Origin: Escherichia phage vB_EcoM_LNA2 | Sequence record: MZ311865.1 | Reading direction: 5' to 3' (one strand) | DNA: 64,000 bases | In this document: one piece after another, positions 1 to 64,000 of the stretch | Numbering within the stretch: the stretch's first letter is position 1 | How the letters are laid out: each line of letters starts with the position of its first letter | The notes under the pieces: model-generated | Told to the model about the DNA's origin: nothing | Databases searched by the model: none | The model's input: the letters and a program-made list of their open reading frames with translations, nothing else | Made by a program: the position numbers and the translations under genes

Positions 1-371
1 AGTGCAAAACTACGAGACTTAACTGCGTCAAGTGCACCACTACAGAACTCAAGTAAAATTCCCCAGTATTGTAAAGTAGTCTCTATTTTAAGCACATCTT
101 TATCTGCAGCCAGGACAGTTTTCATTTCAGATTTCTCGTATCGGTCCATACTGAATTCATCACCATCACCTCGTCCCGAGTAGTAGTCTAATCTTGCTTT
201 TAGAGCAGTTTTCTTCTGAGTCTCTATACGCAACATTTCTTTACGAATAAATGAGTGCTTACGTAGCCATTTGCTGTATAACTTAACATTATTCGCCGTC
301 TCATATTGCAACTTTGTCGTATCAATAGCTAAGTCTGCGTCTAACTCTTCCTGTAAATCTTCCAGCTTCAT
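1..371 (-). CDS. uvsY: UvsY recombination mediator, 3' end cut by window edge
   Basis: Minus-strand ORF from ATG at 369-371 (MKLEDLQEELDADLAIDTTKLQYE...YSGRGDGDEFSMDRYEKSEMK...) runs off the window start; matches T4 UvsY as I recall it; absent from ORF track because no in-window stop. Confidence 0.8.
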   Translation of the reverse strand, partial: MKLEDLQEELDADLAIDTTKLQYETANNVKLYSKWLRKHSFIRKEMLRIETQKKTALKARLDYYSGRGDGDEFSMDRYEKSEMKTVLAADKDVLKIETTLQYWGILLEFCSGALDAVKSRSFA

Positions 372-451
372 AATGTTCTCTCTTTTAACTAATAATCTCC
401 CGGCTGTATCGGAAGGACCTAAAACCATTATACATAGGTTGCCTTGAAGCA

Positions 452-850
452 TTACACTCTATTGCTTGATGCTAACTGAAGTTTGATTTGTTCGATATCA
501 TCAGGGTTATCTACGACCGAAAATCTAATCTCTACTATAACTGTATAGTCATCATATACTGGCGTTACACTTACAGAAAGTTTGTCGATGCGCGGCTCAT
601 AGTTACGGACGGCTGCCTGGATATTACGCTCAATCGTATCAGCTGTAAGCGGTGTCATGTTCTCGAAAAGTTCATCAACCAAATCGCATCCAAATTCAGG
701 GTCGAAGGGGCGTGAGCCTTTTCTAGTTGTCACTATGCCAAGAAGACTATTTTTAATAGAACGAAGTCCTACAGAACGAGCAACGTCCTTGTTCCAATCC
801 ATACGCATTTCTGGGTCGATATCTGAATAAAGTTTATTGATATTAGACAT
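452..850 (-). CDS. 25: baseplate wedge protein gp25
   Basis: 132 aa, same length as T4 gp25 and near-identical to it as I recall; synteny with 26/51. Confidence 0.9.
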   Translation of the reverse strand: MSNINKLYSDIDPEMRMDWNKDVARSVGLRSIKNSLLGIVTTRKGSRPFDPEFGCDLVDELFENMTPLTADTIERNIQAAVRNYEPRIDKLSVSVTPVYDDYTVIVEIRFSVVDNPDDIEQIKLQLASSNRV

Positions 851-1476
851 TATAATAACTCAAAGAATTCTTTGAGGCCTCGTATTGTGTGAACGTGTGA
901 CGCCCCACATTTGGGACATTTAATAGGGGTTGCCAGATAAATTGACGGCGATACCAAAAGATTTTTAATATTGATCATGTCATCTTCTGTTATAAGGCCG
1001 TAAAGGTCGTTTATTTCTGCTTCAGTTAAATCTTCAACAGGGATGGACTCTCCATTGACAAAAACGGCCTCAATACATGAAGCAATCATTAATGCGATAT
1101 TTTTATCGTCAAATAATTTAGGTTGTCGGAACTTAATTTTAATACCACTAAACGAATACCAGGGGTCGGCCTGTTCATCCAATTGGGTGTGCAATAAATT
1201 CATATAGACTTGAAATGAATGCCCACAGGAACAATTCCAGGTGTGTTCTTGATTCACTTCACCTAACGAATGTGCCCACAGATTTACCAACAATAACTCG
1301 GCTTCTTGTTTAGTCAAGTTTTTAGCATTAGAGCAATTAGTGATAATATTGTTCACTGCGGATTCAATAGTACCGGTAGCCCGCGCACCTATGAGTCCTA
1401 AATATTCTTTTAAAGTAAAGGCTCTACAATTCACTTCTTTATCGCCTAAACGTACGGTAAACGTATATTTGTACAT
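850..1476 (-). CDS. 26: baseplate hub protein gp26
   Basis: 208 aa, T4 gp26 length; sits between 25 and 51 as in T4. Confidence 0.8.
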   Translation of the reverse strand: MYKYTFTVRLGDKEVNCRAFTLKEYLGLIGARATGTIESAVNNIITNCSNAKNLTKQEAELLLVNLWAHSLGEVNQEHTWNCSCGHSFQVYMNLLHTQLDEQADPWYSFSGIKIKFRQPKLFDDKNIALMIASCIEAVFVNGESIPVEDLTEAEINDLYGLITEDDMINIKNLLVSPSIYLATPIKCPKCGASHVHTIRGLKEFFELL

Positions 1477-1494
1477 GTTAACTCCTTTATTGTG

Positions 1495-1506
1495 TATTTA
1501 TAAATA
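1495..1506. promoter_or_regulatory. divergent late promoters (TATAAATA on both strands)
   Basis: Palindromic TATTTATAAATA gives the T4 late-promoter consensus TATAAATA on both strands, about 20 nt upstream of gene 51 (+) and gene 26 (-). Confidence 0.6.
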
Positions 1507-1523
1507 ATAGAAAAGGAGTAATT

Positions 1524-2276
1524 ATGGCTAATATAATTCGTTGTAAATTACCGGATGGTGTTCATCGTTTCAAGCCGTTCACCGTAGCGGATTATAGAGA
1601 CTTTTTACTAGTTAGAAATGATATCGAACATCGTTCGCCACAAGAACAAAAAGAAATAATTGCCGATCTGATTGATGATTATTTTGGCGAGTACCCTAAA
1701 ACATGGCAACCATTTATATTCCTGCAAGTTTTTGCAGGCTCTATAGGCAAAACAAAAGTTCCCGTTATTTTCACTTGCCCTAAATGCTCTAAAGAAAAAA
1801 CTGCACCATTTGAGATATATCAAAAAGAACTAGTCGAACCTGAACTTGATGTTGCTGGTATAAAAATACGTTTTTCTTTCCCTGAAAAGTTTTATGACAA
1901 CAAGGCATTAATGATAAGTGAAAACATAAAAGAAATATATTATAATGACGAATGGTACCCATGGAATGATTTGACTGAAGAGAACCAAATCCAAGTAATA
2001 GAAGCAATAGACATTGACTCGCTCGAGAAGGTTATTGCTTCTATGAATCCTATTAATTTGACCCTTAGATTAGGATGTTGTGAACGACATGTTAAAACAT
2101 ATACTGATATCTTAGAGGTTTTTAAATTGTTAGTTAACCCTGATGAGATTTTTACATTCTATCAGATAAACCATTCACTGGTAAAGAGTCAATACACATT
2201 GGATTCTATTATGCAAATGATTCCTGTTGAACGTGGTATTGCTTTAACATTAGTAGAAAAGGACCATAAAAAATGA
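1524..2276 (+). CDS. 51: baseplate hub assembly catalyst gp51
   Basis: 250 aa; position and size match T4 gp51; SD AAGGAG upstream. Confidence 0.8.
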
Positions 2277-3445
2277 AAGTATTCCAACGTCCAGGATATC
2301 CTAACTTAAGCGTTAAATTATACCAAGATTATTCGGCTTGGCAAGAAAATAGATACGTTGAACTCGCGGCAACAATAACAACTTTAACCATGCGAGATTC
2401 GCTATATGGAAGAAATGAAGGGATTCTTCAATTTTATGACACTAAAAACATCCACACTAAAATGGACGGTAGACAGATAGTTCAAATCTCTGTTTCAAAT
2501 TCAAACACACCTCTCCAAGTTAGAACTCGAATTTATGGATGTAGACATTATTCTGTGTCTGTGGACTCAAAAGGTGACAATATTATTGCAATTGAGCTTG
2601 GAACAATACATTCTATAGAGAACCTTAAATTTGGGCGACCATTCTTCCCGGACGCAGGCGAATCTATACGTGAAATGTTAGGTGTCATATACAAAGACCG
2701 TGCGTTAATTACTCCGCCAATAAACACTATTAATGCTTATGTTCCTGATATTCCTTGGACAAGCACATTTGATGATTATTTGGCATATGTCAGAGAATTA
2801 GGACTTGCTACAGCGAGTGATAAGTTCGTATTCGTATGGCAAGATATTTTAGGCGTAAACATGATTGACTATGATACTCTTATTGGTCAGGAAGGCATTA
2901 AGATGATTGTAGGCGAGCCAAATACTGTAGGTCAGTATATTCAAGAGCTTGAGTATCCATTAGTATGGGATTTCACCTGGATGACTAAAGCTAACCAATT
3001 TACAAGAGACCCTATTAAAAACGCCACGATATTCGCTCATTCATTTTTAGATACATCTATTCCGGTTATTGTTACAGGCGATGGTGATAACGCTATTCTT
3101 GTGTCAAGATCTGGTGGATATTCCGAAATGACCTATCGTAATGGATTTGAAGAAGCAAGTCGTCTTCAGACAATGGCTCAATATGACGGATATGCTAAAT
3201 GCACTACTACAGGTAATTTTAACATAACGCCTGCTACTAAAATTATATTTGTTGACCAAAAGAACCAATTCAAATCCGAATTTTACGTAGATGAAGTTAT
3301 TCATGAGTTATCAAATAACAACTCACAAACTCATCTGTACATGTTTACCAACTCAATGGTGTTAGAACCTGTTAACCCAGTTAAGGTTAAAAATGAACTT
3401 AAATCTGATTCTACCTCTAAAGAAAATAATTCTACCACAGTCTAA
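2273..3445 (+). CDS. 27: baseplate hub protein gp27
   Basis: 390 aa (T4 gp27 391 aa); ATGA overlap with gene 51; synteny. Confidence 0.85.
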
Positions 3446-3926
3446 TAAAAAGGTAATGATTCCTAAATTAGGGCTCAAACATTATAATCTTTTAAAGGAC
3501 GTTAAAGGCCCTGATGAAAACATGAAAATCTTAGCTGATTCTATTTGTAAAAATATGAGTCCCGCAGATTTTGATTTTGCATGTCTACACATATTGGAAT
3601 TTAATAACAAACTTAAGTCTGAAGTTGAAAAAGATGGATTCACTTATAAACTAGATGACGTCTATGTATGCCAACGAACAGAATTCCAATTTCAAGGTAA
3701 TACTTTTTATTTTAGACCCCCAGGCAAATTTGAACAATTCGCTACAATCAGTGAAATGCTATCAAATTGCTTAATAAAAGTTAATGACGAAGAGAAAGAA
3801 ATTTCTTTCCTTGAGATGCCTGCTTTTGTAATCAAATGGGCAGAAGACCTTTCGACAACTATTGCTATTCCGGGCCCTAATGGTCCTATTAAGGGTATAG
3901 CAGAAATTATTGGATTGCTTGAATGA
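3393..3926 (+). CDS. 28: baseplate hub distal protein gp28
   Basis: 177 aa, T4 gp28 length; overlaps 3' end of gene 27 as in T4. Confidence 0.8.
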
Positions 3927-5695
3927 AACCTGAAGAAATGAAATCCATGCGTAGAAATAAGGTCATTGCCGATAATAAACCACAAAAAGTAGCTGCAACA
4001 GCAGCTACCGATTCATTAGAAGCATTGAATGACATTTCATCAAAACTAGACGATGTCCAAGCCGCGTCTGAACTCACATCACAAAGTGTAGAAGATAAAG
4101 GCAATGGAATTATTGAATCAATTGGAGACTTAAAGAATTCGACAGATAATACTGCTGAAGGCACAGAGCTTATCGCAGAAGTTATTGAAAAACAAACTGA
4201 AGTCACTAAAAGTATAAACGAAGTTTCTAGTGCAATAAGCTCTAAGTTAGACCGATTAGCTACATTATTAGAGCAAAAATTACAAGCATCTACCGCTATT
4301 CAAAATACAGGAGGCACCTCTCTTGAAGTAATTGAGAACGCGATACCTGTTAAAGTGGTTGAGAATGAAACTTCTGATGAGTTGTTTAAAGCATTACCTA
4401 CACCTGAAAAGATTGATAATAAGCCAGACGAAGATTTCTTCCCAACACCGGTTCAAGAAAGTGCTAATTCTACTTCCGATTCTAAAGGCGGAATTAGCTT
4501 TAAATTGAGCGATAAAATTGCAATGCTCACCAAAACAGTTCAAACCGGGTTTAATAAATCAATATCAATTTCAGACAGAATTGCTGGAATGCTTTTCAAA
4601 TACACTATAACAGCTGCTATTGAAGCAGCAAAAATGGCCGCACTTATTCTTGGTATTGTTATCGGTATTGATTTATTGATAGTCCATTTCAAATATTGGA
4701 CAGACAAGTTCACTTCTGCCTGGGATTTATTTGATGAAAACTTTACTAAATTCTCCGATGAAGCTAAAGAGTGGGGTAAATTCTTAAGCGATATATTCAC
4801 CTCTGTTGACTCGATAAAACAATTATGGGAAGCTGGAGACTGGGGTGGTTTAACCGTTGCTATTGTCAAAGGTGTAGGAACAGCATTAATGAACTTAGGT
4901 GAACTAATTCAATTAGGAATGGCTAAACTCTCCGCGTCTATATTGCGTGCTATAGGTTTTGGCGATACGGCGGACGAAATAGAAGGACGTGCTTTAGAAG
5001 GATTCCAAGAAACTACTGGGAACAAATTAAAGAAAGAAGACCAAGAGAAAGTCGCTAAATATCAAATGAAGCGTGACGATGGGGAATTAGGAACCGTTTC
5101 TAAAGGTCTTGATATGTTACAACGCGGCAAAACATTCGTTACTAACTGGGTTCGTGGTAATGACAATAAAGAAGAGTTTAGTACAAGCGATGAGCGTGCT
5201 GCGGAATCAGCAAAATTAAAAGAGCTACCTGAAGAGGAGCGTAAAGAGGCATATATAAAAGCTAATGAAACTCGTGCGGCACTGGTTAGATTTGAGGATT
5301 ATATCGATAAAATCGATATGACTAATCCGGAAAATGCTAAAAACGTCGAGAAGTCTTATGCTGATTTAAGTAAACTTATTAAAGACCCTGAACTTAATAA
5401 AACTCCTGTTGTTAAAAAGGAAATAGACGCTAGATTTGAAAAGCTAAATAATAAAATGGCTGAAGCCAAAAAGGCTCAGACAACAGTTAAGCCTGAATCT
5501 TCGTCTAAATCTCCAGAAGCAAAACAAGTTCAGTCAATAGAGAAAGGACGTGCTTCTGAATCTAAACAACAGCAACCGGTAGCGGCGATTAGTAACACAA
5601 ATAATGTCGTCAAAAAGAATACCGTAGTCCAGAATATGACCCCTGTAACAAGTACAACGGCTCCTGGAATTTTCCATGCCACCGGTGTTAATTAA
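3923..5695 (+). CDS. 29: baseplate hub / tail length determinator gp29
   Basis: 590 aa, T4 gp29 length; extended low-complexity charged regions typical of tape-measure-like gp29. Confidence 0.85.
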   Translation: MKPEEMKSMRRNKVIADNKPQKVAATAATDSLEALNDISSKLDDVQAASELTSQSVEDKGNGIIESIGDLKNSTDNTAEGTELIAEVIEKQTEVTKSINEVSSAISSKLDRLATLLEQKLQASTAIQNTGGTSLEVIENAIPVKVVENETSDELFKALPTPEKIDNKPDEDFFPTPVQESANSTSDSKGGISFKLSDKIAMLTKTVQTGFNKSISISDRIAGMLFKYTITAAIEAAKMAALILGIVIGIDLLIVHFKYWTDKFTSAWDLFDENFTKFSDEAKEWGKFLSDIFTSVDSIKQLWEAGDWGGLTVAIVKGVGTALMNLGELIQLGMAKLSASILRAIGFGDTADEIEGRALEGFQETTGNKLKKEDQEKVAKYQMKRDDGELGTVSKGLDMLQRGKTFVTNWVRGNDNKEEFSTSDERAAESAKLKELPEEERKEAYIKANETRAALVRFEDYIDKIDMTNPENAKNVEKSYADLSKLIKDPELNKTPVVKKEIDARFEKLNNKMAEAKKAQTTVKPESSSKSPEAKQVQSIEKGRASESKQQQPVAAISNTNNVVKKNTVVQNMTPVTSTTAPGIFHATGVN

Positions 5696-5703
5696 GGATT
5701 ATT

Positions 5704-6813
5704 ATGATTAGTGTAAAAGAAATAGTAGTAGATGCAAAGGATTTAAATAAAGCAATCCCAGTCTCAGAAAGTGCTGGGCAAAGCACTAAAACCGAAACAA
5801 CTACTAAAACTTATGTTGCTCAATTTCCTACAGGAAGAGCAGCCGGAAATGACTCCACAGGAGACTTCCAGGTAACAGACCTTTATAAGAATGGATTATT
5901 ATTTACCGCGTACAATATGTCTGCACGCGATTCAGGATCCCTCAGGAATTTACGTCCGGCATACGCCGGGACTTCATCTAATGGTATCATATCAGATTTA
6001 ACCGATAATGTGAAAGATGCAGTGACTAAATTCTCAAACGGATTGCTTCCTGCTGGAGCTAATAAATCTACCATAAATAAAACTCCTGTTGCCAATATCC
6101 TTTTGCCACGTTCCAAATCTGACGTTGATACAACTTCACATCGTTTTAATGATATCGGTGATAGTCTTATTACTAAAGGTGGAGGTACTGCTACGGGTGT
6201 TTTAAGTAACATTGCTTCTACTGCAGTCTTTGGTGCATTAGATTCTATTACCCAAGGGCTTATGGCTGATAATAACGAACAGATTTATACGACTTCTCGT
6301 AGTATGTATGGTGGTGCTGAGAACCGTACTAAAGTCTTTACATGGGATTTAACTCCGCGTTCAACTGAAGACCTTATGGCTATTATAAACATTTACCAGT
6401 ATTTTAACTATTTCTCATATGGTGAGACAGGTAAATCACAATACGCCCAAGAGATTAAAAGTTATTTAGACGAATGGTACCGTTCAACGTTTATTGAGCC
6501 TATGACACCAGATGATGCAGTAAAAAATAAGACATTGTTTGAAAAGATTACTGCGTCATTAACAAATGTATTAGTTGTAAGTAACCCTACAATTTGGATG
6601 GTTAAAAACTTTGGTTATACATCTAAATTTGACGGGTTAACTGATGTATTTGGCCCATGTCAAATTCAAAGCGTACGTTTTGATAAAACTCCAAATGGAC
6701 AATTTAATGGTCTCGCTGTTGCTCCTAACTTACCATCAACATTTACGTTAGAGATAACAATGCGAGAAATTATTACATTAAACCGTTCTTCACTTTATGC
6801 GGGGACTTTCTAA
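5704..6813 (+). CDS. 48: baseplate tail-tube junction protein gp48
   Basis: 369 aa; synteny 29-48-54. Confidence 0.85.
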   Translation: MISVKEIVVDAKDLNKAIPVSESAGQSTKTETTTKTYVAQFPTGRAAGNDSTGDFQVTDLYKNGLLFTAYNMSARDSGSLRNLRPAYAGTSSNGIISDLTDNVKDAVTKFSNGLLPAGANKSTINKTPVANILLPRSKSDVDTTSHRFNDIGDSLITKGGGTATGVLSNIASTAVFGALDSITQGLMADNNEQIYTTSRSMYGGAENRTKVFTWDLTPRSTEDLMAIINIYQYFNYFSYGETGKSQYAQEIKSYLDEWYRSTFIEPMTPDDAVKNKTLFEKITASLTNVLVVSNPTIWMVKNFGYTSKFDGLTDVFGPCQIQSVRFDKTPNGQFNGLAVAPNLPSTFTLEITMREIITLNRSSLYAGTF

Positions 6814-7775
6814 TGTACTCTTTAGAAGAATTTAATAACCAAGCTATAAATGCAGATTTCCAACGAAACAATATGTTTAGTTGTGTATTTGCTACTACAC
6901 CGTCGACCAAATCGTCTTCACTAATTTCGTCAATTGGTAGTTTTGCTTATAATAACTTAGGGTTGGATTCCGATTGGCTAGGATTAACTCAAGGTGATAT
7001 CAATCAGGGCGTAACAACCCTGATTACGGCAGGAACACAGAAATTAATTCGAAAATCAGGTATAAGTAAATATCTGATTGGAGCAATGAGTCAACGTACG
7101 GTACAAAGCTTGTTAGGTGAGTTCACAGTAGGAGCTTATCTGATAGACTTCTTCAATATGGCATATAATAATACAGGTTTAATGATTTATTCTGTAAAAA
7201 TGCCTGAGAACCGATTATCTTATGAAACGGATTTCAACTATAACTCACCGAACATCCGAATTACCGGCCGAGAAATGGACCCATTAGTAATAAGCTTTAG
7301 AATGGATTCCGAAGCATCTAACTTTAGAGCAATGCAAGACTGGGTAAACTCAGTCCAAGACCCTGTAACAGGTCTTCGCGCTTTACCACAAGACGTCGAA
7401 GCAGATATTCAGGTTAATTTACATGCGCGAAATGGTTTACCACATACCGCTGTCATGTTCACTGGTTGTATTCCTGTTAGTGTCTCTTCTCCTGAGTTAA
7501 CGTATGATGGTGATAATCAAATAACAGTTTTTGATGTAACATTTGCTTATCGCGTTATGCAATCAGGTGCTGTAAATAGACAGGCTGCTTTAGAATGGTT
7601 GGAATCAGGACTTATTAGTAGTGTTTCAGGAATGTTTGGAAATAATCAGAATGATTCTGGTCTAGGAAGTGCAGTATCAAGACTTTCTAGATTAGGTGGG
7701 ACTGCTGGAGGTGTGTCTAATATAAACACATTGACAGGTGTGGTGAATTCTGCGTCAAGAGTTTTAGGACTATAA
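6813..7775 (+). CDS. 54: baseplate tail-tube initiator gp54
   Basis: 320 aa, T4 gp54 length; ATGT/TAATG junction with gene 48. Confidence 0.85.
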   Translation: MYSLEEFNNQAINADFQRNNMFSCVFATTPSTKSSSLISSIGSFAYNNLGLDSDWLGLTQGDINQGVTTLITAGTQKLIRKSGISKYLIGAMSQRTVQSLLGEFTVGAYLIDFFNMAYNNTGLMIYSVKMPENRLSYETDFNYNSPNIRITGREMDPLVISFRMDSEASNFRAMQDWVNSVQDPVTGLRALPQDVEADIQVNLHARNGLPHTAVMFTGCIPVSVSSPELTYDGDNQITVFDVTFAYRVMQSGAVNRQAALEWLESGLISSVSGMFGNNQNDSGLGSAVSRLSRLGGTAGGVSNINTLTGVVNSASRVLGL

Positions 7776-7780
7776 GAAAA

Positions 7781-7799
7781 AGGGAGACGTTGTCTCCCT
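7781..7799. terminator. bidirectional hairpin terminator between gene 54 (+) and alt-side genes (-)
   Basis: AGGGAGAC-gtt-GTCTCCCT perfect stem followed by T-run, between convergent genes. Confidence 0.6.
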
Positions 7800-7807
7800 T
7801 TAGGGGT

Positions 7808-8101
7808 TTATTTACGGAATGAAAGGAATGCTGGTGCTCGGAATGGAGTATCATCTTTAGAGTATTTAACTAATACGACCATTGGTACCTCTGTTTCTAA
7901 ATGACCTGTCACTACACCGACAAAAATTTGATCAGTGTGCTCAGGGTCGCGAAAGTTTTTAAGAGGTTCCATAGCAATATGGAATGCACCTGGGAATACT
8001 CGATTCAATTCTTCAATCACAGCTTCGTTAAAAACATCATCTGCCGGGATAACATCTTCAACTACTAGTTCTTGACCATTAAAGCGAAGCATAGATTTCA
8101 T
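7808..8101 (-). CDS. hypothetical protein downstream of alt (alt.-1-like position)
   Basis: Track ORF 7808..8173 overlaps alt 3' end; internal ATG at 8099-8101 preceded by GAGGA gives 97 aa (MKSMLRFNG...). Confidence 0.45.
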   Translation of the reverse strand: MKSMLRFNGQELVVEDVIPADDVFNEAVIEELNRVFPGAFHIAMEPLKNFRDPEHTDQIFVGVVTGHLETEVPMVVLVKYSKDDTPFRAPAFLSFRK

Positions 8102-8130
8102 AACGTTTTCCTCATGTTGTTGATTGGATG

Positions 8131-8160
8131 ATAGTATCACACATCCATGTGTTTGTAAAC
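8131..8160 (-). promoter_or_regulatory. early-type promoter cassette (GTTTAC -35, TACTAT -10, hairpin around -10) inside alt 3' end
   Basis: Minus-strand reading GTTTAC-18nt-TACTAT with inverted repeat GGATG...CATCC flanking the -10, followed by GAGG RBS and ATG. Confidence 0.5.
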
Positions 8161-10247
8161 TATCCTTGGACAAATTTAAACGGAACTGATTCTAAATCCA
8201 TTAAAGATGCTAACAATTTCAAACCTTTAGGTGCACTAGTTTTTTCTACAAATGAGGCAAAAGATACCGGCTCATCTGATTCGATTTCACCAGTCATAGC
8301 AACTACCTCGCCTGTTTCCATGAGAACATCACCATCGTAAATGACAGCTTCGTCCAACTGGTCCGAGGACATGACTTCAGCTTGAATAAATTTAAGGTTG
8401 GATTCTAAACCTGCACCGGTGTCAGATGACGCATCTGTAATTTTATTTATCTGCAAGAGAATGCCTCTAGGCAAAATAATTTCTTGCTCATTAGGGTGAT
8501 TACTCAACTGTCCTGGATAAATCACGTTAACTTTATGGGCACCATCAATAGCCCATCCAACGTTAACACGGATTTGTTCTGGTGCATGCATAGCTGTTCT
8601 TACTTGACTAGGAGAAATAGTAACACCTTCGTCATTATTATCAATGTTAAGCTCTTTGCGAACTTCTTCAGGAGCAAGTCCAAGGGCAACGTTCTCTTTA
8701 AACCCGCCGAAAATAATAGGAGCTAGTGAAGTGGAAACATAGTTTCTGAAGTAGAATACCTTATTTTTAACCATTGCTTCGTAAATAGGCATTCTGATAG
8801 ACTGGGCTCTATACAACGTTAGTCCTTCAGGTAAACGGTCTCCATTTAAAAACGCCGAATCAAGACCATCAATAGCGCGTTTAACTTCATCTTCATCTGC
8901 AACATCATAAAAATCCGGTTTATAACGGCCTAACAACATATTATTGATATCGGTATACGCAGAAGAGGCATATTCGCGAATAGCTCGTTTTTCAGCAACA
9001 GAGTATTGTTTAGGGTCCCGATTCATTGTTATATTAAAGGTGCCTCTAGCCGATTCCCGTGCATAAGTATACATCACATTAGACAAGAACGCTGATTTAC
9101 GTTGTTTCCAAGTTCTTTCAGATACTTCAGCTAAAACGTCGTCGGGCAGTTGGAAATTATCACGTCTAAAATCTTCAAACCATTCGTCTTTAATAGAGTC
9201 TGCAATTTCATTTGCAGCTTCAACAAAAGCAGCTAATGCTTTAACAGATGTTGTTTTTTCAGTTTTAATTTTCTTAGCAAACTTTTCTAAAGTTGGCTTA
9301 ATAACACTACCATAAGAAACTTCATCGGCAAATCTAAAGGATTCATCAATACGATTATAAATCTTATTTTCGATATCAGCAACTAAAGTGCCTTTTGCTG
9401 TGGACGATGCTTGGGCTAGTACGATTTCATATGCTTCAGGAAGTAATTCGGCTGTAGCTGGGCCGCTAACTTCTTTAGCAGAATTTTCGTATTTCTGGAA
9501 TAACTCACCTTCTTGACGGTCAGCTTCTAAAGATTGACTTGCTGCAATAGCACGACGAGAAATTTTAGTACGAGCAATAACAGGCTTATCTTTACGTTTT
9601 TCTTCTACAGCAGCAATAGAACCAGCGATAGCCGTTTCTTTGGTGACCATTTCGCCAGTCTTTTTACTCACATAAACTTCGCCAACATCAGAATCTACTT
9701 TCGTGTACAACTCTGTGTTAATGTTAGGGATGCCTTTAATATCTTCAATGTTAGCATTTTTACGAACCATCATCACATAGGTGTGTTTACCTGTGAATTG
9801 ATACATTGCCGACAATACTTTAAAACGACCACCGGTTTTAGTAGAAACTAAACGAGCAAGAAGAGTTTGAAGTTGTTGTCCGCGTCCTTTCAATTTCTTG
9901 GTAGGGAATCGGAACAGAACTGCATCCATACGAAGAGCTTTAACCTGTTCATATACTGTATTGAAAATGGTGTTGATTGCATCAATAGGAGCAGGACCAA
10001 GGCCATTTTTCAATTCAGCGAGATTACCCTTTTCAGACAGACTCATAATAACAACATGAGCGTATTTGTCGCCAAGTTTAACTTGTTTTACAGCATCGCC
10101 TTCAGAAAGGTAAGAGAATAAGCGAACTACGATGTTTGTATCAACATCACCAATTTTCCAGACTTGTGGAACTTTAGCTTTAGGGTTCAAATTGACGACA
10201 GGAAGACTGCCTTCAGATTCAAACACTTCATTTAATTGTTCAGACAT
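8160..10247 (-). CDS. alt: Alt ADP-ribosyltransferase (head-packaged)
   Basis: 695 aa (T4 Alt 682 aa); position between gene 54 and DNA ligase as in T4. Confidence 0.85.
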   Translation of the reverse strand: MSEQLNEVFESEGSLPVVNLNPKAKVPQVWKIGDVDTNIVVRLFSYLSEGDAVKQVKLGDKYAHVVIMSLSEKGNLAELKNGLGPAPIDAINTIFNTVYEQVKALRMDAVLFRFPTKKLKGRGQQLQTLLARLVSTKTGGRFKVLSAMYQFTGKHTYVMMVRKNANIEDIKGIPNINTELYTKVDSDVGEVYVSKKTGEMVTKETAIAGSIAAVEEKRKDKPVIARTKISRRAIAASQSLEADRQEGELFQKYENSAKEVSGPATAELLPEAYEIVLAQASSTAKGTLVADIENKIYNRIDESFRFADEVSYGSVIKPTLEKFAKKIKTEKTTSVKALAAFVEAANEIADSIKDEWFEDFRRDNFQLPDDVLAEVSERTWKQRKSAFLSNVMYTYARESARGTFNITMNRDPKQYSVAEKRAIREYASSAYTDINNMLLGRYKPDFYDVADEDEVKRAIDGLDSAFLNGDRLPEGLTLYRAQSIRMPIYEAMVKNKVFYFRNYVSTSLAPIIFGGFKENVALGLAPEEVRKELNIDNNDEGVTISPSQVRTAMHAPEQIRVNVGWAIDGAHKVNVIYPGQLSNHPNEQEIILPRGILLQINKITDASSDTGAGLESNLKFIQAEVMSSDQLDEAVIYDGDVLMETGEVVAMTGEIESDEPVSFASFVEKTSAPKGLKLLASLMDLESVPFKFVQG

Positions 10248-10287
10248 AGTGTTTTCCTTTTAGTAATAATTTATATTTATGCCAAAA

Positions 10288-10303
10288 AGAGCCCGAAGGC
10301 TCT
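10288..10303 (-). terminator. UUCG-tetraloop hairpin
   Basis: AGAGCC-cgaa-GGCTCT on plus strand (UUCG loop in minus-strand RNA), just upstream of alt RBS. Confidence 0.5.
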
Positions 10304-10491
10304 TAATCCACAATCGGGAGCAAAGTACGATAAACTTCAAAATTAGGGCCTTTTTCGTACTTATCAAAATTGTCCATAAAAATATTATAGGAATCGTTAT
10401 TAGGAAAATCTAATATAATCTGAGAGCAAGAGGTGGAAACATCTCCACCATCCTTCTTAGCTACAATAACTGTTTCTAAATAAGCTTTCAT
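10303..10491 (-). CDS. hypothetical small protein
   Basis: Track ORF 10303..10512; likely start at internal Met (MKAYLETVIV...) overlapping the ligase stop. Confidence 0.35.
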   Translation of the reverse strand: MKAYLETVIVAKKDGGDVSTSCSQIILDFPNNDSYNIFMDNFDKYEKGPNFEVYRTLLPIVD

Positions 10492-11984
10492 TATAAACCT
10501 GTCTGGGACCACGGTCCAAATACGTCTTCAAATGAATCCGCTTCTGTTTTATCAAAACGGAACCCTTTAATAATTGGAAGGAAAATACCTACAGTGCCTT
10601 CACGGCCTTTAGAATGAACCCAACCATTACATTCACAATCAGCGATACGTCCGATTAATTTACCTTCACGAGCTTCGGTCATTAATCGTTCACGGTCTAA
10701 ATCATGACGCTCGTCTAAAGGAATAAGAACCTTTACACCGTCAACTGTTTTATGAGTTGTATCTTTAAACCCTGAACCACAATCGGTTGTAATACGACGA
10801 CAACGTGATACGAGTTCGACACCACCTAATTTGTTAGGGTCTTTAGAGTGTTCATAGTATCCTACAACTTCTAAAGCGATATCAATAACTTCTTTAAATT
10901 TAATTAGGTTCTTAGAGCGTTTGTTTTCCCAATATGAATCACGGTTTTTAAGGATAATACCTTCAAGACCTTGGTCAACATATTTTTTATAAACCACTTT
11001 AGCTTCGTCAAGATTACGAACTAACTGATTTTCAATTGGCTCAATTCGCTTAAAGCCTTCAGCCATATTTTCAAGAGCAGCAAAACGAACATCGTATTTC
11101 TGACCTTTAATTTTGCCATCAGAATAGACTTCATCTAAAGGAACATAGTCCCAGGCTTGAAGAACCATACCTTCCGCTTCTTTAGGAGAAATAGTCCCTT
11201 GAAGAGATTTATTTGCTAAACCATTTGAAGTGCTACGGTCTGCAACTCGTACTTCTTCGGATTCTTCATTATCACCAAATAAGAACGATAGGTCATTTCC
11301 TGAGCTCACAGCCTTTTTAATATCAAATGAATGATAAACTAATTCACCGTCGATTAAAACCCCATTAGGGTGTCTTTCACGAGCTTCTTTAGTCATTTCC
11401 ATTAGTTCATCCGCTAATAGAGTAAGACCATGGTATTCGTTACCGGCACGAGAAAAGAATTGAACGCCATCATCGCGAACTTCAGCGAAACAACGAGCAC
11501 CATCTGCCTTTAATTGGGCAAATGCAGGCCATTTAATATTTTTAGTAATCAATTTCTCATCATATGCAGATGCTAACATCTGTGGCTGCAATTGAATAAG
11601 TCCAGGCCACACCTTATTCGCGATAGACACTGAAGCACCTACTTCAAGGTCTCGCATCATTACACGACGAAGGACTTCTACATCGTCAGGTTTACCGTCA
11701 GCGATATAACCCATGAGCTCTTTAATTGCAGCATTACCAGTGAGTTTACGAGTGGCTAATGTGAACTCAATAAAATCCAACATGTCATCTAATTCAAGAA
11801 GACCATACGCTTGAGACCTTTCACCTGGTCCTGGCCATTTCTTAATATAATACTGGATACCACGTGCATATGTTAAACGATACACACGTTCAAGTAATTT
11901 GTTGTCCTTATTTTTCTTAAGGATTTCTTGTTTTGTTTTAGTAGAACCGATCGCAGCTATTTGGTTTAAAATATCTAAAATCAT
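10491..11984 (-). CDS. 30: ATP-dependent DNA ligase gp30
   Basis: 497 aa; ligase adenylation motif KADGARC (KxDG); T4 gp30-like; synteny alt-30-30.x. Confidence 0.9.
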   Translation of the reverse strand: MILDILNQIAAIGSTKTKQEILKKNKDNKLLERVYRLTYARGIQYYIKKWPGPGERSQAYGLLELDDMLDFIEFTLATRKLTGNAAIKELMGYIADGKPDDVEVLRRVMMRDLEVGASVSIANKVWPGLIQLQPQMLASAYDEKLITKNIKWPAFAQLKADGARCFAEVRDDGVQFFSRAGNEYHGLTLLADELMEMTKEARERHPNGVLIDGELVYHSFDIKKAVSSGNDLSFLFGDNEESEEVRVADRSTSNGLANKSLQGTISPKEAEGMVLQAWDYVPLDEVYSDGKIKGQKYDVRFAALENMAEGFKRIEPIENQLVRNLDEAKVVYKKYVDQGLEGIILKNRDSYWENKRSKNLIKFKEVIDIALEVVGYYEHSKDPNKLGGVELVSRCRRITTDCGSGFKDTTHKTVDGVKVLIPLDERHDLDRERLMTEAREGKLIGRIADCECNGWVHSKGREGTVGIFLPIIKGFRFDKTEADSFEDVFGPWSQTGL

Positions 11985-12250
11985 TTGATGTCCTCGATTT
12001 TGGTTACGGTTCTATTATAAGCCACTTCATCTAGAAGCGATTTCAGCGTTTTCTGATAAGTGGTAATCCATTTACCGAGCCCTTCAACATAGTATTCTGA
12101 AATGTAGATGAACCCTTGTTCAACACACTCTTTAAATATTTCTGCGTCTTTTACTGAACGAAACAATGGCCAGTCTCGAAAGAACATGTTAACGTGACCG
12201 TAGTCACGTGTGGTGTTTTTGCCATCTGTAATATCATGAACTACAAACAT
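11981..12250 (-). CDS. hypothetical protein (30.1 position)
   Basis: 89-aa ORF with ATGA overlap to ligase. Confidence 0.5.
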   Translation of the reverse strand: MFVVHDITDGKNTTRDYGHVNMFFRDWPLFRSVKDAEIFKECVEQGFIYISEYYVEGLGKWITTYQKTLKSLLDEVAYNRTVTKIEDIK

Positions 12251-12259
12251 AAGTATCCC

Positions 12260-13075
12260 TTAACAATTTATAGACCAAGTCCATTTAGACGAATCTAAAG
12301 GAAAGTTTTGAATCGTCCACCATGGCCGCATATCGGTTGGTCCTGGAGTTCGCCAGGTATACGGATTCGACGGAGCGCCAATTTGATTAGGCCATGCGCC
12401 TGGACTTGTTGCACCAGATTCTTTAAGCAAATCTGCCAATCGTTTTAAAAGGTCTTCATGATCTGAATCTGAATTATGCTTGGGTGGAACCAAACGAGAT
12501 TCAATATCATCCCACGTGTGTACACGTTGTGCAGTACGAGGAATATCATCACGTTCACCACGAGCCAACCAATAAATCGGTACATTAAGAATTTCTGCTG
12601 CATGGTCACAGTGATGAGCTAAATCGTCAACGTAACAAATCACGTTATATTTTGTTTTAGCTAGTTCAAATAATTGTTCCTTTGACGAATCGTGACCACA
12701 CATCATTACTTCAGAAAAAGCGCCTGGGAACAAAGCATTCAAATTAAATTGTCTATTCAATCGAGCATCAATTGAATCACCTAGCGCCGTCACGGCTACA
12801 AAATTATAGTCTTCTTTTAGTTTATTGATAACTCGAAGAGCATCCGAATAAGGCGCTAAGTAACGAATAAAATCAGAGCGATTATATTTTTCTATTAATT
12901 GTTTACCGAGGTTATCATCGGTATTGAATAGTTTACCAGGAGAAATAAATTTTTCGTCCTGAATCATTTTTAAAATATGTTCTAATGGAAGATTATATTT
13001 TTGGGCAAAATAAGGAAGTCCAGATTGCCAGCTTAAACATACACCATCAATATCAGTCAAAATAGTAGGCTTCAT
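12260..13075 (-). CDS. HAD-superfamily hydrolase-like protein (30.2 position)
   Basis: 271 aa; N-terminal DIDGV motif (DxDG[TV] of haloacid dehalogenase-like phosphatases). Confidence 0.6.
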   Translation of the reverse strand: MKPTILTDIDGVCLSWQSGLPYFAQKYNLPLEHILKMIQDEKFISPGKLFNTDDNLGKQLIEKYNRSDFIRYLAPYSDALRVINKLKEDYNFVAVTALGDSIDARLNRQFNLNALFPGAFSEVMMCGHDSSKEQLFELAKTKYNVICYVDDLAHHCDHAAEILNVPIYWLARGERDDIPRTAQRVHTWDDIESRLVPPKHNSDSDHEDLLKRLADLLKESGATSPGAWPNQIGAPSNPYTWRTPGPTDMRPWWTIQNFPLDSSKWTWSINC

Positions 13076-13539
13076 AAAGAGTCTCTTAATAGGTTTAACA
13101 CATCAATAAATTCAGCTTCGGTTAATATTGTATCATCTTTTGTTAGGTGGCTGGCCATGCTGTGCTTCAAAATTTTTCCTTTAGAGGCTTGTAAGGCATC
13201 GCGAAACCCCTTGTTTTGGATCGCTGCTTCAAAATATGCATTTGTATATAATTCTTTCCATGCTTCAGAGTATCTTGAAAATGGAACTCCTAACCAGAAG
13301 AGAGTCCCACTGTCCTGAGCTCTTGCGTAAGACCTTCCAGCTTGCTGTGCAGCCAATCCAGACAACCCAAATATACGTCTTTGTTGTTCAACATTTTTCA
13401 CCTTACATCCTTGGAGAAATCCTTCAAGACCTCCGAATTGAATACCATCCATAACAAAAGGCCATTGAGCAAAGTTACTTAATGCACATGATGGCCATTT
13501 GAAATTACTTCTTATTTCTAATTCAGACATCTTTAACAC
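13072..13539 (-). CDS. YbiA-like NADAR-domain protein (30.3 position)
   Basis: 155 aa; LSNFAQWPFVMDG resembles the E. coli YbiA/NADAR core motif (FSNFAAWP..VDG). Confidence 0.6.
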   Translation of the reverse strand: MLKMSELEIRSNFKWPSCALSNFAQWPFVMDGIQFGGLEGFLQGCKVKNVEQQRRIFGLSGLAAQQAGRSYARAQDSGTLFWLGVPFSRYSEAWKELYTNAYFEAAIQNKGFRDALQASKGKILKHSMASHLTKDDTILTEAEFIDVLNLLRDSL

Positions 13540-13741
13540 TTATAATTTCAACATCAGCCCAATGACCGTATCCAGGTATACGGTCTTCGATAGATAAATT
13601 TCTGTCATTTTTAGGCATTTTAATTGACGTAACGTATGGTTCTAAACGGTTTTCTGCATAATGTGGAAAAACGTCTGTTACACGATAAGTAACTTCAATC
13701 ATTTCCGTACCAAACAATTTCTGGATTAATTTATTCAACAT
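13523..13741 (-). CDS. hypothetical protein
   Basis: 72-aa ORF in compact operon. Confidence 0.4.
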   Translation of the reverse strand: MLNKLIQKLFGTEMIEVTYRVTDVFPHYAENRLEPYVTSIKMPKNDRNLSIEDRIPGYGHWADVEIISVKDV

Positions 13742-13928
13742 GTTTCAACCCTTTAATAGGAGATAACTCTTTACCCATACGTATGTCAGAAGTCCAATCA
13801 ACCCATTGAACAGCATACGCTTCATTGATAATTCCAGCGGCGGTTTTAAATTCAGGGAGAACTTTAAAAATCACCCCAGGAATTCCAACACCTTTTAATT
13901 GGACTGTTTGTGCTATTAAAAATTTCAT
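13731..13928 (-). CDS. hypothetical protein
   Basis: 65-aa ORF immediately downstream of a promoter cassette. Confidence 0.4.
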   Translation of the reverse strand: MKFLIAQTVQLKGVGIPGVIFKVLPEFKTAAGIINEAYAVQWVDWTSDIRMGKELSPIKGLKHVE

Positions 13929-13952
13929 ATTTTTCCACTTACTAAAGAAATC

Positions 13953-13983
13953 ATTATACTCTAATCCGTCCTTGGATGTACAC
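13953..13983 (-). promoter_or_regulatory. early-type promoter cassette (GTGTAC -35, TATAAT -10)
   Basis: Minus-strand GTGTAC-spacer-TATAAT with CCAAGG palindrome in the spacer; -35 overlaps the stop of the 204-aa ORF. Confidence 0.5.
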
Positions 13984-14597
13984 TACTTAATGAAATTAAT
14001 TTCTACCGGATGAACAACAGGTTGAGCAGTGATATATTGAGTAATTGCTTTCATGACTAGAGCTTCAGAACCAGGATTTTTCTCAACGAATTCACGTGCT
14101 AGGTTATGAGCTTCAAGTTCACTTAGTAAACCACTTCGTTGACATCCACGGTCTTGAGTACCCTGTTCAGATAAAAAGGCGACGATGTATTTTTCATCGT
14201 CATACGGTTTAGACGGTTGAGCAAATGTTCCTTTACTTCCAAAAGGAGAGTTATGACGCCACATCACGCCGTTAGGAGTTTCAACCTTCGTATATTCGTG
14301 TGGGCCATTTTTCTTAGTTTCTTGATGTGGAACTTCGTGGACCTTAGGGTTAGGACATTCAATAAAATGCTCATCTAAATCGGTCGAGAATATTAAAGAA
14401 AAACAATTACTAAATTTACCAACACCTGCCTGATAAATTTTACCTTCAGACGTTCTAATTTCACAAACCGAGCCGGCATCAGTAACTTCTAAAACTTCAA
14501 AAGGCTCGATAAGGTCATATGAGAACATGTTTTTAAGGCGTGGAGTAATATCCCCATTTTTAAAATTCATTTTATAAAAAGTATTAACTTTAAACAT
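13983..14597 (-). CDS. hypothetical protein, 204 aa, no recognisable T4 counterpart
   Basis: ORF with GAGGA RBS, preceded by a terminator hairpin and followed by a promoter cassette. Confidence 0.55.
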   Translation of the reverse strand: MFKVNTFYKMNFKNGDITPRLKNMFSYDLIEPFEVLEVTDAGSVCEIRTSEGKIYQAGVGKFSNCFSLIFSTDLDEHFIECPNPKVHEVPHQETKKNGPHEYTKVETPNGVMWRHNSPFGSKGTFAQPSKPYDDEKYIVAFLSEQGTQDRGCQRSGLLSELEAHNLAREFVEKNPGSEALVMKAITQYITAQPVVHPVEINFIK

Positions 14598-14609
14598 AAT
14601 TTCCTCAGT

Positions 14610-14625
14610 GGGAGCCGAAGCTCCC
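14610..14625 (-). terminator. UUCG-tetraloop hairpin
   Basis: GGGAGC-cgaa-GCTCCC on plus strand. Confidence 0.55.
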
Positions 14626-14632
14626 AGTTAAA

Positions 14633-14998
14633 TTAGATATCGAATTCATTAAGAACTACATCAAAGATTGCTTCGAGATGTTCAGGTTTAGCTCGATGAC
14701 TCAGGATATGACGAATCCAAGTTTTAACCAGAAGTTTACGATTAACACCGTTCCAGCAAGGATGGGTACCTAAATCACGTTGACGGAAATCGTCATCTAA
14801 AGCGATTTTAAAAGTAGAACCTTCCATCGTGATTGAAACCGTGATGCCATTTTCAAATCGCATATAAACGTAATTAGGAGTCATGCACTGTTCGATTTCA
14901 CAAACTGTACCGTTTTCATGTTTCCATAAGCAAATAACTTCAGAAGAACCAGCGATACCGTTAGAAACATATCTGCGTTCGAAGTTGATGTAGTTCAT
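14633..14998 (-). CDS. hypothetical protein (30.7-like position)
   Basis: 121-aa ORF. Confidence 0.45.
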   Translation of the reverse strand: MNYINFERRYVSNGIAGSSEVICLWKHENGTVCEIEQCMTPNYVYMRFENGITVSITMEGSTFKIALDDDFRQRDLGTHPCWNGVNRKLLVKTWIRHILSHRAKPEHLEAIFDVVLNEFDI

Positions 14999-15039
14999 TT
15001 TATTCTCCAGATGTTTAAGTTGTTTGTTGGTACAGGTCT

Positions 15040-15068
15040 ATAATAACATAACCTGTACCAAAGTAAAC
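15040..15068 (-). promoter_or_regulatory. early-type promoter cassette with 9-10 bp hairpin around -10
   Basis: Minus-strand GTTTAC-17nt-TATTAT; inverted repeat GGTACAGGT...ACCTGTACC flanks the -10. Confidence 0.5.
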
Positions 15069-15072
15069 TGTT

Positions 15073-15441
15073 TTATGCAACTTTAATCCAATTGTCTAAA
15101 TTTAAAACACCTTTGGCTTTCATTTTTTCGATCAGGCTATCTGCTGTAATGCGTCCATTTTGATACCATGTAACATCTTCAGAGTAACCAGTTTCTTCGT
15201 CAACATATGTTTCTGAACGAATTTTACCGGTAATAATAGTTTTTAATTCGTATGTGTCACCTGTGAAAAAGTTTGCTAACACAATTTTCCAAGAGAAATC
15301 ATCTGAAGGACCTTCAGGGGTCATACAACCTACGAACTCAAATTGCTCTTTGTATAACATCCACCGGAATTCTTTAATTTCGATAGCTTTATAACCGCCG
15401 TGGTCTTTACATTTGATGTATGAGTTCAGATTGATTTTCAT
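15073..15441 (-). CDS. hypothetical protein (30.8-like position)
   Basis: 122-aa ORF. Confidence 0.45.
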   Translation of the reverse strand: MKINLNSYIKCKDHGGYKAIEIKEFRWMLYKEQFEFVGCMTPEGPSDDFSWKIVLANFFTGDTYELKTIITGKIRSETYVDEETGYSEDVTWYQNGRITADSLIEKMKAKGVLNLDNWIKVA

Positions 15442-15483
15442 TTTGTTCTCCGGTTTGTTTTATTGATTAGGTGGTACAAGTCT

Positions 15484-15512
15484 ATAGTAACACATCCTAC
15501 AGGAGAGTAAAC
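15484..15512 (-). promoter_or_regulatory. early-type promoter cassette
   Basis: Minus-strand GTTTAC-17nt-TACTAT upstream of ORF 15073..15441. Confidence 0.45.
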
Positions 15513-15550
15513 ATCTTTTTTTAAACTTTTTCTGCCCTAAACGCACAAAA

Positions 15551-15568
15551 GGGAGACCGAAGTCTCCC
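15551..15568 (-). terminator. UUCG-tetraloop hairpin
   Basis: GGGAGAC-cgaa-GTCTCCC on plus strand, immediately 3' of the small basic ORF. Confidence 0.55.
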
Positions 15569-15573
15569 TAAAT

Positions 15574-15753
15574 TTATGCAACAACCTTTCCAAAACGAGA
15601 AGCATCATCTCGAAGAACTGCACGTGCTCTGCGCATGATCTTCTCAACTGTTTGATTAATACGAGAGTTCGACCCACGCTTGTATCCAGCGCGTTTAGAG
15701 GTACCATCAACTTTCTTTTCAACTGCTTTCTTTGCTTTAGCTTGTTTTGCCAT
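15574..15753 (-). CDS. small basic protein, 59 aa (missed by ORF track)
   Basis: Hand translation: MAKQAKAKKAVEKKVDGTSKRAGYKRGSNSRINQTVEKIMRRARAVLRDDASRFGKVVA; Lys/Arg-rich; stop followed by terminator hairpin. Confidence 0.5.
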   Translation of the reverse strand: MAKQAKAKKAVEKKVDGTSKRAGYKRGSNSRINQTVEKIMRRARAVLRDDASRFGKVVA

Positions 15754-16021
15754 TATAAATTCTCTTTAAATGAAAATGCAGGACTTATTGACATTGCCTG
15801 CGCAAGCCCTCAAGGGGAACATAGGTTTTGGGTATTTAACGACAGGATAACCATAAACCCGTCATCATACTTACCATGACTTACACAGCTAACCTTTTGC
15901 TGACGCATGATAGTACAAAATACATTCAAGAGGTACACCGTAAAATTGTCGGGGCGGTACTTCTAAAACATAGCGATTCGCAAATCGATAATCAGACAAT
16001 TCGACGGCTCCTCGATTTAGC

Positions 16022-16270
16022 TTACTTCAGGGTAATAATAAAATGACGTACTGCTTTACGTGCGGCAGAAGCCAGAGGCTTAGCATATTTCAATTCATCT
16101 TTCTGGACCAGGATATCGCGAAGATCGGCTTGTGCTGGATTCAGATGTTTGAAATACTGTAAGATTTCGAGGGCTTCGGCTTCGACATCAATAGATGCAC
16201 CGTAATTTTCGTGGCCATTATTCCATGCATGGCGTTGCAGTTCAAGAGCGTGTTGTAATTGTTTAATCAT
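16022..16270 (-). CDS. rIII: rIII lysis-inhibition accessory protein
   Basis: 82 aa, T4 rIII length, adjacent to gene 31 as in T4. Confidence 0.75.
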   Translation of the reverse strand: MIKQLQHALELQRHAWNNGHENYGASIDVEAEALEILQYFKHLNPAQADLRDILVQKDELKYAKPLASAARKAVRHFIITLK

Positions 16271-16394
16271 TTTAAATTCTCAATTCGAGACAATATTTAG
16301 TAGCCACGTTCGTCTGAATTTCACCTTCTTTCGACAGGTCTCTCAGTTGTAGGCTACCGCTTAGAAGAGTGTTCTCTTCATATAGTTATTTATA

Positions 16395-16727
16395 TCACTT
16401 ATAAAGACACGGAATAGCTTTATAGTGGCATGTTACGAATTTCTGTTTAATTTCTTTAGGTTGTTTAAGTCCCAAAGCCACAAATGGATGTGGAACATTT
16501 CGAATTTGTCCAACTGGTATTGGAGTCAAATCACCGACTTCAACAAAACCTTCAGGAACATCAGGACCTACAGAATGAACTACACATAGTTCAGGAACTT
16601 CACCTTGAACACGTTTACCAATCACAAGTCCTGATTCTGTAACTTCTTCATCACCTGCTTGAGCTGGTTCAGAAACCAGAATGACATATTCACCAACAGC
16701 ACGAATTGGGAGTTGTACTTCAGACAT
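16395..16727 (-). CDS. 31: co-chaperonin gp31 (GroES-like)
   Basis: 110 aa; sequence matches T4 gp31 as I recall it ([34 protein letters not shown]...). Confidence 0.85.
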
Positions 16728-16784
16728 CTTATTTCCTTGTTGTTTGACTATAGATTAATAATACCATACTATTCGTAAAGCATA

Positions 16785-17093
16785 TTACATAAGAAGCAAA
16801 CGTTCCGCCGGAGTACCATCAACCGAAATTACTTTATCAAGGCGGAAAGAACGCCACTGGCCTAACTTGGTATCGAATGCTCGAACTGATTCACGAGGTT
16901 CATAACGAACTTCTGTTGCTGGATTGTTATTTTCATATTTGACTTCAAGTTCATCGCGCGAAGCAAACATAGTGCGTACCTCGCCGTTAGCCTTTTCAAA
17001 TACAACACAATGAACGCCTACAGACAGAATAGTTTTAATACGTTCACGAAGAACCATAGTTTCTTGTTCAGTTAAAATCATATTATTCACCAC
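16785..17093 (-). CDS. hypothetical protein (31.1-like position)
   Basis: 102-aa ORF between gene 31 and cd. Confidence 0.4.
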   Translation of the reverse strand: MVNNMILTEQETMVLRERIKTILSVGVHCVVFEKANGEVRTMFASRDELEVKYENNNPATEVRYEPRESVRAFDTKLGQWRSFRLDKVISVDGTPAERLLLM

Positions 17094-17664
17094 AAAAGTT
17101 TCGGATTTGTTCCCAATTCAGAGAACGAAGATTATTACGAGAGTACTGAATTACTTCAATACCGGCTTGTTTTAGAATGTCTGCCCAATTTTCAGGAGAT
17201 CGATCGTATAATTCTGCGTATACAACCTTTTTAATACCTGACTGCGTAATAGCTTTAGTGCAATCAGGACATGGAGAAAGCGTCGTATATAACGTAGCGC
17301 CTTCAATAGAATTACCTTTACGAGCTGCAAACAAAATTGCATTCAATTCTGCATGGATTTCATTATTAGCAGACCATGCACTATGAGCGGCCCGATGTTC
17401 TTTAGCCAAAACAAAATTATCTGCCCGTCCAAATGCTGTAGTGCCTTCTTTATGTCCAGCAACGATGACCGGGCTTGGTTTATTCTTCAACCAACCATTT
17501 TCGGATGCATGTTCACAACAGTTAACGCCACCTGCTGGTGAGCCATTATATCCAGTAGAGATAATGCGCCCATCTTTTTCAATGACTGCGCCAACTTTCC
17601 ATGAACAACATTTTGATTCTTGAGAAATCAGATATGCAATCTGAAGGTATGTGCTAGCTTTCAT
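17083..17664 (-). CDS. cd: dCMP deaminase
   Basis: 193 aa; zinc-binding deaminase motifs HAELNAI and SPCPDC; T4 Cd length. Confidence 0.9.
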   Translation of the reverse strand: MKASTYLQIAYLISQESKCCSWKVGAVIEKDGRIISTGYNGSPAGGVNCCEHASENGWLKNKPSPVIVAGHKEGTTAFGRADNFVLAKEHRAAHSAWSANNEIHAELNAILFAARKGNSIEGATLYTTLSPCPDCTKAITQSGIKKVVYAELYDRSPENWADILKQAGIEVIQYSRNNLRSLNWEQIRNFCGE

Positions 17665-18656
17665 TATTGAACCTTATTAATATAAGTTAACAGCTCTTTA
17701 GTTTGTTCCCAACTGATGCACGCATCGGTAACGGAAACGCCATAGGACATATTATCAGAAATTTTTTGATTTCCTTCATGTAGGAATGATTCTATCATAA
17801 TTCCTTTGACCAAATCATTAGCTGCTAAATTTTTACCAATACCAATTTGATTGCTATAATGTCCATCAGCGTTTGCATGGCTACAGTCAACCATTACATA
17901 ATGATTCAGACCTACTGCCCTTGCTTTGTTAGAAGCTTCTTGAATATCAGAAGAATGATAGTTCGGGCCGTTGGTCCCGCCACGCAATACGATATGCGTA
18001 TTCTGATTACCTTCAGCTTCAACAATGCCTACAGTACCATCGACGTCCATACCCATATACCGATGAGGCCAGGCGGCACTATACATCGCGTCTGTAGCTA
18101 CTTTAATAGAACCATTGGTTGCGTTCTTGAAGCCTACGCACATCGGTAGACCTGAAGCAATTTCACGATGTGTCTGACTTTCAGTCGTACGGGCGCCAAT
18201 AGCAACCCATGAGAAAATACCAGAAAGATACTTAATCGTGAATGGGTCTAATACTTCAGTTGCTAATGGAAGTCCCATACGTAGAAGTTTACGACACAAT
18301 GTTCGTGCAACTATAAGACCGTGGTTCATATCAAAACTTCCGTCAAGATATGGATCATTTACAAGACCTTTCCAACCTACGGTAGTTCGAGGCTTTTCAA
18401 AATAAACGCGCATCACTAACAGAACATTAGGAAGACGAGTTTGAAGTTCAGCCAGACGTTTGCCGTATTCAACAGCAGCAATAGGGTCATGAATTGAACA
18501 AGGACCTACAACAATAAGTTTGCGTGGGTCTTCACCATTCATAATCGAATTAACTTGTTCGCGATGAGAAGCCACTTGTGATGCGTAAGCTTCCGACAAA
18601 GGAATAATCTCAGCTAGTTCTTTTGGAGAAATAAGTTTTCCGACGACAGGTAACAT
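17664..18656 (-). CDS. DAHP synthase (phospho-2-dehydro-3-deoxyheptonate aldolase), AroF/AroG-like
   Basis: 330 aa with class I DAHP synthase signatures (VVGPCSIHDP, RVYFEKPRTTVGWKGL, GARTTESQTHRE, VMVDCSHAN, GVSVTDACISWE); locally higher GC than flanks. Confidence 0.85.
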   Translation of the reverse strand: MLPVVGKLISPKELAEIIPLSEAYASQVASHREQVNSIMNGEDPRKLIVVGPCSIHDPIAAVEYGKRLAELQTRLPNVLLVMRVYFEKPRTTVGWKGLVNDPYLDGSFDMNHGLIVARTLCRKLLRMGLPLATEVLDPFTIKYLSGIFSWVAIGARTTESQTHREIASGLPMCVGFKNATNGSIKVATDAMYSAAWPHRYMGMDVDGTVGIVEAEGNQNTHIVLRGGTNGPNYHSSDIQEASNKARAVGLNHYVMVDCSHANADGHYSNQIGIGKNLAANDLVKGIMIESFLHEGNQKISDNMSYGVSVTDACISWEQTKELLTYINKVQ

Positions 18657-18776
18657 AACAATCCTTAGGAGATATAAACAGATTCTGATTCAACAATACC
18701 TTTAACCGGATTAGACAGGCTAAGTTGGTAGTGCTCAGATTTATGACCATTCTCGATAGTAATGAGATAGCTCTCA

Positions 18777-19013
18777 TTATAGTGTTCCATATACTCGAGT
18801 TGCTTCAACAAGACCATCGCTGCCTAATTTAAGATTAGTAATTTGGTCACCATCTTTAGGATTAACGATTATGAGAAAAGAACGTGGAGATTCTTGAATA
18901 ACTCGTAATGTTGCATCTTGGAAACGTTCAGACACTTTATTGATGAGTGCTTGAGCAAATTCTTTTACTTTAATCTGAAATTCGTGTACTGTAATTGGGT
19001 TTTCACTTAGCAT
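18777..19013 (-). CDS. hypothetical protein
   Basis: 78-aa ORF downstream of a promoter cassette. Confidence 0.4.
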   Translation of the reverse strand: MLSENPITVHEFQIKVKEFAQALINKVSERFQDATLRVIQESPRSFLIIVNPKDGDQITNLKLGSDGLVEATRVYGTL

Positions 19014-19040
19014 TTCTATTTCCTCATTTGTTGGTAGAGT

Positions 19041-19070
19041 TATAGTATCACAACTCCACCATGTTGTAAA
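19041..19070 (-). promoter_or_regulatory. early-type promoter cassette with hairpin around -10
   Basis: Minus-strand GTTTAC-18nt-TACTAT; inverted repeat GGTGGAGTT...AACTCTACC flanks the -10. Confidence 0.5.
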
Positions 19071-19073
19071 CCA

Positions 19074-19349
19074 TTAAATTGCTTTGCATTCAATTTTTTG
19101 TGTACCGAAATTGATATCACATTGGATAACTAAATCGCCGTCAAGATCAAATACCACTATGACGTGTGCAGACCCAGGGAGAAGAGTAATAGCAATAGAA
19201 TCTACTTGGTCTGGGAGCAAAGCATTGAGTACATGAGTTAGTTGAGCATGAACTCTGAGTTCGGCTGCATTATCAAGCACTTCAAACATATTATTAGCAA
19301 TAATCTGACTGAAGACTACCTTTACAATTTCAGAATAAGTTGGGAACAT
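19074..19349 (-). CDS. hypothetical protein
   Basis: 91-aa ORF. Confidence 0.4.
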   Translation of the reverse strand: MFPTYSEIVKVVFSQIIANNMFEVLDNAAELRVHAQLTHVLNALLPDQVDSIAITLLPGSAHVIVVFDLDGDLVIQCDINFGTQKIECKAI

Positions 19350-19356
19350 AATTACC

Positions 19357-19581
19357 TCAGTGTACAGTATTTACTTTAACTCGAACAACAAATCGCTCGG
19401 TCGGTTCACCTACAGGAACAAACTCTACATGATATTCACCTTTGTAACGAGTATTCAGATCATTACGAATTCCTGCGAGTTTGTTGATTAATGTAGGACT
19501 CATATTAAGTCCCACTAGTTCACGAAGCATTTTGTATGCTTCATCTTCGATTTCATGATGTTTATCGTACATAGTTTTCAT
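19357..19581 (-). CDS. hypothetical protein
   Basis: 74-aa ORF. Confidence 0.4.
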   Translation of the reverse strand: MKTMYDKHHEIEDEAYKMLRELVGLNMSPTLINKLAGIRNDLNTRYKGEYHVEFVPVGEPTERFVVRVKVNTVH

Positions 19582-19752
19582 TTAACCATTCAATTGCCTG
19601 GTCGACGTTATCAAATATACCGCCGTCCAACCATTCTTCATGTTCATAGTCCAGCACATCAATACCGAACCGTCCATTTACTAAAGGCCATACTACAAAC
19701 AAATATTCTTTATGCTGTTCGATGGCCTCAATCACTTCATATAATCGTTTCA

Positions 19753-19753
<1 letters not shown>
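19562..19753 (-). CDS. hypothetical protein
   Basis: 63-aa ORF directly downstream of pseT. Confidence 0.4.
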
Positions 19754-20839
<1,086 letters not shown>

Positions 20840-20840
<1 letters not shown>

Positions 20841-21139
20841 TATTTTATTCCTAAGAAAATTTCAAGAATACGAATGTTATGCTCGCGCCGGTCTTTATTA
20901 ATTTCAGCAACGTTTTTATTAATTGACGTACTTCTAACGTTTGAAGAAATAAATTTAATCATATGACTTTTGAGTTGTTGCAAATCCAACCCTTTTTCTT
21001 TAGCAGCTTTACGAAGAGCTTTACCTGCTTCATCTAGTGCCTTTGCTGCATCTTTGTCATAATTGCCAAGTGACATTCCACGACAGATATCAATATACTC
21101 ATCAGACCGTTTGATGTAATTCTCTAGTAATGTTTTCAT
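20840..21139 (-). CDS. hypothetical protein
   Basis: 99-aa ORF. Confidence 0.4.
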
Positions 21140-21167
21140 TTAGATTTCCTCAATTATCCATAGGAGC

Positions 21168-21197
21168 ATTATACTCTGCTCCTGAGAGTTTGTAAAC
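21168..21197 (-). promoter_or_regulatory. early-type promoter cassette with hairpin around -10
   Basis: Minus-strand GTTTAC-18nt-TATAAT; stem GGAGCA/TGCTCC encloses the -10. Confidence 0.5.
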
Positions 21198-21421
21198 TAT
21201 TTTACTAAAGATTCAATATACTCGTGAAGAGCTTTAGTCGCTACTGCCCACTTATTCTGATATTCATTTTTCAGATTAGCCCGAGACTGAACTAACAATC
21301 GGTCATTAGTCGGAGGCAAAGATTCTAATCGTTGAATCTGGCGCCCATAAATCATAGCCGCCATTTCAGATTCATAGATAAGCCCTTTAATGTATTCATG
21401 TTGTTCTTTAGTCATTGGCAT
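21197..21421 (-). CDS. hypothetical protein (pseT.1 position)
   Basis: 74-aa ORF. Confidence 0.4.
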   Translation of the reverse strand: MPMTKEQHEYIKGLIYESEMAAMIYGRQIQRLESLPPTNDRLLVQSRANLKNEYQNKWAVATKALHEYIESLVK

Positions 21422-21702
21422 TTTTCCTCTTTTAAACCACTACGATAATAACATATCATAGTCTTCTGGTCATGTACATATCTTTTTACATCGTTTAACC
21501 AGATACGAAATTCTTGAGAGTCTTCAAACGGCATTCCAACCCACGGATTACCATCAATAACCTTTACTTGCCATTTCTGGTTATATTCAACAATAGATTC
21601 AGGCCATGGCGGATGTAAAGTTTCTTTAGGGCTTAAGGGCACATCCTGGGCACATCCAGCCAAAATGCCAATAGATAATACAACTGCGGTTAATTTAATC
21701 AT
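21412..21702 (-). CDS. outer-membrane spanin (o-spanin lipoprotein, PseT.2-like)
   Basis: 96 aa; signal peptide with lipobox ILAGC; immediately follows and overlaps the i-spanin ORF. Confidence 0.7.
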   Translation of the reverse strand: MIKLTAVVLSIGILAGCAQDVPLSPKETLHPPWPESIVEYNQKWQVKVIDGNPWVGMPFEDSQEFRIWLNDVKRYVHDQKTMICYYRSGLKEEKCQ

Positions 21703-22055
21703 TCTGAGAGCTTCCTGAGGTCTTCTGCAAAGGAATCGAAGGACTTGTTGATTTGTTTTTCGACCAATCCTGGTTTACTTGCCACCACGTTCTTCTTCTT
21801 CGAATCCTTACGGAGCTTTTCATTTTCGGCCTTAAGTTGGTCAACTAAAACACGGTTCTTATAAGTCATTTCTTCGATTGACTGATATTGAACCTTGAAG
21901 TCGTCTAATACTTTAGCATTGTTTTTAGCAGTCTCTTTAACAGAAGCTAATTCAGTATTCAACGAATCAACTTTGTTGTTTAAGACAACTATTGTTACCG
22001 TAGAAACTAGAGCAAAAGCTGCTACTATAGCATAAATCGGGTTTACTTTAAGCAT
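21699..22055 (-). CDS. inner-membrane spanin (i-spanin, PseT.3-like)
   Basis: 118 aa; N-terminal transmembrane helix (IYAIVAAFALVSTVTIVVL) then coiled-coil; two-component spanin arrangement. Confidence 0.7.
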   Translation of the reverse strand: MLKVNPIYAIVAAFALVSTVTIVVLNNKVDSLNTELASVKETAKNNAKVLDDFKVQYQSIEEMTYKNRVLVDQLKAENEKLRKDSKKKNVVASKPGLVEKQINKSFDSFAEDLRKLSE

Positions 22056-22543
22056 GTTTTAATAATCTCAATGATTTCATCTCGGGATAATCCATTGATA
22101 AGAACGGTTTTCGGACCATCACACTGGATTTTGTACGATTCAAACAATACACACAACTCTTCTGCTGTATGATATGGACTTGAAATTCCGAGGCGGTTGA
22201 ATTTGTCTGTAAGAGGGTCGCAAATAATGTAGAATTTTATACCTGCGATATGTACGTTTGGTTGACTAATATTAATGAAAACATTGGCGTCATATTTAGT
22301 CAAATTGTTTTGAAGAAATTCTACCATAGCATTAACTGCTTCTGGCATCGCTTCACGTTTCTCTTCGGTGTAACGTGTTGAATATTCCTTTTGCTTTAAC
22401 TTCTTTTTAGCATTTTTGGCCAGTGTAACACGTAGGTCAGTAAGATAACCAACTGGACGTCCTTTCTTAAAGACCCTGATTCCATCTGAAGAATCACCAA
22501 ATGCTGCCACAACCATATCGTTAGTAATCAATTGCATATTCAT
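22043..22543 (-). CDS. alc: Alc (host transcription elongation inhibitor)
   Basis: Track ORF 22043..22606 trimmed to internal ATG at 22541-22543 preceded by GAGGAG (166 aa, MNMQLITNDMVVAAF...); T4 Alc is 167 aa. Confidence 0.7.
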   Translation of the reverse strand: MNMQLITNDMVVAAFGDSSDGIRVFKKGRPVGYLTDLRVTLAKNAKKKLKQKEYSTRYTEEKREAMPEAVNAMVEFLQNNLTKYDANVFINISQPNVHIAGIKFYIICDPLTDKFNRLGISSPYHTAEELCVLFESYKIQCDGPKTVLINGLSRDEIIEIIKTCLK

Positions 22544-22573
22544 AATTTTCTCCTCGTGATGTTGATAAAAGCC

Positions 22574-22603
22574 ATAGTAACACCATCCTTGGTGTTTGTA
22601 AAC
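22574..22603 (-). promoter_or_regulatory. early-type promoter cassette
   Basis: Minus-strand GTTTAC-18nt-TACTAT with stem AACACCA/TGGTGTT; -35 overlaps the rnlA stop codon. Confidence 0.5.
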
Positions 22604-22605
22604 CA

Positions 22606-23739
<1,134 letters not shown>

Positions 23740-23757
23740 TCAGTTAGTTTTTTTTAA

Positions 23758-23787
23758 ATTGTACCACAATCCTTGTGGTGTGTAAAC
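23758..23787 (-). promoter_or_regulatory. early-type promoter cassette
   Basis: Minus-strand GTTTAC-18nt-TACAAT with stem CCACAA/TTGTGG in the spacer; overlaps the denA stop. Confidence 0.5.
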
Positions 23788-24197
23788 TACTTTTTCTTAT
23801 GTTGGATATTCCAAGGCGGGTTGAACTTTTTGATAAAAAGTGGTTCTTCAAGGTCCATTGTTGCGATGGTCATTGAACCAAGTTCGTTGGTGACTGAAAG
23901 ATCAAAACATTGGCGGGCCCAGAATTCAACCTTTTTGCCTTGCATTAAGGCATCCAAAATCATAAGTGATTTTCTTGAATCTGAAGTCTGGTCTTTTCGA
24001 TTTATGGCTGTTCGATAATAGTTAATGCGTTTCTTTAAATTCTTGGTTTTACCAATATACACAAGTTCGTCATCTATAGCAATAGCGTATATGACATTTT
24101 TCTTATTAGGGACATCAACTGTTTTAATTGTTGCATCTTCTAATAGCTCCAATTCTGTATATTTAATAAAGGAATATTCGGCGGCAATATCTTTCAT
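23787..24197 (-). CDS. denA: endonuclease II (GIY-YIG family)
   Basis: 136 aa, T4 EndoII length; GIY-YIG-type motif VIYAIA...VYIGKTKNLKKRINYYR. Confidence 0.85.
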   Translation of the reverse strand: MKDIAAEYSFIKYTELELLEDATIKTVDVPNKKNVIYAIAIDDELVYIGKTKNLKKRINYYRTAINRKDQTSDSRKSLMILDALMQGKKVEFWARQCFDLSVTNELGSMTIATMDLEEPLFIKKFNPPWNIQHKKK

Positions 24198-24205
24198 AAT
24201 AAAGT

Positions 24206-24219
24206 GGGACCGAAGTCCC
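24206..24219 (-). terminator. UUCG-tetraloop hairpin between nrdB and denA
   Basis: GGGAC-cgaa-GTCCC on plus strand. Confidence 0.45.
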
Positions 24220-24223
24220 GTCC

Positions 24224-25414
24224 TTAGAAATATTTTTTGTATGAATTGATTACATTTTGGTCTACATCATTATCAATTTGTGCGACAAGATAAGAACTGA
24301 TTTCAACTTCCTGAGGAGCTGCTTGAACTAAATCGGAGTTCAGATATTCACGAATCCAAGGATATGGATGCTTGGTCGGAGCATCAGTGATTGGGCATGG
24401 CAAACCACACTGTTTCATACGAGACACAGTCAAGTAATCGACAAAAGCACACATACTCTGCGTATTGATACCTGGACATGTACCGTCTTTAAAGAGGTGT
24501 GCAGCCCATTCCTTCTCTTGTCTATTTACTTCCATAAAAATATCAACTGCTTCTTGTTCACATTCTTTAGCAATTTGAACCCACTCATCACCATCAGTAC
24601 CAGATTGAAGTTGACGGATAATGTACTGAGTACCCTTGAGGTGGAGTTGTTCGTCACGAGCAATGAACTTCATAATCTTTGCATTGCCTTCCATAATTTC
24701 CATATTTTTATGGAAGTTAAAGGTACATGCAAATGATACGTAAAAACGAATAGCTTCTAAGGCGTTGATAACATGCAAACAGAGATAAAGAGACTTCATT
24801 AAATCACGCTTAGCAGCGGCTTCTTGCTTAATAGCACGTTCTAATTGAAGGTCTGCACCAATTGACGCTTTGGCTAGTTCCGTGAATTCTTTCTGGTTTT
24901 CCCAATGGCGGGTCTTGACTAGAACATCATCGTAATATTTACCTATTGATTCAGCTCGTTTCATGATTGCTTCGTCTAATACAATCTCATCAAATACCTT
25001 AGATGGGTCTGTATAAAGATTTCGCATGATATGAGTATATGAACGAGAGTGAATAGTTTCACTGAATGTCCATGTTGCAACCCATGTATCTAATGAAGGG
25101 TCAGAAATCAGTGCCATAAGTACCGCAGATGGGGCTCTGCCTTGGATAGAATCTAATAATGATTGATACTTAAGGTTGTTTGTAAAGATGTCCTGTTGGA
25201 ACTGAGGAAGCTTATTGAACTGCGCAGAGTCCAACATCAAGTTTACCTCTTCGGGGCGCCAGAAAAATGACAATTGCTTTTCGGTCAAATCTTCAAAAAC
25301 TTTATGGCGTTGAATATCATAACGCGCAATACCAAGACCCGAACCGAAGAACATAGGTTCGTTCAAAACATCGACTTGTTGTGTGTTAAAAACTGTACTC
25401 ATTATATTTCTCAC
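24224..25414 (-). CDS. nrdB: ribonucleotide reductase small subunit (intron-less)
   Basis: 396-aa uninterrupted ORF; iron-centre/tyrosyl-radical family features; synteny nrdB-nrdA-td-frd. Confidence 0.9.
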   Translation of the reverse strand: MRNIMSTVFNTQQVDVLNEPMFFGSGLGIARYDIQRHKVFEDLTEKQLSFFWRPEEVNLMLDSAQFNKLPQFQQDIFTNNLKYQSLLDSIQGRAPSAVLMALISDPSLDTWVATWTFSETIHSRSYTHIMRNLYTDPSKVFDEIVLDEAIMKRAESIGKYYDDVLVKTRHWENQKEFTELAKASIGADLQLERAIKQEAAAKRDLMKSLYLCLHVINALEAIRFYVSFACTFNFHKNMEIMEGNAKIMKFIARDEQLHLKGTQYIIRQLQSGTDGDEWVQIAKECEQEAVDIFMEVNRQEKEWAAHLFKDGTCPGINTQSMCAFVDYLTVSRMKQCGLPCPITDAPTKHPYPWIREYLNSDLVQAAPQEVEISSYLVAQIDNDVDQNVINSYKKYF

Positions 25415-25455
25415 TTAGTTTTAACTCATCCATGAGTAAATTATAATCAAAAGAC

Positions 25456-27711
25456 TTAAAGCTTACAAGCAGAACAATCTTCAGCTTTAGGTGTTTCTAA
25501 TTCATAGTCATCTGTACCCGACCCATCACGAGTGTTATGATAGTAGAGGTTTTTTCCGCCAAAGTACCAGAAGTAAAGCAAATCGTCAAGCATTACTGAC
25601 ATTGGCACTTTACCTTTCTCAAATACTGCAGGGTCATAGTAAGTATTAGCAGAAGCAGATTGGCACACCCATTTCAACATGATAACAACTTGGGTCAAAT
25701 AAGGTTTATTACCTTTCTTAGCAAGTTTCCACGCATAGTCGTAAAGACTCATGTTATGTTCGATATTAGGAACAACCTGTCGGAAGTTGCCTTCTTTAGA
25801 TTCTTTAATACTTACTGGGCCGCGTGGGGGCTCAATCCCATTTGTAGAGTTCGATACTTGACTGCTTGACTCACAAGGCATGAGTGCAGACAACGTTGAG
25901 TTACGAATTCCATGTTCTTTGAGTTCAGCTCGAAGTTCTTCCCAGTCACAGACGTAGTTCGGGGCTGCGATTTGGTCAATCTTTTTATTGTACCAGTCGA
26001 TAGGTAATTCGCCTCTAGACCATTTAGTGTCTGAATAATACTCGCAACATCCTTTTTCTTTGGCGAGTTTGATTGATGCTTTGATAAGGCCATATTGCAA
26101 TCTCTCAAACAATTCATGAGTCAAATCGTTAGCGTCTTCATATGAAGCAAAGTTAGAAGCTAACCATGCGGCATAGTTCGTCACACCAACACCGAGGTTT
26201 CGACGCTTTTTAGCTTTTAAAGCTTCCGGAACCGGATAATCTTGATAGTCTAGCAGGTTATCAAGTGCACGTACTTGTACTTCGGCAAGTTCATTAATTT
26301 TATCTTGGTCTTGCCAATCAAATTTATCTAATACAAAAGCAGATAATGTGCATAAACCAATTTCAGCATCAGGACCATTCACATCATTAGTTGGAATAGC
26401 GATTTCACAACATAAGTTACTCTGACGAATTGGAGCTTTTTCACGAATAAATGGAGTGTAGTTGTTCGTGTTATCAACGAATTGCGGATAAATTCGAGCG
26501 GTGCCAGAACGTTCAGTCATGAACAATTCAAAGAGTTCTAGTGCTTTGATTCTTTTCTTTCTGATTGTTGGGTCTTTTTCAGCTTTCTCATAAAGCTCAC
26601 GGAATTTATCTTGATCTTCAAAGAACGAGTAGTATAGTTCGCCTGACATTTCGTGAGGGCTAAATAAAGTAATATAATCATTTTTACCAAGGCGTTCCAT
26701 CATAAGGTCATTAATCTGAATTCCGTAGTCCATATGTCGAATACGGTTTTCATCCACGCCTTTGTTATTTTTCAGAACTAATAGGTTCTCTACTTCCAAG
26801 TGCCACATCGGATAATACGCTGTAGCAGCACCACCACGAATACCACCTTGAGAACAAGATTTTACTGCAGTTTGGAAATGTTTCCAGAATGGAATAACAC
26901 CCGTATGTCGAACTTCACCCATACCGATCTTAGAACCTTCTGCACGAAGCATACCAACGTTGATACCAATACCAGCTCGTTTAGAAATATATTCAATAAT
27001 TGATGCTGAAGTTTTGTTAATAGATTTTAACGAATCACCGGCTTCAATAACTACACAACTAGAGAACTGGCGAGTTGGAGTACGAGCACCTGCCATAATT
27101 GGGGTTGGCAATGAAACTTGATGAGTAGAAACGGCATCATAAAAACGAATAATATGTTTCAAACGGTCATGAGTTTCGTCTTGGTGTAAGGCCATGCCAA
27201 TAGCCATGATAGCAAACTGGGGAGTTTCATAAATCTTCCCAGTTGTTTTATCTTTAACTAGATATTTTTCTTTAAGCTGCATAGCACCAGCATAAGTCAG
27301 GTCAAAGTCTCGTTCATGTTTAATCTGTGAATCGAGATAAATGATTTCTTCTGCTGAATATTGAGACAACAGCTCAGGGTCATATTTGCCTTCATTAACA
27401 CAATAAGAAATATGGTCGATAAAAGCAGGCGGTTCAAACTGCCCATATACATCTTTACGAAGTGCAAACATTAGCCCTTTGGCGGCGACATATTGATAAT
27501 CAGGTTCTTCGACAGAAATCGAGTTAGCTGCAACTTTAATACAAATCTTCTGGATATCTTTGGTGCTCATCCCGTCGACAAGATGGGTCTTAATTTCTTC
27601 GTACAATTCATATGGGTCAATTTGTGTTCCTTCACATTGCCAAGTTAAGACTTGAATAATTTTCTGTGCATCAAAATTTTGGGATACACCACTGCTCTTA
27701 GTTACTTGCAT
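25456..27711 (-). CDS. nrdA: ribonucleotide reductase large subunit
   Basis: 751 aa (T4 NrdA 754 aa); class Ia RNR large-subunit features. Confidence 0.9.
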   Translation of the reverse strand: MQVTKSSGVSQNFDAQKIIQVLTWQCEGTQIDPYELYEEIKTHLVDGMSTKDIQKICIKVAANSISVEEPDYQYVAAKGLMFALRKDVYGQFEPPAFIDHISYCVNEGKYDPELLSQYSAEEIIYLDSQIKHERDFDLTYAGAMQLKEKYLVKDKTTGKIYETPQFAIMAIGMALHQDETHDRLKHIIRFYDAVSTHQVSLPTPIMAGARTPTRQFSSCVVIEAGDSLKSINKTSASIIEYISKRAGIGINVGMLRAEGSKIGMGEVRHTGVIPFWKHFQTAVKSCSQGGIRGGAATAYYPMWHLEVENLLVLKNNKGVDENRIRHMDYGIQINDLMMERLGKNDYITLFSPHEMSGELYYSFFEDQDKFRELYEKAEKDPTIRKKRIKALELFELFMTERSGTARIYPQFVDNTNNYTPFIREKAPIRQSNLCCEIAIPTNDVNGPDAEIGLCTLSAFVLDKFDWQDQDKINELAEVQVRALDNLLDYQDYPVPEALKAKKRRNLGVGVTNYAAWLASNFASYEDANDLTHELFERLQYGLIKASIKLAKEKGCCEYYSDTKWSRGELPIDWYNKKIDQIAAPNYVCDWEELRAELKEHGIRNSTLSALMPCESSSQVSNSTNGIEPPRGPVSIKESKEGNFRQVVPNIEHNMSLYDYAWKLAKKGNKPYLTQVVIMLKWVCQSASANTYYDPAVFEKGKVPMSVMLDDLLYFWYFGGKNLYYHNTRDGSGTDDYELETPKAEDCSACKL

Positions 27712-27746
27712 ATATTCCTCAGTATAGGTTGATAGACATTACTCCA

Positions 27747-27769
27747 AACGGGATAGTATTTATCCCGTT
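27747..27769 (-). promoter_or_regulatory. 8-bp stem hairpin upstream of nrdA
   Basis: AACGGGAT-agtattt-ATCCCGTT inverted repeat in the nrdA 5' region. Confidence 0.35.
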
Positions 27770-27798
27770 AATTTATTATACACTTTTAAACTGAAGCA

Positions 27799-28053
27799 TT
27801 AATTATCCTCAGCAATAATTTCTTCATATTCTTTAGGTGTCAAGACTGTGATATTGAAATAAACCAACGGTTCTTTTTCTATACCGAATCCACCACAAAA
27901 TTCACGATATTCATAAATTCGTTCATGTGAATAACAAATGAATCGTTCACCTTTAACTGTGATTTCACTATTCGGTGAAGGGATATCTAGTTCGGTAGGA
28001 TTTTTCATTTCAAAAATTGTGGTGCCATATGAATTAATAAAACGTAAAATCAT
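27799..28053 (-). CDS. hypothetical protein (nrdA.1 position)
   Basis: 84-aa ORF. Confidence 0.4.
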   Translation of the reverse strand: MILRFINSYGTTIFEMKNPTELDIPSPNSEITVKGERFICYSHERIYEYREFCGGFGIEKEPLVYFNITVLTPKEYEEIIAEDN

Positions 28054-28054
28054 T

Positions 28055-29740
<1,686 letters not shown>

Positions 29741-29742
29741 AA

Positions 29743-29991
29743 TTATTTCCTCAGATTTTTCTTAACAACTTTCCAATCGGCTTTGAACATTTCAACATCA
29801 GAGTGGCAAATCCAGAATCCTGCACTTTCACCATCTTCGTAGAGTGGACATCCATCACATTCTTCGTTCCAACCCATTTCGCGTAAAGCTTCTTCAGCTT
29901 GTTCAAGGAGTTCAGCATCTTTACCAACGATGTTGAAGTACCATTTACCTCTAACTTCAGAATCTTTGATGCTCTGACGTTGCAATCTCAT
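29743..29991 (-). CDS. hypothetical protein (frd.2 position)
   Basis: Track ORF 29743..30054 trimmed to internal ATG at 29989-29991 preceded by AAGGAG; the longer version would run through the promoter cassette. Confidence 0.45.
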   Translation of the reverse strand: MRLQRQSIKDSEVRGKWYFNIVGKDAELLEQAEEALREMGWNEECDGCPLYEDGESAGFWICHSDVEMFKADWKVVKKNLRK

Positions 29992-30024
29992 TTTATTCTC
30001 CTTCACTTTTGATTTGATAGGGCT

Positions 30025-30054
30025 ACTATAACATAACCCTATCTGATTGTACAC
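30025..30054 (-). promoter_or_regulatory. early-type promoter cassette with hairpin around -10
   Basis: Minus-strand GTGTAC-18nt-TATAGT; stem GATAGGG/CCCTATC encloses the -10. Confidence 0.5.
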
Positions 30055-30446
30055 TACTTTTTAAAAGTTTTTTGCAAAAGTTCGATGATTTCGTCGACGT
30101 TGGTTTCATCTACGATACAATGGATTTTTGTTACACCTAAAGCTATACCTTCGTTAGTAGGTTGAGGCTTTACTATATCTACCTCAGTAAAGTATTTGAA
30201 CTCGTCAGGATAAATCTCAAAATAAGTTTCAATTTCACCACCGGCAGAACATACAGTACCATCTTCCATAGTTACACTTACTACGTTTGACGTATCGCTA
30301 TCATAATCAGGTTCCATTCCGTTTACAACAAAACTAGGCCCGTGGAGTTCAATCAATTTTAACATCTTAGCGTTATTGTGTGGTGCTTCTTGAACAAAGT
30401 CGTCTTTAAATAAAGGGTTAATGATATAAGATTTTCCGATTTCCAT
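30054..30446 (-). CDS. hypothetical protein (frd.3 position)
   Basis: 130-aa acidic ORF. Confidence 0.45.
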   Translation of the reverse strand: MEIGKSYIINPLFKDDFVQEAPHNNAKMLKLIELHGPSFVVNGMEPDYDSDTSNVVSVTMEDGTVCSAGGEIETYFEIYPDEFKYFTEVDIVKPQPTNEGIALGVTKIHCIVDETNVDEIIELLQKTFKK

Positions 30447-30475
30447 TTTGATTTCCTCATGTTGTTGATAGGTCT

Positions 30476-30504
30476 ATACTAACACATCCAGGGAAGAAGT
30501 AAAC
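30476..30504 (-). promoter_or_regulatory. early-type promoter cassette
   Basis: Minus-strand GTTTAC-17nt-TAGTAT upstream of ORF 30054..30446. Confidence 0.45.
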
Positions 30505-30535
30505 AACTTTTTCAGCAATTTACAGATACTCAAAA

Positions 30536-30553
30536 GGGAGACCGAAGTCTCCC
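30536..30553 (-). terminator. UUCG-tetraloop terminator after gene 32
   Basis: GGGAGAC-cgaa-GTCTCCC on plus strand, a few nt 3' of the gene 32 stop. Confidence 0.6.
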
Positions 30554-30559
30554 AATTTA

Positions 30560-31462
30560 TTATAGACCAGCTAACAGGTCATCGAGGTCGCCATCATCAG
30601 AGGATGAGGTAGAGCTCATGAAGTCATCTTCAGTTTTTGCAGAACTAAAGGCTTCCATGTCTTTATCAAAATCGTCAAGGTCAGAAGCAACTTTATCTGC
30701 AACAGAAGCTGCTGCGGCTGCTGCACCACCAAGAGCGGCAGTACCAAGAACCTTAGCGAAAGATTCATTTAATTTTTCAAAGGATTTGAACTGGTCTTTA
30801 GCCGTCAAAGTAGTAAGGTCTACCATCTGGTCATATAGTTCTTTCTGGAATGCTTCGTCATTAATACGAGGAATTTCAGATTGACCCAAGAATTTAGATT
30901 CGTCATAGTTGCTAAAACCAGAAACCTGCTTAGCTTTAAGAACGAAGTTAGCACCTTCAAACGGGCAAGTAACATCAACTGGAGTTTCACCCATTTCAGT
31001 ATCAACTGCAATCATTGCATTAATTTTGTCCCAAATCTTTTTACCGAAACGATATTTAAATACTTTACCTTCGTTATCTGGAGCTTGAGGGTCTTTAACA
31101 ACCAGAATATTAGCCCAATAAGAAGTTTTACGTTTCAGTTGAGAATATTCATTTTTGTTGGTATTGTACAGGTCATTTTTACTAATGTACTGACATACAG
31201 GACAAGAGTCATAATCACCATGTGTAGAAGAGCAATTTTCAATATACCATTTACCATTTTTCTTGAAACCGTGGTTAACAAGAATTGCAAATGGTAGTGC
31301 ATCATCAGTTTTTGCTGGCAAGAAACGAATTACCGCTTGACCATTACCGGATGCATCTAGCTTCAGCTTCCATTCGCCTTTATCTTCTGAAGAGAAACCT
31401 TTGTTACCATTCAGTTTAGCCATTTGAGCAGCGAGGTCAGCAGTAGATTTACGTTTAAACAT
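30560..31462 (-). CDS. 32: single-stranded DNA-binding protein gp32
   Basis: 300 aa; matches T4 gp32 as I recall it ([36 protein letters not shown]...); acidic Asp/Ser-rich C-terminus. Confidence 0.9.
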
Positions 31463-31588
31463 GGATTATTACCTTTATTTAGATTATTTAGATTATTTAA
31501 TTTATTTACAGTTGGTTGCTACGACACTTATACCTCGTAGCTGGTATGATTTATTTATAAAGTAATTTTAACACACAAGAAATAAAGC
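31463..31588 (-). promoter_or_regulatory. gene 32 5' leader / translational operator
   Basis: AU-rich repeated UAAAUAAUC-type tracts immediately upstream of the AUG, preceded by a 7-bp stem hairpin (GCTACGA...TCGTAGC); resembles the T4 gene 32 autoregulatory operator. Confidence 0.5.
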
Positions 31589-32242
31589 TTAATACCTACA
31601 TGATTTGATTGTTTCTATGAACAATTTCTTAGCAGCATTTCCATCGATTTGAAGTATTTTTCGATATGCCTTTAATTTGGTAGAATAATTTTGCCAGACT
31701 AAGTTATCAGTGAGTTCGTCATGCTTATCTATAATATTCAAAAATGAGTCCAACAATAAGAAAGTCTCAAATGAAATTATATTGCTTTGTAGCAATTTGA
31801 ATATGTAGCTCGACTGAACGTTGTTATTATAATCAAATATCTCTTGAAGCGCGCTAACTTCAACTTTCTTACTGAAATAGTAGATGTTACGTACGTCTTC
31901 AGCAAACGTCTCCTTGGCTTGTTTGAGACGTCCAATATATTCCCTATAGAAAACTAATGCATCAGCGTCTGATATCTCACCAATCCATGCGTCTTGGTTA
32001 GCAACTAAGTTGCTTATGAATATCAAGGTGAGTTCCTTCAATTTATATTTCTCTGCTAGTTTTTCAAAGAAATATTTATCTCGGCGTTTTTGATACGCAT
32101 TATCCGAAACACGCATGCACCAGTTATATTTGATTACGTCATACCGACCATTAAAATGTTGTTTGCACATCAAGTATAGTTTGTATACCGATTTTCCGTT
32201 AATATAACGTTCTCCGTCAGGAGGCATGCGTATTTTAATCAT
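31589..32242 (-). CDS. 59: helicase loader gp59
   Basis: 217 aa, T4 gp59 length; synteny 32-59-33. Confidence 0.85.
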   Translation of the reverse strand: MIKIRMPPDGERYINGKSVYKLYLMCKQHFNGRYDVIKYNWCMRVSDNAYQKRRDKYFFEKLAEKYKLKELTLIFISNLVANQDAWIGEISDADALVFYREYIGRLKQAKETFAEDVRNIYYFSKKVEVSALQEIFDYNNNVQSSYIFKLLQSNIISFETFLLLDSFLNIIDKHDELTDNLVWQNYSTKLKAYRKILQIDGNAAKKLFIETIKSCRY

Positions 32243-32577
32243 AATAAGAAATCTAACGTATTAGTTTTTTCACCACGAGCAACTGATGGGCGAAGCATGT
32301 TTTCGTCAATTGCTTCGCTTGTAATTTTTTCAACAATTCCTGTAGGAATAAATTTAGCAAATTGTGTTTCTGGAATAGAATTTTCTTCCAAGAAAGCAGT
32401 TGTTGCTTCTAAATAAGACATACCAAATTGTTCAACCATGGATTCGATAATGAATCCGTTTTCTTGACGGTCAAGCAATTTAGCGATATCATCTTTATCG
32501 TGTTTTACTGCTAATTCTTGTTCAGATAAACCGGCCTCATCAACCGGTTTAATATCACTTAGTGAAAACTGTGTCAT
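32239..32577 (-). CDS. 33: late transcription co-activator gp33
   Basis: 112 aa, T4 gp33 length; acidic. Confidence 0.8.
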   Translation of the reverse strand: MTQFSLSDIKPVDEAGLSEQELAVKHDKDDIAKLLDRQENGFIIESMVEQFGMSYLEATTAFLEENSIPETQFAKFIPTGIVEKITSEAIDENMLRPSVARGEKTNTLDFLL

Positions 32578-32842
32578 AAAGCTCGACTACCTCTTCATTT
32601 TCAGCTTCAAATTGGTCACGAGCGTCTTTATGATAAAGAGCCAACAAACGATTAAACATTTTTCCATCGACGCCAAGCTCTTCTTTAGCACGAGTACGAA
32701 TGTCTTTAATCAGTTCATTATAACCAGAAATTTTAAGTTTGTTATCGGAAGCTTCCTTGACTAGTTTAGCCAGTTCTTCACCATGCACATCTTGATTAAA
32801 TTCAACTGCTTCTTTCTTAGCCATGTTTACCTCAGAATTCAT
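32555..32842 (-). CDS. dsbA: double-stranded DNA-binding protein DsbA
   Basis: 95-aa ORF between gene 33 and rnh as in T4. Confidence 0.7.
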   Translation of the reverse strand: MNSEVNMAKKEAVEFNQDVHGEELAKLVKEASDNKLKISGYNELIKDIRTRAKEELGVDGKMFNRLLALYHKDARDQFEAENEEVVELYDTVFTK

Positions 32843-33749
32843 TAATTACACTTGTTAATTTAGAAAGACCAGATTTTACAAAGTATGAATAAATCTTGCC
32901 TTTAGGTTGTGGTTTATATGAATTATAATACTCTATAATGGTTGAAGCAATATTATCAGGGATATAATCAAAATCAATGAGAACCAAATTTTCTTGGTAC
33001 CGTTTATATTCTTCTGCACTTAATAATACTTCAGCTTGAGAACGGTCATTGGCAATTGCTTCAATAATTGATGTTTTCATGCTTGGAGTTCGTTCACCAT
33101 CAACTCGAGTAAACCAGAAGTCGCCACGAACTCGAACAGATGCAACGCCATCTTTACGGTCACCTTTAAGAATTTTAGTCATGCAATCAATTTCAGCAGA
33201 ACCGTTCTTAATTTTAACCCATTTTTTCTGTGGTGGCGACCACTGTTTAACGTTAGGGTATTTGTGTAATTGTGTAAAGTCACCGTCTGATGCAACAATA
33301 CATACCTTATGACCGGCTAATGACAAATATTTAGTTAATACACCGATATGGTCATCCGCTTCATACTTATCAATATCCATTACAACGTATGGCATGTATT
33401 TCTTAATCTCATCAACAACTTGGCGGAGTGCAGTAAAATATCCTTCCCAATCCCACTTTGAAGCTTCACGATCGGTTTTACGATTTTTCTTGTAATAGTA
33501 AGCAAAATCACGACGCCAATAACCTGAAGTAGCATTATCCATACACAATACAAATTTTGTATAGCCTTGCTTACGGAACATCACTACGTTTTTACGAATT
33601 GAATTCAAGATTACATGGCGAACCATCGGAACAGTAATTTTATCACCATCTTCAAAGTTGTTTAATGCAGCTGCTAATGCAATGTTACTAAAGTCGGCAA
33701 GTGCAATACCTTCTTTGTAATCTTCATCCAACATCATTTCTAAATCCAT
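32832..33749 (-). CDS. rnh: RNase H (5'-3' exonuclease, FEN family)
   Basis: 305 aa, T4 RNase H length; synteny. Confidence 0.85.
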   Translation of the reverse strand: MDLEMMLDEDYKEGIALADFSNIALAAALNNFEDGDKITVPMVRHVILNSIRKNVVMFRKQGYTKFVLCMDNATSGYWRRDFAYYYKKNRKTDREASKWDWEGYFTALRQVVDEIKKYMPYVVMDIDKYEADDHIGVLTKYLSLAGHKVCIVASDGDFTQLHKYPNVKQWSPPQKKWVKIKNGSAEIDCMTKILKGDRKDGVASVRVRGDFWFTRVDGERTPSMKTSIIEAIANDRSQAEVLLSAEEYKRYQENLVLIDFDYIPDNIASTIIEYYNSYKPQPKGKIYSYFVKSGLSKLTSVINEF

Positions 33750-33814
33750 ATGAACCTCTTGTTCAGTTAGTCAACTTATCTATAGTAACATACTCATTTG
33801 AAAGCGTAAACTGG

Positions 33815-33822
33815 TATAAATA
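33815..33822 (+). promoter_or_regulatory. late promoter TATAAATA for gene 34
   Basis: Exact TATAAATA about 30 nt upstream of the gene 34 start. Confidence 0.65.
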
Positions 33823-33852
33823 AGTATTATTGAAACAATAAAGGAAAAACGA

Positions 33853-36800
33853 ATGGCCGACATCAAACGTAAGTTCAGAGCCGAAGACGGTCTGGACGCC
33901 GGTGGCGACAAGATTGTTAACGTAGCATTAGCCGACCGTACAGTAGGTACTGATGGCGTAAACGTTGACTTCCTGGTACAAGAAAACACCGTTCAAGTAT
34001 ATGATTCTACGCGTGGATATAACAAAGGATTTGTTGTTCTTTATGACAACCGTTTATATCAAGCAATAAATGATATCGTGTCTCCTTCCGGGGCATTTAA
34101 CCTTTTACAATGGCGTGCAGTTCGTACCGATGCACAATGGATAACTGTAGCTTCTGGGTCTTATCAACTTTCTTCAGGTGAATCGATTTCGGTTAACACT
34201 GGTGCCGGCAATGATATGGTTTTCACGTTGCCAAATGCGCCGGTTGATGGTGACACTATTGTTTTGGCTGATATTGGTGGAAGAACCGGGGCAGTTAAAG
34301 TACAGATTAACGCGTCTGTGCAGAGTATTTTAAACTTTAGAGGCGAACAAGTTCGTACAGTTTTAATGACGCGTCCGCGTTCACAACTAGTGTTTGTGTT
34401 TAGTAATCGTTTGTGGCAGATGTATATTACCGATTATGGTAAAGAATCAATCACTGTTACACCTGCTACACCATATCAAGCGCAAGCAAACGATTTTATT
34501 GTTCTTCGTTTTACTAGTGCAGCACCAATCAACATTACACTTCCACGTAATGCTAACAATGGTGATATAATCAGCCTAGTTGATTTAGATAAATTAAACC
34601 CACTGTATCATACGATTATTAAAACATTTGATGATACAACGTCTATTGGCGAAGTCGGGACTCATATCGTCGAAGGTAGAACTTCTTCTGACGCGTTTTT
34701 TGTTTTTGATGCTGCAAATAGTTTATGGCGTATATGGGAAGGCGACCAGAAATCACGTCTTCGTATTATCCGTACAGATTCAAATATTCGCCCAAATGAA
34801 GAAGTTCTTATTTTTGGTACAAATAACGCTACAGCAGAAACTATTAACCTTACGCTTCCTACAGGAATTTTGACCGGTGACACTGTTAAAATTTCAATGA
34901 ACTACATGCGTAAAGGCCAAACAGTAAAAATTAAAGCTGCCGAAGGTGATACAATTGCTTCTTCTGTTGCATTACTTCAGTTCCCTAAACGTTCTGAATA
35001 TCCACCTGATGCTCAATGGGTCTCTGTTACTGAACTAGAATTCAATGGCACTACTTCATATGTTCCTGTATTAGAATTAGCGTATATCGAAGACACCGAT
35101 TCTGACACTCATTATTGGGTTGTGCAACAGAATGTCCCTACGGTAGAACGTGTTGATGCTGGAACTGATGCTACACGAGCTCGTTTAGGTGTTATTGCTC
35201 TTGCTACTCAAGCGCAAGCAAATGTTGATTTAGAGAATACTCCAGCTAAAGAAGTGGCTATTACTCCTGAAACTTTGGCAAATCGTACAGCAACTGAAGC
35301 TCGACGTGGTATCGCTAAAATTGCTACAACAGCACAAGTTAACCAGAATTCCACAGCATCATTTGTGGACGATACTATTGTTACGCCTAAAAAACTAAAT
35401 GAGCGTACAGCAACTGAAACTCGTCGTGGTCTTGCTGAAATTGCTACTCAGGCTGAAACCGATGCTGGTCTTGATGACACAACGATTATTACACCTAAGA
35501 AATTGCAGGCACGTCAGGGCTCTGAAACACTATCTGGTATAGTTAAATATGTATCAACTACTTCTGCTACACCTGCCGCGACTCGTGGAGCTGCAGGCAC
35601 TAATGTTTATAATAAAGACACAACCACGTTAACTATTTCTCCTAAAGCCCTTGACCAATATAAAGCAACTTATGCTCAACAAGGTGCAGTAATTTTAGCT
35701 GTTGATAGTGAAGTAATTGCTGGTCAATCACAAGCAGGTTATTCTCACGCTGTAGTAACTCCTGAAACACTACATAAGAAAACTTCTACTGATGGACGTA
35801 TTGGTTTAATTGAAATTGCTACGCAAGCAGAAACTAATGCTGGGACTGATTATACACGTGCAGTAACGCCTAAGACGTTAAATGATAGGAAAGCTACGGA
35901 AGGATTATCCGGCATAGCCGAACTTGCTACGCAAGTTGAATTTGATACTGGAACTGATGATACTCGTATCTCGACTCCACTGAAAATTAAAACTCATTTT
36001 GATTCTTCTGACCGTACCAGTGTTAATTCTGATTCCGGACTTATTGAAGAAGGAACCTTGTGGAACCATTATACTCTTGATATTTCTAAAGCAAATGAAA
36101 CACAACGTGGTACACTTCGCGTAGCGACCCAGGCAGAATCTAATGCAGGAACTTTAGATGATGTTCTTATTACTCCTAAAAAGCTTTTAGGGACTAAGTC
36201 CACTGAAACGTCTGAAGGCGTAATTAAGGTTGCTACTCAGGCTGAAACTGTAACAGGAACTTCTGCTAATACTGCTGTATCTCCTAAGAATTTAAAATGG
36301 ATTGTCCAGTCTGAACCAACATGGGCTGCTACTACGGCGATTCGTGGATTCGTTAAAACTTCATCCGGTTCTATTACATTCGTTGGTAATGATACAGTTG
36401 GTTCAACACAACCTTTAGAATCATATGAAAAAAATAGCTATGCTATATCTCCATATGAATTAAACCGTGTACTTGCTAACTATTTGCCATTGAAAGCTAA
36501 AGCAGTAGATAGTAATTTATTAGATGGTCTAGATTCATCTCAGTTCATTCGTAGGGATATTGCACAGACGGTTAATGGTTCACTAACCTTAACCCAACAA
36601 ACGAATCTGAGTGCCCCTCTTGTATCATCTAGTACTGCTACGTTTGGTGGTTCAGTTTCGGCAAATAGTACATTGACTATTTCTAACACTGGAACGACTT
36701 CTTCTCGATTTACATTTGAGAAAGGTCCTGCTTCTGGTAGTAATGCTGATTCTGCATTGTATGTTCGTGTATGGGGTAATAAGTACAGCGGCGGTTCTGA

Positions 36801-37731
36801 TGTAACTCGTGCAACGATTATAGAATTCTCTGATGCTACCGGCTCTCATTTCTATTCTCAAAGAGATACGTCAAATAATGTGTTGTTCAACATTTCAGGT
36901 ACGATGCAATCAGTCAACGCTAGCGTTCGTGGTGTTCTGAACGTTACAGGTGTCTCAACGTTTAATAGTTCAGTTACAGCCAATGGTGAATTTATTGGTA
37001 AATCACCAAATGCTTTTAGAGCAATAAATGGAAATTACGGATTCTTTATTCGTAACGCTGGTAATGACACCTATTTTATGCTCACTGCAGCCGGCGACCA
37101 GACAGGTGGATTTAATGGATTACGCCCTTTAGCTATTAATAATCAATCCGGTCAGGTTACAATTGGTGAAAGTTTGATTATTGCTAAAGGTGCTACTATA
37201 AATTCAGGTGGTTTGACTGTTAACTCTAGAATTCGTTCTCAGGGTACTAAAGCATCTGATTTATATACCCGTGCGCCAACATCTGATACTGTAGGATTCT
37301 GGTCAATCGATATTAACGATTCAGCCACTTATAACCAGTTCCCAGGTTATTTTAAAATGGTTGAAAAAACTAATGAAGTGACTGGGCTTCCATACTTAGA
37401 ACGTGGCGAAGAAGTTAAATCTCCTGGTACATTGACTCAGTTTGGTAATACACTTGATTCACTTTACCAAGATTGGATTACTTATCCAACAACTCCGGAA
37501 GCACGTACCACTCGCTGGACACGTACATGGCAGAAAACTAAAAATTCTTGGTCAAGTTTTGTTCAAGTATTTGATGGGGGTAATCCTCCTCAACCTTCTG
37601 ATATCGGTGCTTTACCTTCTGATAATGCAACAATCGGAAACTTGACAATAAGGGATTTCTTAAGGATTGGTAATGTCCGCATTATTCCAGACCCTGTGAA
37701 TAAATCTGTTAAATTCGAGTGGATTGAATAA
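33853..37731 (+). CDS. 34: long tail fibre proximal subunit gp34
   Basis: 1292 aa (T4 gp34 1289 aa); internal repeated ..ATE.RRG.A.IATQAE.. motifs. Confidence 0.9.
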   Translation: MADIKRKFRAEDGLDAGGDKIVNVALADRTVGTDGVNVDFLVQENTVQVYDSTRGYNKGFVVLYDNRLYQAINDIVSPSGAFNLLQWRAVRTDAQWITVASGSYQLSSGESISVNTGAGNDMVFTLPNAPVDGDTIVLADIGGRTGAVKVQINASVQSILNFRGEQVRTVLMTRPRSQLVFVFSNRLWQMYITDYGKESITVTPATPYQAQANDFIVLRFTSAAPINITLPRNANNGDIISLVDLDKLNPLYHTIIKTFDDTTSIGEVGTHIVEGRTSSDAFFVFDAANSLWRIWEGDQKSRLRIIRTDSNIRPNEEVLIFGTNNATAETINLTLPTGILTGDTVKISMNYMRKGQTVKIKAAEGDTIASSVALLQFPKRSEYPPDAQWVSVTELEFNGTTSYVPVLELAYIEDTDSDTHYWVVQQNVPTVERVDAGTDATRARLGVIALATQAQANVDLENTPAKEVAITPETLANRTATEARRGIAKIATTAQVNQNSTASFVDDTIVTPKKLNERTATETRRGLAEIATQAETDAGLDDTTIITPKKLQARQGSETLSGIVKYVSTTSATPAATRGAAGTNVYNKDTTTLTISPKALDQYKATYAQQGAVILAVDSEVIAGQSQAGYSHAVVTPETLHKKTSTDGRIGLIEIATQAETNAGTDYTRAVTPKTLNDRKATEGLSGIAELATQVEFDTGTDDTRISTPLKIKTHFDSSDRTSVNSDSGLIEEGTLWNHYTLDISKANETQRGTLRVATQAESNAGTLDDVLITPKKLLGTKSTETSEGVIKVATQAETVTGTSANTAVSPKNLKWIVQSEPTWAATTAIRGFVKTSSGSITFVGNDTVGSTQPLESYEKNSYAISPYELNRVLANYLPLKAKAVDSNLLDGLDSSQFIRRDIAQTVNGSLTLTQQTNLSAPLVSSSTATFGGSVSANSTLTISNTGTTSSRFTFEKGPASGSNADSALYVRVWGNKYSGGSDVTRATIIEFSDATGSHFYSQRDTSNNVLFNISGTMQSVNASVRGVLNVTGVSTFNSSVTANGEFIGKSPNAFRAINGNYGFFIRNAGNDTYFMLTAAGDQTGGFNGLRPLAINNQSGQVTIGESLIIAKGATINSGGLTVNSRIRSQGTKASDLYTRAPTSDTVGFWSIDINDSATYNQFPGYFKMVEKTNEVTGLPYLERGEEVKSPGTLTQFGNTLDSLYQDWITYPTTPEARTTRWTRTWQKTKNSWSSFVQVFDGGNPPQPSDIGALPSDNATIGNLTIRDFLRIGNVRIIPDPVNKSVKFEWIE

Positions 37732-37739
37732 GAGGTATT

Positions 37740-38867
37740 ATGGAAAAATTTATGGCTAAGTTTGGACAAGGATACGTCCAAACGCCATTTTTATCGGAAA
37801 GCAATTCAGTACGATTTAAATTAAGCATAGCGGGCTCTTGCCCGCTATCAACATCTCCTGCTTATATTAAGTTCCAGGATAATCCACTTGGGTCCCAGGT
37901 TTTTTCCGTTGGATTAAACGTTCGTGTAATAAATCCTACAACAGGTGCAGTAGTTGAATCTAAGACATATAATTTCTCTACTGAAAACGACGCCACGTCA
38001 AGTGCATTTGTTACTTTCATGGACACATATGCTTCAAATTTTATATTTGCTCTTGTTACTAACGCTAAAACAAACTTTCCACCAGAAGTTCTTGCATGGC
38101 TTACTAAATCTGGGAGTTCTGCTATTCCATTAGCTCAACAAGTTTTAAATATAGTGGACATTTCTTATTCTGCATTTTATATTTCTGGTAAGAATGCTAT
38201 AGCACTAGAACATATTAAGTATAGTAATAAGAAAACTTCAACCGACTATAGTACACCACTTGATGTTGTGTACGACACGATCGATGATATTGGTGCTACC
38301 GGCTTCCCTAGTCGTACGTACGAATCGACAGACACATTTTTATCTGCTGTTGGAGGTACTAATAATGAAATTAAAAGGATGCCTACAACGTCCCTTATTA
38401 CACCTCTCGCTGGGTATAAATTGAAGCCTGGAGATTTCCTTTATATGAAATTCCAACTAATGGCCGATGCTGATTTGTTAGCACAAGGGACGACACGACT
38501 TTCTATTCGTTTCTTTAAATCTCCTTCTACTTCACCTATTTCATTTAATGATATAAACTTTGATGGGGCTGCAGGTGAATGGAAGATATATGAAGACTAC
38601 ATAGAAATTCCTGCTGGTGCTGACGGGTTCATGATTTATTGTTATCGTACAGCTCCAGTCGGGCAAGGTGGATTAAGAAACGTTATATTCACTGAAGTGT
38701 CATGTAATGGAAGCGTTTCAAAACCTGCTGAGTTTGGTATAAATGGTATTCGTGTAAATTATGTTTCAGAATCTTTAAGTGCTCCAGACATAATGACATT
38801 ACCTACTCAATCTTCAACTGATACTGGTAAGGTATTTGGACAAGAATTTAAAGAAGCATCAGAATAA
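37740..38867 (+). CDS. 35: long tail fibre hinge protein gp35
   Basis: 375 aa; synteny 34-35-36-37. Confidence 0.85.
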   Translation: MEKFMAKFGQGYVQTPFLSESNSVRFKLSIAGSCPLSTSPAYIKFQDNPLGSQVFSVGLNVRVINPTTGAVVESKTYNFSTENDATSSAFVTFMDTYASNFIFALVTNAKTNFPPEVLAWLTKSGSSAIPLAQQVLNIVDISYSAFYISGKNAIALEHIKYSNKKTSTDYSTPLDVVYDTIDDIGATGFPSRTYESTDTFLSAVGGTNNEIKRMPTTSLITPLAGYKLKPGDFLYMKFQLMADADLLAQGTTRLSIRFFKSPSTSPISFNDINFDGAAGEWKIYEDYIEIPAGADGFMIYCYRTAPVGQGGLRNVIFTEVSCNGSVSKPAEFGINGIRVNYVSESLSAPDIMTLPTQSSTDTGKVFGQEFKEASE

Positions 38868-38872
38868 ATTTA

Positions 38873-38890
38873 GGGAGACTTCGGTCTCCC
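38873..38890 (+). terminator. UUCG-tetraloop hairpin after gene 35
   Basis: GGGAGAC-ttcg-GTCTCCC followed by T-run. Confidence 0.6.
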
Positions 38891-38897
38891 ATTTTTG

Positions 38898-38905
38898 TAT
38901 AAATA
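38898..38905 (+). promoter_or_regulatory. late promoter TATAAATA for genes 36-37-38
   Basis: Exact TATAAATA about 25 nt upstream of the gene 36 start. Confidence 0.65.
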
Positions 38906-38929
38906 TGGTATACATATAAGGAGACAACT

Positions 38930-39595
38930 ATGGCCGATTTAAAAGCTGGTAGTACAACTGGCGGTGCCGTTATATGGCACCAAGGTAATTTCCCTTTAAT
39001 GCCAGCAGGTGATGACGTCCTGTATAAAACGTTTAAACTCTATTCAGAATACAATAAACCACAAGCGGCTGATAACGATTTTGTTTCTAAAGCTAATGGT
39101 GGTACTTTTGCGTCAAAGGTAACATTTAATGCTGGTGTTCAAGTACCATATGCTGTAAACAATACAAACCAAAGCGGTATTTATCCTGGCAATGGCGACG
39201 CAGCTACTTTTGCTACAGCAAATATTGATATTGTTTCATGGTATGGTATTGGTTTTAAATCATCACAGGGTTCAGCAGCCCGAACTGTGGTAATTAACAC
39301 ACGTAATGGTGATATTAGTACAAAAGGTGTTGTGTCGGCAGCTGGTCAAGTAAGAAGTGATGCGACTGCTCCTATAGCAGCGAATGACCTTACTAGAAAA
39401 GATTATGTTGATGGACGAATAAATATTATTACAGATAACGCAAATTCCCGTGTATTGCGTAAAGGCGATACCATGACTGGTACTTTAACAGCACCAAACT
39501 TTTTCTCACAGAATCCGGCGTCTGAGGCTAATCATGTTCCTCGTTTCGACCAGATTGTAATTAAAGATTCTGTTCAAGATTTCGGCTATTATTAA
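38930..39595 (+). CDS. 36: long tail fibre distal connector gp36
   Basis: 221 aa, T4 gp36 length. Confidence 0.85.
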
Positions 39596-39603
39596 GAGGA
39601 CTT

Positions 39604-42600
39604 ATGGCTACATTAAAACAGATACAATTTAAAAGAAGCAAAGTAGCAGGAGTTAATCCTACTGCAGCACAATTAGCCGAAGGCGAATTAGCGATAAACT
39701 TAAAAGATCGAACTCTTTTTACTAAAGATGACCTCGGTAATATTATTAGCCTAGGCTTTGCTAAGGGCGGGGATATTAACGGTAATGTAACTCAAAATGG
39801 AGATTATTTACAGAACGGTACATATAATCTCAATGGAAACCAGTTTGTTTATGCAGGAAAATATATTGAATTTTTACCTAAAACTGCAGGCAATGGTGCT
39901 TGGGCTAACCAACATCTGAATAAAGCTCCTATCTTTACAGATTTGAGTTCAACTACTTCTGTTTCAGAATATCATCCGCTGATTAAACAACGCTATAAAG
40001 ATGGAACTTTTTCTGTTGGTACGTTAGTAAACGAAGGAAGTTTTAAAATTCATTTTATGAATGAATCTGGTGATTCGAAATATTGGACGTTTCGCCGTGA
40101 CGGTGGATTTACTGTTGATGGTGGAGGTTTAGCAGTATCAGGAGGTAGTATAACTACATCTGGAAATATTGCAGCTCTCGGAAATATTACTTCGCCTCAG
40201 ATTAATACTAAAAATATTATTTTAGACACAAAAGCATTTGGACAATACGATTCGCAATCATTAGTTCAATATGTTTATCCTGGAACAGGCGAAGAAAATG
40301 GTGTAAACTATCTTCGTAAAGTTCGCGCTAAATCAGGCGGAACTATTTACCACGAAATCGCTTCAGCTCAAACCGGTAAGAATGATGAAATTTCTTGGTG
40401 GACCGGAAATACACTTACTACTAAATTAATGGGCCTTCGTAATGATGGCGCAATGGTATTACGTCGTTCGCTTGCTATTGGCACAATTACCACTGACGAA
40501 AATACTAATAACTATGGCTCTCCTACTCCAATGGGAGAAAGATATATTGCTTTGGGCGATGCTGCCACTGGTTTAAAATACATTAAGCAGGGTGTTTATG
40601 ATTTAGTAGGTAATTGGAATTCTGTTGCTTCTATTACTCCAGATAGTTTCCGTAGTACTCGTAAAGGTATATTTGGCCGTTCCGAGGACCAAGGTGGAAC
40701 ATGGATAATGCCGGGAACCAATGCTGCTCTCTTGTCTGTTCAAACACAAGCTGATAATAACAATGCTGGAGACGGACAAACTCATATCGGGTACAACGCT
40801 GGCGGTAAAATGAACCACTATTTCCGCGGTACTGGTCAGATGAATATCAATACCCAACAAGGTATGAAAATTAACCCGGGTATTTTGAAACTGGTAACTG
40901 GCGGTGAAAGTATTAGCTTTAATGCCGCAACTGGAAGTATTAATTCTACATTAGCTTTTCGTCTTAATAAAGGCATAATTATTGATGGACCTGATAATCA
41001 GGGATTCCAGTTTAACGCCCCGACGGCTGCAGATGGTACTAGAAGTATATACTGGAACAGTGGTACTCGCGCAGGTCAAAACAAAATCCCTGTTACAGTT
41101 AAAGTGTGGGGTAATTCATTTAACGCATCTGGCGATCGTTCTCGTGAAACGGTTTTTGAAGTAGCTGATGGGCAAGGTTACCATTTTTATTCTCAACGCG
41201 TAGCTCCTGCTCCTGGTTCTACCGTCGGACCTATTCAATTTCGAGTTAATGGTGGTTTATTAACTTCAGGTAGTATTGTTACTTCTGGTTCTATTACAAC
41301 TGAATCTTCTTTAAGTGTTAATAATGGCATGTCAGTAAACGGACAAGCTAAATTCGGTGGAACAGCTGATGCATTAAGAATTTGGAATGCTGAATACGGC
41401 GCAATTTTCCGTCGTTCAGAAGCATCATTATATATTATCCCGACTCCTAAAGATGCTGGAGAATCAGGCGGTATAAGTAATCTTAGACCATTGATAATAG
41501 AACTGAACACTGGCACAGTTAAAATGTCGCATGATGTTCATTTAGGAGATTCTGGATCTGGTACAGGATTATTACAAGTAAGTAATAGTCTTAAAACTAT
41601 TAAAATGATATGTCCAGTAACTATTACTGAACGTAATGCAGCGCTTACTCTAGATTCTCCTTCATCTTCTTCTGCTAATTATTTACAGGGTTCTAAAGCT
41701 GGAACTAGAACGTGGTATGTTGGTCTTGGTGGCTCTGGAAATGATTTATCACTTTATAGTCAATCTTATGGACACGGTCTTGTTATAAGCGATAATTTCG
41801 TGGCAATCAGTAAACCTCTTAAAGTTGGAAATGCTCAATTCGGTACTGATGGTAACATTACTGGTGGTTCTGGTAATTTTGCTAACTTGAATACCACAAT
41901 AAATAACCTTAAGACGGATATTGTGTCGAGTTACCCAATTGGTGCTCCGATTCCTTGGCCTACTGATACACCTCCTGAAGGTTATGCCATAATGGAAGGT
42001 CAAACATTTGATGCTGGCTTGTATCCTAAGTTAGCTGCGGTGTATCCTTCCGGCACTCTGCCTGATATGCGTGGTCAAACTATCAAGGGTAAACCATCTG
42101 GGCGTGCTGTATTAAGTACAGAAGCGGACGGCGTTAAGTCACATAGCCATAGTGCAAGTGCATCAAGCACAGATTTGGGTACTAAAACTACGTCAAGCTT
42201 TGATTATGGTACTAAGACGACAAGTAGCTTCGACTATGGTACTAAGACCAGTAATACCACTGGTAACCATAACCATACCGTGAGTGGTAATACTGGTTCC
42301 GCTGGTGCGCACCAACACGCGCGTTCAGGTCCTCAGGTACAAGGCGGCATACCCACTAGCGTATTCTATGATGGATACAATAGTGCTGGTCCAAACGGCA
42401 ACGCTAAATTCACTGCAACCGTGAGCGGTGCTACTGCATCGTCGAATATGGCCAAAACTTCTTCAGACGGCGCCCACACCCATAGTTGGTCAGGAACTAC
42501 TAGCGCTACTGGTAACCATGCTCATACTGTGGGTATTGGTGCTCATACCCATTCGGTAGGTATTGGTGCCCACTCTCATTCGGTAGCGATTGGTTCTCAT

Positions 42601-42687
42601 GGCCATACTATCACTGTAAATAGTACAGGTAATACAGAAAACACGGTTAAAAACGTTGCTTTTAACTATATCGTTCGTTTAGCATAA
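39604..42687 (+). CDS. 37: long tail fibre distal subunit gp37 (receptor-binding)
   Basis: 1027 aa (T4 gp37 1026 aa); C-terminal His-box repeats (GNHNH, GAHTHS, GAHSHS, GSHGH) typical of the T4-type fibre tip. Confidence 0.9.
42171..42260 (+). repeat. 30-nt tandem repeat x3 inside gene 37 ([10 protein letters not shown] / [10 protein letters not shown] / [10 protein letters not shown])
   Basis: Three consecutive imperfect 30-nt units read directly in the sequence. Confidence 0.7.
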
Positions 42688-42717
42688 GGAGAAGGGACTT
42701 CGGTCCCTTTTTATAAC
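42686..42717 (+). promoter_or_regulatory. gene 38 split ribosome-binding site with intervening UUCG hairpin
   Basis: SD AAGGAG at 42686-42691, hairpin GGGAC-ttcg-GTCCC, then ATG at 42718; the stem-loop shortens the effective SD-AUG spacing. Confidence 0.6.
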
Positions 42718-43269
42718 ATGAAACTCTATCATTATTATTTTGACACTAAAGAATTTTACAAAGAAGAAAATTATAAACCATTAAAAGGCGTAGGATTTCC
42801 GGCTCATTCGACACCAAAAAAACCTTTAGACCCTAAAGAAGGCTATGCTGTTATATTTGATGAACGCGAACAAGAATGGGTATATGTTGAAGACCATCGC
42901 GGAAAAACAGTATGGACTTATGATAAGCAAAAAATTGTTATTGACACCCCAGGTGCTCTTCAAAATGTTACTACAGAAGAACCTGGTGAATTTGACATTT
43001 GGACCGGTGACGGGTGGAAGGAAGATGAAGCATATAAACGCGTAGTTCAACGTGATAAGAAAATTCATGAACTCTATAAATTATTCAGTGTTTTAAGTTC
43101 TCTTATTGACGCAGAGGTTGCTAATAGAGAAGAAAAACGAAAATTTAAAGAGCTCAAAAAATTCTTTGCTCTTTTAGAAAAACATGAACATCTTGGCGGC
43201 GAATTCCCTAAATTCCCTGACCTTGAAAACAAATCTATTATCAAAGCGATTATAAATATCTTTAAGTAA
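42718..43269 (+). CDS. 38: tail fibre assembly chaperone gp38 (T4 type)
   Basis: 183 aa, T4 gp38 length; N-terminus MKLYHYYFDTKEFYKEENYKP matches T4-type gp38 as I recall. Confidence 0.85.
   Translation: MKLYHYYFDTKEFYKEENYKPLKGVGFPAHSTPKKPLDPKEGYAVIFDEREQEWVYVEDHRGKTVWTYDKQKIVIDTPGALQNVTTEEPGEFDIWTGDGWKEDEAYKRVVQRDKKIHELYKLFSVLSSLIDAEVANREEKRKFKELKKFFALLEKHEHLGGEFPKFPDLENKSIIKAIINIFK
43251..43258 (+). promoter_or_regulatory. late promoter TATAAATA for holin t (inside 3' end of gene 38)
   Basis: Exact TATAAATA about 20 nt upstream of the t start. Confidence 0.55.
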
Positions 43270-43278
43270 GGAGGTATT

Positions 43279-43938
43279 ATGGCAACACCAAAAGTGTCAT
43301 TTTCGCCTAGTGATATTCTATTTGGGTTGCTAGATCGTATTTTCAAAGATAACGCTACTGGAAAGGTTTTAATGTCCCGAGTAGCGGTAATTATTCTTTT
43401 GTTCCTAATGGCACTAATATGGTACAAAGGAAGTATTTTGCTGGATTATTATGTAAGAGCTAAGTATGATACTTATACTGAAATAATCCAAAAAGAACGA
43501 GCTTTACGTTTTGAATCTGCGGCTCTAGAACAACTGCAAATAGTTCATATCTCATCTGGTGCAGATTTTAGTGCTGTGTATTCTTTCAGACCTAAAAACT
43601 TAAATTATTTTGTCGACCTTATAGCTTATGAAGGCAAACTACCTAGCACAATTTCTGAAAAGTCCCTTGGTGGATTCCCGGTGGATAAAACGGCCAATGA
43701 ATATATAATTCATTTAAGTGGCCGTCATTTCTCGTCTAAATCAGAATTTGCATTTTTGCCTACAAAATCTAAGACTGCCGAACTTTCTTATATGTATAGT
43801 TGTCCATACTTTAATTTGGATAACATCTATGCTGGAACTGTGACGATGTATTGGTATAAGGGGAATAATATACTTGAGGAAGATCGCTTAGCGGCTATAT
43901 GCAACCAAGCGGTCCGAATACTAGGAAGGGCTAAATAA
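43279..43938 (+). CDS. t: holin T
   Basis: 219 aa (T4 T 218 aa); single N-terminal TM segment; C-terminal conserved block ...SCPYFNLDNIYAGT.TMYWY... Confidence 0.9.
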   Translation: MATPKVSFSPSDILFGLLDRIFKDNATGKVLMSRVAVIILLFLMALIWYKGSILLDYYVRAKYDTYTEIIQKERALRFESAALEQLQIVHISSGADFSAVYSFRPKNLNYFVDLIAYEGKLPSTISEKSLGGFPVDKTANEYIIHLSGRHFSSKSEFAFLPTKSKTAELSYMYSCPYFNLDNIYAGTVTMYWYKGNNILEEDRLAAICNQAVRILGRAK

Positions 43939-44211
43939 TTAGTTGTTAGAATACATCGCTAAATGACGATAAATATTTTCAAAACCTTCATTGAATTCAC
44001 TAATCAGTGTTTTCTTTTCTTCGGCAGTTAAATTTGTAATTAGTTTTCTGAACGAATTCTGATTTAGCTGCCGACCATCTTTTTTAATTCCAATCTCATT
44101 CAAGAATCCGATGAAACTTGCTCGGTCTTCAACAATATCTTCCCTAGAGAATTTAATCAAAATAGAAGCAATAGTAATAATTTCACGTACGATTTCAATG
44201 TCTTTATTCAT
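43939..44211 (-). CDS. asiA: anti-sigma70 factor AsiA
   Basis: 90 aa, T4 AsiA length; conserved REIITIASILIKFSREDIVE region. Confidence 0.9.
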   Translation of the reverse strand: MNKDIEIVREIITIASILIKFSREDIVEDRASFIGFLNEIGIKKDGRQLNQNSFRKLITNLTAEEKKTLISEFNEGFENIYRHLAMYSNN

Positions 44212-44245
44212 AACGTTTTATTCATTCCACTTAATTGATAGGAGT

Positions 44246-44275
44246 ATAGTACCATTATCAGTGTTGATTGTAAAC
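44246..44275 (-). promoter_or_regulatory. early-type promoter cassette for asiA
   Basis: Minus-strand GTTTAC-18nt-TACTAT about 35 nt upstream of the asiA ATG. Confidence 0.5.
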
Positions 44276-44419
44276 GGCTTTTTCTACGCTTTTAACGTAA
44301 TCGGTATAGTCTTCCTGTTCGTACGAGTGTAAGACCAAGAATTGAACTAATAGTTCATTATAGACTAAAGCCTCACGCTCACGTTCGGCCTCTACTACGT
44401 TCTGAAGATTATGACTCAT
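44258..44419 (-). CDS. hypothetical small acidic protein
   Basis: Track ORF 44258..44473 trimmed to internal ATG at 44417-44419 preceded by AAGGAA (53 aa). Confidence 0.35.
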   Translation of the reverse strand: MSHNLQNVVEAEREREALVYNELLVQFLVLHSYEQEDYTDYVKSVEKAVYNQH

Positions 44420-44708
44420 ATTGTTCCTTATAACTATCAATGTAGTCCTGTATGTCAAAGAATGACATTTCATATTCTAGGACATTAAGAGCCCGTTCTT
44501 CAGTATAGTCAGAACCAAAGACGATAGTGATTTCACCAGGATTCATGTGATTGAAATCGACACTAAAAGGAATACGAGAACAGACTTCATCTTCCATATC
44601 TACGATAACACTACGACACACTTCTCGGTTAACCTGATAAAGCTCTGCAAGTTCTTCACAATGAATAACAAGTTCAGTGGCAGGATTTTCTTTGATTTTA
44701 GTAAGCAT
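44409..44708 (-). CDS. acidic protein, possible Arn-like anti-restriction DNA mimic
   Basis: Track ORF 44409..44795 trimmed to internal Met (MLTKIKENPATELVIHCEELAELYQV..., 99 aa); strongly acidic; sits at the T4 arn position between asiA and motA; identity not verified. Confidence 0.4.
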   Translation of the reverse strand: MLTKIKENPATELVIHCEELAELYQVNREVCRSVIVDMEDEVCSRIPFSVDFNHMNPGEITIVFGSDYTEERALNVLEYEMSFFDIQDYIDSYKEQYES

Positions 44709-44791
44709 AGTCTTTACCCTTATGTTTTTGTTTACGTTTAGATTGAAGTTCTGATTTCTTTTTGTCCTTATGGACGGAAGCCTTATTGAAA

Positions 44792-45010
44792 TCATGTTTT
44801 GCTACAAGATTGTTCATAATGATTTATAACCTCGTTTAAACATTTGTCTGTGAAAGAAAACTTTTTAGCCACAGAACATTCTATAATGTGCTCTTTCAAA
44901 TCTTTAGAGTCAGTATATCCCATCTCAGTAATAAAGTGACGAATTAAAGCTTTATTCTTATCATTAACAGAATTAAAATAATCTGCTTTAGAATCAATTA
45001 TTCTCATCAT
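44792..45010 (-). CDS. hypothetical protein
   Basis: 72-aa ORF. Confidence 0.4.
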   Translation of the reverse strand: MMRIIDSKADYFNSVNDKNKALIRHFITEMGYTDSKDLKEHIIECSVAKKFSFTDKCLNEVINHYEQSCSKT

Positions 45011-45275
45011 CTAATTTCCTTAATTGATATTGCAATGAGCTAATAATTTCTTCGTTCATTTTAATATACATGTCGCGCAAGAAAGGTTTTAACCCATCAC
45101 GAATAATTGCTAACGTATCACCTTTACATAAATTAACCAAATAAGGATGGTCTAAAGCCTCCCAACCAGGCTGATTAGCATACATACCATAATTTTCTTC
45201 CATCATAGCATTCAGGCGTTTGATATGATTAATGTGGGCTTCAATAGCATCAATCTGGAGTTGTTTAAGATTCAT
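44994..45275 (-). CDS. hypothetical protein
   Basis: 93-aa ORF. Confidence 0.4.
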   Translation of the reverse strand: MNLKQLQIDAIEAHINHIKRLNAMMEENYGMYANQPGWEALDHPYLVNLCKGDTLAIIRDGLKPFLRDMYIKMNEEIISSLQYQLRKLDDENN

Positions 45276-45736
45276 TAGTAAAGGTCCTCAGAGTAAAGTT
45301 CTTTTTCATTACCACCACGTTCAATACGTACTTGTCCAGCGTAAGTTGCAATAATCATTGCTTCTTCACGTGTCCAATAATTACTATATTGGTCAATAAA
45401 CCCTTGGTCATCATCACAAACTTGTTGAGTAACTAATTGAGGTTTAACTACATCTAAAACTTCTGCCATATCTTTAGAATAATGACGAGCACCTGGAATA
45501 ATAAGAGTTCGTCCATCTTTTAATTTAAAACGGTTGGCTGCACAGACAATTCGTCGTTGATACTTTTGGTTTTCATCCCAATACAAAGTCTGCCAACAGA
45601 TTTCAGGAACTTCATCTAAAACATTTTGTTCTGTATATTCACCACCGTAAGAAGCTAATTTAGCAGCCAAACTTTCCGGAGTCTCACGAGATAAAGCTTT
45701 ATCTAACAGAGCTAAACGTTCTTTAAAAGTTTTCAT
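45275..45736 (-). CDS. hypothetical protein
   Basis: 153-aa ORF. Confidence 0.45.
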
Positions 45737-46083
45737 TTAAACCATCCTTTAATACGTTGCCACAAAGTTTTCTGCTGAGCTTTGTTAACACCAATCGAAC
45801 GAATAACCGGTTGTGACTGCTGATATTCTTTATAATCTTCTTTATAGATTTCGTAAGCTGCATCAACAAATGAACTGATCGCTGCCATGTAGTTTTTACG
45901 AAGGCCAAATGGCGCGTCATTATTTTCACGAATAACCGTATATTGGCCTGCTTTAATCTTTACAATTGTCCCTAAATAAGCCCCGTGGTACCAAATATCC
46001 CATCCTTCCTGAGTAGGTTCTGCACATTTACGAAGTTCGTTAATAATATTCAGCTTATTCATTATGTATTCCTCACAGTACAT
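45733..46083 (-). CDS. hypothetical protein (motA.1 position)
   Basis: 116-aa ORF; a second track ORF 45723..45929 in another frame is embedded and rejected. Confidence 0.4.
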
Positions 46084-46705
46084 TAGTTACAAGGGTAATG
46101 ATTTCTTTGGACACATTAGGGAAGTCAATGTAAGTATATTTACCACCGATCTTAATCTTAACATCATTTTCAAGAGAAGTAAACAGCTTTGATTCAGTTT
46201 CTGACATGTTGTATGCAAAGATTCTAAGAGCGCCATCTCGACGAATTTCAATTTGGCGAATGCCTAGAACTCGTTTAGCGAATCGAACTTCTAAGTTACT
46301 ACGGTTTTCACCAATTTCTTTAACTTCAACTTTATCTTTAATATTTTCAAAAACAAAGTTTGCTAATTCATGCATTTCAGGAGTAACTCCACGTGCTTTT
46401 CTAGTGTTACGTTTCTGAAGAAGTTCTGGAGCATTTTCTTTGGCAAAGAGGTCTGCAGCTTTTTGGATAATATCCATTGCTTCGCCTGTTGCTACAAGTC
46501 CATCACCGGATTTTTCGACTAAACCTTTCTTAATCAATACACCAATGTTAGAGTTAACAACTGATGCATTGTATTCCGCTTCCAGAGCTTCACGGACATT
46601 GGCAGCAGTGGTGAAGTTGTTCTTAATGATATAAACCATTATTGCAGCAGTTTTTTCATTCAGAGCGTTTTCAGAAGCTTTGATGATGTAAGTAACTTTA
46701 GACAT
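46073..46705 (-). CDS. motA: middle-transcription activator MotA
   Basis: 210 aa (T4 MotA 211 aa); N-terminus MSKVTYIIKAS... and conserved NSNIGVLIKKGLVEKSGDGL block. Confidence 0.9.
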   Translation of the reverse strand: MSKVTYIIKASENALNEKTAAIMVYIIKNNFTTAANVREALEAEYNASVVNSNIGVLIKKGLVEKSGDGLVATGEAMDIIQKAADLFAKENAPELLQKRNTRKARGVTPEMHELANFVFENIKDKVEVKEIGENRSNLEVRFAKRVLGIRQIEIRRDGALRIFAYNMSETESKLFTSLENDVKIKIGGKYTYIDFPNVSKEIITLVTNVL

Positions 46706-46742
46706 TTTATTTCTCCAAATTAGTATTTGTTTTGATAGGTCT

Positions 46743-46771
46743 ATAATATCATGTTTGAAGCAAAAGTAAAC
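46743..46771 (-). promoter_or_regulatory. early-type promoter cassette for motA (copy A of duplicated element)
   Basis: Minus-strand GTTTAC-17nt-TATTAT; contains TGCTTCA (MotA-box-like) in the spacer. Confidence 0.5.
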
Positions 46772-46780
46772 TTTATTTTG

Positions 46781-46800
46781 GGCTCTTTTTCCAAAAGCCC
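46781..46800 (-). terminator. hairpin after ORF 46810..47025
   Basis: GGGCTCTTTT...AAAAGCCC imperfect inverted repeat. Confidence 0.35.
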
Positions 46801-46809
46801 TGGTAAAAT

Positions 46810-47025
46810 TTACAAACTCATTTCTTTAATAAGGCCAATAAGTTTTGCCTTTTTAGAACGAAGCTTTTCTAAACGATGTCCATTTGAACCGCGAACCACT
46901 AAAGAATTGATTTCAACTTCTAAGAAATTTAATTCTTCAACAAGTGCTTTACGGGGAGCATTCATACCAGGTTTAACTTTACCAAAACGAGTAGTTGTGT
47001 TTTGGGTTAATTTCATTTTAGACAT
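46810..47025 (-). CDS. hypothetical protein (52.1 position)
   Basis: 71-aa ORF with the same leader and first codons as motA. Confidence 0.45.
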   Translation of the reverse strand: MSKMKLTQNTTTRFGKVKPGMNAPRKALVEELNFLEVEINSLVVRGSNGHRLEKLRSKKAKLIGLIKEMSL

Positions 47026-47064
47026 TTTATTTCTCCAATTTGGTTGTTTTGTTTTGATAGGTCT

Positions 47065-47093
47065 ATAATATCATGTTTGAAGCACATGTAAAC
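47065..47093 (-). promoter_or_regulatory. early-type promoter cassette (copy B of duplicated element)
   Basis: Minus-strand GTTTAC-17nt-TATTAT, duplicate of the motA promoter. Confidence 0.5.
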
Positions 47094-47118
47094 TGTTTTG
47101 TGAGAAAAATGCACAAAA

Positions 47119-47134
47119 GGGAGCCGAAGCTCCC
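47119..47134 (-). terminator. UUCG-tetraloop hairpin after gene 52
   Basis: GGGAGC-cgaa-GCTCCC on plus strand. Confidence 0.55.
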
Positions 47135-47210
47135 TAATCATGTTTGTCCAACCAATACAGCCAAATCACTAGTGCAGCTATTGCACCGAGAAATCCTAAG
47201 GCTAGGGCAC

Positions 47211-48536
47211 TCAAAGTGCCTCCAAGTCTTTAGTGTACTCTGTCACAACATCGGTAGACTTCCAATACTCATTTTCTTCTTTCTTAGCTTTAGCTTCTTC
47301 GGCTAGTTTACGTGCTTCATCGGAAGTGATATGGAAGATGTTAAGACCTACCAGTTTATCGACATGTTCTTTATACATTTCTATTTGTGCTAGCTCTTCA
47401 GTCAAAGCTTTACGAGTCTTGCCCTGAATCACAATTTCACCGTTGATAACTTTTTTGATGAAGTGTGCCTTAGCAAAAGCCAGTTTAAATGCTTTTTCAG
47501 ATTCAAGGATTTTGTTGTCAATACGTTTCTGAACGTAAGTCTTACGGACTTCAACAAAATCTTTGATTAAGTCCACTACGTTATCGTAGACAGCTAATTT
47601 ACCCTTTTCATTAATCACTGTGATGTTTTGTGAACGACGTTCGATGAGACTAAAATCTTTCATGATTTTTTCATGACGTAGCTCTTCATCATCAGGAAGC
47701 GAGTACTCTTTACGGAACTTCACCTTAAACCCAAAGCCGTGTTCACCACAATCATCTTCCCATGAGATTAGACCTTTGTCTTCCAACGGGTCAAGAACCT
47801 TACTCACATACGTTTCACGGTCGAATTTATATGGGATTTCAGTTATCTGCATTTGAGTGCGAGATGTGAACTTATACGTTCCGTGAATCTCATAACGCCC
47901 ATCAACTTCATGTACTTCACCACGGAATTCCGGGAATTCAACTTTTGGCTTAGTGACATTTTTACCTTGAAGAGCTTGTAATACAGCCTTTTTTACCGAT
48001 TTAAAACTATGAGGCAGAATATTTGTTGCGTAACCGGTTGCAATACCAGAGACGCCATTCAAAAGAACTGTCGGAATAATAGGAAGATAGAATTTTGGTG
48101 GAATGTGTTCTTTATCTTCATGAGCTGGAGCATATTCAGTATCTTTATATACGTTATAGAAATTTTTACTTACACGAGCAAAAATATAACGAGATGCTGC
48201 AGCTTTTTGGACTGTTCTAGAACCAAAGTTGCCTTGGCCATCTAACAGTGGATAGTTGTTGTTCCATGTGTTAGCCATCAATGCACCTGCATCTTGTGCA
48301 GAAGATTCACCATGGTGATAACCTAAATCTGCAACACCGCCTGCAATTGACGCAAGTTTATGAAATTTTTCTTTATTACCACGAGCCAAATCTAACGCAC
48401 GATGGACCACAAAACGTTGAACCGGCTTAAATCCATCAATCATGTTTGGGATTGCACGGTTTTCAACGGTGTACATCGCATATGCTAAGGCTTCGTTATC
48501 AATAATACTTTTTAGATTACGAGAATTCAATTGCAT
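47211..48536 (-). CDS. 52: DNA topoisomerase II medium subunit gp52
   Basis: 441 aa (T4 gp52 442 aa); type II topoisomerase A-subunit-like. Confidence 0.9.
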   Translation of the reverse strand: MQLNSRNLKSIIDNEALAYAMYTVENRAIPNMIDGFKPVQRFVVHRALDLARGNKEKFHKLASIAGGVADLGYHHGESSAQDAGALMANTWNNNYPLLDGQGNFGSRTVQKAAASRYIFARVSKNFYNVYKDTEYAPAHEDKEHIPPKFYLPIIPTVLLNGVSGIATGYATNILPHSFKSVKKAVLQALQGKNVTKPKVEFPEFRGEVHEVDGRYEIHGTYKFTSRTQMQITEIPYKFDRETYVSKVLDPLEDKGLISWEDDCGEHGFGFKVKFRKEYSLPDDEELRHEKIMKDFSLIERRSQNITVINEKGKLAVYDNVVDLIKDFVEVRKTYVQKRIDNKILESEKAFKLAFAKAHFIKKVINGEIVIQGKTRKALTEELAQIEMYKEHVDKLVGLNIFHITSDEARKLAEEAKAKKEENEYWKSTDVVTEYTKDLEAL

Positions 48537-48540
48537 ATTT

Positions 48541-48681
48541 TCACCATATTAATGAACGAATATCCATTATAACATCTGAAATGAAAAGCACTACTTGGAT
48601 TAGTCCAAACATCACACCGTAGTACAGAACCGTAAGCAACAACAAGAGCCCGAAGGCTCCTGCTAAAATTTTCTTAATCAT
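48541..48681 (-). CDS. small hydrophobic membrane peptide, 46 aa (missed by ORF track; T4 ac position)
   Basis: Hand translation: MIKKILAGAFGLLLLLTVLYYGVMFGLIQVVLFISDVIMDIRSLIW; TAATG overlap with the upstream peptide ORF. Confidence 0.45.
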   Translation of the reverse strand: MIKKILAGAFGLLLLLTVLYYGVMFGLIQVVLFISDVIMDIRSLIW

Positions 48682-48827
48682 TACTCGCCTTTTAACACGT
48701 TAAGAAGAGCTAAGACCGCTAAGGTACCTTGTGATACGGCCTGTTGAAATACTGTTGTTTCGCCTGTAACTAAAGTGCTAACGAATAAAAATGTCCAACA
48801 CAGCAATGCAATAATCCATGCTATCAT
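48681..48827 (-). CDS. small hydrophobic membrane peptide, 48 aa (missed by ORF track)
   Basis: Hand translation: MIAWIIALLCWTFYSFSTLVTGETTVFQQAVSQGTLAVLALLNVLKGE; RBS GAGGT upstream. Confidence 0.45.
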   Translation of the reverse strand: MIAWIIALLCWTFLFVSTLVTGETTVFQQAVSQGTLAVLALLNVLKGE

Positions 48828-48879
48828 TTTAATTACCTCAAAAATAAATTAAAGGCCCAACTTAATAGGCCTGTATAAA

Positions 48880-49326
48880 TTAGTAACTCTGCAGAATGAA
48901 TTTGAAATTATCTGCCAGAAGACGGTTCATTTCAGTGAGTGTTTGATATTCTGATGTATGGTTGCGAGTGAATGCCAGAGCCAATTGACCTTTACCATAA
49001 CCAGTGGTCAGTGGTTTCATGTTCTTAGCTGCAACAAAGATTACATCATATTCAATATTGTTAGTGCCCATGGTACGGGCTAGTTGTGAACGGCCTTGAC
49101 GAATGTGAGAAAGAATTGCATCCAACCCTTGTTTAGAACGTTGACGTCCTACAAAGAATCGTGCTGCTACTTGTCGCCAATCAGATGAACCTTTAACGAA
49201 GAAGTAAAAACCTTCACGAGAACGAAACTCTTTAGAAACTTCAGAACCGTATTCGCCATTACGAACTACTGCAACAACTTCACCGCCAACTGCCAGAAGG
49301 TCTTTACGAGTTAAATATTTGGACAT
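48880..49326 (-). CDS. ndd: nucleoid disruption protein Ndd
   Basis: 148 aa (T4 Ndd 151 aa); conserved ...RFFVG.QRSKQG..A.LSHIRQ.RSQLART... and [22 protein letters not shown] blocks. Confidence 0.85.
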
Positions 49327-49370
49327 GCTAATTTCCTCAATTGATTAATGTTTTTGTAATCCATGAGAGC

Positions 49371-49400
49371 ATTATACTCTGCTCTCAAGAGTTTGTACAA
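49371..49400 (-). promoter_or_regulatory. early-type promoter cassette for ndd with hairpin around -10
   Basis: Minus-strand TTGTAC-18nt-TATAAT; stem GAGAGC/GCTCTC encloses the -10. Confidence 0.5.
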
Positions 49401-49402
49401 TT

Positions 49403-49603
49403 TTATTCGGCTATATCAGAACGTTCAAAAAGCTCTTCAACAGTTAAACATTCAGTGTCATCTTCAATAAAGAATCGAGTCCAACACGTTGGGGCGATAC
49501 AGTTATGAGTTTGTCCGGCTATAGAAGCTACACGAATAAGCTGCTGGCCATTGTTCAGGACAAATTTTTCACCAATTTCAACATCTTTAAAAAGCTTAGC
49601 CAT
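49403..49603 (-). CDS. hypothetical protein
   Basis: 66-aa ORF. Confidence 0.4.
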   Translation of the reverse strand: MAKLFKDVEIGEKFVLNNGQQLIRVASIAGQTHNCIAPTCWTRFFIEDDTECLTVEELFERSDIAE

Positions 49604-49631
49604 TTTGTGTTCCTCATGTTTCAGTAGGACT

Positions 49632-49661
49632 ACTATACCATAATCCTACCTTGTTGTAAAC
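49632..49661 (-). promoter_or_regulatory. early-type promoter cassette
   Basis: Minus-strand GTTTAC-18nt-TATAGT with GTAGGA/TCCTAC stem. Confidence 0.5.
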
Positions 49662-49853
49662 AATTAAATTACATTAAAATATGTTAAAGCCAACCATGTT
49701 CCAGTGAACGAACATGCAATGTAAAAACCCGTATCACAAATTGTTCTTAGTACAATAAGAAGTGCAATTTTCATAAGTACCTCAACACAATTGAAAATAT
49801 TATACAAATCATTGGGATACTAAGCAACCATATTCCTATCCACATTTTAGAGC

Positions 49854-50117
49854 TCATATCTCAACTTCCGCGAGTTCCATATATCCTTTGTTGATAACCT
49901 CTTTAAGGTCTTTAGAAAGAATAACACTAAAATGGTCGTTCATATGTCCATTAACTAAACGAGTTATTTCTGCTTCAGATGACATATAAGGCACGTCTGA
50001 GTCCCAATGAGATAGACCCAAATGGGTATAAATCATCCCTTCGTCATCTGCAGTGTTGTACATTGAAACAAATTCGCCTGTTACTTTATGTTTTGCGTAG
50101 AAAAATTTAAATTTCAT
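49854..50117 (-). CDS. hypothetical protein
   Basis: 87-aa ORF. Confidence 0.4.
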   Translation of the reverse strand: MKFKFFYAKHKVTGEFVSMYNTADDEGMIYTHLGLSHWDSDVPYMSSEAEITRLVNGHMNDHFSVILSKDLKEVINKGYMELAEVEI

Positions 50118-50143
50118 GATGTTATCCTCTTTTAGATAGGACT

Positions 50144-50173
50144 ACTATATCATAGTCCTACTTAGTTGTAAAC
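50144..50173 (-). promoter_or_regulatory. early-type promoter cassette with hairpin around -10
   Basis: Minus-strand GTTTAC-18nt-TATAGT; stem TAGGACT/AGTCCTA encloses the -10. Confidence 0.5.
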
Positions 50174-50185
50174 ACTTTTATGAAA

Positions 50186-50806
50186 TTAAAGATGAAGATA
50201 CCACCCGTTGTAGTTGCTCTTGCGGACGATTTTCTTTAGGTCTTCATGGTCTCCCACGAACTTTATAGAATAAGAGAAGACGTCAGGTGAGGTTTCTTTG
50301 ACATCTAATATAATAATGCAATCTGCGACTCGATGGTTCAAGAAGGGCCCTATATTGATTCCATTACCACCCGGATAATCACCACTGTATCCTGTGGTAA
50401 CTGAAATCCATTTAGAATCTATCTGGTGTGTCTTGACTTCTACACGAATTCCACAATACTTGGGATGGGCTAACACGTCCCACGCATACGTGTACGGGTC
50501 TTCTACGTCTTCAATACCTTTATTAACATATCCGTCTAGCCAATTTGCTACCACATACTCTGCAAAGACCGCAACCTTACAACGTCGAACTACATCTTCT
50601 TTGTTTTGGTCAGGATTTTGGCTCAGGGAATACCGAGCAGTGTCAGCAATCTTCACCTTCATTTCACTAGTCAAAAACTCATTCGACAGGATAAATGTCG
50701 GAAGATTCTTCAGTCTCAACAGTCCCAAGTTCGTCTTTACCATAGATACCTCTGATGTGTAGTTCGCCAAAATAAATGCGGTCACCTTCTTCAAGATATT
50801 CAGCAT
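50186..50806 (-). CDS. hypothetical protein at the T4 denB position (start uncertain)
   Basis: 206-aa track ORF; internal Met (MVKTNLG) would give 185 aa, the T4 DenB length, but identity is not verified. Confidence 0.4.
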   Translation of the reverse strand: MLNILKKVTAFILANYTSEVSMVKTNLGLLRLKNLPTFILSNEFLTSEMKVKIADTARYSLSQNPDQNKEDVVRRCKVAVFAEYVVANWLDGYVNKGIEDVEDPYTYAWDVLAHPKYCGIRVEVKTHQIDSKWISVTTGYSGDYPGGNGINIGPFLNHRVADCIIILDVKETSPDVFSYSIKFVGDHEDLKKIVRKSNYNGWYLHL

Positions 50807-50966
50807 CTACCGGTGGGATTTCAATAACAACTTCGTCGCATTCTAACCAGCCGTAGTGTGCATCACCAGGATGTTTTACCAATTTAGCACAATAAACTGA
50901 TTTACACTTATGATGACCACGAAGATTAGCAATTTTGGATTCTGATACGTCAAATGGATGAATCAT
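50679..50966 (-). CDS. hypothetical protein, overlaps the next ORF
   Basis: 95-aa ORF directly after the rIIB terminator; its 3' end overlaps the 5' end of ORF 50186..50806 in a different frame. Confidence 0.35.
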   Translation of the reverse strand: MIHPFDVSESKIANLRGHHKCKSVYCAKLVKHPGDAHYGWLECDEVVIEIPPVDAEYLEEGDRIYFGELHIRGIYGKDELGTVETEESSDIYPVE

Positions 50967-50986
50967 AATTACCCCTAAAGAAAAAA

Positions 50987-51002
50987 GGGGACCGAAGTCC
51001 CC
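50987..51002 (-). terminator. UUCG-tetraloop hairpin after rIIB
   Basis: GGGGAC-cgaa-GTCCCC on plus strand. Confidence 0.55.
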
Positions 51003-51007
51003 AATTA

Positions 51008-51955
51008 TTATTCTGCAAATAATTCAGTAACGTCTGAAATTACTTCATAACGACAAGTACGCATCTTAGCATCGCCATAGTCAACTGGGATAGATACAAC
51101 ATCACGTGGATGAACTTTAACCTTCACAACTTTATCTGAGCTTGAACCAAAGTGGCGAATATAAGATTTAGCACAAACGTGGAGACCGCGAGAACAGGTT
51201 TGAGTATCATCGTCGTTAACTCGAGTACGAGGCATTGAAACAACTTTACCTGGGGAGTTATCAAACGTACCACTATAGCAGTCTAAATAGTCCTTACGAA
51301 CTACTTTCCACGCATAGAAATGACCATCTTCAGTGATTTCAATATCGTTTGCAACCAAGAAGTCGAATAAACGTTGTACAGCTTTTTCGCTTGGGTTTTC
51401 TAACAGGTTTTCAAGGAATGGCAGATAGAATTTAAAGTCTTCACCTTTTTCCATGGAATCAATAATACGGTTAACCAGCCCTGAACGAATCTCTATACCT
51501 TGATAAAATAAACTACCACCTTCAATAACAACATTACCGTCAACAAACTTACTAATAGCTTTCTTGATGTTAATAAGTTCGACAGCTTTACTAAGGTTTC
51601 CTGCGACCAAATTAGCTTTAATTTCTTCAAAATTTGCATGACTTGATGGAGTCGCATTGTATGCTACGCGTCCTTCAATAATTGAAATAAATTTAGATGA
51701 CGCGTTCCATATGATTTCAGGACGATGTCCGCCGATAATAGGTTCATCATTTTCTGGAACTTCTTCGATTACATAAGAGGCATCGTTTGCTTCAGGGACA
51801 ACGCCTTCTGCTTTAAAATTCTTAACAATCTTACGAAGAGTATCTGTTGAAATGTCGAAGTAATCGGCAATTTCTTTACGAGTCCATTTGCCTGATTCAA
51901 CCAGGCCATAAGCTTCTAACTGTTCTTCTTGGGACAAGCATTTGATATTGTACAT
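51008..51955 (-). CDS. rIIB: rIIB membrane-associated lysis-inhibition protein
   Basis: 315 aa (T4 rIIB 312 aa); N-terminus MYNIKCL and conserved C-terminal half (FLVANDIEITEDG.FYAWKVVR...CSRGLHVC.KSYIRHFGSS). Confidence 0.9.
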   Translation of the reverse strand: MYNIKCLSQEEQLEAYGLVESGKWTRKEIADYFDISTDTLRKIVKNFKAEGVVPEANDASYVIEEVPENDEPIIGGHRPEIIWNASSKFISIIEGRVAYNATPSSHANFEEIKANLVAGNLSKAVELINIKKAISKFVDGNVVIEGGSLFYQGIEIRSGLVNRIIDSMEKGEDFKFYLPFLENLLENPSEKAVQRLFDFLVANDIEITEDGHFYAWKVVRKDYLDCYSGTFDNSPGKVVSMPRTRVNDDDTQTCSRGLHVCAKSYIRHFGSSSDKVVKVKVHPRDVVSIPVDYGDAKMRTCRYEVISDVTELFAE

Positions 51956-51964
51956 AATGTTTCC

Positions 51965-54178
51965 TTATTTGGCCGCTTCCACGGCCTTCATGAATTTAAC
52001 GATTTGAGCGACCTGTTCTTTAGAAAGAGTACCACGTCGTCCCATGTATTCTGACACAATATGATAATTGGTTTCAAATTCAATAACCATTTTATCATCA
52101 TTATCGTAAGCATTATCTTTAAGCTTATCGAAAATTTTAGCACACAATTCTAACTTCTTATTCAGATCTCTGTTAGTAGCACCCGAGAATCGATTCCAAC
52201 CCCAACGATTATTTACTGTTGAAAGTTTTGCAAAATCTTTACTGATTTCTTTGTTCTTAGAGCTAAAATACTTACTAAGGAAGTTAAGCTCTTCATTACG
52301 AGTAATATGATTCAAATAAGGCTGTGCTCTACGACTTGGTGATACATACTCATCATAATCCACTTTATCAATTAGCGTAATATAGTCGTTAATTGATTTT
52401 TCGAACAAGCATTCTACTTCACCAAGTTTACGAACTTTCTTAGCAATCTGTGGACGAACTACAGTGAACTCTTTAATACCTGACAAATCAGCAATACGGG
52501 TCAAGAAATTGGAGTCATAGTTCAACCAACCTTTATCTGCGTCAAGACATTCAGCATTAGAACGATTACGAACTATAGCATAACCTTGGATTTCATCAGC
52601 TTCACTCGCTGGAATAAAGAGATCTTCTAATACCCAAACATCGTTTTCATTCTTAAAGAACCGATGAGCACTTGGAGATTTAGGACGAGGCTCATTAGTT
52701 CGTTTCCTGACTTCAATCCATGGTTTAACGATTTGTAAAAGCTCTGAAGTCTTGTACATGTTAATGCTATCGCCATCAAAGATAACTTTAAGGCGTTCCA
52801 GAAGTTTCATTGCATCTTCGTCTGTAGGGTCAACGAATAGTACGCTTTTACCAAAACCGCGTGGAACTTTACCGGTTAATTTAACCTCGTCTTTAGACAT
52901 TTCAATTGAATTAAGAGCTCGCATTAATGGAACGCGTCCCTTAACGTCGTCAATAACAATTTCAACGTTTTTAATGTTAATGCCAATCAGACTGTTAATT
53001 GAAATGGTTGCCGTTGAGCTACCGCTTTCACGAATACGACGAAGACGAGGGGATTCAACGATATCGTATACGACACCAAGATTACACCACTCAGGCCCCA
53101 TTTTAAAACGTTTGTACAACTCAGAATAAGTTAGTTGTTCTTTAGAGTATTTCAGTGATTCAATATTAGACCCGGCCTTTTCCATGTATTTACGAGCGGT
53201 ATAGCCAAGAGAATCAATTTCACGGAACACATGACGTGGGTATTTACAATCAATCCATTTCTTAGAATCTTCAGCAAATAATTTTGCATCGATTTCTGCA
53301 ACACGTTTATGGATATTTGCTACTGTACGTTTATCAAATGACAATGCTTCACGAGACGGGGCTACATCTAGTTCACCCATAGGGAATTTAATATAAGCTG
53401 TAGTGCATCGCGTCATCATCCATGTTTGTTCTTTAATAACACTTCCGATTGGATATACAATACCACCATAAACAGCCATGATATTACCACGTTCACCCCA
53501 TGGAGCTTCCTTGGCCAAATATACATCGTCAAATTCTGGGAAGTATTTGATATCTTTAACACCGCGAACTTCTGCAATATCACCTAGAGGACGCATAACA
53601 TATGCAATTTCAGATGCGAACTTTTCAAAATCTTCTGGGTTAACCGGTACAACTACTTCTACACCCGTACGGTCATCAGGGCCCATCTTATCTACAAAGG
53701 TTGGCTTAATCTGTGGACCACTGTCATCTTGGTAGATTACGTAACCACGAACTTCACCATTGTGATAAGACGTAAGGTTAAACGTATCAGTATATGCTAG
53801 CGGAGCTTTAGAGCCGAGTCCGAATCCACCAATGAAATCGTTACTCGATGTTTTAGTTGAAGCAAAATATGAGTTATAGATTCCTGGCTCTTCGTCATTA
53901 CCTCGAATGGTGAAATCACTCATACCAGGACCAAAGTCTCGAACTACAAAACGTGGGTCTAAACGACCTGGAGCCTGAACAATAAACTTATCAGTGCAAC
54001 CGTTAAGAATTTGTCCATCGATACAGTTTGTAATTAATTCACGTACACAAGCCAATTCTTTGTTTGTATAAAGGTCATTAGACAAAATCTTATAAACTTT
54101 GCTATTGCCTTGAATAGTAAATGCTGTGCTCTTACCGCCTGAACCAATAATCGTTTCTTTAGCCGTTTCAATAATCAT
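51965..54178 (-). CDS. rIIA: rIIA protein
   Basis: 737 aa (T4 rIIA 725 aa); adjacent to rIIB. Confidence 0.85.
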   Translation of the reverse strand: MIIETAKETIIGSGGKSTAFTIQGNSKVYKILSNDLYTNKELACVRELITNCIDGQILNGCTDKFIVQAPGRLDPRFVVRDFGPGMSDFTIRGNDEEPGIYNSYFASTKTSSNDFIGGFGLGSKAPLAYTDTFNLTSYHNGEVRGYVIYQDDSGPQIKPTFVDKMGPDDRTGVEVVVPVNPEDFEKFASEIAYVMRPLGDIAEVRGVKDIKYFPEFDDVYLAKEAPWGERGNIMAVYGGIVYPIGSVIKEQTWMMTRCTTAYIKFPMGELDVAPSREALSFDKRTVANIHKRVAEIDAKLFAEDSKKWIDCKYPRHVFREIDSLGYTARKYMEKAGSNIESLKYSKEQLTYSELYKRFKMGPEWCNLGVVYDIVESPRLRRIRESGSSTATISINSLIGINIKNVEIVIDDVKGRVPLMRALNSIEMSKDEVKLTGKVPRGFGKSVLFVDPTDEDAMKLLERLKVIFDGDSINMYKTSELLQIVKPWIEVRKRTNEPRPKSPSAHRFFKNENDVWVLEDLFIPASEADEIQGYAIVRNRSNAECLDADKGWLNYDSNFLTRIADLSGIKEFTVVRPQIAKKVRKLGEVECLFEKSINDYITLIDKVDYDEYVSPSRRAQPYLNHITRNEELNFLSKYFSSKNKEISKDFAKLSTVNNRWGWNRFSGATNRDLNKKLELCAKIFDKLKDNAYDNDDKMVIEFETNYHIVSEYMGRRGTLSKEQVAQIVKFMKAVEAAK

Positions 54179-54190
54179 ATTTTTCTCTCA

Positions 54191-54391
54191 TCACAAGTTA
54201 CGTTTAAAAATTTCTGCCACTTCGAGAAGTTCTTCTTTAGTAGCTGTATCGGTTTGTATTTTATATCGAATTTCTTTAAAGCGTTCTTTAAAGGACTCTG
54301 CTGACTCGATATCAAAAAATCTTTGGATAAGCCGGAATTCCCGGAGCACTGCTTTATCAAAAAGTTCCAAGTCCACGTTATATGTTCTCAT
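54191..54391 (-). CDS. hypothetical protein (rIIA.1 position)
   Basis: 66-aa ORF immediately upstream of rIIA; a second track ORF 54175..54360 in another frame is rejected. Confidence 0.45.
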   Translation of the reverse strand: MRTYNVDLELFDKAVLREFRLIQRFFDIESAESFKERFKEIRYKIQTDTATKEELLEVAEIFKRNL

Positions 54392-54415
54392 AATATTCTC
54401 TTCAGTAGATTCCTA

Positions 54416-54470
54416 GGGCACTATTACTAAAGACCATATAATCTATCATCTTATGTGTAATAGTGCCTCA
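54416..54470 (-). promoter_or_regulatory. long-loop hairpin between glycosyltransferase gene and rIIA.1
   Basis: About 11-bp stem GGCACTATTAC...GTAATAGTGCC with ~29-nt AT-rich loop. Confidence 0.35.
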
Positions 54471-54483
54471 GGCTATTCAGGAT

Positions 54484-55584
54484 TTACGCTGTGAAGATTT
54501 TATCCCACATCGCAACAACTGCATCTCGATTATACTTCTTCCATACTGCTTCAGCACGTTTAACTCGAGCTTCGTATGTGTCAGTGAATTCTAATACAGC
54601 TTTTGTGTAAAGCGCAACTACTTCTTTCTTAGGAGTAGAGGAATCAATTTCTACACGCACAGTATCTGGGTCGTATTCGAATGTCGCATGAGGATAATCC
54701 TTAAAAACTAACTGGATTACAGGGACACCTTTAGAGATGGCTTCAATAGAACTATTCTCTACCGTACCTGTGTCAGGACACGTATTAATAAGTGCTTTAG
54801 CTGTTTTAAGACGTTCCATAATTTCACTGTGTGGAGCATCAATAATAACAGGATATTTAGCCGGTGGCGCCCATTTACTAGGACAGTATCCTACACCATT
54901 TTCGCCTAGTGCTTTAATCGCTTCAAGAGCAACATCAGTACGACGCATTTTAGTGTCATAACGTTGTGCACTAATAATCAGATCCGTCGCCGGAAGAACT
55001 TCTGGCTTTTCAGTCAAACAAATAACCGGATAATCTTCGGCTTCAAACAACGGATTTGCTCGCCAATAATCATAATCAATTTTGTCAGTCAGACCTGAAG
55101 TCATATAACAATATTTGCGTTCAAATTCACGGAAGGCTTTAGTAGGAGCATAGCTCTTCCCACCATTCTTATGAATTTGAATAGTCTGGTCCCAAATTTG
55201 AACAATGCCACGAGATACTGGTTCAAATGGTGTTGCCATAAAATTCTTATGAACTTTAGAGAGACCTGCGTCTTTAATTGCCTGAACGGTTAGTTTAGTC
55301 GGTTCCATAGTAACAACAAAATCGTATTCATGGATGCCGGCTAGTTCAACAATCTTACGAGCCATAGTATAACTCATACCTAGACTGAATTTTGTCAGAT
55401 GACCAACAGGATGATGATTAACTTTCCAATCACCAAATGTGTCATTATCAAAACCGATATAATCAATATCAGCACCGATGGACACAAGATATTTCAACAC
55501 GTTCAAATGAACCGCTTCAAGACCACCTTGTACACGTTCTGGGTTAAATGGGACTGCACGAGATGGGATAAACATAACTTTCAT
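54484..55584 (-). CDS. GT-B fold glycosyltransferase (GT4-like), candidate DNA sugar-modification enzyme
   Basis: 366 aa; N-terminal MKVMFIPS...GG.EAV..NVLKYL and C-terminal TGTVENSSIEAISKGVPVIQ (E-x7-EA-x3-G-x-PVI) typical of retaining GT-B glycosyltransferases; no T4 gene occupies this position. Confidence 0.7.
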   Translation of the reverse strand: MKVMFIPSRAVPFNPERVQGGLEAVHLNVLKYLVSIGADIDYIGFDNDTFGDWKVNHHPVGHLTKFSLGMSYTMARKIVELAGIHEYDFVVTMEPTKLTVQAIKDAGLSKVHKNFMATPFEPVSRGIVQIWDQTIQIHKNGGKSYAPTKAFREFERKYCYMTSGLTDKIDYDYWRANPLFEAEDYPVICLTEKPEVLPATDLIISAQRYDTKMRRTDVALEAIKALGENGVGYCPSKWAPPAKYPVIIDAPHSEIMERLKTAKALINTCPDTGTVENSSIEAISKGVPVIQLVFKDYPHATFEYDPDTVRVEIDSSTPKKEVVALYTKAVLEFTDTYEARVKRAEAVWKKYNRDAVVAMWDKIFTA

Positions 55585-55610
55585 AATTAAGCCTTATTAA
55601 AATTAAAATG

Positions 55611-55628
55611 AAGCTCCCGAAGGAGCTT
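55611..55628 (-). terminator. UUCG-tetraloop hairpin after gene 39
   Basis: AAGCTCC-cgaa-GGAGCTT on plus strand, overlapping the gene 39 stop. Confidence 0.5.
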
Positions 55629-57444
55629 AGGACATCCATTCTTTACGAAGTTCTGAATCATCACCCATCAACATTTCAAAGAGTTCTTTCCAATTTTCAG
55701 GAAGTTTAACTACGTCGTACACAGGGTTCTGAATCATTTCACGATATTCTGACTTTTCAAGGGAGCCTAATCCCTTGATGTATCGAATACTGTGCTTAGG
55801 CAGTGTATCTTTAACTTCTTCGTACTCAGCCACAGTATAAAACCATTTTTGAGTTTTGCCAATTTGTGCAATAATTACAGGCGTTTTAACAAAGCGAATA
55901 CGTCCTTGTTCAAACAATTCAGGCCAATTACTAAAGAAAGCAAGCAAAGCCGGATAGATACTTCCAAGACCGTCATGATCGGCATCGGTCATAATTGCAA
56001 TATTACGATAGTTCGTATTCTCTGCCTTTTCACCAAGAATAAGACCCGTGATAGCACAGATATCAAAGAGCTCTTTGTTCTTCATCATATCAGCATATGA
56101 CATACCCCAGCTATTCATCACCTTACCACGTAATGGGAATCCACCGTGTAGTTCACGGTCACGAACATCAATGAGATAACCAATTGCCGAATCACCTTCT
56201 GTTAAGAACAATGTCGTATCTGCATCTTTACCGCATTGGTTAGCTTTAATATGCTTATGAACCTTAGCTTTAGTTGCCTTTTTAGCTGCTTTAGTTTCTG
56301 CAGCCTTTTCTGCTGCCAATTTACGAGCTAATGCTGCTTCAACAATAGGCATAATCAAGGCTTCGTTTTTAAGAAGTGCCTGAGCAATTTTCTTAGCATC
56401 TAATTGGATATGATTACGAATATCACCATACGTTGACGTTAAACGTTCTTTAGTCTGAGAATCAAAACGCATGTTGCTCATGTCTCTAATAAACATCAAC
56501 ATTGTGAGACATTCTTTAACACGAGCTTTAGTGACTTCAATACCCTTATATTTCTTTTTAATACCAGGCAAAAGATGTTCGCAGATATCATCCATTACAC
56601 ATTCAACATGATGACCACCATTTTTAGTATGGATGTTATTCACGTAAGTTAAATGACGGAAGCCATCTGGTGATGTTGTGAATGCCATAGAGACTCTATC
56701 GTTTTCTTGAATGATGTTATCTTCGCCAAATTGTTTAGCAAATCGTTTAAAATTACCATCAACCTTTTTACCATTAAATGTGAACTTGATATCAGGATAA
56801 ACGACTGCCAATGTTTGAAGTCGGTCTAAAGTAATATCTAAATAAATTTGAGATAAATTATGCTCTTCAAATGAAGAGAAATCAGGAGTGAAGATTACTT
56901 TAGTGCCTTTACCTTTAGATTTCTTAGAAGACCATGATTTGTTTTCCATTCCGTTTGAACAGTTAACAGTGATTTCATTTTCGCCATCTGACGTGATGCC
57001 TGTAAACAACGTAGAGAAGATATTAGTTAAACTACTCCCGACGCCGTTCATACCACCAGTCTTGCGTTCAGAGTCATCACCAAAGTTACCACCAGCCTTT
57101 GGAATAGTCCAGGCTGCTACAGGCCCAGGAATTTGTTCACCTGTTTGGTCGGTAACTAAACCTTGAGGAATACCACGTCCGTTATCTTCCACTGAGACTT
57201 GATTATTTTTAATTTGCACATCGATTTTATTTGCAAACTTAAATGATGTACGAATAGCTTCATCAACCGAGTTGTCAATAATCTCATCGATTAATTTAAC
57301 CAGACCAGGAACATATTCAACTTGTTGATATTTGCCAAACAAAAAACGCTCATGTGCTTCTTTAGCAGAAGAACCAATATACATACCACTACGTTTCTTA
57401 ATATGTTCTACATCTGACAATACCTTAATTTCATTTTTAATCAT
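55627..57444 (-). CDS. 39: DNA topoisomerase II large subunit gp39 (unsplit 39+60 form)
   Basis: 605-aa single ORF with GHKL ATPase/Toprim-type features; no separate gene 60 and no inserted homing endonuclease. Confidence 0.9.
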   Translation of the reverse strand: MIKNEIKVLSDVEHIKKRSGMYIGSSAKEAHERFLFGKYQQVEYVPGLVKLIDEIIDNSVDEAIRTSFKFANKIDVQIKNNQVSVEDNGRGIPQGLVTDQTGEQIPGPVAAWTIPKAGGNFGDDSERKTGGMNGVGSSLTNIFSTLFTGITSDGENEITVNCSNGMENKSWSSKKSKGKGTKVIFTPDFSSFEEHNLSQIYLDITLDRLQTLAVVYPDIKFTFNGKKVDGNFKRFAKQFGEDNIIQENDRVSMAFTTSPDGFRHLTYVNNIHTKNGGHHVECVMDDICEHLLPGIKKKYKGIEVTKARVKECLTMLMFIRDMSNMRFDSQTKERLTSTYGDIRNHIQLDAKKIAQALLKNEALIMPIVEAALARKLAAEKAAETKAAKKATKAKVHKHIKANQCGKDADTTLFLTEGDSAIGYLIDVRDRELHGGFPLRGKVMNSWGMSYADMMKNKELFDICAITGLILGEKAENTNYRNIAIMTDADHDGLGSIYPALLAFFSNWPELFEQGRIRFVKTPVIIAQIGKTQKWFYTVAEYEEVKDTLPKHSIRYIKGLGSLEKSEYREMIQNPVYDVVKLPENWKELFEMLMGDDSELRKEWMS

Positions 57445-57495
57445 GTTGTCTCCTCGTTATGAAGGTATTCTATCATCCGAAATCTAAAGCAAAAA

Positions 57496-57507
57496 GGGCC
57501 GAAGCCC
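57496..57507 (-). terminator. short UUCG-tetraloop hairpin upstream of gene 39
   Basis: GGGC-cgaa-GCCC on plus strand. Confidence 0.4.
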
Positions 57508-57951
57508 TTATTTAAATTTAATTTTCTGAAGTGCATCAATTGCAGCTAAACGCCCTTGTTCACTTTTAACTGTAATGACCACATCGCCTGATACGATCAC
57601 CGAACCATCAACAAATTCTATAGAGCCTTTTTTGAAATCGACAGCTGTATCTGGTTCCGGAACTTCTTCAAAGAATTTAAATTCTGCACCATAAATCAGA
57701 ATATCACCTTGCATACTAATGATTGTACGTCTAGGTCCATCGGTTTCAGCGGCAATCATTGAAACACCATAACCAATCATCTCTTCTACAATAAAATCTC
57801 TTGATAATAAAACTGTATGCAGAGTAGTGTTAAGACGTTTACCAGTTGTATTAAGAATTCTCAAGAAATTATCTTCTTGACCTTTGATAATACGATATTT
57901 CTTACCAACTTCAAAACCTTTAAAACCTTTAAAAGCCGTATTAAAAGCCAT
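57508..57951 (-). CDS. hypothetical protein
   Basis: 147-aa ORF, TAATTATG junction with the upstream zinc-ribbon ORF. Confidence 0.45.
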   Translation of the reverse strand: MAFNTAFKGFKGFEVGKKYRIIKGQEDNFLRILNTTGKRLNTTLHTVLLSRDFIVEEMIGYGVSMIAAETDGPRRTIISMQGDILIYGAEFKFFEEVPEPDTAVDFKKGSIEFVDGSVIVSGDVVITVKSEQGRLAAIDALQKIKFK

Positions 57952-57953
57952 AA

Positions 57954-58133
57954 TTAACCCTTCTTAAGTAAGTCGTAAAAACCACCGTTCACATGTTTAG
58001 GAGCAGAAACCCGACGAGTAGACAGACGATGACATTCAGGGCAAACATCGTTTTCTCGTTCAGAAATCCTTTTAATTTTTTCATATTCATGACCACAATC
58101 TTCAGATTGACATTTATAGTCGTATAACGGCAT
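57954..58133 (-). CDS. small zinc-ribbon protein (FmdB-like CxxC...CxxC), 59 aa (missed by ORF track)
   Basis: Hand translation: [59 protein letters not shown]; two CxxC pairs; TAATG overlap with the upstream ORF. Confidence 0.55.
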   Translation of the reverse strand: MPLYDYKCQSEDCGHEYEKIKRISERENDVCPECHRLSTRRVSAPKHVNGGFYDLLKKG

Positions 58134-58564
58134 TATTGTTCCTTAAAGTGAGCTTTCAACATTTGATACAAAGACCATGCCTGGTCGTTATTTTCGATAG
58201 TAATCGTCATCACCGGAAATTCAGACAATTCATCAAGTTCACCAGAATCTTGCTCTTCAGACTCTTGATACGGATTTCCAACTTCGTCAAAGAACTCTGC
58301 TTCATTCGTGGAGAGCCAGATAAAGTTTTCATCAAGGATGTCACCGCCTGTTGCGTATCCAACCATGCCAGTAGATGTCACAATTTTAGTAGGACGACCA
58401 AGATGGTCAACATCTAATATTTTAAATGGTTCCATGCCAAGACGTCGTGCGTAAATCCCATTATCAGTGTGGTCTTTAATAAACTCTTCTTGGGCACGTT
58501 TATCTTTAAATTGGTACCATGAGTTAACGCGGAATTTATTAGCCATTAGTAAGTTTCCTTCCAA
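58133..58564 (-). CDS. hypothetical acidic protein
   Basis: 143-aa ORF. Confidence 0.45.
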
Positions 58565-58773
58565 TAAGTTGTACCATTTTCAGTGATTTCACGGAAGATA
58601 CCATAGATAGGCATTTCGTCACCGAGTTTTTCGTAAACGTAAACCACTTCAGTGTAGCATAAAAATTCAGTCCAGTTTTTCTGTACAACAACTAAATCAG
58701 GATTAAACAGAACATCTTCAAACTCATCGATGTTTGAATCAGTAGTTACGTTTTTAATGATTTGACGTTTCAT
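58546..58773 (-). CDS. hypothetical protein
   Basis: Track ORF 58546..58818 trimmed to internal ATG at 58771-58773 preceded by GAGGAG (75 aa). Confidence 0.4.
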
Positions 58774-58801
58774 AATATTCTCCTCTTGTTTTGATAGGTC
58801 T

Positions 58802-58830
58802 ATAGTATCATAGACCATAGTTGTTGTACA
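58802..58830 (-). promoter_or_regulatory. early-type promoter cassette with hairpin around -10
   Basis: Minus-strand TGTACA-17nt-TACTAT; palindrome GGTCTAT..ATAGACC around the -10. Confidence 0.45.
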
Positions 58831-59355
58831 TCATTTTAGCAAAATAAAATCAACTTGTTCTGCCAATGAACGTCTGAACATTAATTGACAACTTCCGAGG
58901 ATGAAATCAGGTGCTTCATAGACCGCGATGTAGTATCCTTTAGCTTTCAAGAGTTCAACATCCACCTGGTCATCAAACCATGCATAAACCGCGTCAACAC
59001 TTTCAAATCCAAAATAGAACTCTTGAGCCCAATCTTCGCTCAATTCAAATGTGTGCTCAATTCTATAGTATCTTAAGATATTTTGTTCAAGGAGTTTGTC
59101 TTCATTTACTGTAGGACGATTAGGGACATTATAGTTGTCGCCATGATGGTAGAAGTTACCTGAGAGTATTCCATGCTTATCAAGGAACTCCCATGTTTCT
59201 TCAGAGTTGTCGGTGCCCGACCAACCGTATGGCGAACGAGGTTCTTTATTCCAAGAGGTTTCCCAAATTCTGACGGCTTTACCGTCTTCAATAGCAATTC
59301 CTGGTAATGATTCACGTTGAGTACAAAAACTACGTTCTACGCGGTAAACTAACAT
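58831..59355 (-). CDS. hypothetical protein
   Basis: 174-aa ORF; RBS GAGGAGAA. Confidence 0.45.
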   Translation of the reverse strand: MLVYRVERSFCTQRESLPGIAIEDGKAVRIWETSWNKEPRSPYGWSGTDNSEETWEFLDKHGILSGNFYHHGDNYNVPNRPTVNEDKLLEQNILRYYRIEHTFELSEDWAQEFYFGFESVDAVYAWFDDQVDVELLKAKGYYIAVYEAPDFILGSCQLMFRRSLAEQVDFILLK

Positions 59356-59381
59356 ATTATTCTCCTCTGGTTGATATGGTT

Positions 59382-59410
59382 ATAATATCAAAACCAGAGG
59401 AGAAGTAAAC
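59382..59410 (-). promoter_or_regulatory. early-type promoter cassette with 13-bp hairpin enclosing -10 and pairing with the downstream RBS
   Basis: Minus-strand GTTTAC-17nt-TATTAT; inverted repeat TTCTCCTCTGGTT (59360-59372) / AACCAGAGGAGAA (59391-59403). Confidence 0.5.
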
Positions 59411-59414
59411 AACT

Positions 59415-59834
59415 TTATGCAAAAGATGCTGGACAATATTTTTTGATTTGGAACTCAGGAACTACCATGAACTGTCCAGCAAAAACAATGTTATAAAGCT
59501 TGACTCCATCTTCAACCCATTGGTCACTGATGAACCCAGCGACTTGATTCGTTGTCCACGGTGTTCCATCTGTCGCAGAGGCAATGGTGAACTTGTGGTC
59601 TTTTACAACTAAAACCGATCTGCACAGTTTCCATTTGAACGCTTTTTCTTCCGGTTCAATGAATTGGCTTTTAACGTAACCAATGTTACCATCGGCGTCA
59701 CGAACTTTAACTTCGTTACGTCCAAAAACAGGATCACTCACATAAAGAACTTCAACCAACTTCCCGGCAACTTTAGAGCGAGAAGCATCCGATACGTGTA
59801 CATAATCACCAATAGAGAGATTTGCAATATTCAT
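59415..59834 (-). CDS. hypothetical protein, paralog family member 1
   Basis: 139 aa; C-terminal GFISDQWVEDGVKLYNIVFAGQF block shared with the two upstream ORFs. Confidence 0.5.
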   Translation of the reverse strand: MNIANLSIGDYVHVSDASRSKVAGKLVEVLYVSDPVFGRNEVKVRDADGNIGYVKSQFIEPEEKAFKWKLCRSVLVVKDHKFTIASATDGTPWTTNQVAGFISDQWVEDGVKLYNIVFAGQFMVVPEFQIKKYCPASFA

Positions 59835-59843
59835 AATAATTCC

Positions 59844-60341
59844 TTAAGCTTTACGAGGAGACACATAGCGAGTGATTTCAGATTCTTCAACAACTCGGAA
59901 GTCACCTAAGAATACAATATTGTATAGCTTTTTACCATCTTCAACCCATTGGTCGCTGATGAAGCCGCACATAGTATCAGTTTTGCTTGGATAACCGTAT
60001 TCGTCGATGTAATCAAATTCTTTATCGGTTATAAATTCAACGCCTTTGCAAAGGGCCCATTTGAACTGTGTAGTAGGCTCAACGATATCGCTTGAAGCAA
60101 AGTGTGCAGGTGCAACTTCTTCGCTTGAAGCAAATTGGACTCGTATATGTTTTTCCAGGAATTTAGGACTTACGTAAGCATACTGGGCATCTTGTCCGCC
60201 AAAACTGGGGATGATTCGAACTTTAACTTCTTTAACACGTCCCATGCCGTTAGTACGAAGCCCTGCTACTTCAACCAGACGACCTGCAGCTTTAGAACGA
60301 GAAGCAGGAGATACACGAAGGATTTCACCAATAGTAATCAT
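59844..60341 (-). CDS. hypothetical protein, paralog family member 2
   Basis: Track ORF 59844..60404 trimmed to internal ATG at 60339-60341 (MITIGEILRV..., 165 aa); C-terminal GFISDQWVEDGKKLYNIVFLGDF. Confidence 0.5.
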   Translation of the reverse strand: MITIGEILRVSPASRSKAAGRLVEVAGLRTNGMGRVKEVKVRIIPSFGGQDAQYAYVSPKFLEKHIRVQFASSEEVAPAHFASSDIVEPTTQFKWALCKGVEFITDKEFDYIDEYGYPSKTDTMCGFISDQWVEDGKKLYNIVFLGDFRVVEESEITRYVSPRKA

Positions 60342-60371
60342 ATTTTTTCTCTCTTTGTTTAAGTTGAATTC

Positions 60372-60402
60372 ATTATACTCCATCCATCCTTGGATGTAAA
60401 AC
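60372..60402 (-). promoter_or_regulatory. early-type promoter cassette
   Basis: Minus-strand GTTTTAC-18nt-TATAAT with CATCC..GGATG stem in the spacer. Confidence 0.45.
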
Positions 60403-60403
60403 A

Positions 60404-60898
60404 TTAATTAAGAATATTAACTACTGCACTACGTGGAACAACACTAAAATCACCAGCATGAACAACGTTAATAAGTTCAACACCATCTTCAATCCACTGG
60501 TCAGTTACCCATCCACTCACTGGACCTGCGAACGGACGTCGAATTGAAACGGCTTTACACAACAAATCAGTAGGCTCAATAGGCTTAATCAGAGTACCGT
60601 ACATACAAGCGATGTCCATATCAAAGTGGAGACCATCTTTAACAGGTGCTTCTTCAATCAAGAGTTCAAAGTCGGTGCTCGGAAGGGCAGTAGTAGAAAT
60701 TGTACCGTATGAATTTTTAATTTCTAAGAATAACCAAGGGCCTTCAACTTGTTTGATGAAGTTAACAATAGTGAAACTATTACCTTGAGTGGCACCTAAA
60801 ATTTCACAAAACTTTTCATAAGCTCGCACTGAAGCACCGTACCAATTGATTTGTTTTTCGTCTTTCAGGATGTAAGTAGCCGTAGTATTGATATTCAT
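60404..60898 (-). CDS. hypothetical protein, paralog family member 3
   Basis: 164 aa; C-terminal GWVTDQWIEDGVELINVVHAGDF, divergent copy of the same domain. Confidence 0.5.
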   Translation of the reverse strand: MNINTTATYILKDEKQINWYGASVRAYEKFCEILGATQGNSFTIVNFIKQVEGPWLFLEIKNSYGTISTTALPSTDFELLIEEAPVKDGLHFDMDIACMYGTLIKPIEPTDLLCKAVSIRRPFAGPVSGWVTDQWIEDGVELINVVHAGDFSVVPRSAVVNILN

Positions 60899-60929
60899 AA
60901 TGTTTTTCCTGTTTGGTTAAGATAGAAAG

Positions 60930-60959
60930 ATTATACTCCAACCATCCTTGGTTGTAAAC
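60930..60959 (-). promoter_or_regulatory. early-type promoter cassette
   Basis: Minus-strand GTTTAC-18nt-TATAAT with CCAAGG-centred stem in the spacer. Confidence 0.5.
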
Positions 60960-60964
60960 TGCTT

Positions 60965-61642
60965 TTATCGCTGTTTTACACTTAACGGGTCAGGATTCTC
61001 AGGGACATCTTCAAGGCCAAGCGCATAACGCTGAGCATATTTTAACATCAAAATATCTTTAGCACAATCATGAATACTATCATGGGCAACGAATCCTTTT
61101 AGCGTACCCATCGGTAATGGACACATACTTAATCCTCGTGTCAACGAGTAAGCTTCGATTGCTGTACGAATATCACGTTGAGCCCAGAATTTAACCGGTT
61201 CTAATTTATCAGTATCAATATCTGGTTCAAGAACACCTTCATCACGATAGAGGTCACGAATCAAATCGACCAAGATTGGGAAGTCAAAGCTCATACCACG
61301 GCACCACATCTGTGATTTCCATTGGTCAACTTTATTAGCTCGACAATAATCTAAAAAGATTTTAATGCCTTCAAGCGTAGTGACATCGTCTTCAGACGGA
61401 GCCAAGTTTTTACGCGCTTCAGCAGATTGTTCTTTCCACCATTTCATAGTGGATTTAGCGAAAACTCGCTTCCCTTTCTGAGAAGCTAAATTAAATTTAA
61501 TTCGCTTACCTCGTTGAACAAGGTCTTCAAATGATTCAACAACTTCTGGGTCGGAATTATATGCAATAACCGCAAGGTCAATAACAGCCGCTTTTGATGT
61601 ATTGCCGAATGTTTCAAAATCTATAATAACATCAGTGCTCAT
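60965..61642 (-). CDS. dexA: exonuclease A (DEDD/DnaQ-like 3'-5' exonuclease)
   Basis: 225 aa (T4 DexA 227 aa); N-terminal IIDFETFG Exo I motif; adjacent to dda. Confidence 0.8.
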   Translation of the reverse strand: MSTDVIIDFETFGNTSKAAVIDLAVIAYNSDPEVVESFEDLVQRGKRIKFNLASQKGKRVFAKSTMKWWKEQSAEARKNLAPSEDDVTTLEGIKIFLDYCRANKVDQWKSQMWCRGMSFDFPILVDLIRDLYRDEGVLEPDIDTDKLEPVKFWAQRDIRTAIEAYSLTRGLSMCPLPMGTLKGFVAHDSIHDCAKDILMLKYAQRYALGLEDVPENPDPLSVKQR

Positions 61643-61651
61643 AATTTTCTC

Positions 61652-62965
61652 TCAAATAAAATGGACGTCAAACCGGCCACGAGTTGTGCCGACATACAAT
61701 AACTGTTTAGCTAATTCTGAATCGGCATAATGGATACACGGTGTATAAACAAAGGCCGTGTCAACAGACATACCCTGAGCCTTATGGAAGGTTGATACTG
61801 GTAGTGCCTTCACCTTAGTGAACATACGTTTAGCATCCCAGAATTCGCTCCATGGAGCTTTACCACCTTTATTCCAGAATTTGTATGTTTCTGCTGTCTT
61901 AGCCAAAAACAAATTGAATTTATAAAGCTCTTCTTCAGAAGAAATAACCTTTATATCTTCACGGATGTATTCTTCATCATCCCCATATGTTTCTACTGTA
62001 AGATTCCAGTATCGTATCATATATTCGCCTGAAACACCACGTGCTTTAACGAATGTAGACGTTTCTACAGCATCTCGAATACGAACGAATTGCCCATTAT
62101 TGAAAAGCATTTCGGTCATATTTTTACCGTCTAGCTTATATGTCTTAGTAAATGGCTCTTGTAGAACAATGACTTCGTCTTTAATAAATGGTTTTTCTGT
62201 TTCAAGAAGTTTTCGGCGAATAATTGAATTTAACTTGTCCACCGACTTATTTGTGAATGCCATCATTCGATTTTCGAAAAGGTCTTCAGGAGTTTTAACG
62301 ACGTTAAAATAGTTCATCATATACGATTTAAGGTCTGTATATCCATGAACACCGTGTCCATCAACTACTTTATCGTAAATCCATTTGCCATTACGAATAT
62401 CAGTCGCAACATCAATAATTGGTGCATTACTACGTTTAACTTCTGTAAGGTTGCATTGCACGAAGTCTTTGTGAGTGAAGAAAGGACTTAGATACGCAGT
62501 TGATTCGCCTGGGTCTACCGGTCGAATTTGACATCGGTCGCCGATTCCAATTACTGTGCACCATTTAGGGATACTAGCTAACATTATTTTAAACAGAGAA
62601 CGGTCGCACATTGACGCTTCATCAAATAACAGTACACGACACAAGGCTAAGTCGGGAACCTTTTTCTGTTCAAACAATACGTTTTCTTCGTATGTAGTTG
62701 GGTTGATTTTAAGAATGCTATGAATAGTCGATGCTTCTTGACCTGCAAGTTTGCTTAGAACCTTTTTAGCAGCATGTGTAGGGGCTGCTAAAATAATACC
62801 TGATTCTCCAGAAGAAATAAGGGCTTCAACGATGAATCTAGTAAGGGTTGTTTTACCTGTACCAGCAGGTCCATTAATAGTTACATGATGTTTCTTTTCT
62901 TTAATAGCTTCCATAACAACGTTGAAGGCGTTTTTCTGGCCTTCAGTCAAATCATCAAATGTCAT
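61652..62965 (-). CDS. dda: Dda DNA helicase (SF1B)
   Basis: 437 aa (T4 Dda 439 aa); Walker A GPAGTGKT, Walker B LLFDEASM, C-terminal VGTTRGR. Confidence 0.9.
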   Translation of the reverse strand: MTFDDLTEGQKNAFNVVMEAIKEKKHHVTINGPAGTGKTTLTRFIVEALISSGESGIILAAPTHAAKKVLSKLAGQEASTIHSILKINPTTYEENVLFEQKKVPDLALCRVLLFDEASMCDRSLFKIMLASIPKWCTVIGIGDRCQIRPVDPGESTAYLSPFFTHKDFVQCNLTEVKRSNAPIIDVATDIRNGKWIYDKVVDGHGVHGYTDLKSYMMNYFNVVKTPEDLFENRMMAFTNKSVDKLNSIIRRKLLETEKPFIKDEVIVLQEPFTKTYKLDGKNMTEMLFNNGQFVRIRDAVETSTFVKARGVSGEYMIRYWNLTVETYGDDEEYIREDIKVISSEEELYKFNLFLAKTAETYKFWNKGGKAPWSEFWDAKRMFTKVKALPVSTFHKAQGMSVDTAFVYTPCIHYADSELAKQLLYVGTTRGRFDVHFI

Positions 62966-63273
62966 CGTAAAGTCCCTGCAATTGGAATACTAACAATACG
63001 GCCTGTATCCAGGATTCGTTGATACAATTTTTGCGTCTCCGCATCTAGTTTAATGTGTTTCATTTCAAGCTTATTAAACCAGAATTTACGCGGAGTTTCG
63101 ACCATTCTTAGAACTCCCATTTTTAAATCTGTTTTATACTGTGTTTTCAAAGTATCGAAAACTTTATCTGCAATATCCTTTCTAAAAAATACTGCAGGAC
63201 GATGCTCATCAAGTGGAACCGGGACAGTAAATCCTTCCATATCTCGATAAACTATTGCATATACATAAACCAT
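62962..63273 (-). CDS. hypothetical protein (dda.1 position)
   Basis: 103-aa ORF with ATGA overlap to dda. Confidence 0.45.
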   Translation of the reverse strand: MVYVYAIVYRDMEGFTVPVPLDEHRPAVFFRKDIADKVFDTLKTQYKTDLKMGVLRMVETPRKFWFNKLEMKHIKLDAETQKLYQRILDTGRIVSIPIAGTLR

Positions 63274-63275
63274 AA

Positions 63276-64000
63276 TTAACCTTTAATCAGTTGGAATAAT
63301 GATGCGCTAAGTGGTAAGCCACGTTTCAATTTTAATTTACCAATGAAACCGATCTTTTCAAAACGTTGCAGACCTTGGATAACTTTATCATATGTATCGA
63401 AAAGCGATTCAGCGTCAGTTAATTTAGTTTTAGTTTTCCAGTCAGAGCCTTTAAGAAGAACGTTGAGTTTAGTAAGTTCACGGCCTTCTGCTTGATGTGA
63501 GCCATTAATGCGTGCTTTCAAAGCAACAATTCTAAGTTTAGATTCGTTAGATAAAGGTTGATTTTTCATCATGTTCGCCATATGCTTAACACGATTTTCA
63601 CGTTTTGCTCGGATTTTTAAAATAGTACCATAAACCTTTTTAATTTGGGCCCATTTCTTCTCGTCGAGATTAAGTTTCTCTACTTTACTGGCAGAAGGAT
63701 TAGCGATACGTCTTGCAATGGCATCACGTTTCTCAATAAGCTCTTCTAATGTTAAATCAGAACGAGCCGTGTTATATTTTTTCTTAACTGGGATAACATT
63801 ACCTTTAATGTAGCCTATATCATTATTAAAACGTTCTAAGGATAATTTCTCACCTTCAACAGAGTTATTGAAAGATTCACCTGAGTAAGCGCAGACCTTT
63901 TGATCAAGAATGTTTTTAAGGTAATTAAAGTCTAAGTTAAAATCCTTAGAGCGCCTCTTCGCAGAAGCTCTGGTGTGGTCAAGACGACGATTGATTTTGT
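63276..64000 (-). CDS. hypothetical protein, 5' end beyond window (srd/modA-side region)
   Basis: Hand translation shows the track's 101-aa ORF is in frame and continuous with upstream sequence to the window edge (>240 codons: ...KINRRLDHTRASAKRRSKDF...LERFNNDIGYIKGNVIPV...MANMMKNQ...); product not identified. Confidence 0.5.
   Translation of the reverse strand, partial: KINRRLDHTRASAKRRSKDFNLDFNYLKNILDQKVCAYSGESFNNSVEGEKLSLERFNNDIGYIKGNVIPVKKKYNTARSDLTLEELIEKRDAIARRIANPSASKVEKLNLDEKKWAQIKKVYGTILKIRAKRENRVKHMANMMKNQPLSNESKLRIVALKARINGSHQAEGRELTKLNVLLKGSDWKTKTKLTDAESLFDTYDKVIQGLQRFEKIGFIGKLKLKRGLPLSASLFQLIKG

Follow-up and report, generated by a model that had tools for sequence, protein, structure and literature searches.

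A probable split ribosome-binding site ahead of gene 38 in the phage vB_EcoM_LNA2, homologous to that of T4, and a similar layout at the nrdB|denA junction

In bacteriophage T4, the extended distance between the Shine-Dalgarno (SD) sequence and the AUG of genes 38 and 25 is brought to a functional length by an intervening structure (Uzan and Miller, PMC3014915), the spacing being shortened in gene 38 from 22 nt to 5 nt and in gene 25 from 27 nt to 11 nt (PMC3014915, citing Nivinskas et al. 1999). Another paper credits Gold 1988 with the gene 38 case and Nivinskas 1999 with the gene 25 case, describes the aid of these hairpins to initiation as "suggested" and terms such sites non-contiguous or split (PMC7297116). 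The mutational and probing evidence that is cited concerns gene 25 (PMC7297116, PMC3014915; Malys and Nivinskas 2009 in PMC3014915), and this gene in T4, unlike gene 38, can thus be said to have direct evidence of both kinds. In this study, we analysed a stretch of 64,000 nucleotides of Escherichia phage vB_EcoM_LNA2 (MZ311865.1), which is referred to below as the window, and in which the start of gene 38 was found to be a close homologue of the T4 gene 38 split ribosome-binding site (RBS); as such, the element is already known and is not new. The preliminary description of this DNA had recognised the arrangement as that of T4 gene 38 and as conserved, which agrees well with the homologous T4 sequence and with both of the papers (PMC3014915, PMC7297116).

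Anatomy of the gene 37|38 junction and its likeness to T4

Based on the domain matches of the flanking ORFs, the locus corresponds to genes 36-37-38-t of a T4-like phage, the order being gene 37 (gp37_trimer, Collar), gene 38 and the T holin gene (Table 1). The naming of gene 38 in the preliminary description proved to be correct, as gp38 matched Caudo_TAP (PF02413) and phrog_105 "tail fiber assembly", the latter from residue 1, and as the gene lies between gp37 and the T holin. The N-terminus of the protein is MKLYHYYFDT compared with MKIYHYYFDT in T4, and the start at 42718 is authenticated by the homology that begins at residue 1. The distance between the end of the SD and this ATG, which had been given as about 26 nt, is 26 nt when read directly from the coordinates and is exact to the base, i.e., the SD is placed more than about 15 nt upstream of an authentic start. 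A stable hairpin lies wholly between the SD and the AUG, and looping it out gives a workable spacing: subtracting the 14-nt hairpin with the 5-bp stem (GGGAC-UUCG-GUCCC) leaves the 12 nt that had been claimed, while looping out the 7-bp stem leaves 8 nt. With the 5-bp core only, the 12 nt are at the long end of workable spacing. An alternative in-frame start with a conventionally spaced SD, which the preliminary description had named as an observation that would speak against its reading, was looked for and is absent. There is no ATG, GTG or TTG among the 10 in-frame codons from the gene 37 TAA to the gene 38 ATG (GGA GAA GGG ACT TCG GTC CCT TTT TAT AAC), and the spacer UUUUUAUAAC contains no SD-like motif, which leaves gene 38 with no proximal SD.

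Table 1. Features of the gene 37|38 junction and of comparable sites (positions are those of the window unless a segment is named)
Feature	Position	Strand	Remarks
TTCG hairpin	38873-38890	+	precedes the gene 36 late promoter
Late-promoter consensus TATAAATA ahead of gene 36	38898..38905	+	nearest perfect one upstream of gene 38
Gene 37, long tail fibre distal subunit, 1027 aa	39604..42687	+	ORF; Pfam gp37_trimer, Collar
Gene 37 stop TAA	42685-42687	+	shares bases with the gene 38 SD
Gene 38 Shine-Dalgarno AAGGAG	42686-42691	+	26 nt upstream of the ATG
AA between the SD and the 5-bp stem of the gene 38 hairpin	after 42691, before 42694	+	
Gene 38 hairpin, core: GGGAC (42694-98), TTCG (42699-702), GTCCC (42703-07)	42694-42707	+	5 bp
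Gene 38 hairpin AAGGGAC-UUCG-GUCCCUU	42692..42709	+	7 bp including two A-U pairs; folding
Gene 38 hairpin, MFE form	42689-42712	+	folding
U/A-rich spacer from hairpin to start, DNA TTTTTATAAC, RNA UUUUUAUAAC	42708..42717	+	doubles as a terminator-like U-tract
Gene 38, T4-type tail-fibre assembly chaperone, 183 aa	42718..43269	+	start codon 42718-42720
Late promoter TATAAATA for t, inside the gene 38 3' end	43251..43258	+	annotated likewise in phage SA79RD
T holin gene t	43279..43938	+	3' of gene 38
Gene 25 split RBS: GAGG 881-878, CTCAAAG-AATT-CTTTGAG 876-859, UUAUUAUA, ATG 850-848	848-881	-	
nrdB|denA junction: TAA 24226-24, AAGGA 24225-21, GGGAC-TTCG-GTCCC 24219-06, ACTTTATT, ATG 24197-95	24195-24226	-	
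Remaining starts of the SD-hairpin-start scan	47233	+	
Remaining starts of the SD-hairpin-start scan	53479, 25117, 10190	-	
TTCG hairpins	57494-57509, 55611-55628, 50987-51002, 48646-48659, 47118-47135	-	
TTCG hairpins	30536-30553, 15550-15569, 14609-14626, 12284-12299, 10287-10304	-	12284-12299 A/T-rich
T2 hairpin-SD stretch	segment 4050-4086		
RB69, VR5, Melville and Miller hairpin-SD stretches	upstream of segment position 301		

The T4 junction (KJ477684) reads, as DNA, TAAGGAGA-GGGGC-TTCG-GCCCC-TTCTAAAT-ATG, with UUCUAAAU being the RNA form of its spacer. The gene and the junction are homologous in both phages and the flanking coding sequence aligns; the stop-overlapping UAAGGAG, the 5-bp GC stem, the UUCG loop, the short U/A-rich spacer and the AUG are common to them. 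However, stem pair 4 is A-U in the window and G-C in T4, and the stem in the window is preceded by one additional A and followed by two additional nucleotides, with a raw spacing of 26 nt compared with the 23 nt that we counted for T4 (22 nt in the review). Moreover, the U5 run of the window permits a 10-bp helix, whereas T4 has UUCU, and the host genome is that of an RB69-like Mosigvirus and not T4.

We consider it likely that the gene 38 initiation region is a split (non-contiguous) RBS that is homologous to the one in T4. The mechanism rests on the literature on T4 genes 38 and 25, since the function at this locus is assigned by homology. Gene 38 would be read from a late 36-37-38 mRNA, and a 30S subunit would pair with the AAGGAG that overlaps the gene 37 stop, while the 14-18 nt between the SD and the AUG would fold as a compact hairpin with a tetraloop and would in this way be looped out of the mRNA track. 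With the 7-bp stem, the distance seen by the ribosome would be about 8 nt, and with the 5-bp stem 12 nt, in place of the raw 26 nt, and initiation would take place at the AUG at 42718. By analogy with T4, we infer that the hairpin is formed on the ribosome and that gp38 synthesis depends on it. The element would illustrate how a ribosome uses a distant SD once a compact hairpin has been looped out.

Genes 37 and 38 share a reading frame, and the 30-nt gap between them contains no stop (27 nt in T4, likewise in frame). A gp37-gp38 read-through fusion was considered and rejected because the frame is not kept among the relatives: the gap in TH58 has an in-frame TAG and the gap in GRNsp7 is 26 nt long. 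The shared frame is probably a coincidence.

Conservation and folding of the gene 38 hairpin

The junctions from 31 loci of Tequatrovirus, Mosigvirus and Gaprivervirus phages were reduced to 11 distinct variants, which came mainly from GenBank phage records, as the scans of IMG/VR and of metagenomes gave just 2 and 4 contigs. The AAGGAGA motif was invariant in 11/11 of the distinct 37|38 variants, the GGAG was 22-26 nt from the ATG and a proximal SD was absent across them. All of the stem cells (100%) were paired in the 11 variants, and stem pair 4 was G-C in seven, G-U in one (Mizar, ESh33) and A-U in three, including the window. The loop was found as UUCG, UUCU (GADS24, SA79RD), UUUG (AV122) or GUUA (TH58), and the 3' spacer differed in both sequence and length (UUCUAAAU, UUUUGAAU, UUUUAAU in GRNsp7 and UUUAAUU in TH58). 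In the window type, the extra A before the stem, when compared with T4, pairs with an extra U after it, which keeps the looped-out spacing within 6-8 nt for the longest stems and 8-12 nt for the 5-bp core. This pattern fits selection on the SD, the stem and the effective spacing. The covariation statistics are weak because the relatives are close and a single pair varies among the 11 closely related variants, with 15 of the 500 shuffles reaching the observed score; the tool that was used also warns that related sequences may reach such a score without any structure.

In Salmonella phage Lv5cm (MZ150757, segment 294-420), a 77-nt tandem duplication was observed that spans the stretch between the hairpin and codon 19 of gene 38, both included. 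An SD is present in the first copy, which is closed by an in-frame TAG, while the second, which carries the annotated gene 38 start, has the hairpin and no SD. This duplication could be real or could be an assembly artefact.

The folding energy, which had been proposed earlier as a check on the hairpin, was calculated to be -7.5 kcal/mol for the 5-bp hairpin alone and -10.0 kcal/mol for the 7-bp AAGGGAC/GUCCCUU form (z = -3.1 against shuffles), in line with a stable structure. In both the 71-nt and the 111-nt contexts, the minimum free energy (MFE) structure was a 10-bp helix, GAGAAGGGAC/GUCCCUUUUU, at -13.2 kcal/mol, in which GAG, the last three bases of the SD, is also paired with the U-run via G-U and A-U pairs. 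This extension is absent from the preliminary description. As the predicted helix buries the GAG, it was counted as evidence against the split RBS. However, the three extra pairs into the SD are weak, optional and predicted, being worth about 3 kcal/mol, compared with -7.2 to -9.0 kcal/mol for the pairing between the SD and the 3' end of the 16S rRNA, and a 30S subunit should therefore displace them. A search of positions 42000-43500 with the Rfam covariance models gave only chance-level matches (E > 1) that were far under the gathering scores.

The genomic background of the junction differs from that of T4. Mosigvirus mar005p1, Mizar and EP02SG are among the best matches over 20 kb (about 95% identity), RB69 shares 97.8% identity with the window in the nrdB-denA region, and the closest gp38 proteins (99.5%) belong to phages that are classified as Mosigvirus. 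T4 and the window share about 78-80% DNA identity at this locus and 66.5% identity in the gp38 protein, and RB69 itself has an unrelated, T2-type gene 38. The combination of an RB69-like backbone with a T4-type gene 38 thus indicates that a T4-type fibre module is carried by an RB69-like Mosigvirus and that the junction travels with the module. Judging from these identities, the region of the gene 37 C-terminus and gene 38 (39604-43269) looks like a tail-fibre module that was exchanged across genera. For the window, this merely confirms that a known T4 feature moves with the T4-type gene 37/38 fibre module. The same module, together with its junction, is also present in Gaprivervirus phages.

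The same layout at gene 25 and at the nrdB|denA junction

The window was scanned for an SD-like motif that is followed by a hairpin and, after 3-13 nt, by the start of an ORF with 50 or more aa. Eight starts were found, including those of gene 38, gene 25 and denA; the start at 61447 on the minus strand was discarded, since its ATG is internal to a 225-aa exonuclease ORF, and the remaining ones are given in Table 1. Since the T4 counterpart has been experimentally validated, the gene 25 site serves as the positive control of the scan. The ORF encodes a baseplate wedge protein of 132 aa, and at 27 nt, the raw SD-AUG distance equals the one published for T4. The split RBS of T4 gene 25, with its SD, looped-out hairpin and AUG, is present in this window too. 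It differs from the gene 38 site in that its sequence is unrelated and its stem consists of seven A/U-rich base pairs with an AAUU loop, as well as in that the upstream stop overlaps the start codon and not the SD, the gene 26 stop TAA (852-850) overlapping the gene 25 ATG.

The denA gene encodes the 136-aa GIY-YIG endonuclease II, and the NrdB and GIY-YIG domains flank the junction. Its hairpin is identical to the one at gene 38 (GGGAC-UUCG-GUCCC) and is followed by 8 nt before the ATG. The T4 denA junction has the same layout with another hairpin, TAAGGAGT-GGGCC-GCAA-GGCCC-ATTTTATT-ATG. A comparison of 13 distinct variants from T4-like contigs revealed an unchanging layout but a variable stem, with five stems (GGGAC/GUCCC, GGGCC/GGCCC, GGGGC/GCCCC, GGGAG/CUCCC and AGGGC/GCCCU) and the loops UUCG, GCAA, GUAA and CUUGA being found. 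The raw spacing was 22-26 nt, and it was 7-10 nt in most of the variants when the hairpin was looped out. On the strength of this layout, nrdB|denA could represent another split RBS, the third and a widely conserved one; no account of a split layout at denA was found in the literature that was searched, with the older T4 literature lying outside the search. It is tentatively proposed, with less confidence than the reading of gene 38 itself, that a stop-overlapping SD, a looped-out GC hairpin, 6-10 nt and an AUG might form a recurrent modular design of T-even junctions. A general intercistronic hairpin, acting as a protector of 3' ends or as a leaky terminator, would be reused in it as an RBS spacer, possibly for termination-reinitiation, and nrdB|denA would be the third and much more widely conserved member.

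Termination-reinitiation could also be considered as an explanation of the gene 38 site that takes the place of de novo initiation. Ribosomes that finish gene 37 would translate gene 38, with the stop-overlapping SD retaining the 30S or the 70S and the refolding hairpin bringing closer the AUG, which lies 31 nt downstream, and the binding of new 30S subunits would be minor. The overlap of the UAA with AAGGAG at gene 38 is what such a route would use, and stops are similarly placed elsewhere: the stop overlaps an SD-like motif in 13/13 of the denA junction variants, and it overlaps the start codon at the gene 26-25 junction. Judging by the size of the ribosome footprint, a terminating ribosome would melt the hairpin, which starts 7 nt past the stop. 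However, the literature treats these sites as ordinary SD-dependent initiation that is aided by structure (PMC3014915, PMC7297116), and we find it unlikely that reinitiation is the main route to gp38.

UUCG hairpins, T2-type junctions and the role of the hairpin in the transcript

Hairpins with C(UUCG)G in the intercistronic regions of T4 were reportedly described by Tuerk et al. in 1988. The window contains 12 TTCG-loop hairpins whose stems have 5 bp or more (C...G closes the loop in 11), while the dinucleotide shuffles (n = 200) contained 0.7 ± 0.8 such hairpins and at most three. Given this excess and an arrangement that was kept in T4 and in every relative examined, the gene 38 hairpin is not due to chance. 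The hairpins share the C-UUCG-G closure, the intercistronic position and the strong over-representation with the T4 class; most members of that class, in contrast to the gene 38 hairpin, precede the SD of the next gene or act as terminator-like ends. Nearly all of the copies in the window are located just past stop codons and most of them precede T-runs, which makes them terminator-like, and only the gene 38 and denA copies lie between an SD and its AUG. The stems of several of these hairpins were near-identical, and GGGAGAC/GTCTCCC was observed three times.

The gene 38 junctions of the T2 type were compared in T2, RB69, VR5, Melville and Miller, which represent five genera. In 5/5 of them, a GC-rich tetraloop hairpin (often GGGGC-UUCG-GCCCC) directly follows the gene 37 stop, and the SD (GGAGG, AAGGA or AGAGG) comes after the hairpin at 5-7 nt from the ATG, as in RB69, TAATAAGA-GGGGC-TTCG-GCCCC-TT-GGAGG-TGTAT-ATG. 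Unlike the junction in the window, these have a contiguous RBS, and gene 38 in these phages is an unrelated adhesin. The comparison of the two types indicates that a border hairpin is a general feature of the 37|38 junction, whereas the layout with the SD upstream is restricted to the T4 type. Because the phages with the T2-type gene 38 keep a similar hairpin with a normal SD after it, the hairpin is not solely a bridge between the SD and the AUG. The general border hairpin and the U5 run that follows it here suggest a second role in protecting the gene 37 3' end or in leaky termination. A second role of the kind that is common to similar intercistronic hairpins, either as a 3'-end protector or as a partial terminator after gene 37, is very probable. 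Our results therefore suggest that the textbook view, in which the hairpin exists in order to shorten the spacing, is incomplete, since the 37|38 hairpin is found whatever the position of the SD and the same design is present at denA.

As for transcription, no perfect TATAAATA was found on the plus strand between 38898 and 43251, and the nearest perfect late promoter at 38898 implies a late 36-37-38 transcript. A late promoter of its own for gene 38 was considered and rejected, as the only candidate was TGTAAATA at 42615, which has one mismatch, lies within the conserved gp37 coding sequence and is unlikely to be a promoter. Without its own late promoter, gene 38 would be read through the hairpin, which sets a limit on the efficiency of any terminator at this site. 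Among the features that are expected of a terminator, the GC-rich stem with a U-tract is present (GGGAC-UUCG-GUCCC followed by UUUUUAU), the U-tract is not conserved (T4-type UUCUAAAU, UUUAAUU in TH58 and UUUUAAU in GRNsp7), and the downstream gene 38 lacks a promoter of its own. The scan with the consensus terminator did not call the gene 38 hairpin, which it possibly missed since the extension of the stem absorbs the Ts. Given that the U-tract is not conserved in the T4-type junctions, termination is unlikely to be a conserved function.

These observations bear on whether the main function of the hairpin could be that of a general element between cistrons, which at the 3' end of gene 37 would block 3' exonucleases and/or serve as a leaky intrinsic terminator that lowers the transcription of gene 38 relative to that of gene 37, with the position of the SD being a tolerated by-product. 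As the main function, this appears improbable, even though it is compatible with a split RBS as a dual function. The excess of TTCG-loop hairpins past stop codons and ahead of T-runs, the stem that runs into UUUUUAU, the hairpins that precede a conventional SD in T2, RB69, VR5, Melville and Miller, and the annotation of the analogous nrdB|denA hairpin in phage SV76 as a terminator all favour such a role. However, efficient termination is excluded by the lack of a perfect late promoter for gene 38, and the site was not called by the consensus scan. Moreover, the SD, the stem and the looped-out spacing were kept where the U-tract was not, and an intercistronic element alone does not account for an invariant GGAG at a distance of 22-26 nt in junctions that lack a proximal SD. 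That the SD is irrelevant, with S1-dependent initiation proceeding via the U/A-rich tract (the UUUUUAUAAC stretch is unstructured and AU-rich) and AAGGAG being kept merely because it abuts the gene 37 stop, is highly improbable, as the GGAG, although not part of the gene 37 coding sequence, is invariant in the 11 variants while the neighbouring loop and spacer vary, and as the SD-hairpin-AUG geometry recurs at gene 25, where it is validated in T4, and at denA.

The split RBS is also of importance for genome annotation, as such sites are missed by the standard gene-finding and RBS-annotation pipelines, for which the records of Mizar and SV76 are examples. In the Mizar record, the "ribosome_binding_site" of gene 38 consists of three bases in the 3' arm of the hairpin (segment 737-739). 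Similarly, the SV76 record (segment 325-347) has the denA hairpin marked as a terminator and places the RBS at three bases in its 3' arm.

Follow-up and report, generated by a model that had tools for sequence, protein, structure and literature searches.

The stretch between gene 52 and motA in this phage raises a simple question: why do two nearly identical early promoters, each with its own leader and start codon, stand on either side of a single small gene, and what has this arrangement done to the locus? The window analysed here is the whole stretch of 64,000 nucleotides, and all genes at the g52-motA locus lie on its minus strand. Our analysis confirms that the expression cassette is duplicated. 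It also makes it very likely that tandem early expression cassettes of the promoter-early stem-loop (PeSL) type bracket an accessory gene, ORF71, in the g52-motA slot of this RB69-like Mosigvirus, where they would serve as a substrate for homologous recombination.

The initial annotation described two near-identical segments of about 80 bp, and this description holds at the nucleotide level. Within the 64-kb window blastn-short aligns the motA-proximal copy (copy A) with the ORF71-proximal copy (copy B) over 78 columns at 91.0% identity, with five mismatches and one 2-nt gap (E=3.5e-22), and both MAFFT and a repeat search agree with this alignment. Two blocks are perfect, one of 37 nt (TGCTTCAAACATGATATTATAGACCTATCAAAACAAA) that spans the spacer, the -10 element and the transcript start, and one of 22 nt (TTGGAGAAATAAAATGTCTAAA) that spans the Shine-Dalgarno sequence, the ATG and codons 2-3. 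Downstream the likeness breaks off at codon 4, and upstream it does so immediately 5' of the -35 hexamer; the repeat period is 322 nt when measured at the -35 element and 320 nt at the ATG. A resemblance limited to the generic promoter consensus is ruled out by an all-against-all comparison, over 78 nt, of 11 early-promoter-like minus-strand sites in the window: the A/B pair scores 87.5%, the mean of the remaining 54 is 59.9% (sd 4.8, maximum 74.1%), and the A/B pair thus stands almost 6 sd above the others. The alignment that had been proposed as a check returns an extended block, well above what the other early promoters share.

The anatomy of the copies also agrees with the earlier reading of each as a GTTTAC...TATTAT promoter followed by a leader, a ribosome binding site and the codons MSK; the coordinates and the Pfam match of MotA place the transcriptionally upstream copy before the 71-aa ORF and the downstream copy before motA (Table 1). 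The -35 regions read GTTTACA and GTTTACT in the two copies, and 17 nt separate them in both from TG and TATTAT. The start region ATGTCTAAA is present in both copies after an A-rich leader and a GGAG Shine-Dalgarno sequence that lies 8 nt 5' of the ATG, and A/T-rich stretches (UUUUGUGCAUUUUUCUCACAAAACA and AAAAUAAA) are found 5' of the -35 boxes. Other promoters of the window also contain GTTTAC, TG-TATTAT and, where the transcript begins, AGNCCTATCAA. The leaders are unstructured (-0.6 kcal/mol for that of copy B), and a riboswitch or attenuator reading of them was dropped because they fold no better than shuffled sequence; a scan of 45900-47400 against Rfam at E<=1 gave no match.

Table 1. 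Features of the g52-motA locus and a related site in the window
Feature	Position	Strand	Basis or remark
Gene 52, DNA topoisomerase II medium subunit; conserved left border of the slot	47211-48536	-	gp52 annotation in ATK47, RB69 and T4
Possible 26-aa hydrophobic ORF, TTG start overlapping the g52 stop	47134-47214	-	Predicted from its translation, LSALALGFLGAIAALVIWLYWLDKHD
Upstream hairpin, intrinsic-terminator-like; stem-loop part of the upstream cassette	47100-47135 (hairpin 47118-47135)	-	Fold; terminator annotation in relatives
Repeat copy B (ORF71-proximal), early expression cassette of ORF71	47017-47094	-	blastn-short, MAFFT, repeat search
Copy B, -35 GTTTAC	47088-47093	-	Followed by a 17-nt spacer
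Copy B, TG-extended -10 TATTAT	47065-47070	-	
Copy B, GGAG Shine-Dalgarno	47034-47037	-	In a 39-nt leader
Copy B, ATG	47023-47025	-	Followed by TCT AAA
ORF71, 71-aa basic protein, cargo between the repeats	46810-47025	-	Matches phrog_6200
Hairpin after ORF71; stem-loop part of the motA-proximal cassette	46780-46800	-	RNA fold
Repeat copy A (motA-proximal), early expression cassette of motA	46697-46772	-	blastn-short, MAFFT, repeat search
Copy A, -35 GTTTAC	46766-46771	-	Followed by a 17-nt spacer
Copy A, TG-extended -10 TATTAT	46743-46748	-	
Copy A, GGAG Shine-Dalgarno	46714-46717	-	In a 37-nt leader
Copy A, ATG	46703-46705	-	Followed by TCT AAA
motA, activator of middle-mode transcription; conserved right edge of the slot	46073-46705	-	Pfam, PHROGs
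Partial third copy, 25/26 nt (ATGATAcTATAGACCTATCAAAACAA), -10 and initial transcript	58786-58811	-	Before another small early ORF

Each promoter is preceded by a stem-loop. The upstream hairpin, GGGAGC-UUCG-GCUCCC followed by a U-rich run, sits after g52 and the small 26-aa ORF; the 51-nt segment that contains it folds at -15.7 kcal/mol as minus-strand RNA (z=-3.6), its palindromic stem is able to fold on either strand, and it carries a terminator annotation in ATK47, NBG1 and NRG-P0074. The hairpin after ORF71 reads GGGCUUUU-GGAAA-AAGAGCCC and runs into AAAAUAAA with no U-run (-12.2 kcal/mol for a 43-nt segment, z=-2.5). One of its stem pairs forms a compensatory series, A-T in JS98, G.T in VR5 and G-C in Mosigvirus. 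This second hairpin is more likely to be an attenuator or a stabiliser of the 3' end than a strong terminator.

The gene between the repeats belongs to a family of unknown function (phrog_6200, 1.6e-39 in PHROGs) and has no Pfam match. Among 5.8 billion proteins it falls into eight clusters, none of them functionally annotated, and the only cluster with a named source is a hypothetical protein of an E. coli phage (C6). By its dN/dS against JS98 (0.19), purifying selection acts on ORF71. An AlphaFold2 model shows a disordered N-terminus and a two-helix hairpin (pLDDT 76); a Foldseek search of the PDB with this model found nothing at E<=0.001, the best matches being designed helical hairpins. 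On the other side of copy A, the identity of motA is clear from matches of its product to MotA_activ (PF09114, 1.4e-38) and MotCF (PF09158, 2.2e-08), both above the curated cut-offs, and to phrog_1345 (1e-89). The possible 26-aa ORF next to g52 occupies the position of T4 motA.1; an ORF of about 34 aa is found there in JS98, VR5 and HY126, and the Mosigvirus loci whose feature tables were inspected carry no annotation for it. We regard two other reading frames, a plus-strand ORF of 105 aa (46751-47068) and a minus-strand ORF of 42 aa (47013-47141), as mechanical products that lie across promoter and ORF71.

If the repeats are recombination substrates, as the initial annotation proposed, related phages should differ at this place, and they do: natural genomes that lack exactly one repeat unit together with ORF71 are common, and their junctions lie inside the repeat. 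We counted 155 records that match the RB69 junction at >=90% as Mosigvirus-like loci, and 76 records with ORF71 at >=80% amino-acid identity; subtracting the second of these two separate searches from the first leaves about 79 of the 155 records, RB69 included, without ORF71. The g52-motA spacer measures 504-507 nt in nine sampled Mosigvirus genomes with ORF71 and 185-188 nt in 12 sampled genomes without it, RB69 among them, which is one repeat period shorter; it is 530 nt in the Dhakavirus JS98 and 211 nt in HY126, a mosaic. Both states occur within one ICTV species, Mosigvirus mar005p1 (NBG1 and APCEc01 carry the gene; moha and mar005P1 do not), and both appear among three metagenome contigs. 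Searches of IMG/VR returned only two loci with MotA as the query and no match to the exact 36-nt core pattern, and none of the sampled genomes had ORF71 duplicated in tandem. In neighbour-joining trees built from each flank, genomes with and without ORF71 are intermixed; these trees are poorly resolved and could not settle the number of independent loss or gain events. This intermixing could reflect ordinary recombination between co-infecting phages instead of many independent events.

The single-copy junctions map to two different positions in the repeat. Most single-copy genomes, including JM10, TH58, SQ17 and moha, and metagenome contig L033, have a junction (type I) that retains a leader of the upstream type, AAAACAACCAAATT, as far as ATGTCTAAA and from there enters motA, which places the crossover in the 22-nt block around the Shine-Dalgarno sequence and ATG. 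RB69 and metagenome contig L031 have another (type II), in which an upstream-type -35 flank is joined to the motA-type leader AAATACTAATTT, with the crossover in the 37-nt promoter block. The single copy in mar005P1 bears private variants of the upstream copy of APCEc01 (GTTTACTTTT, AGTATAAACC). About 50 bp has been reported to be required for efficient T4 recombination; at 37 and 22 bp the perfect blocks fall below this length, so the events should be rare per infection.

The two copies of a genome also appear to have influenced one another. At the handful of sites on which the genus-level conversion signal rests, Dhakavirus has CTTTAAAC and GATACTAT in both copies and Mosigvirus has CTTCAAAC and GATATTAT in both; likewise, TTATGC is found in both VR5 copies and TTCTGC in both JS98 copies. 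The motA product begins with MSK in every genome inspected, and the ORF71 product does so only in Mosigvirus, beginning with MNK in the other genera. A repeat that reaches through the leader to the start codon is specific to Mosigvirus. Given the MNK start in the other genera, the best explanation of this extension, ATGTCTAAA included, is that motA later served as the donor in a gene conversion. Inside the genus, however, variants private to one copy are mostly absent from the other (ATK47, Mizar, APCEc01), and conversion is therefore infrequent on that time scale.

Across three genera the g52-motA slot is either empty, as in T4 and most Tequatroviruses, or filled by ORF71 or by an unrelated ORF of 75 aa. 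In the Tequatroviruses Manna and UoN_LDJ77_1, motA is 98% identical to that of T4 and 67-68% identical to that of Dhakavirus, and ORF71 is 94-97% identical at the nucleotide level to Dhakavirus ORF71. The presence of a Dhakavirus-like ORF71 beside a T4-like motA in a few phages of the T4 genus argues for lateral transfer, and the right-hand junction of this import falls within the motA-proximal promoter. The unrelated 75-aa ORF occupies the slot in NBG2 and in seven or more further Tequatroviruses. NBG2 is the one whose sequence was read, and there a degenerate version of the hairpin seen after ORF71 and the JS98-type promoter come after the 75-aa ORF. In genomes that lack ORF71 (T4 and most single-copy Mosigviruses), the single motA promoter is the positional equivalent of the ORF71-proximal copy. 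These comparisons indicate that the hairpin and the motA-proximal promoter travel together with the inserted ORF. The earlier suggestion that the gene was captured on a copy of the motA promoter cassette is therefore right in spirit and needs correction in its details: it is the motA-proximal hairpin and promoter that appear to move with the ORF, and the likeness in leader and MSK codons would be the product of later conversion.

The junctions do not tell loss of ORF71 from gain in Mosigvirus, since excision and integration mirror each other. It is possible, though in our view unlikely, that the single-cassette, RB69-like state is ancestral, that a circular module of ORF71, hairpin and promoter integrated Campbell-type into the motA promoter and so created the repeat, and that phages without ORF71 never had the gene. 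Such an integration would leave junctions identical to those of excision, the slot is empty in T4 and most Tequatroviruses, a recent gain is clear in Manna and UoN_LDJ77_1, and the PeSL model explicitly permits insertion. However, Mosigvirus and Dhakavirus differ by about 30% of nucleotides in ORF71 and about 22% in the flanking motA; these comparable divergences suggest that ORF71 has been in the lineage for about as long as its neighbours and was not recently imported from a sampled donor. Synteny and the hairpin are common to the two genera, and the existence of two junction types implies that at least one event was a deletion from a two-copy genome.

Homologous recombination between the copies, in either direction, might be replaced by exchange through a dedicated enzyme, and homing endonucleases are indeed numerous in T-even phages. 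We consider this improbable, as crossovers fall at two or more places within the repeat and at still others in other genera, the 320-bp unit contains no nuclease or recombinase gene, and ORF71 itself is predicted to be a 71-aa helical hairpin. Integron gene cassettes offer a related analogy, since there too a fixed slot takes alternative small, promoter-dependent ORFs, probably via circular intermediates. It is an analogy only: the locus has no integrase and no attC or attI site, the homology is the promoter itself, and the variable crossover positions point to general recombination. Closer in kind are direct-repeat deletion and Campbell-type integration, in which exactly one period is lost, the junction lies inside the repeat and a hybrid repeat remains; the difference here is that the repeat is itself a predicted functional expression signal. 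Every product of recombination would leave both neighbouring genes correctly expressed, which would make the events selectively tolerable.

It is very improbable that selection alone holds the two promoters alike and that recombination has no role. Both genes are predicted to be immediate-early, and elements of the T-even early-promoter consensus recur at other promoters of the window, as such selection would have it. Nevertheless, the excess of the A/B pair over those promoters extends to positions of the spacer and leader for which no consensus is known, the copies of a genome share lineage-specific substitutions, the identity enters codons 2-3 of an unrelated protein in one genus only, and exact-unit deletions with junctions inside the repeat contradict it. 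That genomes without ORF71 are assembly artefacts can hardly be entertained: direct repeats can collapse in short-read assemblies, but this repeat (78 bp) is below typical read length in a unit of just 320 bp, about 79 independent single-copy records come from many laboratories, one of them, RB69, presumably from the Sanger-sequencing era, and there are two distinct junction types and both states in metagenome contigs.

The closest known counterparts are the PeSLs, mobile regulatory cassettes of T4-type phages (Arbiol 2010, PMC2839356; Comeau 2014, PMC4122927). In RB49 and phi1 their promoter and terminator activity and the formation of mini-circles have been shown experimentally, and their crossovers fall between the -10 element and the ATG (PMC2839356, PMC4122927). 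The resemblance extends to the order of the parts (stem-loop, A/T-rich stretch, sigma70-like early promoter of the T4/PST type TTTACW-N17-TAYWAT, Shine-Dalgarno sequence, ATG), to a conserved length of about 80-100 bp, to tandem copies around a small ORF of unknown function, to crossovers between -10 and ATG, and to close relatives in which just the flanked ORF has been lost, gained or replaced. The copies in the window show the promoter spacing, the upstream stem-loop, the A/T stretch with Shine-Dalgarno sequence and start, and the variable flanked ORF. They differ from typical PeSL pairs in being much more alike, with homology that enters coding sequence, and in that one flanked gene is the conserved regulator motA and not another ORFan. 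Moreover, the hairpin after ORF71 lacks a U-run. The PeSL papers make no mention of motA or RB69, and the searchable literature contains no prior PeSL-type description for Mosigvirus, Dhakavirus or the g52-motA slot.

By this comparison, each cassette runs from a hairpin and an A/T-rich stretch through a T-even early promoter and a leader to a GGAG Shine-Dalgarno sequence and a start codon, and the direct repeat of 76-78 bp would be a substrate of the phage's homologous recombination. Crossing-over in either perfect block would remove or insert exactly one unit of 320-322 bp carrying ORF71, in formal terms a mini-circle being excised or integrated; the natural deletion junctions are the reciprocal products to be expected from the formation of such circles. 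Gene conversion by non-reciprocal exchange would maintain the likeness of the copies, and in Mosigvirus such conversion from motA would have carried the homology as far as codon 3 of ORF71. The ORF71 module has also moved between T-even genera, and the slot, bounded by the same type of cassette, differs in its contents from one genus to another.

The locus is a well-documented but ordinary case of a known phage gene-shuffling mechanism, and it leaves the understanding of that mechanism, already proposed and partly demonstrated for PeSLs, unchanged. Its value lies in natural history, as a demonstration of promoter-leader cassettes as recombination joints of T-even phage genomes: one small locus beside the essential regulator motA presents the state with both copies, exact-unit deletions of two classes, replacement of the cargo, transfer across genera and a conversion tract into coding sequence. 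ORF71 is dispensable in about half of natural isolates yet under purifying selection, and is a reasonable candidate for an accessory gene, for example one acting in host range or against defence systems. It is tempting to speculate, although we think it doubtful, that the slot is a cross-genus landing pad, in which the cassette acts as a quasi-attachment site kept competent by recurrent gene conversion, and circular modules with alternative immediate-early cargo (ORF71, the 75-aa ORF or none) are swapped among Tequatrovirus, Mosigvirus and Dhakavirus. Such cargo, turned on and shut off together with MotA, would either modulate the switch from early to middle transcription or be accessory to particular hosts or defences. 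The roughly 50:50 presence and absence of ORF71 in Mosigvirus would then reflect fluctuating selection and not neutral loss. For practical purposes, the slot is an obvious place for engineered insertions with immediate-early expression, and annotators should expect the 320-bp polymorphism and not 'correct' it.

The anatomy of the cassettes also suggests how the two genes may be expressed. Each cassette would give its own gene a strong immediate-early transcription start and an identical, unstructured, A-rich ribosome-binding region (GGAGAAAUAAA) that resembles the RegB/S1 cleavage consensus, so that ORF71 and motA would be turned on and shut off together. As the hairpin after ORF71 is weak and has no U-run, some upstream transcription probably reads through into motA. 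The consensus for RegB/S1 cleavage is GGAGRAYARAA, and the motA mRNA of T4 counts among the good substrates (Durand et al. 2006, PMC1702504). Both copies in the window share with T4 motA a GGAG and an A-rich run in an unstructured leader; their GGAGAAAUAAA fits the consensus at 9/11 positions, with positions 7 and 8 off, and is a candidate cleavage site. T4 differs in having one cassette, and a 49-aa motA.1 where the window has the 26-aa ORF; in both position and sequence, its single promoter matches the ORF71-proximal copy in Manna and UoN_LDJ77_1.

The initial annotation had described near-identical direct repeats flanking ORF71, the 71-aa ORF between gene 52 (g52) and motA, and pairwise alignment clearly bears this out. 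The segments at 46697-46772 and 47017-47094 (minus strand) are 91% identical over 78 columns, the only indel being one of 2 nt in the leader, and the pair has an E-value of 3.5e-22 against the whole window (blastn-short). Similarity stops at codon 4 at one end and just 5’ of the -35 at the other, and includes two perfect blocks, one of 37 nt (spacer, -10 and first transcribed bases) and one of 22 nt (TTGGAGAAATAAAATGTCTAAA). A shared promoter consensus as the sole source of this similarity is ruled out: in all pairwise 78-nt comparisons of 11 early-promoter-like sites on the minus strand of the window, the repeat pair scored 87.5%, far above the other 54 pairs (mean 59.9%, sd 4.8, maximum 74.1%).

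In both copies a 17-nt spacer separates the -35 (GTTTAC) from a TG-extended -10 (TATTAT); next come an A-rich leader of 37-39 nt, which folds no better than shuffled sequence, and GGAG placed 8 nt 5’ of the ATG, itself followed by TCT AAA. The upstream copy, before ORF71, is preceded by a predicted canonical terminator (GGGAGC-UUCG-GCUCCC plus a U-run; -15.7 kcal/mol for the 51-nt segment carrying this g52 hairpin), and the motA-proximal copy by an 8-bp hairpin (-12.2 kcal/mol), followed by AAAAUAAA instead of a U-run. One stem pair of the latter hairpin forms a compensatory series: A-T in JS98, G.T in VR5 and G-C in Mosigvirus. This order of parts, from stem-loop through A/T-rich stretch, early promoter and Shine-Dalgarno to ATG, is that of the promoter-early stem-loop (PeSL) cassettes known from T4-type phages (PMC2839356, PMC4122927). 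Such elements and their mechanism are already published for RB49/phi1, T4/PST and KVP40/nt-1, a literature from which the g52-motA locus and Mosigvirus are absent. As read from sequence, two PeSL-type early expression cassettes here enclose a mobile accessory ORF. The ribosome-binding sequence GGAGAAAUAAA agrees at 9 of 11 positions with GGAGRAYARAA, the target consensus of RegB/S1. RegB acts well on the motA mRNA of T4 (PMC1702504) and may cleave at GGAGAAAUAAA in this phage as well. The loop of the g52 terminator (47118-47135) occurs in two orientations: most genomes read GGGAGC-TTCG-GCTCCC, and JM10, RB69, NBG1 and LF82-3 (L005, L011, L019, L025) read GGGAGC-CGAA-GCTCCC, as if the loop had been inverted inside its palindromic stem.

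Features of the locus and promoters with an inverted repeat around the -10
Feature	Position	Strand
Gene 52, topoisomerase	47211-48536	minus
ORF71, 71 aa	46810-47025	minus
motA	46073-46705	minus
arn.4-like gene	45733-46083	minus
Inverted repeat around -10	58786-58811	minus
Promoters with inverted repeat around -10 (position of -35)	50173, 49661, 30054, 21197, 15068	minus

The gene order on the minus strand is gene 52, ORF71, motA and the arn.4-like gene, and 45700-47400 is 97-98% identical to many genomes of Mosigvirus, the RB69-like T-even genus to which this phage belongs. The gene 52 stop is overlapped by a possible hydrophobic ORF of 26 aa (47134-47214, minus; TTG start). It sits where T4 has motA.1 (49 aa) and where JS98, VR5 and HY126 have an ORF of ~34 aa; none of the inspected feature tables of Mosigvirus loci annotates it. 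ORF71 itself is a real gene, with a dN/dS of 0.19 against JS98. Its PHROG family, phrog_6200, is of unknown function. ORF71 has no Pfam domain and falls in only 8 clusters among 5.8 billion proteins, none with a functional name. AlphaFold2 (pLDDT 76) predicts a two-helix hairpin behind a disordered, basic N-terminus, with no significant PDB match in Foldseek. From the shared cassette alone, we infer immediate-early expression in parallel with MotA.

That the repeats are substrates for recombination, as the initial annotation proposed, is borne out by natural genomes that differ by one repeat period. We compared the length of the g52-motA spacer across 22 Mosigvirus-like loci, Dhakavirus JS98 (530 nt) and T4 (276 nt). 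The spacer is 504-507 nt in nine loci with ORF71 (the window, ATK47, NBG1, SHSML-52-1, AlbertHofmann, APCEc01, Mizar, ECCR664 and LF82-3), 185-188 nt in RB69, JM10, mar005P1, phiE142, TH58, NRG-P0074, AV109, moha, phi25-307, SQ17, PNJ-9 and one IMG/VR contig, and 211 nt in the mosaic HY126. In the phage collection, 76 records carry ORF71 at ≥80% amino-acid identity and 155 Mosigvirus-like records match the locus, so that about half lack the gene. Both states occur within the ICTV species Mosigvirus mar005p1. Genomes with and without ORF71 are interleaved in neighbor-joining trees of both flanks, at low resolution. Three metagenome contigs between them represent the two-copy state and each of the single-copy types. 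In ECCR664 (L024), ORF71 matches over residues 1-68 only (87% identity) and there is one additional A in the upstream leader; this copy may be degraded, or the assembly of low quality.

Single-copy genomes fall into two junction classes. The majority (type I) carry the upstream-type promoter and leader AAAACAACCAAATT as far as ATGTCTAAA, then motA, placing the crossover in the 22-nt block. In RB69 and contig L031 (type II), the upstream terminator and -35 flank are joined to the motA-type leader AAATACTAATTT, with the crossover in the 37-nt block. In mar005P1 the single copy has private variants otherwise found in the upstream copy of APCEc01. Together these require at least two independent exchanges between copies. 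The junctions by themselves are silent on direction, since excision and integration mirror each other; Mosigvirus and Dhakavirus differ by ~30% of nucleotides in ORF71 and ~22% in the adjacent motA, which favors, with moderate confidence, long residence of ORF71 in the lineage and its repeated loss.

The interpretation given in the initial annotation is supported overall: judged from their sequences, natural genomes record deletion/insertion at two crossover sites, cargo replacement, inter-genus transfer and gene conversion. The Dhakaviruses JS98, VR5 and Bp7 share the order 52, small ORF, terminator, promoter, ORF71, hairpin, promoter, motA. The slot is empty, with a single promoter, in T4 and most Tequatroviruses. 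In the Tequatroviruses Manna and UoN_LDJ77_1, ORF71 is 94-97% nucleotide-identical to the Dhakavirus gene and motA is 98% T4-like (only 67-68% Dhakavirus-like), evidently a recent lateral transfer. The right-hand junction of this import lies inside the motA-proximal promoter, with identity to JS98 through GTTTACTTCTGCTTTAA. The promoter before ORF71 in Manna is the T4 motA promoter; thus the incoming ORF takes over the resident promoter, and the hairpin and second promoter arrive with the cargo. NBG2 and at least seven other Tequatroviruses have an unrelated 75-aa ORF in the slot; in NBG2, the only one of them whose sequence was read here, the ORF71-type hairpin, in degenerate form, and the JS98-type promoter come after it. 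This NBG2 ORF (MKFKIENEIV..., 552-779 of L030) is flanked by cassettes with a common 23-nt leader block, CTATCAAATAAATGAACTGAAAC, and different promoter cores. HY126 (L018, 1379-1591) has a mosaic junction: its small ORF and terminator AAGGAACCTTCGGGTTCC are of Dhakavirus type, and the promoter, leader and motA joined to them are of Mosigvirus type, which marks another recombination joint just 5’ of the -35. Bp7 motA (L027, 1022-1613) is annotated as two CDS, 1022-1231 and 1231 onward, which points to either a frameshift or an error of sequencing in the record.

The two copies also bear marks of concerted evolution. In Dhakavirus they are identical over 41 nt but have different leaders, and the ORF71 product begins with MNK. 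In Mosigvirus identity extends across the leader and ATGTCTAAA, and the ORF71 product begins with MSK, as does MotA in every genome inspected. The simplest reading is a conversion tract from the motA cassette to the ORF71 cassette in the Mosigvirus ancestor. Substitutions common to both copies are genus-specific (CTTTAAAC and GATACTAT in Dhakavirus versus CTTCAAAC and GATATTAT in Mosigvirus) or species-specific (TTATGC in VR5 versus TTCTGC in JS98). Within Mosigvirus most private variants are confined to one copy, so conversion is occasional, not constant.

Many early promoters of this phage have a 6-9-bp inverted repeat around the -10 box (e.g., TAGGACTA..TAGTCCTA, GATAGGG..CCCTATC, GGTACAGGT..ACCTGTACC, GGTCTAT..ATAGACC); the motA/ORF71 pair has none. 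Stem-loops overlapping the -10 are mentioned for RB49 PeSLs (Arbiol 2010). The next most similar minus-strand promoter pairs over 78 nt, 60959/60401 (74%, 558 nt apart) and 50173/49661 (73%, 512 nt apart), each enclose a single ORF, of 164 and 87 aa respectively, and are likely further tandem PeSL pairs.

Follow-up and report, generated by a model that had tools for sequence, protein, structure and literature searches.

Two small hydrophobic reading frames between ndd and gene 52 of Escherichia phage vB_EcoM_LNA2 and their likely orthology to T4 ac and 52.1

INTRODUCTION

The genes ac and 52.1 have been on the map of phage T4 for decades, and ac is used for counter-selection when T4 is engineered. 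A further small gene of the same region, stp, encodes a 26-aa activator of the host anticodon nuclease PrrC. In the T4 record, these genes are arranged in the order 52, 52.1 (46 aa), ac (51 aa), stp (26 aa), and ndd.

T4 can dispense with ac, whose wild-type form renders the infection sensitive to acriflavine (bioRxiv 10.1101/2025.06.30.662393), while knock-outs, deletions, and the substitution G38R lead to acriflavine resistance (bioRxiv 10.1101/2025.06.30.662393). Plasmid expression of T4 Ac on its own makes E. coli more sensitive to acriflavine, by about 3 logs, and likewise to ampicillin (bioRxiv 10.1101/2025.06.30.662393). The early studies of Silver (1964/1967) and Hessler (1963), as cited in the same preprint (bioRxiv 10.1101/2025.06.30.662393), are reported there to describe an early, energy-dependent change of the envelope leading to more dye uptake. 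The preprint itself proposes that Ac blocks or distorts AcrAB-TolC and thereby prevents export of the dye, a hypothesis built on phenotypes and a predicted structure (bioRxiv 10.1101/2025.06.30.662393), and interference with AcrAB-TolC has been repeated as an assumption elsewhere (PMC13250531). In T4, ac and 52.1 are assigned to the early transcripts, and neither protein was detected by mass spectrometry (PMC9697503 Table S2), as expected for hydrophobic peptides of 5 kDa. T4 remains viable when the stretch from gp52.1 to rIIB is deleted (PMC9712115); our search of the literature on gp52.1 returned no functional account, its full-text mention being that of a deletion end-point only.

RESULTS

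Two overlapping frames fill the interval between ndd and gene 52

The window analyzed here is a stretch of 64,000 nucleotides from Escherichia phage vB_EcoM_LNA2 (MZ311865.1). A query of 601 nt around the two small open reading frames (ORFs) matched 172 phage records, of which 151, mostly Mosigvirus, spanned at least 80% of the query. The best match was Escherichia phage p000y (99.5%), and the other close matches, namely, APCEc01, mar005P1, the O157 typing phages, and the RB69 group, all belonged to the Mosigvirus list. Judged by its sequence, the window is that of a Mosigvirus, an RB69-like T-even coliphage. The gene order in this part of the window is denB, phrog_2390, phrog_18561, an ndd.1-like gene, ndd, ORF A, ORF B, 52, a 71-aa ORF, and motA; in RB69, the corresponding order is ndd, ac, 52.1, 52.

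The genes from ndd to 52 lie on the minus strand. The flanks of the interval were identified by their Pfam matches as ndd (48880..49326; Phage_T4_Ndd, 4.3e-89) and gene 52, encoding the gp52 topoisomerase subunit (47211..48536; DNA_topoisoIV, 4.2e-78; phrog_551), in agreement with the position given in a preliminary description of the locus. The gap of 343 nt between them is filled by ORF A (48681..48827), which runs from ATG to TAA and encodes the 48 aa MIAWIIALLCWTFLFVSTLVTGETTVFQQAVSQGTLAVLALLNVLKGE, and by ORF B (48541..48681), which runs from ATG to TGA and encodes the 46 aa MIKKILAGAFGLLLLLTVLYYGVMFGLIQVVLFISDVIMDIRSLIW. Both frames were checked on the minus strand of 48000..49400 and against a program-made ORF list, and the two sources agreed exactly with the earlier reading of consecutive frames of 48 and 46 aa joined by TAATG: base 48681 belongs to both the TAA of ORF A and the ATG of ORF B (TAATG, 48679..48683). 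When the gap was shuffled (n = 20,000), 11% of the shuffled sequences contained one ATG-initiated ORF of 45 aa or more and 0.055% contained two consecutive ones.

Shine-Dalgarno motifs were found ahead of all three genes. A GAGG read from the sequence at 48836..48839 (minus strand) lies 8 nt 5' of the ac ATG, and T4 likewise has GAGG at the equivalent place 5' of ac. The Shine-Dalgarno-like AGGCGAG at 48684..48690 (minus strand) is situated inside the 3' end of ac, placing AGG and GAG 6 and 2 nt, respectively, 5' of the ORF B ATG. For gene 52, the motif is GGTGA at 48541..48545 (minus strand), which shares bases with the stop codon of 52.1 and precedes the ATG at 48536 by 4 nt. The TAATG stop/start overlap suggests translational coupling of ac and 52.1, and 52.1 in turn appears to be coupled to the translation of gene 52, given the gap of 4 nt.

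ORF A resembles T4 Ac in sequence and position

ORF A matched phrog_2501 at 1.8e-21 over 48 of the 50 profile positions, and T4 Ac matched the same family at 2.2e-25. Direct comparison of ORF A with T4 Ac by BLASTP gave 37% identity over 35 aa (E 8e-8), and phmmer searches in both directions gave 1.3e-6 to 2.8e-6. The product of ORF A is 94% identical to RB69 Ac (NP_861957), whose gene, RB69p267, lies at the syntenic position and is annotated as "ac ... similar to T4 AAD42488"; the ac label is also carried by APCEc01, again in synteny, and by many other records. ORF A lies on the same strand as its neighbors, 3' of ndd and directly 5' of 52.1, which it overlaps and which is followed by 52. Since ORF A had no match in Pfam and a scan of ORF A, ORF B, and T4 Ac against NCBIfam gave no meaningful match, Ac being without a curated model in either database, the assignment to the Ac family rests on PHROG membership, pairwise similarity, and synteny.

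Ac orthologues are 46 to 51 aa long and have the invariant pattern W..x..T..x..V..Q..x..QG. The predicted second helix of ORF A bears the conserved motif V-x-x-Q-A-x-x-Q-G, in which Q33-G34 of the window align with Q37-G38 of T4, a pair invariant in 9 sequences from 5 genera. The alignment of G34 with T4 G38 within this invariant QG supports a conserved function of Ac. T4 Ac (NP_049877, 51 aa) and the 48-aa window Ac thus have in common PHROG 2501, the position 5' of 52.1/52, an N-terminal hydrophobic helix followed by a hinge and a second helix, and the W...T...V..Q...QG pattern, including the glycine at which G38R arises. They differ at the hinge (TGET in the window versus IDAS in T4) and at the C terminus (KGE versus SND), the latter because the overlap between ac and 52.1 is 1 nt (TAATG) in the window and 8 nt (ATGATTAA) in T4. 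ORF A is, by similarity and by position, an orthologue of T4 Ac, and the preliminary description had looked to the right place in pointing to the ac region of T4 for comparison.

ORF B resembles T4 gp52.1

ORF B and T4 gp52.1 (NP_049876) are both 46 aa long and are 72% identical over all 46 residues (E 5e-18), with the MIKKIL start, the LYYGVMFGLIQVVLFISDVIM core, and the terminal W in common. ORF B matched Pfam PF24129 (DUF7396) over positions 1 to 46 of 46, with an E value of 4.5e-23 and a score of 81.6 bits for a cutoff of 27, as well as phrog_3595 (6.1e-24), a family that T4 gp52.1 matches too, and the RB69 gene, RB69p266, is annotated as gp52.1. Among the orthologues compared, gp52.1 always has 46 aa counted from the conserved MIKK, with MIKK, YYG, VLFISD, and S.IW followed by the stop codon being invariant. 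The stop of ORF B at 48541 is separated from the gene 52 ATG at 48536 by 4 nt, and the same spacing is found in T4 (4210 versus 4205) and in RB69. On this alignment and gene order, ORF B is to be read as the orthologue of T4 gp52.1 and not as a counterpart of Stp.

Both frames are conserved across genera

We compared the ndd-52 interval of T4, RB69, APCEc01, and p000y and of six phages representing four other genera, Jiaodavirus and Gaprivervirus with two phages each and Winklervirus and Marfavirus with one each. Orthologues of Ac were found in Tequatro-, Mosig-, Gapriver-, Jiaoda-, and Winklervirus and orthologues of gp52.1 in Tequatro-, Mosig-, Gapriver-, Jiaoda-, and Marfavirus, the reading frames thus being intact across five genera, where a lack of frame conservation in related phages would have spoken against them. 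Selection was read from inter-genus pairs only, because p000y, APCEc01, and RB69 have too few substitutions. In Nei-Gojobori comparisons with the window, pS was 0.57 to 0.84 and pN was 0.24 to 0.45 for Ac, and pS was 0.67 to 0.78 and pN was 0.19 to 0.30 for gp52.1 in 5 of the 6 pairs. The exception was the Marfavirus gp52.1 pair, which showed no synonymous excess (pS 0.35 versus pN 0.32). Synonymous sites of the two genes are near saturation between genera, with non-synonymous change at 0.19 to 0.45. The fact that pS lies well above pN in most inter-genus pairs indicates purifying selection on both frames.

By tblastn against phages, gp52.1 was detected in at least 918 records and Ac in at least 292, both counts being lower bounds since the sensitivity of the search is limited for short hydrophobic queries and differs between the two.

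Predicted membrane character

With GRAVY values of 1.27 (ORF A) and 1.70 (ORF B) and helical models for both, the products fit the earlier description of two small hydrophobic membrane proteins. Single-sequence AlphaFold2 modeling, which for short hydrophobic peptides such as these is valid as a statement about secondary structure only, gave for ORF A a helix at residues 2 to 20, a TGET hinge, and a helix at residues 25 to 47 (mean pLDDT 81), and for ORF B one continuous helix at residues 2 to 45 (pLDDT 96). The first helix of Ac is a clear transmembrane segment (Kyte-Doolittle 2.4 over 19 residues), and the second has a conserved polar Q/S/G face. The model agrees with the published ESMFold model of T4 Ac, which likewise has two helices, with a hinge at D26-A27 (bioRxiv 10.1101/2025.06.30.662393). 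The view that each product is essentially one transmembrane helix therefore applies to gp52.1 and oversimplifies Ac, with its two helices and hinge. For gp52.1, the positive-inside rule (N-terminal KK; C-terminal D36/D40/R42) suggests an N-in topology. From its model, gp52.1 is predicted to be a single-helix membrane protein, and it is very widely conserved among Tevenvirinae.

Comparison with Stp and AcrZ

The preliminary description had named ac and stp as the T4 genes at this position and had considered Stp as a possible analogue. Both genes are indeed present in T4, but 52.1, the third gene of the T4 record, had been missed, and the idea of an Stp analogue did not survive the searches. T4 stp lies in the ndd-52 interval, whereas that of the window is without stp, and T4 Stp is hydrophilic and basic and not a membrane peptide, unlike the products of ORF A and ORF B. 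In phmmer searches with T4 Stp, no similarity was found in ORF A or ORF B, nor anything in the ndd-52 gap, and tblastn over the whole 64-kb window gave no stp, the best match being a chance one (E 0.07) that lay in-frame inside a 390-aa structural gene; Stp was thus rejected as an analogue. The same T4 query detected the orthologues of the Gaprivervirus phages SP18 and DCP80 by phmmer and tblastn (E about 1e-12), and since these were readily found, an stp gene in the window would have been detected. We conclude that stp is simply absent from this lineage.

E. coli AcrZ is a 49-aa partner of AcrB with a single transmembrane segment. As a small helical inner-membrane protein, it is similar in size to Ac and of the same kind, a likeness that does not imply a family relationship. 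BLASTP against AcrZ gave no alignment at E <= 100, and AcrZ was therefore rejected as a homologue and is kept as an analogy only.

Possible transcription signals around the pair

A T4-early-like promoter sequence, TGTACA-17-TATAAT, was found at 49399..49371, and ac and 52.1 probably ride on read-through early transcripts that start 5' of ndd. Our sigma-70 promoter scan returned 10 matches, compared to 9.1 in shuffled sequences; because the scan shows no excess over the shuffle expectation, we do not claim a promoter within the ORF pair.

In the 52-nt spacer between ndd and ac, a scan for terminator-like structures pointed to a weak hairpin (AGGCCTA..TGGGCCT) with a T-rich run behind it (48853..48872, minus strand). 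Some related GenBank records label this stretch as a terminator. The hairpin folds at -11.1 kcal/mol, no better than shuffled sequences (z -0.96), and the claim of a functional terminator was dropped on this ground; perhaps it acts as a leaky intrinsic terminator or stabilizes the RNA.

Small frames and cassette exchange around the interval

Further small frames were seen on both sides of the pair. A 26-aa ORF with a TTG start, LSALALGFLGAIAALVIWLYWLDKHD, lies at 47134..47214 on the minus strand and consists of a single hydrophobic helix. The ORF shares bases with the stop of gene 52 at its start (TTGA) and is preceded by GGAGG at a distance of 4 nt. Direct alignment of the four genomes showed it to be identical in p000y, APCEc01, and RB69, apart from one synonymous change in RB69 (CTA to TTA), and it is annotated in none of these three. 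It had no PHROG match and no similarity to T4 motA.1 (49 aa, phrog_3487), which occupies the same position. This frame is a better candidate for a truly unannotated small membrane peptide than ORF A or ORF B. Directly 3' of it, at 47118..47135 (minus strand), a hairpin (AGGGAGC-TTCG-GCTCCCT) followed by a T-run is likely the terminator of the gene 52 transcription unit; in the RB69 version, the stem is kept and the loop is inverted (CCGAAG). After the hairpin, at about 47065..47092 (minus strand), the sequence GTTTACA...TGCTTCAAACATGATATTATA looks like a MotA-box middle promoter of the T4 kind, placed ahead of motA and the 71-aa ORF that precedes it (46810..47025; phrog_6200).

On the other side of ndd, the frame between ndd.1 and an 87-aa ORF is another small hydrophobic one (49664..49774, minus strand; MKIALLIVLRTICDTGFYIACSFTGTWLALTYFNVI, 36 aa from its ATG; phrog_18561), in a part of the map where T4 has the tiny membrane-protein genes ndd.2 to ndd.6. 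APCEc01 and p000y list this frame as hypothetical, and RB69 leaves it unannotated.

In Jiaoda-, Winkler-, Marfa-, and Gaprivervirus, the ndd-52 interval is a hot spot of small hydrophobic cassettes. Three of these genera, Jiaoda-, Winkler-, and Marfavirus, have an additional ORF of 57 to 61 aa (M..F.MGYLF..ALMIC.GT...) after ndd. A peptide of about 45 to 52 aa that we refer to by its "GVWVP" sequence takes the place of Ac in SP18 and Marfavirus, and in Winklervirus it follows Ac, in the place of 52.1 before gene 52. Among the genera compared, stp occurs only in T4 and Gaprivervirus. The SP18 orthologues of stp (651..731 of the interval) and 52.1 (901..1041) are both unannotated, as are ac and 52.1 in the record of Escherichia phage DCP80. 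In DCP80, positions 562..1076 of the interval form a tandem arrangement with a period of about 260 bp, in which duplicates of the stp 3' end plus ribosome-binding site (82 nt, 84% identical) and of the 52.1 5' end (48 nt, 98% identical) enclose first a "GVWVP" cassette and then an ac cassette. This looks like the footprint of recombination between two cassette variants via their conserved flanks.

Annotation of the locus

The two frames had been taken as unannotated, which holds in part: RB69, APCEc01, and many other records annotate ac, but some close records, including p000y, omit 52.1. In p000y, ORF A is annotated as hypothetical and ORF B is omitted. Judged by their feature lists, roughly 14 of the 30 top records are without one of the two small genes, and where this could be checked (mar005P1, mogra, and JK45), the missing gene was 52.1. 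In some Tequatrovirus records, the only label under the 52.1 match is "acridine resistance". The product name "acridine resistance protein" is itself misleading, the wild-type gene conferring sensitivity.

DISCUSSION

We are highly confident that ORF A and ORF B are the Mosigvirus (RB69-type) orthologues of the T4 early genes ac and 52.1, set in an ndd-ac-52.1-52 string and apparently coupled. The orthology, the synteny, the purifying selection, the hydrophobic helices, and the ribosome-binding motifs all come from the present comparison. Both ORFs belong to known gene families that were already named in RB69, the nearest reference genome, and the finding is in this respect an ordinary one.

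The function of the pair is taken over from T4. By extension from T4, Ac would be a non-essential 5-kDa inner-membrane protein made early, in whose presence the infected cell would accumulate acridines, the wild-type allele conferring sensitivity and its loss resistance. The rise in intracellular acridine would, by analogy with T4, come about through a change in permeability or through a block of AcrAB-TolC efflux. For RB69-type Ac, the acridine phenotype is extrapolated from a T4 protein to which it is 37% identical over 35 residues.

That same divergence, the lack of Pfam and NCBIfam matches for the 48-aa frame, and the swapping of small hydrophobic cassettes in the ndd-52 interval of other genera could be taken to mean that the window carries new, lineage-specific small membrane effectors that only happen to sit where T4 has ac and stp, and the preliminary description had left the choice between functional analogues and different effectors. 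We consider new effectors very unlikely, as both ORFs fall into the PHROG families of the T4 proteins, the 46-aa frame retains 72% identity to gp52.1, the motifs are kept down to the functionally tested glycine, neither product is similar to Stp, and the RB69 annotation already equates the two with T4 ac and 52.1; identity, family membership, and synteny make them orthologues. Still further from the data is the notion that one or both frames are non-coding and arose by chance in an AT-rich spacer. The ORFs are very short, the T4 proteins went unseen by mass spectrometry, and a single frame of this length is common enough in shuffled gaps, but two consecutive ones are rare, the frames are kept open in five genera and pS clearly exceeds pN in most comparisons, Shine-Dalgarno motifs are present, and T4 ac has a genetic phenotype to which point mutants contribute. 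Chance frames are thus extremely unlikely.

A different question is whether orthologues of Ac and gp52.1 act together, as a co-translated two-subunit membrane module in which gp52.1 is a needed partner in the acridine response or in another envelope role. The stop/start overlap of ac and 52.1 in the window, T4, Jiaodavirus K65PH164, and Gaprivervirus DCP80 speaks for such a module, as do the small helical membrane character of both products and the early class of both T4 transcripts; in Jiaodavirus Metamorpho, the genes overlap only with the annotated TTG start, the first ATG lying 8 nt past the ac stop. However, T4 ac sensitises E. coli from a plasmid without 52.1, records with gp52.1 outnumber those with Ac about threefold (918 versus 292 by tblastn, with the sensitivity differing between the two), and each gene occurs without the other, gp52.1 standing beside non-Ac cassettes in SP18 and Marfavirus and Winklervirus having Ac without a recognisable 52.1, which shows that the two assort independently. 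An obligatory module is therefore improbable. Conserved at 46 aa in more than 900 T-even-type records, gp52.1 lies next to the topoisomerase gene in every case. It is doubtful, though conceivable, that gp52.1 partners a variable neighbor, Ac or a "GVWVP" peptide, and that the ndd-52 interval supplies exchangeable inner-membrane effectors tuning envelope transport or efflux early in infection; in that case, the target of RB69-type Ac would be a host pump, AcrB being one example. Should the efflux-pump hypothesis for Ac be true, Ac and AcrZ would both act on AcrB.

Taking the two frames as orthologues of T4 ac and 52.1, the locus represents a recurrent and fixable annotation error. The divergent RB69-type Ac, with its conserved QG motif, would be a useful natural variant for testing the hypothesis of interference with AcrAB-TolC, and the presence of ac in this phage suggests that the counter-selection applied in T4 could also work in Mosigvirus phages.

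Follow-up and report, generated by a model that had tools for sequence, protein, structure and literature searches.

In T4, overlaps between genes are mostly of the 1-4-nt, ATGA type, with a few nested genes such as 30.3'. Out-of-frame overlaps in compact phage genomes generally place both genes on the same strand, with the ribosome-binding site of the downstream gene inside the upstream coding sequence. The gene pair analyzed here, a DUF7418 gene followed by denB, has the same layout. Unlike the usual 1-4-nt overlaps, however, its members share 65-80 nt, the arrangement is conserved across genera, and the only part of the upstream protein that is involved is a tail predicted to be disordered.

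The downstream gene of the pair encodes, by homology, endonuclease IV, a family characterized by dC-specific cleavage of single-stranded DNA. Current interest in DenB stems from its role as the trigger of retron Eco2 and from generalized transduction. The 185-aa T4 protein, expressed from the ATG that corresponds to Met22 of the ORF described below, is an active 21.1-kDa enzyme (PMC1635256), and DenB is toxic to E. coli (PMC1635256; PMC12916289). Ser176 is reported to be important for T4 DenB (PMC2175332), and Gly71 and Gly180 are sites of mutants that escape retron Eco2 (PMC12916289).

We studied a 64,000-nt stretch of Escherichia phage vB_EcoM_LNA2 (MZ311865.1), which we call the window; all positions are those of the window. 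The closest described loci resemble it to different degrees. RB69 and other Mosigvirus phages (APCEc01, JS09, ST0, HX01) are about 95-98% identical in nucleotide sequence and have the same ORFs and the same 65-nt overlap. They differ from the window only in annotation, in which denB begins at Met49 (158 aa) and the overlap is hidden. Salmonella phage CGG4-1, Erwinia phage COW86c and Cronobacter phage Pet-CM3-4 have the same gene pair in the same frame relation, with an overlap of 68 nt from the T4-type ATG and a DUF7418 stop one codon later than in the window; their DUF7418 proteins are only 35-75% identical. T4 shares with the window the neighbourhood rIIA-rIIB ... ndd-ac-52 and a denB gene (NP_049887) that is 72% identical over its full length, with the same start position and with Ser176, Gly71 and Gly180 conserved. 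It differs in having lost the body of the DUF7418 gene and in carrying denB.1, which is absent from the window phage; T4 denB still works. Our literature search returned no paper that mentions DUF7418, RB69ORF272c or the DUF7418/denB overlap.

Results

The window phage is an RB69-like relative of T4 in the genus Mosigvirus, and positions 49800-52000 are 97-98% identical to phages PCM001, AV117, APCEc01, JS09 and ST0, among others. The minus strand carries, in order, rIIA (51965..54178), rIIB (51008..51955), a 95-aa ORF, a 206-aa ORF, small ORFs, ndd, ac, 52.1 and gene 52. The upstream neighbour of the pair, an ORF of 315 aa, is annotated as RIIB in the 97-98% identical relatives. In the ORF list both ORFs of interest begin with ATG: the 95-aa ORF spans 50679..50966, and the 206-aa ORF spans 50186..50806, with an internal Met22 at 50743 that leaves 185 aa. 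Their overlap is 128 nt long if the longer ORF is taken to begin at its first ATG and 65 nt if it begins at Met22. The frames differ: relative to the 95-aa ORF, denB is shifted to +1 (50966-50743 = 223 = 3x74+1). An earlier note on this DNA had reported this geometry, and its coordinates, lengths, 65-128-nt overlap and differing frames are exact according to the ORF list, as is its placement of both minus-strand ORFs directly downstream of rIIB. Its statement that T4 has denB at this very position passes over denB.1 (64 aa) and an 82-nt gap, which intervene between rIIB and denB in T4. The note left the choice between two genuinely overlapping genes, with the start site yet to be settled, and a single gene that is frameshift-disrupted or recoded.

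Between the rIIB stop and the ribosome-binding site of the 95-aa ORF, a promoter/terminator scan identified a G+C-rich hairpin with a UUCG loop (GGGGACTTCGGTCCCC; minus strand, 50987..51002), followed by a T-run that extends to about 50977. The hairpin is of the strong C(UUCG)G type and could be a terminator or an mRNA-stabilizing element. T4 and T6 have a similar hairpin (GGGCTTCGGCCC) at the equivalent position, after denB.1. Because the space between the hairpin and the start of the 95-aa ORF is too short for a promoter, the 95-aa ORF and denB are probably transcribed by read-through from upstream. At the other end of the pair, just past the denB stop, there is a sigma-70-like promoter match on the minus strand (50144-50172; TTTACA, 17-nt spacer, TG-TATAGT; 10/12), which overlaps an inverted repeat with an 8-bp stem (50137-50160). 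The match lies upstream of an 87-aa ORF (49854-50117) that corresponds to phrog_2390 and RB69ORF270c and that is present in T6 and missing from T4.

Strong independent homologues of each overlapping ORF rule out a chance ORF in either case. The 95-aa ORF (minus strand, 50679..50966) is the DUF7418 gene, RB69ORF272c. Its product passes the Pfam gathering threshold across the entire DUF7418 domain (PF24193; E 1.2e-37; score 128.8 bits, cutoff 27; residues 1-94 aligned to positions 1-99 of the 101-position profile) and also matches phrog_2237 (E 1.1e-35); tblastn matches to it occur in 700 phage records. The N-terminus, MI.PFNVS, is conserved, and a Shine-Dalgarno-like AGGGG, read from the sequence at 50972..50976 on the minus strand, stands 5 nt before the ATG. 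AlphaFold2 models the protein with a mean pLDDT of 78; residues 1-76 are beta-rich, with pLDDT of 75-90. The acidic tail, residues 77-95, is modelled at low confidence (pLDDT below 50) and is predicted to be disordered; the C-terminal peptide is DELGTVETEESSDIYPVE. We also considered T4 denB.1 (64 aa) as a homologue of the 95-aa ORF and rejected it, as BLASTP gave zero alignment between the two.

Among 1.84 billion representative proteins, the DUF7418 family forms only 11 clusters, and nine of these are 84-133 aa long. The two others (P0037, 1246 aa; P0040, 568 aa) repeat only a short motif. Each matches DUF7418 residues ~20-44 (beginning CKSVYCAKLVKHPGDAHYGW) five times, which suggests that this segment resembles a repeat motif of larger proteins. 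In phage FL18 (H105), only DUF7418 residues 29-95 are matched, under features named rIIA and endonuclease, and this pattern suggests a deletion or rearrangement.

The product of the 206-aa ORF is, by homology, DenB, endonuclease IV. phrog_1360 matches it with an E value of 9.8e-89 (residues 22-205 on profile positions 1-188 of 203), and the 72% identity to T4 DenB extends over all 185 residues. DenB homologues carry PF26887 in precomputed tables, and tblastn finds DenB matches in 1090 phage records. G71, S176 and G180 are invariant in an alignment of 12 genera, with the window protein among the aligned sequences. D89, E102 and K104 are likewise invariant across this alignment and may constitute a PD-(D/E)XK-like triad. 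Foldseek searches with the DenB fold returned only non-significant matches, with type II restriction enzymes on top. About 140-150 Mosigvirus records contain intact copies of both ORFs at 95% identity or more.

Assigning the denB start determines the extent of the overlap. The T4-type ATG (50743-50741) gives a DenB of 185 aa (minus strand, 50186..50743) that begins MVKTNLGLLR. The alignment with T4 DenB (185 aa) that the earlier note had proposed as a check points to this ATG: Met22 of the 206-aa ORF is where the residue-for-residue alignment with T4 DenB begins (MVKTNLGLLRLKNLPTFILSNEFLTSE vs MQKTNPGLQRLFQIPTFTLSNSDLTCE). A Shine-Dalgarno sequence, AGAGG (minus strand, 50749..50753), precedes ATG 50743 with a 5-nt spacer and is embedded in the DUF7418 codons for I-R-G, within the conserved motif ELHIRGIYG. 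The RNA around this ATG has less predicted structure than shuffled controls (z +1.73), and this fits an accessible initiation site; the denB start region gave no Rfam match, and no structured RNA was found there. In an AlphaFold2 model of the 185-aa protein (pTM 0.80), residues 1-30 have pLDDT of 90-96, and the N-terminal region forms a helix (6-12), a strand (17-20) and a second helix (26-42) that contains Met28.

The start is also conserved. Among the 58 full loci of the comparison described below, 52 keep the T4-type denB ATG at the aligned position, and in the remaining six (PS2-type and phiR1-RT-type) the denB ATG is 1-4 codons away. Most lineages have a purine-rich, SD-like sequence at the same site, mostly GAGG, AAGG, GGTG or GGAG; it is only weak in a few, such as L052. 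On the strength of the T4 alignment, the Shine-Dalgarno sequence, the conservation of the ATG, the predicted N-terminal structure and the predicted RNA accessibility, we infer that ATG 50743 is the denB start used in vivo. The true overlap is therefore 50679-50743, or 65 nt.

The annotations of RB69, T6 and most RefSeq Mosigvirus genomes imply a different start, at Met49 of the 206-aa ORF (Met28 of DenB; minus strand, 50660..50662). DenB would then have 158 aa and the overlap would not be real; a weaker version of the proposal is that reinitiation at this ATG yields an extra, truncated isoform. ATG 50662 does lie 16 nt past the DUF7418 stop, and termination-reinitiation is compatible with such spacing. 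However, a good Shine-Dalgarno sequence is absent before it, and the methionine is present in only four of the 12 aligned genera and missing from the other eight. The 27 codons ahead of it are conserved as protein, both across genera and with T4 DenB, to which 17 of the 27 residues are identical. Because Met28 falls inside the confidently predicted helix 26-42, a start at this position would delete structured parts of DenB, namely a helix and a strand. The active T4 enzyme of the biochemical work is, moreover, the 185-aa form. We consider initiation at Met49, in either version, very unlikely, and the 158-aa DenB of RB69 and RefSeq is most likely an annotation artefact that avoids the overlap.

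The first ATG of the 206-aa ORF (minus strand, 50804..50806) would instead give a DenB of 206 aa and an overlap of 128 nt. It opens the longest ORF, and extended DenB forms of 197-200 aa are annotated in some records of other genera. Against such a start, a Shine-Dalgarno sequence is absent, residues 1-21 (MLNILKKVTAF...) are unmatched by the DenB profile, and T4 and T6 have an in-frame stop directly before the conserved denB ATG, with upstream in-frame stops variably placed elsewhere. We give initiation at 50806 almost no credence: this ATG is a by-product of a frame that is open within the DUF7418 gene, and not a start.

With denB starting at 50743, we compared the overlap across T4-like phages. 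At least 10 T4-like lineages are represented among the 59 loci compared, which come from the window, T4, 11 phages in GenBank that belong to different genera, and 46 contigs of IMG/VR; 58 loci are full, and one is cut at a contig end. The IMG/VR loci were found by an alignment-based scan, while a single-protein query gave just three close relatives. Fifty loci bear a DUF7418 homologue at E < 1e-10. The window and 47 of the 50 DUF7418-bearing loci have DUF7418 flanked by rIIB (or denB.1) and denB; in the remaining three, of the PS2 type (L011, L059 and L060), further genes stand between DUF7418 and denB. In the Serratia PS2-type arrangement, the two are about 460-480 nt apart.

Where DUF7418 adjoins denB, its stop lies 65, 68, 80, 53 or 17 nt inside denB, and the frame relation is constant. 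The overlap is 65 nt in Mosigvirus and 68 nt in T6-type Tequatrovirus, Dhakavirus, Jiaodavirus, Gelderlandvirus, Karamvirus and Erwinia phage COW86c. Other lineages have overlaps of 80 nt (including the phiR1-RT type), 53 nt (including the kv_tblp2 type) or 17 nt (including the VR25 type). In two loci (L045 and L046), the DUF7418 stop falls 4 nt before the denB ATG and the overlap is absent. DUF7418 homologues with a 17-nt or zero overlap end shortly past the ...HIRG(I/V)(Y/V)G motif. Several lineages have denB without a DUF7418 gene, and T4 is without the DUF7418 gene body. In the window, the dual-coding segment (minus strand, 50679..50743) encodes DUF7418 residues 75-95 and the stop in one frame and DenB residues 1-22 in the other, denB being in +1. 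This arrangement is ancestral to much of Tevenvirinae.

T4 itself retains a trace of the upstream gene. An unannotated mini-ORF of 37 codons, MIYMNIGDSDIKESLNAENESWVTETISDSDIYPIEQ followed by a stop (L003, NC_000866, reverse strand, rc 1198-1311), spans the 82-nt 'gap' between denB.1 and denB together with the first 68 nt of denB. It corresponds to the T6-type DUF7418 gene from which about 216 nt have been deleted internally and in frame, and it retains the DUF7418 Shine-Dalgarno sequence, the ATG and the tail that overlaps denB. Other T4-type contigs (L020-L022) carry another deletion, this one out of frame, which leaves a 40-codon remnant that ends 73 nt inside denB.

Two overlapping ORFs on the same strand, with the second in the +1 frame, have the geometry expected of a single gene that was disrupted by a frameshift (as a pseudogene or by sequencing error) or that is read through a programmed +1 frameshift into a DUF7418-DenB fusion. 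Only this geometry speaks for such a gene. The two-ORF arrangement recurs in hundreds of independent genomes, and the ORFs encode unrelated protein families whose genes stand apart in PS2-type phages; DenB stands alone in T4, and denB retains its own conserved Shine-Dalgarno sequence and ATG. The single uninterrupted ORF that the earlier note suggested seeking was found neither in related genomes nor among protein database entries. No DUF7418-DenB fusion occurs across the 59 loci or the 11 DUF7418 clusters, and a homologue of fusion length is absent among the 1.84 billion representative proteins. A conserved slippery or shift-prone site was not found in the overlap, and the DUF7418 stop and its context vary by genus (GAA-TGA, CAA-TGA, ATC-TGA, GAA-TAA, CAG-TGA).

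Given independent homologues for both ORFs and conserved start sites, the notion of a frameshift-disrupted or recoded gene has to be abandoned, and we judge a single gene, disrupted or frameshifted, to be exceedingly unlikely. The earlier note's other option, two genuinely overlapping genes, is borne out by the same homologues and by the conserved denB ATG. Judged from their sequences, the DUF7418 gene and denB are two real, independent genes in an ordinary conserved overlap.

We looked for signs of selection on the overlapped DUF7418 tail. The fraction of synonymous differences in the overlap compared with the rest of denB was 0.40 vs 0.47 in phages that have the overlap, and in the controls it was 0.42 vs 0.50; this measure did not separate the two groups. 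Some phages that have no DUF7418 gene next to denB also keep the alternative frame open to +68, and 10-30% of synonymous recodings leave this frame open. Because of this recoding probability (P 0.1-0.3), an open alternative frame alone is no evidence of selection. Other measures point in a different direction in these sequences, whose phylogenetic relatedness inflates P-values and overstates significance: diversity at denB position 3 was 0.41 in the overlap vs 0.52 in the rest of the gene in the overlap group and 0.62 vs 0.58 in controls. Wobble bases of denB are 47% G and 16% T in the overlap vs 16% G and 34% T in the rest of the gene, a skew that is stronger than in controls. In every phage whose overlap is 65 or 68 nt long, denB codon 15 ends in G, and in the DUF7418 frame this G accounts for the Asp of a conserved motif, D[IF]YP. 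The evidence is only moderate, and the DUF7418 tail may be under independent constraint.

Discussion

We consider it very likely that the DUF7418 gene and denB are separately initiated, independent genes that share 65 nt in the window phage, and that the 158-aa DenB of RB69 and RefSeq is an artefact. In such an arrangement, the DUF7418 gene (50966->50679) would be translated from its own Shine-Dalgarno sequence and ATG, and denB would be translated from ATG 50743 by way of a GAGG Shine-Dalgarno sequence within the last conserved DUF7418 motif. The denB Shine-Dalgarno sequence and ATG are written into the DUF7418 codons for I-R-G-I-Y-G, the conserved C-terminal core motif of the upstream protein. 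Ribosomes on DUF7418 would thus pass over the site where denB translation begins and reach their stop codon 65 nt into denB, which they would read in the -1 frame. As the denB start site is already predicted to be unstructured, unmasking by upstream ribosomes would be unneeded. Passing ribosomes may mildly interfere with, or tune, initiation of a toxic nuclease, and upstream translation across the denB ribosome-binding site would modulate, and probably dampen, DenB synthesis. The shared nucleotides would encode the structured N-terminus of DenB in one frame and the disordered, acidic tail of DUF7418 in the other.

One could envision a larger role for the overlap, in which the D[IF]YP tail is a selected short linear motif, the nested start couples or throttles DenB synthesis, and DUF7418 is perhaps a partner or modulator of DenB. 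This idea draws on the G-rich, T-poor wobble positions of denB in the overlap, the invariant G that specifies the Asp, and the persistence of the mini-ORF in T4. We regard a functional overlap of this kind as unlikely.

The same DUF7418/denB arrangement is annotated in at least five ways across public records. In RB69, APCEc01, JS09, AV117 and T6, denB is annotated from the internal Met (158 aa) and the overlap is absent. PKO111 has a 175-aa form, while CGG4-1 and COW86c have the 185-aa form with the 68-nt overlap annotated. VR25 and kv_tblp2 have forms of 197-200 aa. In IME08 (L005 1201-1500) the DUF7418 gene is omitted, and denB is extended across it as a 200-aa form. Gene-caller lengths of DenB homologues in a large protein collection vary from 158 to 200 aa. 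More than 100 deposited genomes contain the overlap almost unchanged, and the annotation of a few relatives already shows it; new here are the correction of the denB start site for Mosigvirus and T6-type phages and the conservation of the overlap across genera.

These annotations have practical consequences. RB69-type and T6-type denB genes are 27 codons too short in RefSeq, and in other genera denB is annotated too long or the adjacent gene is missed. Cloning or modelling DenB from short-start records would mean that a truncated enzyme is used. The DUF7418/denB overlap reveals no new mechanism. The locus is a clean and deeply conserved out-of-frame overlap of 65-80 nt, in which a tail predicted to be disordered is overprinted on a structured N-terminus.

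Follow-up and report, generated by a model that had tools for sequence, protein, structure and literature searches.

The 366-residue protein encoded beside rIIA in Escherichia phage vB_EcoM_LNA2 is probably a chain-extending DNA arabinofuranosyltransferase that adds the second sugar to modified cytosines, a reading drawn from published chemistry and comparative genomics to which we assign a probability of roughly 80%. The stretch of phage DNA analysed here (64,000 nucleotides of record MZ311865.1, hereafter the window) was previously annotated from its letters alone, and that first-pass annotation suggested an alternative DNA hypermodification or anti-restriction system. Such a pathway does exist, and is protective against restriction, but it is not new. 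A protein 98% identical to ours is already in the PDB, and the gene itself is known: a near-identical copy of its product already has a name, an assigned pathway and a crystal structure. The hypermodification concerned, arabinosylated 5-hydroxycytosine, was only recently defined in phage DNA, and a phage carrying this gene is predicted to have di-arabinosyl cytosines in its DNA, which matters for the choice of therapeutic phages, for the sequencing and cloning of phage DNA, and for phage engineering.

Identity and genomic setting of the gene

A 24-kb stretch of the window is ~96% identical to several Mosigvirus genomes. The 1.6-kb region around the glycosyltransferase is 95–99% identical in ~150 records, and reaches 98–99% with many Mosigvirus genomes (e.g., UGJNEcP1/2, APCEc01 and mar005P1). 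Judged by these nucleotide matches, the window is Mosigvirus DNA, from an RB69-like T-even phage. The open reading frame and both flanking hairpins lie exactly where they had been annotated (Table 1), and the gene order rIIA, rIIA.1, glycosyltransferase, 39, with all four genes on the minus strand, is the same in the window, RB69 and HY126.

Table 1 Features at the glycosyltransferase locus, in window coordinates
Feature	Coordinates	Strand	Description
rIIA	51965..54178	minus	
rIIA.1 homologue	54191..54391	minus	66 aa
Spacer	54392..54483	minus	92 nt, glycosyltransferase stop to rIIA.1 start; contains the long hairpin
Long hairpin	54470..54416	minus	11-bp perfect stem, 4-bp lower stem, 29 nt enclosed
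GT-B glycosyltransferase CDS	54484..55584	minus	ATG start, 366 aa; RB69 gp3/ORF003c orthologue by sequence
Putative ribosome-binding site	55592..55595	minus	AAGG, 7 nt 5′ of the glycosyltransferase ATG; predicted from sequence
UUCG-tetraloop hairpin	55611..55628	minus	7 bp, then U-rich tail; terminator scan match
Gene 39	55627..57444	minus	unsplit topoisomerase II large subunit, 605 aa

The window protein matches its phage mogra counterpart completely (100% identity). It is identical at 362 of 366 residues (99%) to RB69 gp3, also called ORF003c (NP_861693.1), and at 358 of 366 (98%) to the copy in the HY126 genome (XAN60436.1); at ≥95% identity it occurs in ~155 Mosigvirus-type phage records. 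A sequence search of the PDB matched the HY126 protein (9IQZ/9IR0, E 6e-249). At the level of sequence, these identities establish the orthology of this Mosigvirus gene with RB69 gp3 (ORF003c) and with the crystallised HY126 glycosyltransferase. The first-pass annotation was therefore correct in placing a candidate RB69 arabinosyltransferase near rIIA, the window protein being the orthologue of that candidate (PMC6024577). The copy in Bas46 carries the annotation ‘putative hmC-arabinosyltransferase’.

Only 4 to 8 scattered substitutions separate the window protein from RB69 gp3 and the HY126 protein, for example E16 in the window versus D16 in both, and T191 in the window versus N191, and none falls at a family-invariant residue. 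The HY126 genome record (PP658200.1, 4244-5344) translates as SKGVLGIQ around residues 288-289, whereas the PDB sequence of the HY126 protein, the window and every family member read SKGVPVIQ, with P288 invariant; the LG of the genome record is probably a sequencing error in that record or a construct difference.

The statement that T4 has no gene at this position holds insofar as T4 lacks this gene, but the T4 interval between rIIA.1 and 39 is occupied by gene 60, 60.1 and mobA, none of them related to the window glycosyltransferase. Their presence reflects the divided topoisomerase subunit of T4, encoded by genes 39 and 60 on either side of 60.1 and mobA, whereas gene 39 is unsplit in the window, as in RB69.

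A GT-B fold with a non-canonical acidic pair

The family is recognisable only through structure or phage-specific profiles. A Pfam scan of the window protein returned no family at E ≤ 1, and the same scan of 10 family members gave a single weak match (PF20706, GT4-conflict, E 0.0028). PHROG 8302, labelled ‘unknown function’, matched across residues 1-366 (E 1.5e-222), and when every PDB chain was searched by sequence and by profile, 9IQZ/9IR0 were the only significant matches. Word-indexed protein searches recovered only 5, then 10, relatives, and an exhaustive search of 1.84 billion representative proteins found 10 clusters at E ≤ 1e-10; the gp3 family is small and phage-restricted.

We modelled the window protein with AlphaFold from a 10-sequence alignment (mean pLDDT 91.1), and the top Foldseek matches of the model were 9IR0, deposited as ‘phage HY126 glycosyltransferase with UDP’ and released 2025-07-16, followed by its apo counterpart 9IQZ (TM 0.94–0.96). 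Because the model matches the HY126 crystal structures, in which the fold had already been shown experimentally, the GT-B fold predicted in the first-pass annotation is confirmed for the modelled protein. Beyond the HY126 protein, the nearest structural neighbours are GT4 enzymes with a GT-B fold. Identity to GT4-type GT-B enzymes (sucrose-phosphate synthase 6KIH, BshA, PimA, MshA and WaaG) is 9–15%, and the acceptor proposed for the window protein, modified DNA, is unlike those of the bacterial and archaeal GT4-type enzymes.

The GT4-type hallmarks quoted in support of the fold survive only in part. The quoted string, TGTVENSSIEAISKGVPVIQ, occupies residues 272-291, but no GT4 profile matches the protein and the canonical EX7E motif is absent: the spacing is E276-x4-E281-A-x3-G286-x-P288-V-I, not E-x7-EA, and Gly stands at position 273, eight residues ahead of E281. 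The acidic pair is accordingly E-x4-E in the window protein and E-x7-E in bacterial and archaeal GT4-type enzymes. A ten-member family alignment shows no variation at G20, G21, E276 or P288 and near-invariance at R208, K215 and E281.

The T4 alpha- and beta-glucosyltransferases are far more distant than the RB69 candidate, at 9% identity (structural alignment to 1Y6F) with no detectable sequence homology. Their genes lie elsewhere in the genome, as previously noted, and they transfer glucose onto the hydroxymethyl group of hydroxymethylcytosine (hmC), whereas the sugar and base published for RB69 and Mosigvirus NP are arabinofuranose and 5-hydroxycytosine.

Arabinosylated 5-hydroxycytosine in RB69-like phages

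Thomas and colleagues detected arabinose in RB69 DNA and named ORF003c as the likely arabinosyltransferase from HMM and HHpred searches (Thomas et al. 2018, PMC6024577). Later studies (2025-2026) established that the modified base is 5-hydroxycytosine and not hydroxymethylcytosine, with the sugar ether-linked directly at C5 (PMC13326640; PMC13390438), and the first-pass annotation, which had assumed hydroxymethylcytosine, is superseded on this point. In RB69 the precursor 5-hydroxy-dCMP is made by gp48, a thymidylate-synthase homologue (Lee et al. 2026, PMC13326640). RB69 DNA contains mono- and di-arabinosylated forms, the latter being beta-D-Araf-(1->3)-alpha-D-Araf-5-hydroxy-dC; gp46:47, encoded in a cluster between DNA polymerase and uvsX, is the proposed first transferase, and gp3 is listed, as a proposed role, as ‘beta-arabinosyltransferase 2’ (PMC13326640). 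An independent study found the same mono- and di-arabinosyl nucleosides in Mosigvirus NP (PMC13390438), and the Mosigviruses Bas46 and Bas47 have been described as doubly arabinosylated.

Arabinosylated 5-hydroxycytosine blocks many restriction enzymes, some CRISPR-Cas systems and the glycosylase Brig1, while arabinosylated DNA is still targeted by GmrSD-type enzymes such as BrxU. Bas46 lacking an arabinosyltransferase (Aat) is reportedly sensitised to a defence system. The literature we consulted contained no direct enzymatic or genetic assay of the Mosigvirus protein.

The RB69 reference genome (NC_004928; 2598-3498 and 6095-7781) splits p046/p047, the putative initiating transferase, and p052/p053, the bifunctional sugar-activating enzyme, into two ORFs each. 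In close relatives the initiating transferase is one uninterrupted tblastn match, in agreement with the published view that the RB69 splits are sequencing errors.

gp3 copy number and the length of the sugar chain

We searched phage records by tblastn for the gp3 family and for the gp46:47-type (initiator-type) transferase, judging absence of gp3 at E ≤ 1e-5. The gp3 family was found in 211 records, with one copy in Mosigvirus-type phages and two in Acinetobacter phages. The initiator-type transferase was found in 348, and its carriers also include Klebsiella, Serratia, Enterobacter, Proteus and Yersinia phages and Shewanella phage Thanatos; the gp3-family phages are a subset of the core-cluster carriers. 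One record with a Tegunavirus name, outside the Mosigvirus and Acinetobacter groups, also holds a gp3 homologue.

Thanatos, with no gp3-type copy found, is reported to carry one sugar per cytosine; the Mosigviruses RB69, NP, Bas46 and Bas47, with one copy, carry one or two; and the Acinetobacter phages, with two copies, carry three, as measured for DLP3. The number of gp3 genes thus tracks the length of the sugar chain, and this genome-level correlation, which is not proof, supports a role for gp3 in chain extension.

The Acinetobacter homologues connect the family to DNA more directly. In phages Maestro and DLP3 both gp3 homologues lie within the arabinosylation cluster, where their neighbours include a nucleotide kinase, the putative initiating transferase and the 5-hydroxy-dCMP synthase. 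The window protein aligns over its full length with DLP3 gp77 (43% identity, E 1e-109) and gp76 (40% identity, E 2e-98), sharing with both the invariant positions G20-G21, R208, E276 and P288, and shows no similarity to gp79, the DLP3 initiator candidate. Together, gp76 and gp77 transferred a third arabinose from UDP-Araf onto RB69 DNA in vitro; alone, they had no activity on 5hoC-only DNA (PMC13326640). The DLP3 genes form a tandem, mutually dependent pair within the cluster and the phage makes a tri-arabinoside, whereas the Mosigvirus gene is single, sits beside rIIA, and belongs to phages that stop at two sugars.

These observations bear on the original 2018 proposal for RB69 ORF003c, under which the protein would be the initiating enzyme that places the first arabinose on the modified cytosine. 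We now regard this as distinctly unlikely. The gp3 family is absent from many core-cluster phages, including the mono-arabinosylated Thanatos, its copy number follows chain length, and the DLP3 homologues, inactive on 5hoC DNA, act only on DNA that is already arabinosylated (PMC13326640). Moreover, all arabinosylating phages share another conserved transferase, adjacent to the 5-hydroxy-dCMP synthase. The earlier expectation of a transferase for a sugar on modified cytosine therefore stands as regards arabinosylation, but in the current model the sugar in question is the second arabinose, and the initiator is RB69 gp46:47.

An acceptor other than DNA (a host envelope sugar, a phage protein or a small molecule), with no part in DNA modification, is extremely improbable in our estimate. 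It would fit the close structural neighbours, all of which, the HY126 protein excepted, use small molecules, lipids or polysaccharides as acceptors, and the ~21 kb that separate the Mosigvirus gene from the arabinosylation cluster. Against it stand the position of the Acinetobacter homologues inside that cluster, their modification of DNA in vitro (PMC13326640), and the restriction of the family to cluster-bearing phages, with almost no members elsewhere in the exhaustive protein search.

The ~21-kb distance is taken from RB69 synteny, and it places the cluster, gp45-gp55 in RB69, outside the 64-kb window. As the rest of the pathway lies beyond the window, we infer its presence in this phage from near-identical relatives that carry both the gene and the cluster, for example HY126, O157 typing phage 3, UGJNEcP2 and LF82-9.

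Proposed role in cytosine hypermodification

If the window protein extends the chain, as we favour, it would be a UDP-sugar-dependent GT-B enzyme acting on phage DNA after replication. Cytosine would first be replaced by 5-hydroxycytosine, by way of 5-hydroxy-dCMP from the thymidylate-synthase homologue, and the transferase of the main cluster (gp46:47 in RB69) would then place alpha-D-arabinofuranose on the 5-hydroxyl. The window protein would add a beta-linked D-arabinofuranose at C3 of this first sugar, with UDP-arabinofuranose as donor, to yield beta-D-Araf-(1->3)-alpha-D-Araf-5-hydroxy-dC, and the bulky sugars would protect the DNA against restriction enzymes, some CRISPR-Cas systems and DNA glycosylases.

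Two findings count against an extender: the Acinetobacter homologues required each other, whereas Mosigviruses have a single copy, and the nearest structural relatives are GT4 enzymes, whereas a beta-linkage is needed. GT4 enzymes are usually retaining, and how the window enzyme would form a beta-linkage hinges on the donor's anomeric form. We also considered several less ordinary readings, which even taken jointly are unlikely. The single-copy enzyme may differ from its partnered Acinetobacter relatives, either by working as a homo-oligomer or by forming a beta-linkage from a GT4-like, usually retaining scaffold; it may be an initiator after all; or, separately, the 92-nt hairpin spacer (Table 1) may be a regulatory RNA that sets the amount of transcription or translation continuing into rIIA.1 and rIIA.

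Flanking hairpins, expression and the question of a cassette

The first-pass annotation described the gene as an insulated cassette between two hairpins. In its strongest form, this would make the gene and its flanking hairpins an autonomous, insulated or mobile unit recently inserted between rIIA.1 and 39, which we judge very unlikely, although some features are compatible with it. At this position, the gene and the 92-nt spacer are confined to Mosigviruses (for the spacer, conservation is 95–100% across 154 Mosigvirus-type records, with no occurrence elsewhere), and in T4 the interval is taken by other genes. The long hairpin is also far more stable than shuffled sequence: closed by an 11-bp stem with arms GGCACUAUUAC/GUAAUAGUGCC, it folds at -28.5 kcal/mol (z = -5.0), a stability reached by none of 200 shuffled sequences.

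The remaining evidence points the other way. The stem sequence of the long hairpin is unique within the window, and an Rfam scan of the region gave no match at E ≤ 1. The glycosyltransferase has a GC content of 39.7% and a GC3 of 27%, matching the other genes of the window (38.2 ± 1.9% and 29.1 ± 4.4%, respectively), and base composition compared with those genes shows no sign of recent acquisition. The 42-nt gap between gene 39 and the glycosyltransferase holds only the UUCG hairpin with its U-rich tail and the putative ribosome-binding site, and a sigma-70-like promoter scan of this gap and of the 92-nt spacer produced no passing match. With no promoter match in either gap, the simplest reading is that the glycosyltransferase shares its transcript with gene 39 and rIIA.1/rIIA, and we infer that it is not a self-contained cassette.

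Among the seven Mosigvirus variants of the spacer there is little divergence in the hairpin, comprising, in the stems, one mismatch and two wobble-type changes (G-C to G-U and G-U to G-C), without any doubly compensated pair. In the RB69 reference a U-to-C change creates an A.C mismatch in the stem. In T4 a canonical early promoter (GTTTAC ... TATAAT) occupies the corresponding site upstream of rIIA.1; TATTAC-16 nt-TATATG in the Mosigvirus hairpin loop resembles it weakly.

Mobile promoter-plus-stem-loop modules have been described in the hyperplastic regions of T4-type phages. We considered the long-hairpin spacer as such a module because Shigella phage JK45 (MK962757.1, 392-2288, corresponding to window 54191-55584) has two identical spacer copies flanking an extra ORF, a rearrangement that could also be read in favour of a mobile cassette. 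The extra ORF of 136 aa consists of rIIA.1 residues 1-5, a junction Gly and transferase residues 237-366, and because it is a chimera of rIIA.1 and the transferase, the rearrangement is a plain 503-bp tandem duplication across the spacer and not an inserted module. The module was rejected on this ground, together with the unrepeated stem and the lack of a promoter match. The JK45 duplication could be real or an assembly artefact.

The upstream hairpin is a generic T4-type intercistronic hairpin, either terminator-like or mRNA-stabilising, and is not peculiar to the glycosyltransferase, which counts against an insulated cassette. Read 5′ to 3′ (55628..55611), its sequence AAGCUCC-UUCG-GGAGCUU runs on into CAUUUUAAUU; the hairpin shares its opening bases with the gene 39 stop codon, and its predicted fold is -11.4 kcal/mol (z -2.2). 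UUCG hairpins occur throughout the window, where we counted 18 with stems of at least 5 bp versus 3.4 ± 1.6 in shuffled sequence, most of them intergenic, and the Acinetobacter homologue is likewise followed by one. Examples in the window lie at 10287-10304, 14609-14626, 15550-15569, 30536-30553, 38873-38890, 47118-47135, 50987-51002 and 57494-57509; the hairpins are mostly G+C-rich and followed by U runs, and several share the stem GGGAGAC/GUCUCCC.
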